In this document: positions 1 through 11,081 of the stretch, piece by piece | Layout of the letters: each line of letters opens with the position of its first letter | Position numbering within the stretch: the first letter of the stretch is position 1 | Source: a virus | Lineage: Duplodnaviria > Heunggongvirae > Uroviricota > Caudoviricetes | Reading direction: 5' to 3' (one strand) | Virus record (IMG/VR): IMGVR_UViG_2534681697_000014 | Coordinates: 1 to 11,081 of that record | DNA length: 11,081 nt | Translations under genes and position numbers: made by a program | The notes under the pieces: generated by a model | What the model was told of the DNA's origin: nothing | The model's input: only the letters and a program-made list of their open reading frames with translations | Databases searched by the model: none

Positions 1-24
1 CGCCTAACCAATAAGGCGCCGGGA

Positions 25-603
25 GTGTCGGGCGCTTCACGCAACGGTACGCGCCGCGCCATTACGCCGGAACATTACCAGCAGGTGATGGAGAAAGCCC
101 GCGCTGAGGATGCGGGGCTGGCTGCGGCGCTGGAGATCGCGCGACTGATGGGGTTACGCTCGCAGGAAACGGTACAGAGTTCACTGTCGCTGAAAACGTG
201 GCTGAAAGCCATTGAGCGCGGGGAAAACCGGCTGAAAGTGATGTTTGGCACCAAAGGTGGGCGTCCCCGCCATACGACAGCTCTGGATACTGGCGCAGTC
301 AGGAAAGCCGTTGAAAAAGCGTTAATTGTAGCAGAACAACACAATGGCAGGCTGATCGACAAGCCTGATCTCAAAATGGCGCTGGAGAGCTGGCACAAAC
401 AGGTCATTAAGGTGGGGCTGAAGGGGGAATTTTCCCCTCACTCCCTGCGCTATGCCTGGGCGCAGGATGCGATCCGCCATTATCTGGCGCAGGGATTCAG
501 CGAAAAGGAGTCACTGGCGCTGACGGCGACGGATCTGGGCCACGGCGACGGTCGTGGGCGCTGGGTGAAACAGGTGTACGGCTACCGCTGGAAGGAGGAA
601 TGA
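25..603 (+). CDS. Small tyrosine site-specific recombinase, FimB/FimE size class (192 aa from GTG at 25; frame is open to position 1, so the start may lie upstream)
   Basis: Translation shows tyrosine-recombinase catalytic boxes: LEIARLMGLRSQE (box I Arg), TKGGRPRH (Lys hairpin), HSLRYAWA (HxLR), LGHGDGRGRWVKQVY (C-terminal Tyr). N-terminus RRAITPEHYQQVMEKA resembles FimE KRRYLTGKEVQAMMQA as recalled from memory. Possible RBS AAGG 8 nt before GTG. Confidence 0.6.
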   Translation: MSGASRNGTRRAITPEHYQQVMEKARAEDAGLAAALEIARLMGLRSQETVQSSLSLKTWLKAIERGENRLKVMFGTKGGRPRHTTALDTGAVRKAVEKALIVAEQHNGRLIDKPDLKMALESWHKQVIKVGLKGEFSPHSLRYAWAQDAIRHYLAQGFSEKESLALTATDLGHGDGRGRWVKQVYGYRWKEE

Positions 604-789
604 CGGATTTCATGAATGGCGCAAAATAGTACGTTACTGCGTAACGACAGCGATTTATCGTACCCTCTGTACCGGATCTGGCGCAGGGGCGAGCGGGTTT
701 GTATTGTGAAAATATCGTTACAGCATGACGAATAAATATCAACAGATCAGATTTCCCTGCTTCACCAATATAGTTTGCCGGAATATTAT

Positions 790-811
790 AGTGATTACCC
801 CTGTAATCACT
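790..811. repeat. 22-bp palindrome AGTGATTAC-CCCT-GTAATCACT (GTGATT-N8-AATCAC)
   Basis: Read directly; 9-bp perfectly complementary arms around a 4-nt centre. Confidence 0.7.
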
Positions 812-1454
812 CGAAATGCTCCCTGGTAATAACAGGTGTTTCAATCGTTTTTACCGATACTACAGGGTTGGGAAAATTTTAAAATGTAAATTCACCGGGG
901 CTCACATTAATTCTGGCACAGGGTTATATCTGAATAATTCTCTCTGTGTTTTTCCGTATCCTGTTATATATATTGTATGGTCTCAGGATGCCTCATGATT
1001 TTATAAAAATGCTGCGACGGTTTTTGATATCATAACCTGCTGCATATAAATTAACAATTTTCGCTGCTTCATGTTATTTTTTTGCACTCTGTGACCGTTA
1101 TTGTGTGGTGAAATGCAATCTGGTGCAGGCAGTCATGGTGTATTTCCGAATGAACTGGTTACGCCAGAAAGGGAAAGGGTTATAAAGGTTAAGGGAGCGA
1201 TAAGGGTAACAGCGCCTGACCGGAAAGGGCCGAAAACCAAGGGCAAGAAACTGGCGCAGTCCTGAATGGATAGAGCGGCGGGACGCTGGCGCAGATAGCA
1301 GATTATCCGGGACGGGGGCAGATTATTTTGTCTTTATATAGCTGGTGCAGTGATGATATGTATCAGGAAGGATTATACGGTATTATAAGGCGCAATTTTG
1401 GGGATGTATTAATTGGTGATTCCGTGGAAACATCGATTATTGATAGCTTTTCAG

Positions 1455-1484
1455 CTTCCGTGATTAACATGTTAATCACGGAAG
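1455..1484. repeat. 30-bp perfect palindrome CTTCCGTGATTAACA|TGTTAATCACGGAAG (GTGATT-N8-AATCAC) in repeat copy A
   Basis: Read directly; the two halves are exact reverse complements. Confidence 0.8.
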
Positions 1485-1673
1485 GTGGCTGTCTATTGAA
1501 AACAGATGAATTGATAGGTTTTCACCTGAATTATTGGAAACCAAATAATTTCAGACTTATATCTATCTGGTATCTGATGTAGTTCTTACAGGCTTCAGAG
1601 TATAGGGTCAGGAGATATTCTGGAGTATTAATTGGCATTTCCGTGAAAATATCACGTATTGATAGCTTTTCAT

Positions 1674-1703
1674 CTTCTGTGATTTGCGGGCAAATCACAG
1701 AAG
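1674..1703. repeat. 30-bp near-perfect palindrome CTTCTGTGATTTGC-GG-GCAAATCACAGAAG (GTGATT-N8-AATCAC) in repeat copy B
   Basis: Read directly; differs from the copy-A palindrome by symmetric (compensatory) substitutions in both arms and a different, still self-complementary, centre. Confidence 0.8.
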
Positions 1704-1890
1704 GTAGTTATCTATCAATAATATATTTATTAATAGGCAATCGCCTGAAAATACTCTACTTGAATAATTTCTGGTACTTACCTATTAATAAGTAGTTCAT
1801 TGATTGGTTTTCACCCAAAATTATTTGGGGCCAAATATTTATAGATGTTTTCCGATTGATAATAACAAAAAAACGGCAATATCTATCAAC

Positions 1891-1928
1891 AAAAAAAAGC
1901 AGATCCCGGTCAATCAGGATCTGCTTTT
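1891..1928. terminator. Bidirectional intrinsic terminator downstream of the P4-type integrase
   Basis: A8 run (1891-1898), 8-bp stem GCAGATCC/GGATCTGC with 10-nt loop (1899-1924), then TTTT (1925-1928); U-tract follows the stem on either strand. About 30 bp past the integrase stop (1959). Confidence 0.6.
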
Positions 1929-1958
1929 CCAGTTTTAATGATTTACGCTATTTCTGAT

Positions 1959-3221
1959 TCAGGCTGCCTTATGCTGCCGCGCATAAATGTACGGCGCGAC
2001 ATACCCCTCGCGGCACACATCCAGATAATCCGACCACCACTGCATCATGGCCTTTCTGGCCTCCAGATGCTCTGCTTTATGCACATATGCCGCCCGCACG
2101 CTGTTGCGCTCCTGGTGGCTCATTTGCCGCTCCACCGTATCGCGTGACCACAGGTCCGACTCCACCAGGGCGCTACAGGCCATTGCCCTGAGTCCATGCC
2201 CACAGACTTCAGTTTTCGTATCATACCCCATCAGACGCAGCGCCCGGTTGGTGGTGTTTTCACTCATTGGCTTGTACGGATTATGGTCGCCGGGAAACAC
2301 CAGATCCAGATGGCCGGAAAGCTCCTGTATCTGTTTCAGAATGGCAATCGCCTGGCGGGAGAGCGGCACGATATGCGGGGTACGCATTTTTGCGCCACGC
2401 CCCGAAAACCGTACTTTATCAATTGCCTCGCGGGTGGCGGGAATGGTCCAGATTTTGTGCCTGAAATCAATCTCGCTCCAGTGGGCGAAACGCAGTTCGC
2501 TGGAACGGATGAACAGATGCAGCGTCAGCACCACCGCCAGCCGGGTTAACTCCCGGCCCTGCTGATAGTCACCGATGCGGCCAAGCAGTTCAGGCAACCG
2601 CTCCAGCGGTAAAGCGGGATAGTGATTCTTTACGGGTGAAGCGACAACGCCATCCAGATGCTGCGCCGGATTGCTTTCGGTAAGCCCCTGCTGAACGGCA
2701 TAGCGCATGATGTTGCTGAGTTGCTGCCGGGTTCGGGACGCGACTTCCAGAAAGCCTTTATCCTCAATAACCCGCAACAAAGCAGTGAAATCCTGCGTTT
2801 TAAGCGTGGCAACGGGCAGATGACCAATCGCCGGGAAGATATGGTTTTCCATACTGGCGAGAATACGGGCGGCATACTCAGCCGACCATTTTTTGTTGGT
2901 TTTGTGCCAGGCCAGCGCCACCGCCTTAAAGCACTTTTCAGGGGAGCAGGCTGCTTTCTCTGCCATGCGCTGCTGCGCCGGGTTGATATTCTGCGCCAGT
3001 AACTTACGGATACCGTCGCGCTGCTGCCTGGCTTCTGCCAGTGAGACCAGCGGATATGCGCCAAGACTGACTCTGGATTCTTTTCCGTTGAAACGATATT
3101 TGAGATACCAGATGCGTGAACCGCTCGGATTGACGAGCAGATACAGACCGTGAGAGCCGGAGAGTTTTACCGGACGGGAAGAGGGTTTTAACTTGCGGAT
3201 TTTAGAATCGTTTAAAGACAT
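1959..3221 (-). CDS. P4-type (tRNA-associated) tyrosine integrase, 420 aa
   Basis: Track ORF 1959..3323 carries a 34-codon in-frame extension; family-typical N-terminus MSLNDSKIRKLKP starts at ATG 3219-3221. Catalytic-domain signatures are present (RSSELR, HGLRAMA, RAAYVHKAEH). Lies 161 bp from the 3' end of tRNA-Asn on the same strand. Confidence 0.9.
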   Translation of the reverse strand: MSLNDSKIRKLKPSSRPVKLSGSHGLYLLVNPSGSRIWYLKYRFNGKESRVSLGAYPLVSLAEARQQRDGIRKLLAQNINPAQQRMAEKAACSPEKCFKAVALAWHKTNKKWSAEYAARILASMENHIFPAIGHLPVATLKTQDFTALLRVIEDKGFLEVASRTRQQLSNIMRYAVQQGLTESNPAQHLDGVVASPVKNHYPALPLERLPELLGRIGDYQQGRELTRLAVVLTLHLFIRSSELRFAHWSEIDFRHKIWTIPATREAIDKVRFSGRGAKMRTPHIVPLSRQAIAILKQIQELSGHLDLVFPGDHNPYKPMSENTTNRALRLMGYDTKTEVCGHGLRAMACSALVESDLWSRDTVERQMSHQERNSVRAAYVHKAEHLEARKAMMQWWSDYLDVCREGYVAPYIYARQHKAA

Positions 3222-3382
3222 TTGAGGGCCACTCCAGAATCGAACCAAACTGCCCCCAGATCTGACCACCAAATTATCCCGATGCGGAGAGAAAACTAGA
3301 TACGCACCGGGAAGGATTTTCACGCTAACTTACTGAATCGTAAACAAATAGAAACGTACAGATAAGCATGAAAACTTGAATT

Positions 3383-3458
3383 TGGCTCCTCTGACTGGAC
3401 TCGAACCAGTGACATACGGATTAACAGTCCGCCGTTCTACCGACTGAACTACAGAGGA
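3383..3458 (-). tRNA. asnT: tRNA-Asn (anticodon GUU), 76 nt
   Basis: Reverse complement reads TCCTCTGTAGTTCAGTCGGTAGAACGGCGGACTGTTAATCCGTATGTCACTGGTTCGAGTCCAGTCAGAGGAGCCA, matching E. coli tRNA-Asn as recalled, with CUGUUAA anticodon loop and encoded CCA. The asnT name (rather than another asn copy) is from position next to mtfA. Confidence 0.95.
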
Positions 3459-3558
3459 ATCGTGTGAACGGGGCGCATATTACTTAGCGGTACCTTGTCT
3501 GTCAACACTAAATTTCATAAGTCATTTCAATTGGTTAATTAATCTGCAAAGTTGTTAA

Positions 3559-4356
3559 TTAATGAACATTCGTCGCCGAAAACGAGTCTGTATCATTAGC
3601 GTGATGCAGTCTCTGCAAAGGATCTTGTTGATAAAATTGGCAGAAACGTTGCCACAATGAAGGGAAACGAGGAGCAAAAAGTTCTGGGGCGCTAAAGAAA
3701 TATTCAGAAAGTACGGCAAAACATTCAGCAGGATCGCTGGCAGCATAAGCATCAATGCTCGCCGCATTCTCGCCAACTAATTCGATTTCTTCCTGAATGT
3801 TGTTCATTGCAGCATGAAGATCGTGTTCCCAGCCAGCAACCTCACGCAACGGAATAAAGGGAACTTCGCTGGCGCGATCGCCGTTACGGGTGTCCAGCTT
3901 ATGAGCGACTTCATGAATAATCAGGTTAAAACCAGAAGCATCAAAAGAATCTTGTATATCCAACCAGTTCAAAACGATAGGCCCTTGCTGCCAGCTCTGA
4001 CCTGACTGAACAATACGTTGGTTATGCACCAGACCGATATCGTCTTCCCATTCATCATCGACCACAAATGGCGCAGGATAAATTAAGACTTCATGAAAAC
4101 CATCCAGCCATTCCAGTCCTAACTCCAGAACGGGTAGGCAAAATAGAAGTGCTATCCGGCAGCTTCTTAATGAATCCAGTTCAAAGCTCTGTAAAGGAAC
4201 AAGCCGCTTTTGCTGTAAAAAACGTTCGGCAAGAGTGACTAATTTGCTTTGTTCCTGTTCCGTCAGACACGTTAAAAGGGGGATCGATAGTGCTTCCTGC
4301 CAGGGAAGGGCAGTTTGATGTGCTGATTCTTGTACTTTCCAGGGCCACTTAATCAT
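3559..4356 (-). CDS. mtfA: MtfA (Mlc titration factor A / YeeI), zinc-dependent peptidase, 265 aa
   Basis: Translation from ATG 4354-4356 begins [23 protein letters not shown] and contains the HEVAHKLD metalloprotease motif; it matches E. coli MtfA as recalled. The track ORF start at 4395 is a 13-codon upstream extension. Confidence 0.9.
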
Positions 4357-4449
4357 CGTTTTGCTCGCAAACTCGTCACTTGAACAAAATTGCACGGACA
4401 GGGACTGTTAAAATGCCAAATTTCTTGGCATCATGGCAACCATCTGAAC

Positions 4450-4539
4450 GGAGAGATGCCGGAGCGGCTGAACGGACCGGTCTCGAAAACCGGAGTGGGG
4501 GCAACTCCACCGGGGGTTCAAATCCCCCTCTCTCCGCCA
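4450..4539 (+). tRNA. serU: tRNA-Ser (anticodon CGA), 90 nt with long variable arm
   Basis: GGAGAGATGCCGGAGCGGCTGAACGGACCGGTCTCGAAAACCGG...GGTTCAAATCCCCCTCTCTCCGCCA; anticodon loop CUCGAAA; encoded CCA. Confidence 0.95.
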
Positions 4540-4566
4540 AAATTCAATCACTTATACATCATTAAG

Positions 4567-5604
4567 TCAGTGACAAAAATCACACTTGGAATTACTTGGA
4601 ATATTTTCAGGTAACGGGACATCAAGTGTCGGTGAAACTTTAACCTTCCTGTCATAGATTAGCACTTGCCCCTCGGTTTTGTGACCAGAGAAAAGTTGCT
4701 TATCCCGACTGCTTCCTTCATAGTCTGAAATTCCTTTCGCCTTCAGATCATGAAAGGTGAAGTCGGTTAAAATACCTGAAATTTTGCCTGCGCGATTTCT
4801 TGCTTCTACCCACATTTCGTTAAAGCCTTTGTACATATATCGGTTGCCGTATTGATTGCTGATTACATAGGCGGATGTTGGTAACTGTTTTGCTTTTTCG
4901 ATCGCCGCCTGTAATCGTGGACTCCATGCTTTTATCTGTTTTTTTCCTGTTTTCCCTTGCTGGATAAAGATCCCGTCGTTTCCAATCTGCTCCCATTTCA
5001 GCGATAACACATCGGAAACCCTCGCTGCACACAGATAGGCAATTTCCATTGCGATAAAAACAGGAAGAGGTGCAACGCTTAATACTGCCTGGTATTCTTT
5101 GTCGGTTACATATCGTTCGCGGTTTTTGGCCTTGAATTTACTTACACCTGCACATGGGTTAGCCTTCACGTACCCTCGCTCATACCCCCAACTGTAAACG
5201 CGGGACATACTGCTTTTTTCATGGTTGGCTTGCGTTTTACTCTGTTCCCCTCTCTTGTCCATGTATCGACGGATGTGTTCTGGTTTTATGGAATCTGCCG
5301 GCACCTTACCGAATACGGCAAGCAACTTTTTTTGATGTTGCAGATAATCTTTTTGTGTTCTTGGACTGAGGTCACTGTAATAGGCGCTGGCGAGGAATTT
5401 TTCCCACAAGCGACCGAATGTCATTGCACGATCGCGATTATTTACAGTTTCCTCATACTTTTTCCATAAAGCAGCTAAACCATCCTTGATGGCGGTTAGT
5501 GTTACAGATTCTCTGGATGTTGGTTTCCATACATAACTATATTTATTTGGGTATACATTTGGAGGTAATTTTTCGTGTTCAGGATTTTTCCTTCGTCTTC
5601 CCAT
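4567..5604 (-). CDS. Lambda-family prophage integrase (tyrosine recombinase), 345 aa
   Basis: 345-aa ORF with a C-terminal catalytic region (FHDLKAKGISD...GHKTEGQVLIYDRK, Tyr nucleophile); start codon overlaps the stop of the upstream xis-like gene at 5604. Confidence 0.85.
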   Translation of the reverse strand: MGRRRKNPEHEKLPPNVYPNKYSYVWKPTSRESVTLTAIKDGLAALWKKYEETVNNRDRAMTFGRLWEKFLASAYYSDLSPRTQKDYLQHQKKLLAVFGKVPADSIKPEHIRRYMDKRGEQSKTQANHEKSSMSRVYSWGYERGYVKANPCAGVSKFKAKNRERYVTDKEYQAVLSVAPLPVFIAMEIAYLCAARVSDVLSLKWEQIGNDGIFIQQGKTGKKQIKAWSPRLQAAIEKAKQLPTSAYVISNQYGNRYMYKGFNEMWVEARNRAGKISGILTDFTFHDLKAKGISDYEGSSRDKQLFSGHKTEGQVLIYDRKVKVSPTLDVPLPENIPSNSKCDFCH

Positions 5605-5807
5605 CAGATCGCACCAAAATTCGGCTCTACCTCGCGTGGTGGTAAAGTTTTATTGCAGGTAAATAGATCCCGGCTGACAATCGGTTTGCCACTACGATTG
5701 GTATAGAACGGAAGCCCGTTTTCCATTAACCATTTTCGCTGGTGGCTTGCATATTTGCAGCCCGTTAATATTAGCAATTCATCTTCGGTTAAAAATAAGC
5801 TGCTCAT
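5604..5807 (-). CDS. Excisionase-like small protein (DUF4224-like), 67 aa
   Basis: Sits immediately upstream of int and is translationally coupled to it (stop/start share base 5604); LTEDELLILTG...WLMENGLPF resembles the DUF4224 family found at the xis position. Family assignment is from memory. Confidence 0.6.
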   Translation of the reverse strand: MSSLFLTEDELLILTGCKYASHQRKWLMENGLPFYTNRSGKPIVSRDLFTCNKTLPPREVEPNFGAI

Positions 5808-5865
5808 AGCTATATCTCATAACCGCCGCTAACTATATACGGTTAGCGGCAATTAGGGTTGAACA

Positions 5866-6210
5866 TTAAAAATCAGCCTGACTCGGGATCAGTTTTTGCC
5901 AGATAGCTGAAACGTATTTTGCTTGGTAACGAGCGTCATCAAGTGCATTATGGCGCTCACCTTCGAATGGAATAGCCGTTCTGGCATCGAAGTCTATGGC
6001 TTTCCCCAGCTCAACGATTGTGCGTACATCGCGATCGTTGTAGTAACGCCACGGGCAGGGGATCCCCTGCCGTTCGTATGAACGGCGCAAAATCGTGTTG
6101 TCGAAGTTGGCTCCATTTCCCCAGACCTGAACAAAAAATTCACCGGAGTTTTCGTCGATAAATTCCCGCAATTGTAACAGTGCATCATCTAACGGGATTT
6201 CATCGGTCAT
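5866..6210 (-). CDS. C-terminal two-thirds of a DEDDh (DnaQ-like) 3'-5' exonuclease domain, 114 aa, separated from its N-terminal part by an in-frame TGA
   Basis: Contains Exo II (WGNGANFD) and Exo III (HNALDDARYQAKY) motifs; ATG at 6208-6210 lies 3 codons after, and in the same frame as, the TGA (6220-6222) that ends the upstream 695-aa ORF. Confidence 0.7.
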   Translation of the reverse strand: MTDEIPLDDALLQLREFIDENSGEFFVQVWGNGANFDNTILRRSYERQGIPCPWRYYNDRDVRTIVELGKAIDFDARTAIPFEGERHNALDDARYQAKYVSAIWQKLIPSQADF

Positions 6211-6219
6211 AATGGCAGA

Positions 6220-8307
6220 TCACGCTTCGCGTGATTGCTTAAGCCACCATTTAATGGTGTCCCGATCAATGACTCCGCCAGCAGTTTCCAGATCGATAGT
6301 CTTACTAAATTCGGGTCCCATATCTCCGGTTTGCGGATCGAAAAATATTGCATCTATTGAGATGATCGGGGCATCAGGATTTTTTCCCATGGTTTCAAGG
6401 TCGATCATTAGATGGTCACACGTCCTGCTGGTGGATGTGATTTCGTGATGACCATTCACCGTAATTAAGGGATCTGCCGTCTCGCCAGTTTTACTATCGC
6501 TGGCGTGGTCCTGAGCGCTGCCAGCATTCTCCTTGTGTGGATGTTCAGCGCCTTCCATTTCCTCCGGATCATTTTCCTGAACTTCAACCTGATTCTCTTC
6601 ATCGAATGTTTTCTGGTATGTTGCGTCGTCCATCACCGCGCCACAATCAGGGCAGTTGCCGCCACCGCTCTGACCGCAGGCGGTGCAGACTTTTTCCGGT
6701 TCCTGTTGCGCTACTGGTTCGGATTGTTTCGTTTCTGGCTCGTTTTGTAACGCATTTGGGCTGTTTTGTTCCGCTTTTTGGTCGTTCCGTTCCGATTCAT
6801 GCTGGTTCTGGTTCACAGAATCGCGAGTCTGGATCCCCTTGACCCATTTCGGATCATTAGGGTCGCTAATCCCCTCAACAAATTCACCACGCGATACAGC
6901 AAGTAACTTATCGGCGTCAGGCTGGCTGATATTGGCTGCCTGCATAATTTTGTTTACTTCGTCAGCGGTGACTTTTACTTGGTTAGCGGAACTCACCTGC
7001 GACTGAGCATCCAGCGACTGCGCGTTCTGGCAATGTTCAGTTGTATCCGGTTCCATTGTTTCAGTTGTTGCCTGTTCACCTGCCATTGCGTCAGATGGTT
7101 GTGGTTTTTCTTCTTCTGTTTCACGCTCAGTAACCACCTCGCGGTTAATTTCTTCCAGGATATCTTTTTCCGGCGTATGCCGGGCAGCTGTGAGAGTTTC
7201 CTTGCTGGGGTTCTCGTGATCAGTTTCCGTCAAATAGGCGTTGATATACCCCTGAAGGCGTCCCGGGTAGTGATAAAATTCAGGGTGTGCGCTTCGGATA
7301 AGTGCAAAAATAGCGGCGCGGGAATAGTCCAGAATACCCGGGGTTGCACGAAGTGCTGCGGACCATTCTTTGAACGGACTTTCTTTTTTCAGGACTACTT
7401 CTTTTGCGCGACGATAAACGCTGCCCGGAATTTCATAAATATTAAAATCCATCGGAAGTGTGGCTGCTGCAATCTCCACATCCAGTGTGTCGAGGGTGTG
7501 TACTAAATTCGGATTGCGATCGGTTTTGTTCCCACCGCCAGCATTAGCACCGGAAGCCGTGCGGGTGATGCGTGAAACACGATTTCCTTTCATCCACTCT
7601 TTTGTCAGCAGACCCCGATCAGTGTAGTCAGCGTCCAGGTATGCTTCGAAAAAAGCAGTTATTAGTCCCAGGTCTGAATTACCAGGATTAGGGAAAACTT
7701 TGTCAGTGTCACGAACCAGTTTGTGGAGGTCGCGAATCTCCAGCGAGTCGAGCAGACTGGTTTTATGCGAAATAGCCAGGGCAGTAACAGCCGGTAGTTC
7801 TTCAGCCCGTGCAATGTGTAATGCCTGGAGTTCGTCGCGTGAAACGTGCGTTACTGGTTTTTCGCTGCCGTGTTGAGCAAGCCAACGAATGGGCAGTTCC
7901 TGACCGGAGACAGGTAGAAGCATGCTCTCCTCAATCTCAGTCATGTCTTCGCCGTTGATGTTGGTATTATCAGTGCTGGCTGATTTGTCCTGAACAGAGG
8001 GGGAAGGGCCGATAAATGTCATTGTGATGCCATCTTTCCCGCCTTTTTCATAGCGGTTGCAGAATTCAGTATCAAACACGCCTTCTGGCGGAAGGTCGTC
8101 AACAACGGGCAAATTGACGCGGACGGGTTTTTTAAAGTCGTCTTCATCATAATCGTTGTCATCCATTGCGGTAATGCAGCGGGAGATTGCAACAGATAAT
8201 TTTTTTGCTGTAGTCCAGTAAAAACCACCTTTAATTCCTAGGCGTTTTCTTACTTTGTCATTTTTTGCTTCGCAATATAGTGCAAATTCTTCTTTATCAG
8301 TGCTCAT
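6220..8307 (-). CDS. Large acidic RecE-N-terminal-like protein (695 aa) whose last 60 residues form the N-terminal part (Exo I motif) of the DEDDh exonuclease domain
   Basis: Long ORF with ATG at 8305-8307; zinc-ribbon [15 protein letters not shown]; acidic low-complexity stretches; C-terminal [25 protein letters not shown] carries the D-x-E Exo I motif. Resemblance to the Rac RecE N-terminal region is from memory only. Confidence 0.75.
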
Positions 8308-8400
8308 TATTGATAAACCTCATCACAGATTTAAGGGTGAACAAATCTCTGCCATTGCTGACATATAAGAATGAAACTGGATATTTATTACGGTGCTGTT

Positions 8401-8592
8401 TTAAAATCCTGCCGGGATTTCGTTATTATCCTGGTGAATAACTTTATCGACCGGATAACAGTTGCCTGGAATTTTCTGTTCGGTTGCTGCTGCCATACAT
8501 TCCTGCATTGTTCTGTGAACACTGACTGCAATATCAACTGGCTCTCCGGAAACAAGAAAAACCGTCAGAATAAGTGCAAATACTGGATTCAT
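8401..8592 (-). CDS. Small hypothetical prophage protein (63 aa) with hydrophobic N-terminus
   Basis: ATG at 8590-8592 overlaps the TGA of the upstream gene (ATGA coupling). Begins MNPVFALILTVFLVSG, a signal-peptide or membrane-anchor-like segment. The longer track ORF (start 8646) is probably an upstream extension. Confidence 0.5.
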   Translation of the reverse strand: MNPVFALILTVFLVSGEPVDIAVSVHRTMQECMAAATEQKIPGNCYPVDKVIHQDNNEIPAGF

Positions 8593-8777
8593 TGTGCACA
8601 TCCTTTTGGCATCAGACGTAAACGGGCCAGCATTGAAACAATGCATACTTTATTTAATAACTCCCGTTCGTGTTTTCTTTTGTTAATGGCCTCTTCAGTA
8701 AATACAGGATTACTGATAGTGACACCAATTTCAAAACAACCTTCAGACGTATTAACGTTTGGTAATAACGTTTTCAT
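8589..8777 (-). CDS. Small hypothetical Cys-containing prophage protein (62 aa)
   Basis: ATG at 8775-8777 preceded by GAGGG at 7-nt spacing; MKTLLPNVNTSEGCFEIGV...CIVSMLARLRLMPKGCAQ. The 97-aa track ORF starting at 8882 is probably an N-terminal over-extension. Confidence 0.5.
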   Translation of the reverse strand: MKTLLPNVNTSEGCFEIGVTISNPVFTEEAINKRKHERELLNKVCIVSMLARLRLMPKGCAQ

Positions 8778-9345
8778 TATCGCGCCCTCAACAATGAGTT
8801 TTGTGATGCGGTGCCTGGTGTCTCCAGGTGACGTTAACCAGTTAACAATTAACGCCGGATACAGAGAATCCACCCATAACACTGTTTTTGGTTTTAACTG
8901 TTCCGCGTGCGCTTAGCCGCATTCACCGCATCACAAAATTCACTTTAAAAAGGGCGGCAGAGCAGTCACGGAGTAAAACTGATACCGCCAAACGTCACCA
9001 GAAAATTGATAACAGAGGGCGTTGCAGCGGGGTTGTCACTTAAGCGTATGGTCAACCTGACAACCCGGTGTCCTCAACGGGGGAAGGAATAATCCCGCCA
9101 TACTTACCGCCGCGCCATTTCGCGGATTGCCACAACCGGAAGCGCACGGTCGACGAAAATTTAACGACAGGCTATCTATGAACCAGCTACCTCGCCGTGC
9201 GCTTTCGCGTTATGGTCTGACTTTTCAGGGAAATATCCTTTCAGTAAACTGTCAGTGCCGGATGCTCACCCGTGTCCGGCGCACGCACTCCACCTCACCC
9301 GTGGAGAACTCCTTAATTACTAACCTTAGCTTTGTTGATTAGCTA

Positions 9346-9564
9346 CTAACGCGGGTATGTAATCATTCTGGCAATGCTTAATGCCGCTGCTTTTTCCAGA
9401 TTGGTGATATCCTGCTCCAGAGCGGACAGATTTTCAGCCTGCTTAGCCCTGGCTTCATTAGCCCATTTCAGATCCTGCGCTGCATTAATTTTCTGGCGCA
9501 TCCACTCATAAAGTTCATCATCGGTATAGTCTGGCGCGATGATGACGGGTTCTCGTTTCTGCAC
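9346..9564 (-). CDS. Hypothetical small prophage protein (72 aa, predicted helical/coiled-coil), GTG start
   Basis: GTG at 9562-9564 preceded by GAGGAA; charged, helix-favouring sequence (ANEARAKQAENLSALEQDITNLEKAAALS). Confidence 0.5.
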   Translation of the reverse strand: MQKREPVIIAPDYTDDELYEWMRQKINAAQDLKWANEARAKQAENLSALEQDITNLEKAAALSIARMITYPR

Positions 9565-9593
9565 GCTGATTCCTCGCGGTGCTGTTTCGCTTA

Positions 9594-9722
9594 TCAGCCG
9601 TTAGATTTTGCCGAACTGGAAAGCGCCTGTTTAAATTCGCTGAAGCTGAGAGCTTCTTCGCCTTCGGCAAGGCCTTCGAAGTATTCTTCGTAAGCCTTTT
9701 CCATGATTGTGTCGAAATCCAT
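9594..9722 (-). CDS. Small acidic hypothetical protein (42 aa), not in the ORF track
   Basis: My translation of the minus strand: MDFDTIMEKAYEEYFEGLAEGEEALSFSEFKQALSSSAKSNG. ATG at 9720-9722 sits 2 nt after the TGA of the upstream 51-aa ORF, with GGTGGG just upstream. Confidence 0.4.
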   Translation of the reverse strand: MDFDTIMEKAYEEYFEGLAEGEEALSFSEFKQALSSSAKSNG

Positions 9723-9723
9723 A

Positions 9724-9879
9724 TCACCCACCTGAATTTCTTTCCAGCCAGCGACGCGCTCCAGATTCGGTTTTAAACGTTTTGCTTTTGGTATACGTCA
9801 TTGCGGTGAAGGTGCCGTCCTGGTTGGGAAACACGCCGTACACCAGAGATTCGTTGTTGCCAAGATCGATAGTATCCAT
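9724..9879 (-). CDS. Small hypothetical prophage protein (51 aa)
   Basis: MDTIDLGNNESLVYGVFPNQDGTFTAMTYTKSKTFKTESGARRWLERNSGG; ATG at 9877-9879 preceded by GAGGT at 4-nt spacing. The 92-aa track ORF (to 10002) extends this frame into the IS66 end and is probably artefactual. Confidence 0.45.
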   Translation of the reverse strand: MDTIDLGNNESLVYGVFPNQDGTFTAMTYTKSKTFKTESGARRWLERNSGG

Positions 9880-10023
9880 GCTGACCTCATTTCCCCTTAA
9901 CGCCGGGGTAGCGGAACAAAAACCTGCTGCATAGTTATTAAGTAAGCGCCCCATCAGCGACGTCTTGTGAAAATTGTCCTGTCTGGCAACAATCGCGCCC
10001 ATCTATATTGATGGACACGAACG

Positions 10024-10698
10024 ATGAATTCCCAGACAACAAAAGATATTCCCTGCTTCCGTTCTTATTTGCCTGATGCCCTGCGTTTAAGATTTGAAGA
10101 TAAACTGACCATCCGGGCCATCGCTCAGCGTCTGGGTCTCAGTCATTCCACAATACATACGCTTTTTCAGCGATTTCTTGCATCCGGTATCGCATGGCCA
10201 TTGCCCGATTCAGTTTCATTCGCTCAACTTGACGCCATCCTTTATGCCAACAGAAAGAAGGAATTAACAGAGCCTCAAATCAGAGAAGGCTCATGGCGAA
10301 AAGAACGGCGAACCAGCTATAGCCGTGAATTTAAGGTCCGTCTGGCTAAGCAGGCGTTACAGCCTGGGGCTGTTGTTGCCCGGATCGCCAGAGAACACGA
10401 TATCAATGATAACCTGCTGTTTAAATGGAAAAGCCAGTACGAGGACGGATTACTGAGCGATGATGACATACAGGAATGCATGCCTGTCCCGGTGGCACTG
10501 ACTGATACGCCGGAGCCGACCAGACCAGTTACAAATCCCTTCTGGCGTAACAAGCATGATGAGCGCCCTGAGGGGGCTCCCGGAAACGTCCCACGGTGCG
10601 AGCTGCATCTTAAATCAGGTGTGGTAAAACTGTTTGACCCTCTCACTCCGGAACTGTTACGGGCGCTAATCCGCGAAATGAAAGGGGGTATCCGATGA
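10024..10698 (+). CDS. tnpA: IS66-family accessory protein TnpA (orf1), 224 aa as called
   Basis: HTH region RTSYSREFKVRLAKQALQPGAVVARIAREHDINDNLLFKWKSQY typical of IS66/IS3 orfA proteins; stop overlaps tnpB start (ATGA at 10695-10698). Longer than the roughly 135 aa I expect for IS66 TnpA, so the true start is uncertain. Confidence 0.65.
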   Translation: MNSQTTKDIPCFRSYLPDALRLRFEDKLTIRAIAQRLGLSHSTIHTLFQRFLASGIAWPLPDSVSFAQLDAILYANRKKELTEPQIREGSWRKERRTSYSREFKVRLAKQALQPGAVVARIAREHDINDNLLFKWKSQYEDGLLSDDDIQECMPVPVALTDTPEPTRPVTNPFWRNKHDERPEGAPGNVPRCELHLKSGVVKLFDPLTPELLRALIREMKGGIR

Positions 10699-11042
10699 TA
10701 ACGCTGCCGACCGGTACCAAAATCTGGATCATCGCTGGCATCACAGATATGCGTTGTGGCTTCAATGGCCTGGCTTCGAAGGTGCAGAACACGCTGAAAG
10801 ATGACCCGTTCTCCGGGCATATCTTCGTCTTCCGGGGCCGCAGTGGCAAAATGGTGAAAATACTGTGGGCCGATCGTGACGGGTTATGCCTGTTCGCCAA
10901 ACGCCTGGAACGGGGCCGCTTCGTCTGGCCGGTGACCCGGGAAGGGAAAGTGCACCTGACGCCAGCTCAGTTATCCATGCTACTGGAGGGGATCGCGTGG
11001 CAACATCCCAAACGGACAGAACGGCCTGGCATCCGGATATAA
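10695..11042 (+). CDS. tnpB: IS66-family accessory protein TnpB (orf2), 115 aa
   Basis: MITLPTGTKIWIIAGITDMRCGFNGLA...KILWADRDGLCLFAKRLE is the characteristic IS66 Orf2 sequence and length; AGGGGG RBS 8 nt upstream. Confidence 0.9.
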   Translation: MITLPTGTKIWIIAGITDMRCGFNGLASKVQNTLKDDPFSGHIFVFRGRSGKMVKILWADRDGLCLFAKRLERGRFVWPVTREGKVHLTPAQLSMLLEGIAWQHPKRTERPGIRI

Positions 11043-11068
11043 CCCGTGATAAAACAAGGGAATGAACA

Positions 11069-11081
11069 ATGAACTCCCCGA
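11069..11081 (+). CDS. tnpC: Probable 5' end of the IS66-family transposase TnpC (first 4 codons only)
   Basis: ATG at 11069 with AAGGGA 7 nt upstream, 26 bp after the tnpB stop; position fits the third IS66 ORF. Too short to verify. Confidence 0.3.

Follow-up and report, generated by a model that had tools for sequence, protein, structure and literature searches.

What accounts for a set of matching palindromes in a gene-free stretch between two recombinase genes? The question is raised by an 11,081-bp stretch of DNA (the window, by which we mean the whole stretch analyzed) in which three copies of GTGATT-N8-AATCAC lie within a single intergenic spacer. A sequence-only reading of this DNA had taken their symmetry as a sign of selection on a hairpin or cruciform or on a dimeric protein site, and it named recombinase core sites, operators of a dimeric regulator and stem-loops of small RNAs as candidates. 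Here we show that two of the three sites are stems within a tandem array of hairpin units that expanded in the Escherichia lineage and that complementarity within one strand is the property that has been preserved; we tentatively read all three as stems of cis elements able to form hairpins or cruciforms.

The spacer belongs to a chromosomal island module

The window is E. coli chromosome, positions 1400–1860 being 100% identical to strain H6. At its left end is the gene for an Integrase_1-family (Xer-like) tyrosine recombinase (25–603, + strand), which starts left of the window, so that the window holds the C-terminal two thirds of a 294-aa protein. This protein, named "integrase domain-containing protein" by PGAP, matches PF12834 and PF12835 (Integrase_1); it is small and remotely XerC-like, has no arm-binding domain and keeps the catalytic R..K..HxxR..Y residues. 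Facing it is a P4-like integrase gene (1959–3323, − strand) that encodes arm-binding, central and catalytic domains and adjoins tRNA-Asn (3383–3458, − strand). The spacer between these convergent genes (604–1958) is 1.35 kb long, AT-rich (33% GC) and without an annotated gene. It contains a promoter-like site at 1051–1080 and ends in a bidirectional intrinsic terminator (1895–1928) with 12-bp arms and T runs on both strands, which is common to the two genes and conserved in all genera examined. A search of positions 1–3300 for an attL/attR remnant returned no repeat of the tRNA-Asn 3′ end.

Among 5426 complete E. coli genomes, 543 (~10%) carry the spacer, in every case on the chromosome and always at this island module. 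It sits at asn tRNA genes (relatives are found at aspV and thrW), and the islands that it heads are T6SS, Rhs and dnd islands; among carrier loci the flanking recombinase genes are often both pseudogenes. Phage and plasmid collections gave no match apart from one weak hit on a Salmonella megaplasmid that falls outside the palindromes. Among viral contigs, a single one, from the edge of an E. coli prophage (L039), matched, and we attribute the remaining 68 matches to a 16-base anchor to chance. A literature search for the exact palindromes, the conserved 16-mer and the Pfam names returned nothing relevant. A paper on Fim-type inversion mentions only the asnW/asnV inversion.

Three palindromes share half-sites and differ at their centers

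As the sequence-only reading had claimed, the pattern GTGATT-N8-AATCAC is present three times, with exactly three matches in the window (791–810, 1460–1479 and 1679–1698); it was found in none of 200 dinucleotide-preserving shuffles of the window (mean 0.00), and a chance origin of the palindromes is excluded. Site 1 (790–811, not assigned to a strand) is a 9-bp stem, AGTGATTAC / GTAATCACT (790–798 / 803–811), closed by the 4-nt loop CCCT. Site 2 (1455–1484) is a perfect 30-bp palindrome, which in most haplotypes grows to a perfect 36 bp (CACC...GGTG), and site 3 (1674–1703) has perfect 14-bp arms on either side of GG. A mismatch-tolerant scan of 604–1958, which required 12 or more matches in arms of 13 bp, picked out the integrase terminator and sites 2 and 3 alone, and the same scan over 6 kb of mostly coding window returned nothing. 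The three sites are much more stably folded than shuffles, with z-scores of −4.5 to −10.8 on either strand and as RNA or DNA.

Comparison of the sites upheld some of the earlier description and corrected the rest. Sites 2 and 3 do differ symmetrically, with CTTCC/GGAAG at one and CTTCT/AGAAG at the other and an inner A-T pair exchanged for T-A. The centers of these two sites had each been called self-complementary, which is true of site 2; the three centers differ (AACATGTT, which is symmetric, TGCGGGCA and ACCCCTGT), and the reverse complement of TGCGGGCA is TGCCCGCA, so this center pairs at 6 of its 8 positions and is not self-complementary. The identical 8-bp spacing likewise holds in the window, but at site 1 the center is 7 nt long (with a loop of 3 nt) in 6 of 13 E. 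coli haplotypes. Diversity at site 1 is 0.035; that of the spacer is 0.096.

Sites 2 and 3 are stems in a five-unit array

Within an array of five ~70-bp units (1406–1850), site 2 forms the inner stem of unit 1 and site 3 that of unit 3. We derived the unit plan by reading the anchor TTGATwGnTTTTCA wherever it occurs in 24 Escherichia loci; the plan runs from a box, TTGATAG, through 8 nt (nTTTTCAy), a palindrome and a further 8 nt to a second box, CTATyrA. Every anchor in the spacer precedes a palindrome, the sequence of which differs from unit to unit, and a 34-nt repeat is present in five copies (at 1422, 1493, 1641, 1712 and 1782), each then followed by a palindrome. Part of this arrangement is a 219-bp tandem duplication (1406–1749, + strand), whose copies, 1406–1530 and 1625–1749, share 74% identity and carry sites 2 and 3; the duplicated region is single-copy in E. 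whittamii (locus L017) and at loci L010 and L037.

All five units lie on the + strand. Unit 1 (A, 1440–1499) consists of TTGATAG (1440–1446), the spacer CTTTTCAG, a palindrome at 1452–1487 that includes site 2, an 8-nt spacer and CTATTGA. In unit 2 (C, 1511–1567), TTGATAG and GTTTTCAC are followed by the quasi-palindrome CTGAATTATTGG-AAA-CCAAATAATTTCAG (1526–1554), 8 nt and CTATCTG. Unit 3 (B, 1657–1720) is a two-tier hairpin, with a 9-bp outer stem, TATTGATAG / CTATCAATA (1657–1665 / 1712–1720), a symmetric 8×8 internal loop and a 13–15-bp inner stem (1672–1705) that contains site 3; unit A′ of locus L010 folds into a 7-bp outer stem, a 7×7 internal loop and an inner stem of 13–14 bp. Unit 4 (1728–1781) has the anchor TTAATAG and a weak quasi-palindrome, TACTTGAA...TTTCTGGTA (1757–1776), and unit 5 (D, 1800–1850) has TTGATTG, GTTTTCAC and the quasi-palindrome CCAAAATTATTTGG-GG-CCAAATATTTATAG (1812–1847). 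The palindromes are of different types: GTGATT in units 1 and 3, AAATTATT-N8-AATAATTT in units 2 and 5, and TACCGGAA in unit 4. The outer boxes of units 1, 2 and 5 pair at only 5 of 7 positions.

Site 1 lies outside the array. It has the GTGATTw arms in common with units A and B and is otherwise without homology to the units, its flanks being unrelated. Sharing arms and not flanks fits sequence-specific recognition, of duplex or hairpin, better than a purely structural role, and a sequence-specific reader of either form therefore stays in play.

Single-unit versions of the array occur in E. coli (L007, L010 and L037), in E. whittamii (L017) and in Salmonella (L108), where the TTGATAG anchor is followed by the palindrome GTACAAAAAATTTTGG-CC-CCAAAATTTTTTGTAC. 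Loci of other genera have no palindromes; there, a short conserved element and then the integrase terminator come immediately after the Integrase_1 gene. These single-unit states and palindrome-free loci show that the array is an Escherichia-lineage expansion, by tandem duplication, of one ancestral hairpin unit. Arm pairing, for which related loci had been proposed as the test, is kept among Escherichia haplotypes, while the other genera lack the array.

Several other identities for the sequences found no support. Small ORFs cross the palindromes on both strands, and we consider these by-products of the repeats: ORFs in the repeat copies share ~59% protein identity, against at least 74% DNA identity, and are separated by indels that are not multiples of three. 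The box sequence TTGATA could be mistaken for a promoter element, but no acceptable −10 element follows after 17 bp. As intrinsic terminators or terminator-type 3′ hairpins of small RNAs, the three sites are not supported, sites 1 and 2 having no T (U) tract and the hairpin at 1672–1705, the only one flagged, having a weak tail; none of the three is a convincing intrinsic terminator, and the real one is at 1895–1928. Rfam 15 at its gathering score returned only DicF and two tRNAs across the window, and its matches below threshold in 550–2050 were miRNA-like hairpins without meaning. Dispersed repeats (REP/BIME, ERIC or MITE) do not fit matches that are confined to one island module in 5426 E. 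coli genomes and that are missing from plasmids and phages.

Complementarity is kept while sequence changes

Orthologous copies of the units change on both sides of the dyad, in agreement with the earlier claim that complementarity is preserved while sequence changes. Unit 1 of locus L147 reads CCATGATT...AATCATGG (ATGATT..AATCAT; CCATGATTAACATGTTAATCATGG), a G-C to A-T change on both arms, and the one-sided intermediate ATGATT...AATCAC (L005 type) is common, making up 7 of 34 metagenomic copies. At L010 and L139, the center of unit 1 has gone from CATG to CGCG and an outer pair from C-G to T-A. The stem of unit 2 is perfect at both L030 and L147, which are separated by an A-T to C-G double change, and a double change of the same kind separates L011 from L033 in unit 5. 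Unit 4 of L147 is a perfect TACCGGAAA-AA-TTTCCGGTA; unit 5 is swapped in other strains for a perfect AAAATTATTCAC-nn-GTGAATAATTTT, and at L005 clustered substitutions stretch its symmetry to ~66 bp. Whole palindromes have been exchanged between strains with flanks that are 85–90% identical.

When 14 palindromes were aligned on their dyads, 90.9% of cells were paired and 15 of 18 pairs had changed on both sides, which none of 500 shuffles equaled, although the percentage is biased because the 14 sequences were picked for being palindromic. The informative point is that different sequences stand at one position and each of them is symmetric. Among orthologous copies of A and B, one-sided changes (about four) are as frequent as two-sided ones (two or three).

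The units also differ in how much they vary. Across 21 haplotypes, the inner stems of A and B together with the outer stem of B have 4 variable columns of 62, whereas the remainder of the array has 53 out of 243 (Fisher p = 0.0055), and within A and B most of the variation falls in the central 8 nt (the loop). The outer stem of B by itself has no variable column among 18 in these haplotypes and so presents no covariation. By contrast with the A and B stems, the palindromes of units 2 and 4 are variable at 19 of 49 columns, above background (p = 0.017), and those of units 2, 4 and 5 turn over fast. Mismatches of the wobble type comprised 8 U·G and at least 5 C·A cells, with no strand bias; they thus point to neither RNA nor DNA in particular, and to neither strand. 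In the cross-genus AAGGG element, RNAalifold detected no covariation. Together, these results demonstrate that the preserved property is complementarity within one strand and that the A and B stems are conserved in sequence as well.

Weighing recombination sites, operators and mutational origin

The palindromes might be duplex core sites of the dif/lox/FRT kind (11-bp arms around a 6–8-bp overlap) for the Integrase_1 protein or the P4-like integrase, and the format fits: TTCCGTGATTA-ACATGT-TAATCACGGAA is 11-6-11, 1455–1484 and 1674–1703 can be divided as 11-6-11 or 11-8-11, and the Integrase_1 protein is a small Xer-like enzyme with conserved catalytic residues and no arm-binding domain. Like dif/cer (XerCD), loxP and FRT, the sites have inverted 11–13-bp arms and a 6–8-bp center, and a gene for an Xer-like enzyme lies 0.2–1.1 kb away; unlike those systems, they have unequal centers, one of them symmetric, their symmetry reaches 36 bp, and they do not co-occur with the recombinase family. 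Because the overlap regions (AACATGTT, TGCGGGCA and ACCCCTGT) are unequal, the three sites cannot recombine with each other, and site 2, being symmetric through its center, has no polarity. The predicted co-occurrence of the motif with homologs of the 25–603 recombinase breaks down at 23 of 26 Integrase_1 loci (62–90% identity), which have no such site within one mismatch and include E. albertii and Salmonella proteins at 87–90% identity. Loci in which the two recombinase genes have both become pseudogenes keep the sites intact, the 21 haplotypes are collinear, with no inversion or site-bounded rearrangement and with copy-number end points in the repeated flanks, and the P4-like integrase acts at the tRNA end, 1.4–2.5 kb off. 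We therefore consider duplex core sites very improbable. It is just as improbable, in our estimation, that each unit is a folded single-strand substrate for recombination or recognition by Integrase_1 recombinases or host XerCD, in the manner of integron attC or CTX-phage attP(+); in this reading, an outer duplex of 7–9 bp, a symmetric bubble of 7–8 nt and an inner duplex would mimic a core site. Such substrates resemble our units in having a conserved outer box, an unpaired spacer of core length and a variable inner stem, structure being kept over sequence: unit 3 and unit A′ of L010 have outer stems of 9 and 7 bp, 8×8 and 7×7 internal loops and inner stems of 13–14 bp, one geometry (box, 8 nt, palindrome, 8 nt, box) runs through all units, the inner stem is free in sequence, unlike the conserved outer box and left strand of the bubble, and an Xer-like recombinase gene adjoins. 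The boxes, however, are TTGATAG / CTATCAA and not the attC consensus GTTRRRY/RYYYAAC; we found no extrahelical bases, no cassettes (the units have no ORF between them) and no evidence that single strands recombine, and the neighboring protein is PF12834+PF12835 and not IntI, nor does it have an IntI-type insertion. In units 1, 2 and 5 the outer stem is weak (5 of 7 matches), and it never varies, hence presents no covariation, Integrase_1 loci of other genera lack the hairpins, and no recombination products were seen. We give still less credence to an iteron-type replication region left by a P4-like satellite, modeled on P4 crr, which has two 120-bp direct repeats with TGTTCACC iterons. The window does have two direct repeats downstream of a gene cluster adjoining a P4-like integrase, and TTTTCACC and GTGAwww motifs are enriched in it (29 against 14 expected, 13 of them within the spacer), but this enrichment is confounded by AT richness, no locus has a primase or initiator gene, there is no DNA similarity to phage records, and the 153-aa neighbor is unrelated to P4 ORF151.

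An operator read by a dimeric GTGATTw-binding protein, whether the Ner-like HTH_35 protein of the island, Nlp/SfsB (its paralog in the host) or some other host factor, is unlikely in our judgment, although several features speak for it. GTGATTw arms are present in all three sites, including site 1 with its unrelated flanks, both arms are strongly conserved around a variable central 8 bp, and the island module encodes an HTH_35 protein 56% identical to D108 Ner, whose operator, CCGTGAGCTAC-N8-GTAGCTCACGG, is an 11-8-11 dyad starting with CCGTGA, a sequence also found at site 2. The register nevertheless does not match: the gap from CCGTGA to TCACGG is 18 bp in D108 and 12 bp here, a shift of the half-sites by 3 bp per side. 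By tblastn, the HTH_35 gene was not found at L001, L004, L005 and L011, the first three of which keep the sites, and HTH_35-bearing loci of other genera lack the sites; no similar dyad lies upstream of the HTH_35 operon, nor do the sites hold an operator-like position before a regulated promoter. The symmetry of 30–36 bp exceeds what half-sites need, and the remaining units are symmetric with unrelated sequences. The double change at L147 hits both half-sites, and matched changes of this kind compensate for nothing where the protein itself stays the same. Of the host transcription-factor motifs considered (CRP, FNR, Fur, LexA, PurR, MatP, SlmA, TetR and CueR), none appears to fit in spacing. 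The main rival to a functional hairpin is that the palindromes have no function at all, with hairpin-prone repeats of an AT-rich spacer duplicated by slippage and then kept or made symmetric by intrastrand template switching, free of selection; this is possible, and we think it somewhat likelier than an operator. Template-switch mutagenesis at quasi-palindromes is established from E. coli and phage T4 genetics, and it leaves clustered or paired substitutions that perfect palindromes, of the kind seen at L005, where clustered changes perfect a 66-bp palindrome, and at L147 and L010. A functionless origin also fits the palindromes of units 2, 4 and 5, with their fast turnover and variability above background, the whole-palindrome swaps between strains despite flanks that are 85–90% identical, the lack of the array in other genera and the frequent decay of both neighboring recombinase genes. 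It does not fit the low variability of the A and B stems and the B outer stem relative to neighboring non-palindromic columns (p = 0.0055), since unbiased templated correction would not reduce the substitution rate; in this respect template switching is a mutational process and not a function, and it leaves the lower variability unexplained. Two further points against it are that the TTGATAG anchor precedes a palindrome in Salmonella and Escherichia alike and that the arms of site 1 match those of A and B without common flanks.

A hairpin or cruciform as the favored reading

The reading that we favor, at a little short of an even chance, is that cis elements able to form hairpins or cruciforms have the three GTGATT sites as their stems, and that these are not duplex sites for the adjoining recombinases. 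The observation made from the sequence is confirmed and its interpretation partly supported: selection on pairing within a strand, as a hairpin or cruciform, agrees with the data, as does hairpin-templated mutation, whereas a dimeric protein site, as recombinase core or operator, is not supported. Stem-loops of small RNAs, the third candidate, are possible.

We suggest that the hairpins would form once the region becomes single-stranded, which could happen in two settings. One would be a + strand transcript that begins at the Integrase_1 gene or at a promoter in the spacer and extends to the terminator at 1895–1928; a promoter-like site exists, as does a terminator usable on the + strand, which counts in favor of hairpins. 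On such a transcript, the A and B stem-loops might have a structural or stabilizing part, or might keep the convergent genes apart as a barrier. The second setting would be replicating DNA, where hairpin-templated strand switching could yield both the symmetric changes and the fast turnover of the other palindromes. Within the hairpin reading, we think a role at the RNA level possible and about twice as likely as a structural role at the DNA level, and we assign the larger share to neither. Template switching may contribute to the symmetry of the palindromes in any case, and the clustered changes at L005 would be its clearest signature. The strong conservation of both arms is equally expected of a protein site. 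Other genera manage without the array, which counts against hairpins with a function.

Of the known systems compared, Xer/lox-type core sites resemble the element in format alone, the D108 Ner operator in format and CCGTGA alone, and the attC and CTX attP folded hairpins in the geometry of unit 3 alone. The extragenic repeats REP/BIME and ERIC/IRU are alike in behavior, as short imperfect intergenic hairpins between convergent genes that undergo compensatory evolution; the elements described here differ in being AT-rich, tandem and restricted to one chromosomal island locus instead of dispersed over the genome. Each known system that we compared fails a defining feature, and we therefore file the element under none of them. 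We describe it as a variant of extragenic hairpin repeats that is AT-rich, arranged in tandem and limited to one locus, and our database and literature searches found no record of it.

Several E. coli islands (T6SS, Rhs and dnd) have the tRNA gene, P4-like integrase gene, spacer and Integrase_1 gene as their tRNA-proximal end, and for the palindromes in this module we set aside the readings as recombinase cores and as operators. Functional hairpins would constitute a cis element controlling the expression or mobility of these islands and would offer an entry point to the Integrase_1 recombinase family, which is unstudied. Should the hairpins have no function, the array would be a natural example of hairpin-templated mutation mimicking compensatory evolution, and a caution for covariation-based RNA discovery.

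Integrase_1 recombinase and its genomic setting

The Integrase_1 recombinase, a Xer-like tyrosine recombinase, carries the PF12834 and PF12835 domains in the window (25–603) and at compared loci L001–L028 and L108–L111. This recombinase is uncharacterised, and searching the PDB returned no solved relative (best E-value 0.75). Its usual setting is a conserved module in which genes for a 153-aa protein and a Ner-like HTH_35 protein, together with a small ORF, accompany Integrase_1. At many loci, Integrase_1 converges on a P4-like integrase located at tRNA-Asn, -Phe or -Asp; a remnant at tRNA-Thr is without the integrase. In E. coli, both recombinase genes are often pseudogenes. Further along the window lie mtfA (3559–4395) and tRNA-Ser(CGA) (4450–4539), the latter abutted by the minus-strand integrase gene (4567–5604) of a prophage that carries the DicF sRNA gene (8952–9003, minus strand; 76.7 bits).

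Conserved elements of the spacer

Comparing the spacer between the two recombinase genes across genera, we found that only an AAGGG/AAAGG-rich element of about 100 nt (1165–1265, more widely 1118–1330; containing …TAAGGGTAACAGCGCCTGACCGGAAAGGGCC…AACTGGCGCAG) is conserved, being present in Serratia, Klebsiella, Cedecea, Citrobacter, Kluyvera, Raoultella, Salmonella arizonae and E. albertii. In those genera, roughly 55 nt separate the Integrase_1 stop codon from the start of the element. In the window, the element lies directly downstream of a sigma-70-like promoter on the plus strand (1051–1080; TTAACA and TATTTT separated by 18 nt, with a TG upstream), which is well conserved across Escherichia haplotypes. 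RNAalifold detected no covarying structure in the AAGGG element; it may be bound by a protein, or it may be a 3'-UTR motif that has no structure.

Six copies of the motif CTGG[CT]GCAG are also present in the spacer's left half, all in the same (plus) orientation, at 678, 913 (CTGGCACAG), 1120, 1251, 1286 and 1342; two further copies lie on the opposite strand within the P4-like integrase gene (2903 and 2992), and other genera have the motif as well, in their short spacers. The layout of these copies resembles that of integrase arm-type repeats, although P4 arm repeats are of the GGGGGCA type.

Palindromes at other loci

In Klebsiella spallanzanii (L022, 7169–7214), we found a palindrome whose 21-bp arms match perfectly, TATCATTCTTTATCCTACATG-gtca-CATGTAGGATAAAGAATGATA, located 1.3 kb 3' of an Integrase_1 homolog. 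Its sequence is unrelated to the Escherichia hairpin units. At L005 (5115–5180), unit 5, the last of the five-unit Escherichia array, has turned into a near-perfect palindrome of about 66 bp, with the left anchor now mirrored by the right flank (GGCTTTCACCC…GGGTGAAAGCC); the L034 sequence is the same. One template-switch event is the best explanation for these clustered changes.

What the first reader, a model, noticed from the sequence alone, without database searches (positions are those of the whole stretch)
1404..1848. Tandem duplicated unit in 219-bp register inside the island's non-coding region
Two copies of a unit of about 150 bp (starting 1406 and 1625) are offset by exactly 219 bp. 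The plus-strand frame stays open through both copies, but the substitutions are mostly nonsynonymous and the synonymous ones coincide with compensatory palindrome changes, so I interpret this as structured non-coding DNA rather than duplicated peptides. Each unit also ends with a second palindromic motif (AATTATTGG-AAA-CCAAATAATT in A, ATTTGG-GG-CCAAAT in B). The arrangement resembles duplicated small-RNA or type I toxin-antitoxin loci, or iterated recombinase/regulator binding sites.
Basis: seen in the sequence. Interest (0 to 1): 0.5.

Follow-up and report, generated by a model that had tools for sequence, protein, structure and literature searches.

The report
Hairpin repeat array beside island integrase
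A non-coding stretch next to the integrase of an E. coli genomic island is built from five copies of a roughly 70-base hairpin-forming module; the repeat family is real and I found no prior description of it, but its role (RNA stem-loops, protein sites, or none) is still open.

Summary
Positions 1406-1530 and 1625-1749 match at 93 of 125 bases at offset 219 (shuffles: 54 ± 2). The finer unit is a 69-nt module: conserved flanks (ATTGATAG-N-TTTTCA … TTTCC-N-ATTGATAA) around a palindrome of variable sequence. Five modules lie head to tail at 1438-1506, 1509-1577, 1657-1725, 1728-1795 and 1798-1866.

They sit in a 1.35-kb unannotated gap between two convergent tyrosine-recombinase genes: a PF12835 'Integrase_1' gene and a P4-like int at tRNA-Asn.

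Relatives carry 1 to 5 modules, in Escherichia and one Salmonella replicon. Serratia, Klebsiella, Cedecea and S. arizonae have the same gene pair but no modules.

The stems keep pairing through double substitutions: 4 pairs in type I, 5 in type II. The region is not coding: indels of 1, 8, 14 and 71 nt, no codon periodicity, and no conserved small ORF. I found no Rfam, phage or literature match.

Type I toxin-antitoxin, P4 crr, oriT, integron attC and REP/BIME membership each fail at least one defining feature.

Best reading (about 0.4): a locus-private, BIME-like stem-loop repeat in the shared 3' region of the two genes. Rivals are a protein-binding array or functionless palindromic repeats. 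Interest is moderate.

The parts
25..603 (+). 3' part of the 294-aa 'Integrase_1' tyrosine-recombinase-like gene; the window starts inside the gene
   Evidence: ORF. The full-length orthologue in L001 matches PF12834 + PF12835 (E 7e-60). It is annotated 'integrase domain-containing protein'. PF12835 is used as the signature of MpsA-type relaxases in PMC10484663.
604..1958 (.). 1.35-kb gap without annotated genes between the two convergent recombinase genes
   Evidence: No feature is annotated here in most RefSeq relatives; one O145 record has a 99-aa 'hypothetical protein' over copy A. GC falls to 0.28-0.40.
678..1350 (+). Five + strand copies of the 9-mer CTGGYGCAG (678, 1120, 1251, 1286, 1342); the last lies just before the array
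   Evidence: 8 copies in the window against 0.14 expected. The cluster and its strand switch upstream of the Integrase_1 gene are conserved in all genera examined.
1141..1300 (+). Purine/G-rich element (core 1184-1271). It is the only part of the gap, besides the terminator, that is conserved across genera
   Evidence: blastn hits in Serratia, Klebsiella indica, Cedecea, Pseudocitrobacter and S. arizonae, right after the Integrase_1 stop. Sequences read.
1406..1437 (+). Leader of copy A (TATTAATTGG…TTCCGTGGAAACATC…)
   Evidence: Start of the 125-nt repeat; alignment.
1438..1506 (+). Module S1, with type I palindrome 1455-1484
   Evidence: Covariance-model hit at 35.3 bits. Fold -27.9 kcal/mol, z -6.2. 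Covariation.
1509..1577 (+). Module S2, with type II AT-rich hairpin 1526-1554
   Evidence: Covariance-model hit at 28.7 bits, E 0.02. Compensated variant GAACTTATTGG/CCAAATAAGTTC in L039.
1578..1624 (+). Spacer between copy A and copy B; carries the 8-nt and 14-nt indels seen among alleles
   Evidence: Alignment columns 316-323 and 366-379.
1625..1656 (+). Leader of copy B
1657..1725 (+). Module S3, with type I palindrome 1675-1704 and closing helix TATTGATAG/CTATCAATA
   Evidence: Covariance-model hit at 52.1 bits. Fold -28.9 kcal/mol, z -7.9. Flagged terminator-like on the + strand.
1728..1795 (+). Module S4, the extra module of copy B, with a degenerate central palindrome around 1743-1771
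   Evidence: Covariance-model hit at 41.9 bits. Inverted repeat I2. Fold z -3.9 on +, -5.5 on -.
1798..1866 (+). Module S5, the 'founder' module next to the terminator, with type II hairpin 1815-1844
   Evidence: Best covariance-model hit at 86.1 bits. It is the module type present as the sole module in L026 and conserved in Salmonella L063; S5 plus the terminator is 67% identical, against 72-81% for the flanking genes.
1895..1928 (.). Bidirectional intrinsic terminator shared by the convergent genes
   Evidence: Perfect 12-bp inverted repeat. Terminator scan gives 16 pairs plus a T-run on the - strand. The same hairpin is the only terminator in the 190-bp minimal gap of K. indica.
1959..3221 (-). 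P4-like island integrase, 420 aa, intact in this window
   Evidence: Pfam Arm-DNA-bind_3, Phage_int_M and Phage_integrase. Annotated tyrosine recombinase in relatives.
3383..3458 (-). tRNA-Asn (GTT), the island's attachment site (asnT position, next to mtfA and tRNA-Ser)
   Evidence: ARAGORN and Rfam. Synteny with L003, L004 and L008.

Best explanation
The feature is a non-coding array of five 69-nt repeat modules that belong to this locus only. Each module has conserved flanks (ATTGATAG-N-TTTTCA on the left, TAG…TTTCC-N-ATTGATAA on the right) around a palindrome. The palindrome's sequence is free, but its pairing is kept.

The 219-bp register is a higher-order duplication of 'leader + two modules'. 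Copy B later gained a third module. Modules are gained and lost in register, probably by unequal recombination or slippage between the direct repeats.

The array lies between the stop codon of the PF12835 (MpsA/MOB_M-type) gene and the single bidirectional terminator it shares with the convergent P4-like int. If that gene is expressed, the modules would therefore be transcribed on the + strand as part of its 3' untranslated region.

I think the modules most likely work as a private, BIME/REP-like set of stem-loops in that RNA. As such they would act as barriers to 3' exonucleases, as processing sites, or as weak terminators and insulators between the two convergent genes.

Shown: the anatomy, the non-coding nature, the covariation, the copy-number variation and the genomic context. 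Inferred: transcription, the strand, and the RNA-level role.
For: - Repeat and register.
- Five head-to-tail modules, found by a covariance model built from Escherichia and Salmonella modules, and found only in this gap.
- Module number among relatives is 1, 2, 3, 4 or 5, with indel end points at module boundaries.
- Stems are kept through double changes. Type I: 93.4% of cells paired, 4 pairs with changes on both sides, 0/500 shuffles reach the observed covariation score, and slid controls pair at no more than 51%. Type II: 90.9% paired, 5 such pairs.
- On the + strand every module folds into a closed hairpin, and its outer helix needs G·U pairs. Pair 6-61 is G·U in 8 of 11 modules. The whole array folds at -150 kcal/mol on +, against -126 on -.
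- The only clear intrinsic terminator in the gap is the bidirectional hairpin at 1895-1928. It is also the only one in the minimal gap of K. indica. Everything inserted before it is therefore downstream of the + strand gene.
- The S5-type module plus terminator is 67% identical between E. coli and Salmonella India. The flanking genes are 72-81% identical and the gap as a whole is 47%.
- Not coding.
Against: - There are no expression data.
- Single-sided stem changes give wobble pairs about equally often on either strand, roughly 5 events each by my count. Type II hairpins and module S4 fold better on the - strand. There is thus no clear strand signature of RNA selection.
- By my reading of the sequences, 5 of 12 palindrome centres are self-complementary tetranucleotides (CATG, CGCG, CCGG, ACGT twice), against 1/16 expected by chance. 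Loop bases do not need to pair, so this points to dyad symmetry made or kept at the DNA level.
- The stems are AT-rich and are not followed by U-runs.
- Modules are missing from Serratia, Klebsiella, Cedecea and S. arizonae islands that have the same gene pair. They are therefore dispensable for that pair.
- The array diverges about as fast as its surroundings.
- The array persists in loci where int is a pseudogene.
Confidence: 0.4

Rival explanations
1. DNA-level protein-binding array. The conserved flanks, or the outer palindrome arms (11-nt arms around an 8-bp centre: CTTCYGTGATT-N8-AATCACRGAAG and CCAAAATTATT-N8-AATAATTTTGG), would be sites for an island protein. Candidates are the PF12835 recombinase/relaxase-like protein, Int, or the HTH_35 protein. 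The array would then serve as accessory or recombination sites, or as part of a transfer or replication origin.
For: - The array always lies between two tyrosine-recombinase genes.
- An 11-8-11 layout is typical of tyrosine-recombinase core sites (established knowledge).
- The dyad symmetry runs through the centre (sequences).
- Flanks are conserved in sequence while the centres vary.
- Known tyrosine-recombinase-type relaxases use origins of transfer with several inverted and direct repeats (PMC6414798; PMC8152469).
- PF12835 is used as an MpsA-type relaxase signature.
- A Pantoea plasmid with an MPF_G transfer system and no called relaxase carries a homologue of the gene.
Against: - Palindrome arms differ between module types, so one protein could not read all of them.
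- The centres stay palindromic, which a duplex-binding recombinase site does not require.
- The three characterised origins of this relaxase class lie upstream of the relaxase gene. This array is downstream, and the GC-rich inverted repeats lie upstream of the gene here.
- Modules are absent in four genera that have the same two genes.
- The array is 1.5-1.9 kb from the att core, too far for P4-type arm sites. In P4 these lie within about 460 bp.
- No replication gene is seen nearby.
Confidence: 0.25
2. Functionless by-product. The gap is an insertion and rearrangement hot spot. A short palindromic sequence there has been amplified by slippage or unequal crossing-over. The arms are kept alike by template-switch ('quasipalindrome correction') mutation rather than by selection.
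For: - Copy number ranges from 0 to 5 among islands with the same backbone.
- Other genera carry unrelated cargo at the same spot: a 90-aa ORF in Serratia, and in Cedecea an ~800-bp insert flanked by a duplicated terminator arm.
- IS1 sits inside the region in some strains.
- Palindromes that are perfect through the loop are what template switching produces.
- There is no strand bias in wobble pairs.
- Divergence is similar to that of neighbouring non-coding DNA.
- The array survives in decayed islands with a pseudogenised int.
Against: - Module flanks and layout are recognisable between Escherichia and Salmonella (covariance-model hits of 69-75 bits), although the rest of the gap is unalignable.
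- Copies A and B are 26% diverged, yet both keep long stems.
- Three modules in Salmonella are dispersed rather than tandem.
Confidence: 0.25
3. Independent small-RNA genes, duplicated in tandem, possibly with a type I toxin. Each unit would carry its own promoter and end at a hairpin. For example, TTCACC-17/18-AATAAT inside the type II modules could drive an RNA of about 90 nt from about 1847 to the terminator at 1895-1928.
For: - Promoter-like sites at + 1521-1549 and + 1811-1839 lie at equivalent module positions and are present in 20/21 and 14/21 alleles.
- Hairpin 1672-1705 is scored terminator-like.
- Precedent: the SGI1 mobilisation module needs a self-encoded small RNA (PMC9299015).
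Against: - The promoter matches are weak (8-9 of 12), and the count is no higher than in shuffles (6 found, 4.7 expected).
- No Rfam family matches, even at E up to 10.
- No conserved small hydrophobic ORF with a ribosome-binding site.
- No hairpin is followed by a U-run, apart from the shared terminator.
Confidence: 0.08
4. Duplicated coding sequence: an unannotated small protein or a decayed gene.
For: ORFs 1328-1582 (+, 84 aa) and 1363-1479 (-, 38 aa; intact in 17/20 alleles) exist. One O145 record annotates a 99-aa hypothetical protein here.
Against: Frame-breaking indels among alleles. No third-position excess. No Shine-Dalgarno-like sequences, and the start codons lie inside the hairpins.
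Confidence: 0.02

Closest known systems
REP/BIME arrays of E. coli (bacterial interspersed mosaic elements)
   Same: Extragenic palindromic units with conserved linkers. They occur in tandem clusters of variable copy number, typically in 3' regions or between convergent genes, and act as RNA stem-loops or as protein-binding DNA (established knowledge). Position between convergent genes and copy-number variation are shown here.
   Different: This family is not dispersed: it occurs only at this locus, at most 6 matches per genome, in 403 of 5,426 genomes. It is AT-rich rather than GC-rich. All modules are in direct rather than alternating orientation. There is no REP consensus.
cis replication region (crr) of satellite phage P4
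   Same: Two long direct repeats (120 bp, 180 bp apart) full of short iterons, in an element with a P4-type integrase.
   Different: No sequence similarity. The P4 octamer TGTTCACC is absent from the gap. In P4 the crr lies on the other side of attP, next to the alpha primase gene; here there is no primase and the array lies past the 3' end of int. The P4 repeats lack long palindromes.
Origins of transfer and the sgm small RNA of tyrosine-recombinase-type relaxase modules (SGI1 MpsA/MpsB, pIGRK MobK, pCW3 TcpM)
   Same: Non-coding DNA beside a tyrosine-recombinase-like gene, with several inverted and direct repeats and a G-rich tract. SGI1 also needs a non-coding RNA from that region.
   Different: Those origins lie upstream of the relaxase gene and are conserved along with it. 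This array is downstream, AT-rich, and absent from other genera with the same gene. I did not test homology of the PF12835 protein to MpsA directly.
Integron attC sites
   Same: Arrays of elements of about 60-140 bp next to a tyrosine recombinase. Flanks are conserved, and the centre is conserved only as a palindrome.
   Different: No gene cassettes lie between the hairpins, because the modules abut. I saw no RYYYAAC/GTTRRRY boxes by reading. The palindromes are near-perfect rather than carrying extrahelical bases. The neighbouring recombinase is PF12835, not IntI.
Tandem type I toxin-antitoxin repeats (Ibs/Sib, Ldr/Rdl, Zor/Orz)
   Same: Tandemly duplicated units of a few hundred bp in intergenic DNA, with strong RNA structure.
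   Different: No conserved small hydrophobic ORF or ribosome-binding site. No Rfam match to Sib, Rdl, OrzO or similar.

Membership tests
Type I toxin-antitoxin locus | Small (under about 60 aa) hydrophobic toxin ORF with a ribosome-binding site, conserved between copies and alleles | tested here: not met
   no ORF of 15 aa or more has a Shine-Dalgarno-like sequence. The only hydrophobic ORF (1839-1913, - strand) is intact in 0/20 alleles; no codon periodicity.
Type I toxin-antitoxin locus | Antisense RNA matching a known antitoxin family | tested here: not met
   Rfam at gathering threshold and at E up to 10 gives only chance hairpin matches.
Known small-RNA or cis-regulatory RNA family (Rfam 15) | Covariance-model score at or above the family's gathering score | tested here: not met
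   The best hit inside the array is mir-559, 23.9 bits at 1714-1804 against a threshold of 95; the best hit in the scanned 600-1960 stretch is mir-1289, 26.8 bits against a threshold of 66, and it lies on the shared terminator.
Independent sRNA gene | Own promoter and intrinsic terminator | tested here: inconclusive
   Weak sigma-70-like sites only (8-9 of 12), no more than in shuffles; some are conserved among alleles. One terminator-like hairpin on the + strand at 1672-1705.
Independent sRNA gene | A discrete transcript | not testable with these tools
   No expression data are available. No paper contains the palindrome sequences.
P4 crr | Two long direct repeats | tested here: met
   125-nt repeat at offset 219.
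P4 crr | Multiple type I iterons (TGTTCACC) in both orientations | tested here: not met
   TGTTCACC occurs only at 7073 and 8336, outside the gap.
P4 crr | Adjacent alpha primase-helicase gene and a position beside attP opposite to int | tested here: not met
   P4 map. Here the array lies past the 3' end of int and faces a recombinase-like gene.
REP/BIME | Hundreds of dispersed copies per genome | tested here: not met
   Median 2 and at most 6 places per genome, all at asn-tRNA islands, in 403 of 5,426 genomes.
REP/BIME | Extragenic palindromic units in tandem clusters between or after genes, with variable copy number | tested here: met
REP/BIME | Alternating orientation of units and a GC-rich REP consensus | tested here: not met
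   All five best covariance-model hits are on the + strand, and module GC is 0.26-0.38.
oriT of a tyrosine-recombinase-type (MOB_M) relaxase | Lies upstream of the relaxase gene | tested here: not met
   The array is downstream of the PF12835 gene. The rule comes from PMC9299015 and the 2026 preprint.
oriT of a tyrosine-recombinase-type (MOB_M) relaxase | Conserved together with the relaxase among related elements | tested here: not met
   No module in Serratia, K. indica, Cedecea or S. arizonae loci whose PF12835 proteins are 61-73% identical.
oriT of a tyrosine-recombinase-type (MOB_M) relaxase | Supports mobilisation in cis; nicked by the relaxase | not testable with these tools
   Needs mating and nicking assays.
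Integron attC array | Gene cassettes (ORFs) separated by attC sites | tested here: not met
   Modules abut, with 2-nt gaps, except for the 79-nt spacer plus leader between S2 and S3, which holds no conserved ORF.
Integron attC array | IntI-type integrase next to the array | tested here: not met
   The neighbours are PF12834/PF12835 and P4-like Int proteins.
Type III toxin-antitoxin (ToxI-like repeat array) | Tandem repeats of about 36 nt followed by an endoribonuclease toxin gene | tested here: not met
   The units are 69 nt, and what follows is the terminator and the 3' end of int.
Miniature inverted-repeat transposable element | Copies dispersed at unrelated sites, with target-site duplications | tested here: not met
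   Found only in this gap. The three Salmonella copies are dispersed, but within the same gap.

The most novel reading that the evidence does not exclude
The modules are structure-specific recognition elements of the island's mobilisation or recombination machinery. One form: hairpins folded in single-stranded DNA during transfer and read by the PF12835 tyrosine-recombinase-type protein, as attC sites or origin-of-transfer hairpins are. Another form: domains of an RNA cofactor comparable to the sgm small RNA that SGI1 needs for mobilisation. Together with the polar CTGGYGCAG 9-mer cluster, they would define the cis-acting apparatus of a widespread, uncharacterised class of tRNA-integrated mobilisable islands.
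Probability: 0.12. Interest if true: 0.75.

Novelty: new variant of a known kind. Interest (0 to 1): 0.4.

Why it matters
If the modules act as RNA or DNA hairpins, they would add a locus-private counterpart to the REP/BIME class. They would also give a handle on how two convergent recombinase genes of a common family of tRNA-Asn/Phe islands are insulated or regulated. These islands carry type VI secretion/Rhs cargo or restriction-modification systems.

The context may matter more than the repeat itself. The neighbouring PF12835 gene belongs to a family now proposed to be the most common chromosomal relaxase type (preprint read). The cis-acting DNA around it is uncharted: the 9-mer cluster, the G-rich element and the hairpin modules.

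If the modules turn out to be functionless, they remain a clean natural example of palindromes that stay paired through double substitutions while their copy number changes.

Tried and rejected
- Coding or peptide reading: rejected.
- Type I toxin-antitoxin: rejected.
- Rfam families: none.
- Phage similarity: none, including P4.
- P4 crr analogy: architecture only. Iterons, position and partner gene all differ.
- Plasmid similarity: one weak hit, which turned out to be the same island module on a Salmonella India 473-kb replicon.
- CRP site: TGTGA-N12-TCACA has the wrong spacing. IHF site: no WATCAANNNNTTR fit at the boxes. Both considered by eye and dropped.
- P4-type attP arm sites: the array is too far from the core.
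- Dispersed MITE: not dispersed.
- Window 700-840 looked by eye like a decayed module (palindrome 790-811), but the covariance model did not find it.
- PDB sequence search with the PF12835 protein: no hit.
- Preprint supplements, the pIGRK record and the SGI-4 oriT paper were not available. I therefore could not test directly whether this PF12835 protein is a MOB_M relaxase.
- Literature search for the palindrome sequences: nothing.
- The viral-contig scan for the G-rich element found nothing. The scan for the module found one contig, which I assumed to be the neighbouring prophage region and did not examine.
Full report
**Where the feature lies**

The window is Escherichia coli chromosome. 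tRNA-Asn (3383-3458, - strand) is followed by a P4-like integrase gene (1959-3221, - strand; Arm-DNA-bind_3, Phage_int_M and Phage_integrase domains). Converging on it from the left is the 3' part of a 294-aa gene (25-603, + strand). Its full-length orthologue matches Pfam PF12834 + PF12835 'Integrase_1'.

Between the two stop codons lie 1,355 bp (604-1958). RefSeq leaves this stretch unannotated in nearly all relatives. The reported feature sits in the right half of this gap.

The gap sequence occurs in 404 of 5,426 complete E. coli genomes. It is always chromosomal and always at one of the asn-tRNA genes. It lies beside cargo such as Rhs or type VI secretion genes, or beside yeeJ in reduced islands.

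Yes. Positions 1406-1530 and 1625-1749 align without gaps at 74% identity with an offset of exactly 219. That is 93 of 125 matches, against 54 ± 2 (maximum 62) in shuffles.

Three corrections apply:
- The + frame is interrupted by a stop at 1580-1582.
- Copy B contains an extra 70-nt piece.
- The array extends to about 1866.

**Anatomy**

The repeat finder already showed a finer period. A 34-nt box recurs at 1422, 1493, 1641, 1712 and 1782, with spacings of 71, 148, 71 and 70.

I built a covariance model from eleven modules of Escherichia and Salmonella. It finds five head-to-tail 69-nt modules in the window: 1438-1506, 1509-1577, 1657-1725, 1728-1795 and 1798-1866. It finds none elsewhere in the window.

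Each module has three parts:
- a left flank, (T)ATTGATAG-N-TTTTCA;
- a palindrome;
- a right flank, TAG…TTTCC-N-ATTGATAA (or CTATCAATA).

The palindromes come in two types:
- Type I (S1, S3) has arms CTTCYGTGATT around an 8-nt centre (AACATGTT, TGCGGGCA, or AACGCGTT in strain STLIN_13).
- Type II (S2, S5; degenerate in S4) has AT-rich arms CCAAAATTATT around TGGGGCCA, CACCGGTG, CACTGGTG or CTACGTAG.

A 32-nt leader (TATTAATTGG…TTCCGTGAAAATATC) precedes S1 and S3. The 219-bp repeat is therefore 'leader + type I + type II'. Copy B has one additional module.

**Comparative evidence**

I collected 34 distinct alleles from RefSeq genomes, other Escherichia species and a metagenome scan. The number of modules varies:

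| Modules | Where |
|---|---|
| 1 | metagenomic allele L026 |
| 2 | STLIN_13, E. albertii, hybrid L057 |
| 3 | E. whittamii |
| 4 | O145, EcPF16 |
| 5 | this window, NIPH17, L039 |

The indel end points fall at module boundaries.

A Salmonella India 473-kb replicon carries the same gene pair, with the PF12835 protein 66% identical. It has three modules with quite different palindromes. They are dispersed in the gap rather than tandem.

Serratia, Klebsiella indica, Cedecea, Pseudocitrobacter and S. arizonae also have the gene pair, at tRNA-Phe (where a tRNA lies within the fetched locus). They have no modules. There the gap is as short as about 190 bp, or holds unrelated cargo.

Across genera, only two parts of the gap are conserved: a G-rich element (window 1184-1271) and the bidirectional terminator (1895-1928).

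**The region is not coding**

- Alleles differ by indels of 1-2, 8, 14 and 71 nt.
- Differences between copies A and B fall 13/11/8 on the three phases. Allelic differences fall 31/30/27.
- No ORF has a Shine-Dalgarno-like sequence.
- No ORF is both hydrophobic and conserved.

**The structure is maintained**

For type I hairpins (17 distinct sequences), 93.4% of cells pair and four pairs show changes on both sides (U-A/C-G, G-C/A-U, U-A/A-U, G-C/A-U). No shuffle out of 500 reaches the observed covariation score, and slid controls pair at no more than 51%.

For type II modules (11 sequences, including the Salmonella ones), 90.9% of cells pair and five pairs show changes on both sides.

Individual examples:
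- CCGTGATT…AATCACGG becomes CCATGATT…AATCATGG in L039.
- TTATTTGG-GG-CCAAATAA becomes TTATTCAC-CG-GTGAATAA in L026, E. albertii and NIPH17.

The whole array folds far better than shuffles on both strands: z -8.4 on + and -9.4 on -.

**RNA or DNA?**

The evidence is mixed.

For a + strand RNA:
- The closing helices formed by the flanks need G·U pairs and exist for all five modules only on the + strand.
- The + strand fold is stronger (-150 against -126 kcal/mol).
- The only clear intrinsic terminator in the gap is the bidirectional hairpin next to int. This is also true in the minimal gap of K. indica. Everything in the gap is therefore downstream of the + strand gene.

Against:
- Single-sided stem changes give wobble pairs on either strand about equally often (my count).
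- Type II hairpins and S4 fold better on the - strand.
- Five of twelve palindrome centres are self-complementary tetranucleotides. An RNA loop has no need for that. It suggests dyad symmetry created or kept in DNA, for example by template switching or a symmetric binding protein.
- Promoter-like sites are weak and no more frequent than in shuffles. However, TTCACC-17/18-AATAAT inside type II modules is kept in 14-20 of 21 alleles.

**Context from the literature**

- PF12835 is used as the signature of MpsA-type 'atypical relaxases' related to tyrosine recombinases (PMC10484663).
- A 2026 preprint reports that such MOB_M relaxases are the commonest relaxases in chromosomes. It finds that 96% lie next to an integrase, and that they go with MPF_G systems or stand alone.
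- In line with this, a Pantoea plasmid typed as having MPF_G but no relaxase carries a PF12835 homologue.
- The characterised members (SGI1, pIGRK, pCW3) have origins of transfer with several inverted and direct repeats, and in pIGRK an essential G-rich tract. SGI1 also needs a non-coding RNA encoded beside the origin.

These are useful analogies, but they do not fit the array well. Those origins lie upstream of the relaxase gene and are conserved together with it. Here, GC-rich inverted repeats lie upstream of the PF12835 gene. The AT-rich modules are downstream and dispensable in other genera. I could not test directly whether this protein is a MOB_M relaxase.

**Verdict**

The finding is a real, previously undescribed, locus-private family of hairpin repeat modules. 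Membership in type I or type III toxin-antitoxin systems, known RNA families, P4 crr, integron attC arrays, dispersed REP/BIME or MITE families, and MOB_M origins of transfer each fails at least one defining feature that I tested.

My preferred mechanism, at about 0.4, is a BIME-like set of stem-loops in the shared 3' region of two convergent recombinase genes. The rivals:
- a DNA-level protein-binding array (0.25);
- functionless palindromic repeats kept symmetric by mutation bias (0.25);
- independent small-RNA genes (0.08);
- coding sequence (0.02).

Strand-specific transcript mapping and an array deletion would decide among them.

Noticed in passing
window 290, 484, 678, 1120, 1251, 1286, 1342 (+) and 2991 (-); L001 7710-10049; L012-L020, L063: The 9-mer CTGGYGCAG is strongly over-represented around the PF12835 gene: 8 copies in the window against 0.14 expected, 16 in L001 against 0.29, and 9 in L063 against 0.12. 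Three to four copies lie on the - strand upstream of the gene. From about 65 nt before the start codon onward, all copies are on the + strand, including conserved positions inside the coding sequence and in the gap. The strand switch is conserved in Escherichia, Salmonella, Serratia, Klebsiella and Cedecea. The cluster is absent around two plasmid-borne homologues at 46-47% identity. It may be a binding-site array of the mobilisation or recombination module.
   Followed up: partly
window 1141-1300 (core 1184-1271): A purine/G-rich element (GAAAGGGAAAGGG…AAGGGAGCGATAAGGGTAACAGCGCCTGACCGGAAAGGGCCG) is the only part of the gap, besides the terminator, that is conserved across genera. There it sits 50-90 nt after the PF12835 stop codon. 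The pIGRK origin of transfer needs a G-rich tract, but that one lies upstream of its relaxase gene.
   Followed up: partly
L018 5000-5830; L013 4985-5560; hits H1, H9, H10: The gap is an insertion hot spot. Cedecea has an ~800-bp insert flanked by a duplicated GTGCAAATAAAAAGCAGA (the left arm of the int terminator). Serratia has an unrelated 90-aa ORF. Some E. coli strains have IS1 inside the region.
   Followed up: partly
window 1-3460 versus L001 and L003: The window's module is a mosaic. Positions 1-600 are 97-100% identical to the NIPH17 allele (L003). Positions 1141-1958 are 98-100% identical to the ATCC 8739 allele (L001). This implies recombination between islands at different asn-tRNA genes.
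   Followed up: no
L065 (Pantoea agglomerans plasmid NZ_CP103404.1): This plasmid is typed as having an MPF_G mating system but is called 'non-mobilizable' because no relaxase was found. It carries a PF12835 homologue at the head of a row of small hypothetical genes. That makes the homologue a candidate for the missing relaxase.
   Followed up: no
window 790-811: Another palindrome (AGTGATTAC-CCCT-GTAATCACT) has module-like neighbours (GTGAAAATATCG at 705; CCCTGGTAATAACAGG after it). It may be a decayed module, but the covariance model did not detect it.
   Followed up: partly
window 4450-4539 and 4567-11081; 8952-9003 (-): tRNA-Ser (CGA) is followed by what looks like a lambdoid prophage. An ORF at 4567-5604 (-) occupies the position of the integrase annotated in O145 strains. 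A full-length DicF RNA gene is present (76.7 bits). mtfA lies between the two tRNAs.
   Followed up: no

Follow-up and report, generated by a model that had tools for sequence, protein, structure and literature searches.

Different integrase-bearing elements at the tRNA genes asnT and serU, on either side of mtfA, in Shigella boydii

Layout of the locus

The stretch of DNA analysed here (11,081 nucleotides, henceforth referred to as the window) is the whole of contig AERN01000058.1, taken in reverse orientation, from the assembly GCA_000193915.2, which is tabulated as Shigella boydii ATCC 9905 (PMC6397287); the contig was recognised by the MtfA protein that it encodes, an exact match to that of the window. 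We searched all of it for tRNA genes with ARAGORN and with the Rfam tRNA model. ARAGORN found exactly two, both of them confirmed by Rfam: a tRNA-Asn(GTT) gene, asnT (3383–3458, minus strand, 72.6 bits), and a tRNA-Ser(CGA) gene, serU (4450–4539, plus strand, 57 bits). The two sites are separated by the core gene mtfA (3559–4356, minus strand), coding for the DgsA/Mlc anti-repressor, an M90 peptidase. Its product was assigned by Pfam to Peptidase_M90 (E 5e-58) and by NCBIfam to the equivalog 'DgsA anti-repressor MtfA', where it reaches 535.7 bits, the cut-off being 400. A sequence-only reading of the window had already placed tRNA-Asn and tRNA-Ser on either side of mtfA, about 1 kb apart, and its coordinates proved to be exact. 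It had also called the arrangement convergent/divergent, of which only the second half stands, the two tRNA genes being divergent and not convergent.

The 3' end of asnT (3383) points left, towards an integrase ORF at 1959–3221 (minus strand), and the 3' end of serU (4539) points right, towards another integrase ORF at 4567–5604 (minus strand). A different integrase-bearing element therefore lies on the 3' side of each tRNA gene, just as that reading had it. Homology between the window and genomes with empty sites breaks off at 3378 (left) and at about 4555 (right), in both cases within a few bases of the tRNA 3' end, which indicates that this layout is not a chance pattern. The complete genome CP026875.1 shows the same layout. 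Given that the window is an entire contig, the far ends of both the island on the left and the prophage on the right lie outside it. The boundaries of the two elements were taken from a relative, E. coli strain 190, and not from the window's own strain; strain 190 is the best overall match to the window (96.6% over positions 1–9941).

The island at asnT

The sequence-only reading had described the left element as a P4-type island, and its integrase bears out this label. The gene (1959–3221, minus strand) is intact and codes for 420 aa, a length also annotated in the source contig. The protein has the DUF4102 architecture, with the Pfam domains Arm-DNA-bind_3/DUF4102 (PF13356, E 1.2e-23), Phage_int_M (PF22022, E 7e-27) and Phage_integrase (PF00589, E 1.4e-16). 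It is 49.5% identical to the integrase of phage P4 over 98% of its length (E 2e-123) and 69% identical to the integrase of the yersiniabactin island (HPI), and in the alignment of the three proteins the residues R239, H342-x-x-R345 and Y379 are invariant. It fits the P4 cluster of the IntSXT subgroup, whose insertions lie downstream of tRNA genes (PMC8138268). With its start at 3221 and the 3' end of asnT at 3383, the integrase gene immediately adjoins an intact tRNA gene.

Leftward from this integrase gene, the order is a strong terminator-like hairpin, a 1.35-kb AT-rich non-coding stretch and a second tyrosine-recombinase-like gene. The hairpin, detected by a terminator scan (1893–1930, minus strand), has a 16-bp stem and a T run, resembles an intrinsic terminator and comes directly after the integrase stop codon. 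The second recombinase-like gene (25–603, plus strand) is cut by the contig end, which leaves its 3' part (192 codons) in the window; it matches Pfam Integrase_1 (PF12835, E 1.6e-58), and full-length homologues of 294 aa occupy the equivalent position in relatives. As cargo, the island of strain 190 codes for an Rhs core protein, downstream of which lie small ORFs, and no satellite replication or capsid-redirecting genes are annotated in it. In other strains, the module made up of the integrase gene, the spacer and the Integrase_1-type gene adjoins another, identical asn tRNA gene beside yeeO, which implies that the island can use any asn tRNA gene. In O121:H19, an integrative element of 9.5 kb has been reported at asnU (PMC8767318).

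The attachment-site core of the island (3378–3398) consists of the last 16 nt of tRNA-Asn (3383–3398) and five flanking bases, GAATT, as delimited by the break of homology, the repeat in strain 190 and a four-way alignment. Homology to genomes with empty sites ends exactly at the edge of this core, at 3378, and the unoccupied asnT target is represented by the K-12-like yeeJ-asnT junction. In strain 190 the island measures 10.7 kb and lies between 16–21 bp repeats of the tRNA-Asn 3' end, being bounded by TTGGCTCCTCTGACTGG at 12749–12765 of L001 and by the tRNA end at 23421–23437; the K-12 flank towards yeeJ comes directly after the distal 17-nt copy. The far-end asnT repeat is probably present in the window's own strain as well.

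The asnT island also contains an unannotated AT-rich array of repeats and palindromes (1406–1830). It holds two direct repeats of ~125 nt (1406–1530 and 1625–1749), each of them one long palindrome, and the inner arms of the two palindromes differ between the copies through compensated changes. The array further includes a third hairpin and, in five iteron-like copies, ATTGATAGNTTTTCA. It folds on both strands, with z-scores from -4.3 to -8.5, and is kept in 413 of 5,426 E. coli genomes, where all of the inspected loci (7/7) were the same module adjoining an asn tRNA gene. A permissive-threshold Rfam scan of the non-coding sequence at 550–2000 gave sub-threshold chance matches only and no RNA family for the palindromes. 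The covariation of the palindromes among seven relatives is sparse and amounts to one central compensated change and two uncompensated changes, the latter in three sequences. Phage P4 has two 120-bp repeats near its integrase gene, and we considered whether the array units might be like the crr of P4; by eye they show no resemblance to its iterons (TGAACAGTGTGAACA / TTCACC), and the analogy is one of layout only. The array might conceivably be an undescribed cis-acting site, either a target for recombination or inversion by the second recombinase or a replication origin (a crr-like region) of a degenerate P4-like satellite, a suggestion that we regard as doubtful.

The prophage at serU

The integrase of the right element (4567–5604, minus strand, 345 aa) is of the lambda type. 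It aligns over its full length with the structures of lambda Int (lambda residues 1–338, 313 being also given; E 8.5e-13), from the arm-binding N-terminus (MGRRR...LPPN) through the catalytic domain, and is 58.7% identical to the integrase of Salmonella phage ST64B and 47.7% identical to that of mEp390. The complete catalytic set R-K-H-R-H-Y is absent from it: Lys288 stands at the position of lambda Arg311 (HDLK for HxxR), the other five residues being conserved. Such a change would otherwise cast doubt on activity. This Lys is, however, invariant in four aligned sequences, and since the ST64B and mEp390 integrases, which are among them, have it too, it is a subfamily trait rather than a lesion. 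An HxxK integrase of this sort could be taken for a member of the published 'IntKX' subgroup, a name that designates simple recombinases of ICEs and is unrelated (PMC8138268).

Next to the integrase gene comes an excisionase gene (5604–5807, minus strand), recognised by Pfam DUF4224 and by PHROG 1266 'excisionase' (E 3e-21). It is followed by a gene for a RecE-like exonuclease VIII / 3'-5' exonuclease (5866–8307, minus strand; Pfam Exonuc_VIII and Rv2179c-like), which is inactivated by a single in-frame stop at 6220–6222 that splits it into two ORFs of 695 and 114 aa in the same frame; relatives have the intact 813-aa gene. Beyond lies an early-left prophage gene block (8401–9879, minus strand), assembled from Rfam, the gene calls of the source contig with Pfam, and the annotation of relatives. 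All of its members are on the minus strand: DUF1482/ydfD (8401–8592), dicB (8589–8777), the DicF sRNA (8952–9003, 76.7 bits in Rfam), ydfC (9346–9564), ydfB (9594–9722) and a DUF1391 gene (about 9724–9879). The window thus presents the lambdoid early-left order after int-xis (exo, DUF1482, dicB, DicF, ydfC, ydfB), and this gene content, together with the alignment to lambda Int, upholds the earlier identification of the right element as a lambdoid prophage.

The prophage is interrupted by the left end of an IS66-family insertion sequence (9942–11081, plus strand; Pfam HTH_Tnp_1 and TnpB_IS66), with tnpA at 10024–10698 and tnpB at 10695–11042, both on the plus strand. The element opens with GTAAGCG at 9942, the homology of relatives ends at 9941, and the contig ends inside the element. 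An exact-match scan of genome contigs for this IS66/prophage junction gave no hit. In strain 190 the prophage continues with genes for a LexA-family (CI-like) repressor, a Cro/CI-family regulator, replication, an antitermination protein, a holin and a lysozyme, then with late genes for a terminase, an HK97-type head and a lambda-like tail, and its far end lies directly ahead of yodB, at a distance of about 42.6 kb from serU. Judging from the nonsense mutation in the exonuclease gene and the IS66 insertion, the prophage of the window is probably defective, while its integrase and excisionase genes look still intact; the related genome CP026875.1 has a split int.

The prophage junctions and a chimeric tRNA-Ser

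At the far end of the prophage in strain 190 we found a partial serU copy of 61–62 nt (22370–22430 of L002), beyond which the sequence is the K-12 flank leading to yodB. The sequence-only reading had proposed a search for direct repeats of the tRNA 3' ends to delimit the two elements, and in this relative such repeats were recovered for both. The 3' segment of serU reads GGTCTCGAAAACCGGAGTAGGGGCAACTCTACC...CCGCCA. At positions 4497 and 4508 the resident serU of the window and of strain 190 reads G and C, against A and T in K-12, and the distal copy in strain 190 is the K-12 allele (A...T). With G...C in the resident gene and the K-12 allele in the distal copy, the resident tRNA is seen to be chimeric, its 3' part being phage-derived. 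Within the long variable arm, G4497 forms a base pair with C4508, and the cloverleaf fold is the same for the two alleles. This G:C versus A:T pair provides a handy marker for a phage-derived tRNA 3' half.

Aligning the window, the empty site and the far end of the prophage, we found that positions 4478–4496 do not differ between attL, attR and the empty site. The crossover of the prophage must fall within these 19 nt, i.e. in the anticodon stem-loop. Two free phages support this. In ST64B the attP, downstream of the integrase gene, contains the same 3' segment of tRNA-Ser, with its start at the same tRNA position, and the annotated attP of mEp390 contains a 3' segment of tRNA-Leu(UAA) that likewise starts at the anticodon loop. 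A far-end serU repeat is likely to exist in the window's own strain too.

Occupancy of the two sites across E. coli genomes

To see how often each site is occupied we turned to 5,426 complete RefSeq E. coli genomes; the counts cover integrases detectable by megablast only and are uncorrected for phylogeny. With 5,417 of the genomes containing it, the asnT-mtfA-serU block is core. Both sites are empty, with a contiguous yeeJ-asnT-mtfA-serU-yodB arrangement as in K-12, in 2,013 genomes (37%). A P4-type integrase is joined to asnT-mtfA in 2,112 (39%), the serU lambdoid integrase of the window is joined to mtfA-serU in 1,136 (21%), and 491 genomes (9%) have both integrases joined. The remainder, about 12% of the 5,426, fall outside all counted classes and presumably hold other elements. 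Most of the P4-type integrase matches at asnT are ~85% identical, and the single example that was inspected is the HPI. The isolate AF57 has the HPI at asnT and the window's prophage family at serU.

Neither integrase is a core gene, let alone a universally conserved one, and the strain-to-strain variation that the sequence-only reading expected of this locus is evident from these counts. Signs of decay in this lineage, namely the nonsense codon in the exonuclease gene, the IS66 insertion and the split int of CP026875.1, could be taken to mean that the integrases are domesticated or fixed remnants and not strain-variable insertions. The population counts refute this, and we give it practically no credence: 61% of the genomes are without a P4-type integrase at asnT, 79% are without the window's integrase at serU, and clean empty sites exist.

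Another reading is that of a single composite mobile element that extends from the P4-type integrase to the lambdoid prophage and moves as one unit, carrying mtfA with it. Both integrases occur together in two GenBank 'phage' records, ON470583.1 and ON470580.1, and the one inspected, ON470583.1, also has both tRNA genes and mtfA. Such an element is nevertheless very improbable. Of the 5,417 genomes with the asnT-mtfA-serU block, 2,013 have neither element, the left integrase occurs alone in about 1,621 genomes and the right one alone in about 645, and the tRNA-derived repeats form separate pairs, one for each element. Moreover, ON470583.1 is labelled 'partial genome' and begins within the P4-type integrase gene, and the names of the records end in 'R5' and 'R7'; ON470583.1 has the look of a predicted prophage region that was extended too far, past attL.

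Finally, the two elements could be functionally coupled, the P4-type island being for instance a satellite of the neighbouring prophage, with double occupancy favoured by selection. Integrases of the P4 type are characteristic of phage satellites, a gene for an 'ash family protein' is present in a relative of the island, and co-occupancy lies slightly over the expectation for independent sites (0.389 x 0.209 x 5,426, or about 442 genomes, against the 491 observed). The excess is, however, merely about 1.1-fold in counts uncorrected for phylogeny, and co-occupancy is thus about what independent occupancy predicts. At asnT the occupant most often seems to be a different element, as the ~85% identical integrases and the HPI found in the one inspected example suggest, the island of strain 190 has Rhs toxin genes in place of annotated satellite functions, and the P4-type integrase is a pseudogene in many relatives. 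We therefore consider coupling highly unlikely.

Two independent integrations into neighbouring tRNA genes very probably explain the locus. Two unrelated integrative elements would have been acquired independently, each by way of its own integrase, which would have directed site-specific recombination with the 3' part of a tRNA gene, and the two target genes would merely happen to sit about 1 kb apart with mtfA between them. For the small P4-type island, the DUF4102-type integrase would recombine inside the terminal ~16 nt of tRNA-Asn and could take any one of the asn tRNA genes, which are identical, as its target. The lambda-like prophage would rely on its lambda-type integrase and excisionase and on an attP that includes a copy of the tRNA-Ser(CGA) 3' segment of ~62 nt; a crossover in the anticodon stem-loop would rebuild a functional tRNA from phage DNA and shift the previous 3' part to the distal prophage end.

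Comparison with known systems

It is established that tRNA 3' ends serve as integration sites, that the HPI occurs at asnT and that serU receives islands and prophages. The locus is in this sense a textbook case of tRNA genes as landing sites and matters little beyond annotation, where asnT-mtfA-serU can be treated as a variable pair of hotspots in E. coli and Shigella. The exact att cores (3378–3398 for the island, 4478–4496 onward for the prophage) permit clean boundary calls, and they explain how a prophage prediction can overshoot mtfA into the adjacent island, as appears to be the case for ON470583.1.

The closest parallel is found in the uropathogenic strains UPEC 536 and CFT073, for which PAI-serU (with TcpC) and the HPI at asnT have been tabulated about 1.6 kb apart (PMC7545054). 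In those strains, too, both of these tRNA genes are occupied, on either side of mtfA, and the HPI integrase sits next to asnT in the same position and orientation as the P4-type integrase of the window. The cargo differs at both sites. At asnT, the island of the window and its relative has the second recombinase-like gene and (in the relative) an Rhs toxin, whereas the HPI has the ybt/irp cluster; at serU, the window has a lambda-like prophage, whereas UPEC 536 and CFT073 have a 22-kb TcpC island.

As a prophage site, serU is recurrent and variable in STEC O145:H28 and O121:H19 (PMC7067040, PMC8767318). Salmonella phage ST64B is comparable in its attachment site, given that its attP holds the 3' ~62 nt of tRNA-Ser(CGA) with the same start in the anticodon stem and in the same orientation to the integrase gene. 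Unlike ST64B and the STEC serU prophages, the prophage of the window has an IS66-family interruption and a nonsense mutation in its exonuclease gene; its late region lies outside the window. For the island, the reference is phage P4, which has the same DUF4102 integrase architecture and integrates into a tRNA gene through a short core of about 16–20 bp at its extreme 3' end. The target of P4 is leuX, in contrast to the asn tRNA genes used by the island, and the part of the island that lies in the window shows none of the P4 genes for replication or helper exploitation. Double occupancy of asnT and serU is therefore already known in kind, with different cargo, from UPEC 536 and CFT073, and what is lineage-specific here is only the combination of a small Rhs-type island and an IS-disrupted lambdoid prophage in a strain of Shigella boydii.

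The tRNA-Asn island and its integrase

Between the Integrase_1-type gene (25-603, plus strand) and the P4-type integrase gene (1959-3221, minus strand) of the island at tRNA-Asn lies an unannotated, AT-rich array of repeats and palindromes (1406-1830). It contains two direct repeats of about 125 nt (1406-1530 and 1625-1749; 74% identity), both of them long palindromes, whose inner arms read CTTCCGTGATTAACA/TGTTAATCACGGAAG in one repeat and CTTCTGTGATTTGC/GCAAATCACAGAAG in its partner, and a third hairpin at 1714-1804; the sequence ATTGATAGNTTTTCA occurs five times across the array. We found this array in 413 of 5,426 complete E. coli genomes and, in all seven loci inspected, it was located beside an asn tRNA, within the same island module.

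The adjacent P4-type integrase gene is a pseudogene, with an internal stop or a frameshift, in most of the relatives inspected; strain 2015C-3107 and the window both have it intact. The loci concerned are L001 (21998-23260; E. coli strain 190, the best overall match), L015 (3104-4365), L016 (3102-4364), L017 (3032-4294), L018 (4265-5527) and L004 (9136-10273).

The int-serU junction and a 'phage' record reaching both integrase genes

A GenBank 'phage' record, ON470583.1 ('Escherichia phage vB_EcoS-689R5, partial genome'; L013, locus 4001-7659), includes both tRNA-Ser and tRNA-Asn together with mtfA, a host gene, besides the lambdoid integrase gene and a portion of the P4-type one. Apparently, this record is a predicted prophage region that ran past attL into the adjacent island. 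Both integrases of the window are also matched by ON470580.1.

At the prophage side of the junction, the gap between the lambda-type integrase gene (4567-5604, minus strand) and serU is only 28 bp, and the C-terminus of the integrase is unlike that of its relatives (345 aa, against 336-341 aa). Within the 3' end of this ORF there is a tandem repeat of ACTTGGAATT (1.9 copies, 4584-4602), 45-63 bp from the 3' end of tRNA-Ser, which could represent integrase arm-type binding sites of attL. In one relative (L005, 6634-7601; GCA_014021235.1) two additional genes separate the lambdoid integrase gene from serU; one codes for a protein of 155 aa, the other for a Peptidase_M78 (ImmA/IrrE-like) protein.

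The same integrase has a lysine (K288, codon at about 4741-4743) aligned with the catalytic Arg311 of lambda Int, i.e. HDLK where lambda Int has HELR. The motif FHDLKAKGISD is invariant in the integrases of the free phages ST64B (Salmonella) and mEp390, and Lys288 is therefore a trait of the subfamily, not a lesion.

Early-left genes of the prophage

The RecE-like exonuclease gene (5866-8307, minus strand) carries one in-frame nonsense codon (6220-6222), which leaves two ORFs (695 and 114 aa); in relatives the gene is unbroken (813 aa). An IS66-family element (9942-11081) lies between the early-left genes and the immunity region. It begins at 9942 with GTAAGCG, some 60 bp upstream of the DUF1391 gene, and the contig ends within it. 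At 224 aa its TnpA is unusually long, and the protein has an additional N-terminal HTH_23 domain. The antisense sRNA DicF (8952-9003, minus strand; Rfam RF00039, 76.7 bits) adjoins dicB, an arrangement also found in Qin, a prophage of K-12.

Follow-up and report, generated by a model that had tools for sequence, protein, structure and literature searches.

Why does a prophage gene that appears to specify one long exonuclease carry a stop codon in the middle of its catalytic domain, and is this gene broken, recoded or naturally split? The window, by which we mean the whole 11,081-nt stretch of DNA analysed, is contig AERN01000058.1 of Shigella boydii ATCC 9905. It contains a 2442-nt minus-strand frame (8307..5866) with exactly one internal stop, a TGA at 6220-6222 that occupies codon 696. 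The minus strand around the stop reads ...AAG CAA TCA CGC GAA GCG TGA TCT GCC ATT ATG ACC GAT GAA..., and a reading made from the sequence alone, which had reported a single in-frame TGA here, preceded by Exo I and followed by Exo II and Exo III, was borne out by translation of the frame and by the coordinates of the three motifs. The ATG that this sequence-only reading had pointed to three codons past the stop is the start of a second open reading frame, ORF2, which lies in the frame of the first, ORF1, and begins 9 nt past the TGA with three sense codons between. The parts of the gene, all on the minus strand, are these:

5866..8307, minus strand: the whole disrupted prophage gene, 813 codons counting the internal stop, combining a RecE-like N-terminal region with a DEDDh 3'-5' exonuclease domain.
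6223..8307, minus strand: ORF1 (EFW55075.1), 695 aa with C-terminus KQSREA, comprising the N-terminal Exonuc_VIII domain at residues 57-189 and, from the exonuclease domain, the initial third with Exo I.
6385..6408, minus strand: Exo I motif MIDLETMG (D636, E638), aligned to IDFETMG of PDB chain 8kel_A.
6352..6354, minus strand: codon 652, GAT (Asp), the substitution G652D (G>A at 6353; Gly in homologs).
6219..6235, minus strand: a perfect 7-bp inverted repeat with a GAA loop, ATCACGC-GAA-GCGTGAT, which contains the GCGAAGC mini-hairpin motif (read from the sequence).
6220..6222, minus strand: the internal opal stop TGA, codon 696; ancestral CAA (Gln), changed bases 6222 (C>T) and 6221 (A>G).
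5866..6210, minus strand: ORF2, 114 aa plus stop, N-terminus MTDE, carrying the final two thirds of that domain with Exo II and Exo III.
6100..6123, minus strand: Exo II motif WGNGANFD (D736), also aligned to 8kel_A.
5926..5952, minus strand: Exo III motif HNALDDARY (H786, D791), where the Pfam match reaches the end of the profile.

The Pfam profile PF16473 matched the reconstructed protein almost end to end (profile positions 2-177 of 177, 222.4 bits against a cutoff of 27, E 4.5e-66), and the same profile was divided between the two frames when these were searched separately, with ORF1 alone scoring 81.6 bits over positions 2-68 and ORF2 alone 126.4 bits over positions 77-177. ORF2 also matched phrog_8783 over 1-114 of 114. 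The exonuclease domain is spread over two abutting ORFs, as the sequence-only reading had held, and this is not a chance pattern. All five catalytic residues (D636, E638, D736, H786 and D791) are kept, and the TGA at codon 696 interrupts the polypeptide between Exo I and Exo II. Judged by these profile matches, the reconstructed protein has a complete Rv2179c/DexA-like DEDDh 3'-5' exonuclease domain.

The N-terminal region resembles that of RecE (exodeoxyribonuclease VIII) of the Rac prophage, and the gene has the same place beside xis/int. It also matched PF06630, and the NCBIfam model for RecE (NF007259) matched residues 1-616 over profile positions 1-603 of 877. That match reached 945 bits against a cutoff of 1269 and left the C-terminal 5'-3' nuclease part of the model unmatched, so the protein does not belong with RecE/exodeoxyribonuclease VIII: where RecE has its 5'-3' nuclease domain, this protein has a DEDDh 3'-5' exonuclease domain. 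Homologs in phages, for example vB_EcoS-640R1, are annotated 'exodeoxyribonuclease VIII'. In an alignment spanning Exo I and Exo II (E 1.3e-7), the C-terminal domain matched chain 8kel_A, which we take to be T4 DexA. A DEDDh exonuclease domain is shared with T4 DexA and its E. coli homolog EcD (PDB 8KEL, 8KEN), the 'HREX' anti-T4 exonuclease (PMC12153337), which is reported to digest 5hmC-modified DNA selectively; DexA has a tetramer-forming D90, whereas Ala stands at that place here, as reported for EcD (PMC12153337). We considered whether the window gene could be EcD itself and rejected this identity, as the cloning primers for EcD (PMC12153337) specify MIDTET... together with a C-terminus unlike the one here. 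It seems that EcD is a separate gene that stands alone, whereas the protein studied here would be an 813-aa fusion with a RecE-like N-terminus. A PADLOC search for defence systems gave no match.

What codon 696 specifies in other copies bears directly on whether the stop is a lesion or a normal feature of the gene. The sequence-only reading had predicted Gln (CAA or CAG) at this position in homologs, and this is what we found. The closest intact homolog (WP_139496770.1, 'exonuclease', 813 aa, from E. coli SCU-105; 99.8% identical in DNA) has CAA, as do the three species-representative records (E. ruysiae, E. albertii and one mis-binned MAG), and CAA or CAG was present in 120/120 IMG/VR viral contigs, which had been collected with a sequence pattern that left the 17-mer at the site free. 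The gene occurs intact in E. coli lambdoid prophages, with the same length of 813 codons and the same surrounding order, dicB-ydfD-exo-DUF4224-int-tRNA-Ser-mtfA; the intact copies have Gln (CAA) at 696 and Gly at 560 and 652, where the window has TGA, Asp and Asp.

The same surveys speak to a further possibility raised by the sequence-only reading, that many homologs would conserve the two-ORF arrangement. An exonuclease homolog was found in 4,745 of 5,426 complete E. coli genomes, and a 61-mer centred on the stop and carrying the TGA occurred in 0 of the 3,961 matching E. coli records. No stop stood at codon 696 in any of the 120 viral contigs or the three species-representative genomes, and the 695-aa product formed a singleton cluster, present on two contigs. 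The exact 114-aa product was present on 159 contigs. We dropped this count as a sign of a common split after inspecting 10 places, since those other than CP026875.1 showed an intact long frame, runs of N, or a frame that left the end of the stored sequence. A conserved split gene was thus rejected by the surveys of complete E. coli genomes, IMG/VR contigs and species-representative genomes, and the stop, being private, is a lesion; neither conserved gene structure nor recoding accounts for it.

How the lesion arose is suggested by the bases that changed. Between the window gene and the intact E. coli comparator (L001) there are five substitutions, two of them adjacent within codon 696; the chance that any adjacent pair falls among five random sites is 0.008. 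In homologs, the site is a quasi-palindrome with two mismatches, ATCACGC-GAA-GCGCAAT, found in the comparator, in three other species-level records and in 104/120 viral contigs. The tandem change CA>TG (CAA to TGA) corrects both mismatches and gives the perfect 7-bp stem of ATCACGC-GAA-GCGTGAT, both changed bases being the exact pairing partners of the opposite arm. The predicted energy of the DNA hairpin is -8.7 kcal/mol here versus -2.7 for the ancestral sequence, and 0 of 200 shuffles folded as well. Of the 21,969 tandem double substitutions that the gene allows, only 72 (0.33%, a value computed after the palindrome was noticed) would give a perfect hairpin of at least 7 bp.

Mutations of this kind, in which a quasi-palindrome is perfected by template switching, have been described (Ripley, 1982), and a hotspot in E. 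coli thyA and lacZ QP reporters have been studied by the Lovett laboratory (PMC7202029). The likeness to the present case is that an imperfect repeat is perfected by a multi-base change in which each new base complements the opposite arm; the difference is that here the event comes from comparison of natural sequences alone. Additionally, GCGNAGC is described as an extraordinarily stable DNA mini-hairpin (PMC13037366). We consider it fairly probable that the stop is a lineage-specific nonsense mutation made by a quasi-palindrome template switch, and that the prophage exonuclease gene is now a pseudogene. The likely origin of the stop by template switch is what is new here. The ancestral codon 696 was CAA, lying within the quasi-palindrome. 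In the proposed sequence of events, the nascent strand, whose coding-strand sequence is ...ATCACGCGAAGCG, would have folded back at the GCGAAGC mini-hairpin it contains. Its own 5' arm would then have served as template in place of the true one, A, C, T, A being copied into T, G, A, T, and pairing of the two terminal bases that match would have returned the strand to its proper template. This would have converted GCG-CAAT to GCG-TGAT and made the repeat perfect, so that the tandem CA>TG would have been produced in one replication step. The outcome is a 695-aa product with Exo I only, followed by a 114-aa in-frame remainder with Exo II and Exo III. We infer that the enzyme is non-functional because the domain is split ahead of Exo II and the upstream part carries G652D.

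The same codon could have been reached in two independent steps, CAA>TAA>TGA or CAA>CGA>TGA, the perfected palindrome then being a coincidence. Each step would be a common transition, a second hit would be neutral once the gene was dead, and a possible intermediate is known at exactly this codon: TAA occupies codon 696 in the ompW-site prophages of E. coli WP4-S17-ESBL-08, NR329 and KGu016 and in one metagenome contig. The three E. coli copies are mutually identical and therefore represent one event. Like the window allele, the TAA allele is a nonsense change at codon 696 that lengthens the hairpin stem, in its case via the inner mismatch. However, it is a single C>T change and belongs to another prophage, which is inserted elsewhere, has a different integrase and is only 95.5% identical over the common 3' 1.1 kb, whereas the window agrees with the intact comparator's haplotype at the closest informative positions, 6313 and 6166. 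A possible variant of the stepwise route is that TAA was acquired from the other prophage by short-patch recombination, with a patch of <147 bp, and was followed by A>G. Neither a CGA allele nor TAA on the serU background was found. With just three other substitutions in 2442 nt, the probability of a second hit on the neighbouring base is about 1e-3, and exact completion of the palindrome by coincidence has a probability of about 0.003; the low chance of an adjacent pair among five random sites given above counts against this route as well. We therefore regard two sequential point mutations as an unlikely origin of the TGA.

A stronger form of the template-switch explanation would be that the quasi-palindrome at codon 696 is a hotspot that has independently yielded stops, TGA here and TAA in the ompW-site prophages. 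Natural variants of the 17-mer among the 120 viral contigs were only synonymous third-position changes, and none improved the palindrome, giving no independent evidence for a hotspot. The mirror-image correction in the left arm (TCA CGC becoming TTG CGC) had no exact match, and the single palindrome-improving changes CGA and TCG were looked for and not found; the hotspot idea is accordingly unproven. Three records had TCA>TTA only, which corrects the outer mismatch alone. We read this left-arm change as, most probably, an ordinary C>T transition, since a simple fold-back model does not predict an outer-only correction. The recurrence of a stop at codon 696 was set aside as a statistical argument, given that shortened frames were seen in about 14 of 99 sampled copies of the exonuclease gene (elsewhere put at roughly 10%) and that disruption of this gene is consequently common, so that a single coincidence carries little weight. 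Taken with these observations, a hotspot at codon 696 seems doubtful.

Could the gene still be functional, by readthrough of the UGA, insertion of selenocysteine, or reinitiation at the ATG 9 nt downstream with the fragments reassembling? The frame is kept, all the catalytic residues are intact across both ORFs and an ATG lies near the stop. Among the stop codons of E. coli, UGA leaks most, which would favor readthrough, but the base that follows it here is U, and U after UGA is a non-leaky context. The arrangement is unconserved, with Gln in every sampled homolog and the allele limited to one lineage, and the presence of Gln rather than Cys in the homologs speaks against selenocysteine. No Rfam family, SECIS included, reached its gathering score in the gene, a search that an undescribed signal would escape. 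For reinitiation, no Shine-Dalgarno-like sequence was found 5-10 nt upstream of the ORF2 ATG, and the stretch upstream of that ATG is predicted to be held in the stable hairpin. We found no internal promoter or terminator near the stop. Moreover, ORF1 bears G652D at an invariant glycine. Collectively, these observations make a functional split or recoded gene very improbable.

The last alternative, that the stop is a sequencing or assembly error in what is a draft assembly (AERN01000058.1) and that the gene is in reality intact, was raised in the sequence-only reading and is excluded for practical purposes, because a separate complete-genome assembly, CP026875.1, has the identical 2442-nt gene with the TGA while differing outside the gene by 11 mismatches and a ~100-bp indel over the shared 8.3 kb, and because a two-base substitution is atypical as an error for any sequencing platform.

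The surroundings of the gene show decay. The prophage is a degraded lambdoid element of the dicB/dicF/ydfD type, inserted at tRNA-Ser(CGA) beside mtfA. Synteny with the intact comparator stops at window position 9941 inside ydfA, where an IS66-family element follows, and in CP026875.1 the far side of the IS element adjoins a holin gene. With the holin gene directly beyond the IS element, the early region is missing. Within the exonuclease gene, G652D is specific to this lineage, Gly being present in 104/104 in-frame homologs (PIISIGAIFFD), and to judge from this conservation the substitution is probably a second damaging change. Among the options that the sequence-only reading had listed, a recent nonsense mutation in a decaying prophage is thus the one supported, the stop being real and private and the prophage decayed. 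That reading had noted neither G652D nor that the stop came from a tandem CA>TG by which a quasi-palindrome is perfected.

For biology at large the lesion carries little weight, being one more among the many pseudogenes and IS-eroded prophages of Shigella. It does offer a clean natural example of a multi-base mutation that a quasi-palindrome template switch would explain. Such events resemble two independent SNPs and can mislead analyses of mutation rate or selection. The locus also calls for caution in annotation, as databases pass on the 114-aa tail under the name '3'-5' exoribonuclease' as though it stood alone (phrog_8783; a 122-member UniRef entry), and it is annotated separately even where the 813-codon frame is intact. 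Most E. coli genomes carry the intact gene, a relative of T4 DexA, and its loss here may be neutral decay. If the hotspot were true, it would be a natural case, on the scale of populations, of nonsense mutations made by templating, and the gene concerned would be one whose own product is a 3'-5' exonuclease.

The exonuclease gene occupies a single minus-strand frame (8307 to 5866; 2442 nt, a multiple of three), in which the TGA at 6220-6222, codon 696, is the sole internal stop. The sequence-only reading had given the surrounding minus strand as ...AAG CAA TCA CGC GAA GCG TGA TCT GCC ATT ATG ACC GAT GAA..., which was exact on re-reading. It had also placed one DEDDh domain over two abutting ORFs in the same frame, with the Exo I side before the stop and the rest after it, and every detail of this holds. 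The Pfam domain search of the full frame was done with the internal stop masked. Features of the gene, including its lineage-specific changes, are as follows:

8307..6220, minus strand: ORF1, 695 aa, from the mechanical ORF list
6210..5866, minus strand: ORF2, 114 aa, in the frame of ORF1, from the same list
Residues 57-189, minus strand: enterobacterial Exonuc_VIII N-terminal domain PF06630
Residues 632-803, minus strand: Rv2179c-like 3'-5' exoribonuclease domain PF16473, complete (profile 2-177 of 177, E 4.5e-66)
6628-6630, minus strand: G560D, G>A, in the Cys-rich linker, lineage-specific
6352-6354, minus strand: G652D, G>A, in the exonuclease domain, lineage-specific
6222 C>T and 6221 A>G, minus strand: codon 696 CAA to TGA, adjacent bases

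ORF1 alone covers PF16473 up to profile position 68 and ORF2 alone from position 77 on. All five DEDDh residues are present, D636 and E638 upstream of the stop and D736, H786 and D791 downstream; ORF2 alone is without Exo I (MIDLETMG), and ORF1 alone is without Exo II (WGNGANFD) and Exo III (HNALDDARY).

The gene family is very common, with a match in 4,745 of 5,426 complete E. coli genomes, near-full-length in 1,245. The closest copy, in E. coli SCU-105, is 99.8% identical, shares the serU/mtfA location and carries the annotation 'exonuclease', intact at 813 aa. Its codon 696 is CAA (Gln), as it is in phage vB_EcoS-640R1, E. ruysiae, E. albertii and one mis-binned MAG. In an unbiased sample of 120 IMG/VR contigs, fetched by a pattern that left 17 bases around codon 696 free, the codon was CAA in 111 and CAG in 9, the Gln codons that the earlier reading had expected in homologs, and a stop in none; variation in this 17-mer was synonymous, at third codon positions throughout. 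With 0 of 120 contigs carrying the stop, and no exact match to the TGA-centred 61-mer among 3,961 matching E. coli records, the two-ORF layout is not one that many homologs conserve. The 695-aa product (EFW55075.1, Shigella boydii ATCC 9905) is a singleton cluster in a collection of ~15 billion proteins and was found on two contigs, AERN01000058.1 (11,081 bp), which is the window, and CP026875.1, a complete chromosome. The TGA is therefore an ordinary recent nonsense mutation, restricted to one lineage, in a decaying prophage, which was the first of the options that the earlier reading offered.

That prophage is lambdoid, is integrated at tRNA-Ser(CGA) (4450-4539) and adjoins mtfA. Its gene order, with the element that follows, is:

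4567-5604, minus strand: prophage integrase
5604-5807: DUF4224, followed by the exonuclease gene
8401-8646, minus strand: ydfD (DUF1482)
8589-8882, minus strand: dicB ORF, including an N-terminal extension (the Pfam DicB match is the last 62 aa)
8952-9003, minus strand: DicF RNA (Rfam, 76.7 bits)
Beyond DicF: ydfC, ydfB and ydfA, the end of the listed prophage genes
10024-10698, plus strand: IS66-family HTH ORF
10695-11042, plus strand: IS66-family TnpB-like ORF

The stretch 8401-9003 (minus strand) is a typical dicBF module of DicF sRNA, dicB and ydfD. Synteny with the intact comparator stops at 9941; next comes an IS66-family element (about 9941-11081, plus strand), which interrupts the prophage shortly after ydfA. 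On its other side, as seen in CP026875.1, this IS element adjoins a holin gene and TolA-like genes, and so the immunity and replication region is gone. Only a remnant of the prophage is left, which is usual for Shigella. At 4567-4620 (minus strand) the prophage integrase is one repeat unit short of its E. coli counterparts, which have a 13-bp direct repeat (GAAAATATTCCAG / GAAAATATTCCAA) in full, a slippage-type deletion that shifts the frame and swaps the last 5 residues before the stop (...ENIPGKYSK to ...ENIPSNSKCDFCH; 345 aa against 341 aa). Another integrase, of P4 type (1959-3323, minus strand; comparison loci L012 and L144 are also concerned), adjoins tRNA-Asn (3383-3458), and two integrative elements therefore flank mtfA. 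In CP026875.1 a deletion of about 100 bp, absent from the window, breaks this P4-type integrase into two pieces of 225 aa and 142 aa.

The window gene has only five differences from its closest intact copy: G560D, G652D, the adjacent pair at codon 696 and one synonymous change. All 104 of the 104 in-frame homologs have glycine at position 652 (PIISIGAIFFD), and its counterpart in the second strand of T4 DexA is Ala, a small residue as well; G652D is therefore probably damaging too and would be a second lesion. The chance of an adjacent pair among 5 random substitutions in 2442 nt is 0.008. The CA>TG change also makes a new GATC (Dam methylation) site at 6218-6221 (minus strand), across the stop codon and the next TC, which is probably incidental.

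In its ancestral form, ATCACGC-GAA-GCGCAAT, the site is an inverted repeat whose arms fail to pair at two central positions. In the window it reads ATCACGC-GAA-GCGTGAT, with all 7 bp of the stem paired around a GAA loop, and each altered base is exactly the one that complements the opposite arm. The predicted stability as single-stranded DNA goes from -2.7 to -8.7 kcal/mol, with 0 of 200 shuffles as good, and of the 21,969 tandem double substitutions that the gene allows, 72 (0.33%) would give a perfect hairpin of at least 7 bp with a 3-8 nt loop. The hairpin core GCGAAGC is on the coding strand only; GCGNAGC is a DNA mini-hairpin motif described as 'extraordinarily stable' (PMC13037366). In quasi-palindrome-associated template switching, which is firmly established for E. 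coli, a growing strand doubles back, is extended with itself as template and then rejoins the original template, leaving the repeat perfect or nearer perfect (PMC7202029). A local inverted repeat in which each new base complements the opposite arm would account for the adjacent change, and CA>TG bears the signature of such an event, the likely mutational mechanism. The nascent coding-strand 3' end, ...CGCGAAGCG, would fold back on itself and gain T, G, A and T, templated by A, C, T and A of its own 5' arm, and the extended strand would then re-anneal via its terminal AT, which matches the true template. We think it fairly likely that the TGA arose in one step.

Codon 696 is TAA in three E. coli genomes from Japan and in a single metagenome contig, labelled 'internal stop' by PGAP. 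This allele resides in a different prophage (ompW site, other integrase), and its gene shares with the window's only the 3' 1.1 kb, at 95.5% identity. The three TAA copies are mutually identical and therefore reflect one event. The window has the intact-copy haplotype at 6313 and 6166, the informative sites closest to the codon, so the TGA and TAA stops arose independently, barring a conversion patch of under 147 bp. The TAA change fixes the inner mismatch of the quasi-palindrome and fits a fold-back with one templated base, but equally a plain C>T transition. As about 10% of sampled copies of the gene are disrupted somewhere, this one same-codon coincidence is weakly suggestive of a mutational hotspot and does not prove it. 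A search for the mirror-image correction of the left arm found only TCA>TTA (Ser>Leu), in the rspB-site prophages of E. coli 042 and relatives (L021-L023, position 2519 of each). This change raises arm complementarity but fixes the outer mismatch only; it lies outside the simple fold-back prediction and may be a plain C>T transition.

Because each ORF is without part of Exo I-III, activity of the split exonuclease would need rare readthrough or non-covalent reassembly. Support for recoding was sought and none was found: the stop is not conserved among homologs, which have Gln, not Cys, at codon 696, and an Rfam search gave no family at threshold within the gene. A U follows the UGA, a context that is not leaky. 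Nothing resembling a Shine-Dalgarno sequence precedes the ORF2 ATG at the normal spacing, and no promoter-like or terminator-like site is found near the stop; in the RNA, both the stop and the bases immediately before that ATG lie inside a stable predicted hairpin. Reassembly would mean joining a domain cut within the conserved WW..QS.EA segment, and either route would have to work on top of G652D. We consider residual activity very improbable.

A common split gene was considered from the 159 contigs carrying the exact 114-aa ORF2 product and was dropped after ten places were inspected. One is CP026875.1, the second assembly of this lineage, where the TGA is present; at each of the remaining nine, the long frame is unbroken with only the short gene listed, or is broken by runs of N, or leaves the stored sequence. 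In comparison loci L009, L011 and L013 (tail at 4001-4345) the full 813-codon frame is intact upstream, yet the long gene is not listed. The tail (5866-6210, minus strand) is listed as a stand-alone '3'-5' exoribonuclease', with a UniRef entry of 122 members and its own PHROG, phrog_8783. This stand-alone listing looks like a propagated annotation artefact, not biology. In phage vB_EcoM-606R7 (L004, 1501-3944) the homologous gene carries two CDS annotations, 1501-2421 and 2577-3944, both 'exodeoxyribonuclease VIII'; it is 2 nt longer than the window's and therefore has a different disruption, elsewhere in the gene. Sequencing error, also raised earlier, is excluded because the whole 2442-nt gene is identical in AERN01000058.1 and CP026875.1, which have 11 mismatches and one indel of about 100 bp between them elsewhere in their shared 8.3 kb.

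The intact protein is RecE-like over its N-terminal 600 residues (NF007259, profile 1-603 of 877, score under cutoff) but has the DEDDh domain where RecE has its own nuclease. Its nearest solved relative is a 227-aa 'Exodeoxyribonuclease' (PDB 8KEL and 8KEN; E 1.3e-7), and accession 8KEL appears in a paper on T4 DexA (PMC12153337). EcD, an E. coli DexA homolog, is reported there to digest 5hmC-modified DNA selectively and to give protection against T4 (PMC12153337); its primers identify it as a different, stand-alone gene, ruling out the window gene as EcD. No PADLOC model matched the exonuclease protein, and the idea that the intact gene serves in defence is no more than a lead.

To the nonsense mutation already proposed for this prophage gene, our analysis adds a likely template-switch mechanism and the recognition of G652D as a second probable lesion.

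Follow-up and report, generated by a model that had tools for sequence, protein, structure and literature searches.

An interrupted prophage gene joining a RecE-type N-terminal region to a DexA-like DEDDh exonuclease domain in Shigella boydii ATCC 9905

What does the large minus-strand gene upstream of the excisionase and integrase genes of this prophage encode, and is the copy found here still functional? The window analyzed, an 11,081-nucleotide stretch of a Caudoviricetes record (IMG/VR record IMGVR_UViG_2534681697_000014, positions 1 to 11,081), had been described in an earlier note as carrying, at 6220-8307, a RecE-like N-terminal scaffold joined to a DEDDh nuclease, with no recT-like partner and possibly an anti-defence or host-interaction role. 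The 695-aa ORF at 6220..8307 (minus strand) is present, but it shares its reading frame with the following 114-aa ORF, the two being split by a TGA at 6220-6222, and the real gene spans 5866-8307, of which the shorter interval includes only about one-third of the nuclease domain.

5866..8307, minus strand: interrupted hybrid gene with a RecE-type N-terminal region and a DexA/Rv2179c-type DEDDh exonuclease, 813 codons in one frame with a single internal stop
6460..8307, minus strand: acidic RecE-homologous N-terminal region, residues 1-616 (NF007259, BLASTP against K-12 RecE, PF06630)
6643..6687, minus strand: putative CxxC-x7-CxxC zinc ribbon, residues 541-555, kept in RecE (weak Pfam DZR match, E 0.04)
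5899..6414, minus strand: DEDDh 3'-5' exonuclease domain, residues 632-803, across the stop (PF16473, T4 DexA alignment, AF2 model and Foldseek)
6220..6222, minus strand: in-frame TGA at codon 696, with Exo I on one side and Exo II on the other (CAA in relatives)
5866..6210, minus strand: 114-aa ORF covering the 3' portion of the nuclease domain, with Exo II and Exo III (PF16473 positions 77-177 of 177)

The N-terminal region is related to RecE, as had been proposed. The NCBIfam profile NF007259 aligns residues 1-616 to its positions 1-603 of 877 (E 2.4e-283), BLASTP against K-12 RecE gives 58% identity between window residues 58-616 (559 residues) and RecE residues 50-592, and Pfam PF06630 matches the same region (E 7e-36). 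The NF007259 score of 942 bits lies below the cutoff of 1269, indicating that the protein as a whole is not a RecE equivalog. The acidic character described earlier was confirmed for the 695-aa product (pI 4.65, net charge -61, D+E 17.8%), and the putative zinc ribbon has a matching Cys4 motif in RecE, CNACGQTGGDNCPDC, in the BLASTP alignment. The homology ends at RecE residue 592, whereas the domain in the crystal structure (PDB ID 3H4R) covers RecE 605-866, and BLASTP showed no significant alignment between this C-terminal PD-(D/E)xK 5'-3' nuclease domain and the window protein. PMC11611040 describes the RecE N-terminal region as having no known function. The YdfE protein of the K-12 Qin prophage was considered as an N-terminal remnant of the hybrid family and was rejected, as BLASTP found no similarity.

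Read across the stop, residues 632-803 match Pfam PF16473 over profile positions 2-177 of 177 (E 4.5e-66, 222.4 bits against a cutoff of 27). An alignment that includes T4 DexA and six homologues shows no variation at the catalytic residues D636 and E638 (Exo I), D736 (Exo II), and H786 and D791 (Exo III, Hx4D). The sequence search of the PDB matched T4 DexA (PDB IDs 8KEL and 8KEN) and yielded no match to Rv2179c at E<1. AF2, applied to a homologue with 97% identity, gave a model (pLDDT 83) whose best Foldseek match is DexA (PDB ID 8KEL, E 3e-12), followed by RNase T, a DnaQ domain, and Orn/REXO2, indicating a DnaQ-like fold. By sequence and predicted structure, the C-terminal module is a DEDDh 3'-5' exonuclease domain, in agreement with the earlier note, and not a PD-(D/E)xK nuclease.

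The TGA parts the Exo I ligands (D636 and E638) from those of Exo II and III (D736, H786, and D791), which makes the window copy most likely a pseudogene; its position falls within the compact single-domain fold of the AF2 model, and the uninterrupted frame expected of a functional PF16473 member is broken at codon 696. The gene shows five nucleotide differences from that of the intact 813-aa “exonuclease” of E. coli SCU-105 (WP_139496770.1), and relatives have Gln at codon 696, arguing that this is not a recoded site. None of 5426 complete E. coli genomes contains an exact match to the 81-mer bearing the TGA. A TAA occupies this codon in three other E. coli genomes, on a different allele, which PGAP flags as “internal stop” and so handles as a pseudogene, and stop alleles are very rare, with 3 out of 6731 places across complete genomes. 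Two assemblies of one strain, Shigella boydii ATCC 9905, encode the identical 695-aa product, so that a sequencing error is unlikely. In this strain the prophage is decaying, and its copy of the gene most likely became a pseudogene recently.

Two further candidates were set aside. The 695-aa protein P0223, which also ends in ...SREA, was rejected as a second stop allele, its truncation being a contig end without a stop, and the 114-aa protein cluster P0076 was not accepted as a sign of a recurrent split: the contigs behind its representative are no longer than 1213 bp, suggesting that the cluster consists of gene calls on cut genes.

The surroundings of the gene include the following features.

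4450..4539, plus strand: tRNA-Ser(CGA), the likely integration site (layout shared with the serU prophage of E. coli SCU-105)
4567..5604, minus strand: tyrosine integrase of the prophage (PF00589)
5604..5807, minus strand: excisionase (DUF4224), xis, directly downstream of the nuclease gene (phrog_1266, PF13986)
8401..10002, minus strand: upstream genes of the same early-left (dicBF-type) operon, named in part from the annotation of relatives
8401-8592, minus strand: ydfD
8589-8777, minus strand: dicB
8952-9003, minus strand: DicF sRNA
9346-9564, minus strand: ydfC
9594-9722, minus strand: ydfB
9724-10002, minus strand: DUF1391 (ydfA-like) gene

The interval 5866-8307 (minus strand) belongs to the early-left operon of a lambdoid (Qin/Rac-like) prophage. 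As in Rac, where recE encodes exonuclease VIII (K-12 b1350), the gene stands in this operon upstream of xis and int, and its N-terminal region with the CxxC...CxxC ribbon is homologous to that of RecE. The gene order differs from the Rac order recE-recT-ralR-rcbA-xis: xis begins 58 bp downstream of the nuclease gene, recT, ralR, and rcbA are missing, and a DEDDh domain replaces the RecE nuclease (PDB ID 3H4R). No SSAP family match was found among the called genes of the contig, and an annealase gene is likewise missing from three intact relatives, each integrated at a different site, in which xis directly follows the nuclease gene. Profile searches matched both RecE N-terminal families and the Rv2179c-like exonuclease family, and on the three points that could have overturned the earlier note's structural reading we found a DEDDh fold, a RecE relationship, and no recT. 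In the complete genome, an IS66 element is located directly between the DUF1391 gene and the late genes (holin, antiterminator Q, and RusA), and none of the immunity and replication genes is present in this prophage, indicating that it is decayed.

The hybrid gene is a member of a very common and already catalogued E. coli/Shigella prophage family. Of 5426 complete E. coli genomes, 3974 (73%) contain the DEDDh segment, more than twice the number with DNA of the RecE nuclease domain (1736). RefSeq calls the protein “3'-5' exonuclease”, and PHROG families exist for it; our literature search found no published experiment on a fusion of the RecE-type N-terminal region with a DEDDh domain.

The same N-terminal region carries other C-terminal heads. 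In a local phmmer survey of 80 cluster representatives (50% identity, at least 450 aa) matching it, the head is DEDDh in 15 and RecE-type in 21. Rad52-fold annealase heads, which lack a nuclease and thereby differ from the window protein, are found in phrog_2489, in Pectobacterium phage ZF40 gp07, and in Stenotrophomonas phage BUCT708 (WCS67724.1); these proteins share the RecE-type N-terminal platform and lie in the same slot upstream of xis and int. P0249 is 56% identical to window residues 21-391, and the BUCT708 protein matches the window protein only in the core, residues 270-414. For the Rad52 head, Pfam gave sub-threshold matches (19.0 bits against a cutoff of 20.3), the profile search of PDB sequences and Foldseek against the PDB were negative, and hhalign gave no significant alignment to a P22-like Erf or to RecT. 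The annotation of these proteins as “exonuclease” probably stems from N-terminal similarity alone. The fusion to a RecE nuclease or a Rad52-fold annealase elsewhere ties the N-terminal region to recombination, and its attachment to three different recombination-type heads argues for a targeting or assembly platform.

Taken together, the locus holds a natural hybrid gene of a RecE N-terminal region and a DexA/Rv2179c-type DEDDh exonuclease, with no annealase gene beside it; the window copy is most likely a pseudogene, and we consider it likely that its intact relatives are DNA 3'-5' exonucleases in a recombination or end-processing slot. The N-terminal region of about 615 residues, with its Cys4 ribbon, is joined to the exonuclease where the PD-(D/E)xK domain of RecE would begin. 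In intact relatives it would serve as a platform, one that in other phages bears a Rad52-fold annealase or a RecE nuclease. The protein would be produced upon derepression of the dicBF-type operon, would occupy the recombination/end-processing slot of the phage, and would digest DNA from its 3' ends as an Mg2+-dependent 3'-5' exonuclease. The recombination role is drawn from context, since the 3'-5' polarity does not give the 3' overhangs usual for annealases or RecA and an annealase partner is missing. An RNA substrate is possible, because PF16473 is named after the exoribonuclease Rv2179c.

The known relatives differ in how closely they fit this reading. Among proteins with a solved structure, T4 DexA (exonuclease A) is the closest in both sequence and structure and shares the five DEDDh residues; it is a 3'-5' DNA exonuclease that acts in intron homing and in the breakdown of host DNA (PMC12153337). 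The identity is only 27%, however, and DexA is a free-standing protein of 227 aa from a virulent phage, with additional loops. The Mycobacterium tuberculosis protein Rv2179c, founder of PF16473, belongs to the same Pfam family, which the window domain matches over its full length (E 4.5e-66), but is a non-phage protein without a RecE-type extension; it is reportedly a 3' exoribonuclease, as the family name says and as a 2014 paper is said to describe. A gene of the early-left operon of the P22-like Salmonella phage NM-3 encodes a homologue (WVX87632.1) that is 56% identical to the window nuclease domain. Unlike the window protein, it stands alone, without the RecE N-terminal region, and it lies within an erf-ssb-exo-abc2 recombination module with Erf, SSB, and the anti-RecBCD protein Abc2 as neighbors, and so has an annealase partner.

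A different explanation, which we regard as possible but unlikely, is that the intact members are prophage defence nucleases of the HREX/EcD kind, attacking the incoming, 5hmC-modified DNA of T-even phages at its 3' ends, with the window copy dead. dicB adjoins the nuclease gene, and DicB has been reported to confer phage resistance; the operon of the dicBF type is, however, repressed in lysogens, which does not favor a defence function. The domain has the DexA fold and catalytic residues and is found in the 73% of complete E. coli genomes given above, whereas no PADLOC model matches it (PADLOC-DB 2023). EcD (“HREX”, GenBank accession no. HAK9828821.1), an E. coli DexA homologue, digests T4 DNA while sparing unmodified dsDNA, shields cells from T4, and is reported as a defence factor (PMC12153337). 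Like the window domain, EcD is an enterobacterial DexA-family DEDDh exonuclease. Compared by its description and primers, it is a short stand-alone protein without a RecE-N fusion, and the defence activity has been shown for EcD only. The window domain may also differ from the described EcD features: in a MAFFT alignment at 27% identity, which is uncertain in this part, DexA W152 and D169 (5hmC recognition) correspond to Tyr and Ala, with an Asp two residues on, and the tetramer-forming D90, which is Ala in EcD, is kept as Asp (PLDDALL) and is Ala in some stand-alone homologues. Going by its primers, EcD starts at the catalytic MIDxET motif, as do stand-alone homologues of the window domain. 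Among the 120 homologues listed, none has the MIDTET start or the TIPETYD end. A blastn search of E. coli genomes with the EcD reverse primer gave no match, for which a synthetic gene or too short a query may be the reason.

The anti-defence or host-interaction role raised in the earlier note, in which the substrate would be RNA or (cyclic) oligonucleotide signals and not DNA ends, found no support and appears very improbable. It agrees with the missing annealase partner, with the Pfam name “Rv2179c-like 3'-5' exoribonuclease”, and with structural neighbors that include the nanoRNases Orn and REXO2 as well as RNase T. To our knowledge, there is no DEDDh anti-defence enzyme, and the window copy is broken in its catalytic domain. 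The nearest relative by sequence and structure, DexA, is a DNA exonuclease, and homologues reside inside recombination modules, as the 56%-identical protein of NM-3 does; the N-terminal platform is likewise common to a recombination nuclease and an annealase. EcD, the other characterized relative, is also a DNA exonuclease and is reported to serve in defence rather than anti-defence (PMC12153337).

That the interrupted gene still works, by reassembly of the 695-aa and 114-aa products after reinitiation or by readthrough of the TGA, is hardly credible: the 114-aa ORF does start at an in-frame ATG 9 nt past the stop, both ORFs together contain every catalytic residue, and a TAA recurs at this codon in the three genomes mentioned, but no Shine-Dalgarno-like sequence was seen by eye before that ATG, the break lies inside a compact single-domain fold, the rare stop alleles are treated as pseudogenes by PGAP, relatives have Gln at this codon, and the surrounding prophage is decayed.

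The window copy, most likely a dead member of a family already on record, is of little importance in itself. For the family, the assignment matters because DEDDh-headed proteins are still often labelled “exodeoxyribonuclease VIII” or “RecE family”, names that suggest an incorrect polarity and an incorrect fold. Should the EcD result hold more widely, genes joining the RecE N-terminal region to a DEDDh domain could commonly provide prophages with an anti-T-even function. More speculatively, and in our judgement rather doubtful, the RecE-type N-terminal region might serve lambdoid recombination modules in general as a platform with interchangeable 5'-3' nuclease, 3'-5' nuclease, or Rad52-fold annealase heads. 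The DEDDh-headed form would then be the commonest in E. coli and a single-protein system brought to DNA ends, either destroying incoming, possibly modified, phage DNA or processing ends without an annealase. The natural chimeras, with three heads on one N-terminal region, offer material for testing the platform idea, and, if it is true, the DEDDh-headed platform would be a widespread, unrecognized prophage-encoded exclusion or end-processing function.

The gene, on the minus strand at positions 5866 to 8307, is divided by ORF calling into two pieces around a stop codon read from the sequence:

6220-8307, minus strand, upstream ORF of 695 aa
6222-6220, minus strand, in-frame TGA stop
5866-6210, minus strand, downstream ORF of 114 aa

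Translation of 5866-8307 on the minus strand gives 813 sense codons and a single internal stop in one frame (...KQSREA*SAIMTDEIPL...), with the next in-frame ATG 9 nt past the TGA; the two ORFs are therefore one cut gene. The earlier note took 6220-8307 as the gene; the 695-aa ORF is indeed present, but it is only the upstream piece.

The N-terminal region is RecE-like, as had been proposed. Residues 1 to 616 match positions 1 to 603 of 877 of the NCBIfam RecE equivalog NF007259 (E 2.4e-283) with 942 bits (cut-off 1269), the shortfall coming from the unmatched C-terminal third, and residues 57 to 189 match the Exonuc_VIII domain (Pfam ID PF06630; E 7e-36). BLASTP aligns residues 58 to 616 with K-12 RecE residues 50 to 592 at 58% identity, and the Cys4 ribbon with RecE CNACGQTGGDNCPDC; the acidic character that was claimed along with this zinc ribbon is also found (pI 4.65, net charge -61). 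The homology ends at RecE residue 592 and the solved RecE nuclease domain (PDB ID 3H4R) covers residues 605 to 866, placing the exchange at a domain boundary. Besides this domain junction near residue 616, the hybrid gene has a mosaic junction near residue 443: its 3' 1.1 kb (5866-6977, minus strand, about residues 443 to 813) is shared at 93 to 96% identity by many phages that otherwise differ, PPompW, mEp460, Tritos, and HannyBb among them, while the 5' part diverges.

The C-terminal head matches the whole profile of the Rv2179c-like 3'-5' exoribonuclease domain (Pfam ID PF16473; residues 632 to 803, E 4.5e-66), with profile positions 2 to 68 in the 695-aa piece and 77 to 177 in the 114-aa piece. 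The sole solved relatives by sequence are the structures of phage T4 DexA (PDB IDs 8KEL and 8KEN; E 1.4e-7). The DEDDh residues D636, E638, D736, H786, and D791, corresponding to DexA D7, E9, D119, H186, and D191, are invariant across the alignment, which includes DexA and six homologues. The AlphaFold2 model of a 97%-identical homologue (50 sequences in the alignment; pLDDT 83) has DexA as its best PDB match in Foldseek (E 3e-12, TM 0.68), followed by RNase T, a DnaQ domain, and Orn/REXO2.

Among intact alleles, the nearest is the 813-aa "exonuclease" of E. coli SCU-105 (WP_139496770.1), with 5 differences in 2442 nt that include the two neighbouring changes from CAA to TGA. The stop-bearing 81-mer has zero exact matches in the 5426 complete E. 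coli genomes searched. A sequencing error is unlikely: the window makes up all of contig AERN01000058.1 from Shigella boydii ATCC 9905, and the 695-aa and 114-aa products recur unchanged in that strain's complete genome, CP026875.1. The two-nucleotide change would be accounted for by CAA>TAA>TGA or CAA>CGA>TGA. TAA stands at codon Gln696 in three complete E. coli genomes (WP4-S17-ESBL-08, locus L004, and two others, H62 and H63), in a prophage adjoining ompW; this allele, very different from that of the window in its 5' two-thirds, is flagged "internal stop" by PGAP. The stops in the two alleles reflect either independent events at one CAA codon or local gene conversion. The TGA falls within one compact domain, between Exo I and Exo II/III, and no Shine-Dalgarno-like sequence was seen on reading the sequence ahead of the downstream ATG. 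We read the window copy as a recent pseudogene.

The surroundings contain the following features:

25-603, plus strand, 192-aa ORF that matches Pfam Integrase_1 (PF12835), beside the contig edge where G+C is high (0.58)
1959-3323, minus strand, P4-type integrase gene adjoining tRNA-Asn
3383-3458, minus strand, tRNA-Asn
4567-5604, int, downstream of the nuclease gene and followed by tRNA-Ser(CGA)
5604-5807, xis, downstream of the nuclease gene
8952-9003, minus strand, DicF sRNA (76.7 bits to Rfam RF00039), flanked by dicB and ydfC
10024-11081, plus strand, IS66-family element (L007:5646-8284 in the complete genome) with orfA (10024-10698), TnpB (10695-11042), and a transposase past the contig end

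Upstream of the nuclease gene lie ydfD, dicB, the DicF sRNA, ydfC, ydfB, a DUF1391 gene, and then the IS66-family element. In the complete genome this element sits directly between the DUF1391 gene and the late genes (holin, Q, RusA); the window prophage has therefore lost its immunity and replication region and is a remnant. A Qin-type ydfA-ydfB-ydfC-dicF-dicB-ydfD operon has the nuclease gene as its last large member. The K-12 Qin pseudogene ydfE (L005:5079-5999) has the same position after ydfD, and its product does not resemble the window protein; the slot in Qin therefore holds a different gene. The P4-type integrase/tRNA-Asn stretch, with a higher G+C content (0.56-0.57), suggests a second island. 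Its integrase is one 420-aa gene on the draft contig (454 aa as a mechanical ORF); the same strain's complete-genome assembly has it as two called pieces, 225 and 142 aa (L007:15087-16224), which reflects either an assembly difference or a pseudogene in one assembly.

No gene on the window contig matches an SSAP (annealase) family, in agreement with the proposed lack of a recT partner. The order in the K-12 prophage Rac is recE-recT-ralR-rcbA-xis. Relatives with an intact gene, whether at serU, near potC, or near ompW, carry xis directly downstream of it; the absence of an annealase is thus a family trait, not a local deletion. The observation in the earlier note is correct, beyond chance: a DEDDh fold and a relationship to RecE are found, and recT is absent.

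The hybrid gene is a catalogued and very common prophage gene. Near full-length matches occur in 1245 of the 5426 complete E. coli genomes, an 81-bp DEDDh piece in 3974 (as many as 6 places in one genome), and DNA of the RecE PD-(D/E)xK domain in 1736. PHROGs 2082 and 20376 have the same architecture, and by tblastn, 1243 records of temperate and virulent phages contain the head. RefSeq names are "exonuclease", "3'-5' exonuclease", and "3'-5' exoribonuclease domain-containing protein", and the phage-record name is "exodeoxyribonuclease VIII".

Residues 1 to 616 have 264 relatives among the 1.84 billion cluster representatives searched. Among the 80 of at least 450 aa, the head is RecE-type in 21 and DEDDh in 15; the rest end in other tails of 120 aa or more (30) or in shorter tails (14). 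One cluster makes up 10 of the 30 and matches phrog_2489 and the stand-alone phrog_7838. Its tail gives sub-threshold Pfam matches to Rad52_Rad22 (best 19.0 bits, cut-off 20.3) and has stand-alone homologues, about 50% identical, named "Rad52/Rad22 family DNA repair protein" by NCBI; the tail models with pLDDT 90, and Foldseek, a profile search of the PDB, and hhalign each gave a negative result. Such Rad52-type fusions, annotated "exonuclease", occupy the same slot upstream of xis/int in Pectobacterium phage ZF40 (gp07) and Stenotrophomonas phage BUCT708, with a Mu Gam-like or Gp157-family gene next. These fusions outside the window argue that the N-terminal region is a platform for recombination modules. 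A further cluster outside the window (phrog_26058; 11 representatives, P0305, P0306, P0310, P0338, P0339, P0343, P0353, P0356, P0358, P0366, and P0377) joins the RecE-type region to a tail of 126 to 363 residues that may or may not represent a fourth head; the two proteins scanned, P0310 and P0358, have no Pfam matches, and the one tail read, that of P0310, is acidic.

A literature search found no study of a RecE-N/DEDDh fusion protein. The characterised relatives of the head are DNA enzymes, and the P22-like phage NM-3 encodes a stand-alone homologue, 56% identical, with erf-ssb on one side and abc2 on the other; the genomic context points to a probable role in DNA-end metabolism. The architecture described in the earlier note holds, but its suggested anti-defence role is unsupported by these relatives and this context. 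Second in likelihood for intact members is exclusion of modified-DNA phages, as by the E. coli DexA homologue EcD, which reportedly digests T4 DNA, spares unmodified dsDNA, and protects cells from T4 (PMC12153337). In our alignment, the window domain has Tyr, Ala, and Asp at the positions of DexA W152, D169, and D90, so EcD-like specificity is not inferable, and no PADLOC defence model matches the window gene. RNA or signal degradation ranks third. The role that we rank first for intact members is DNA 3'-end processing in a recombination slot.
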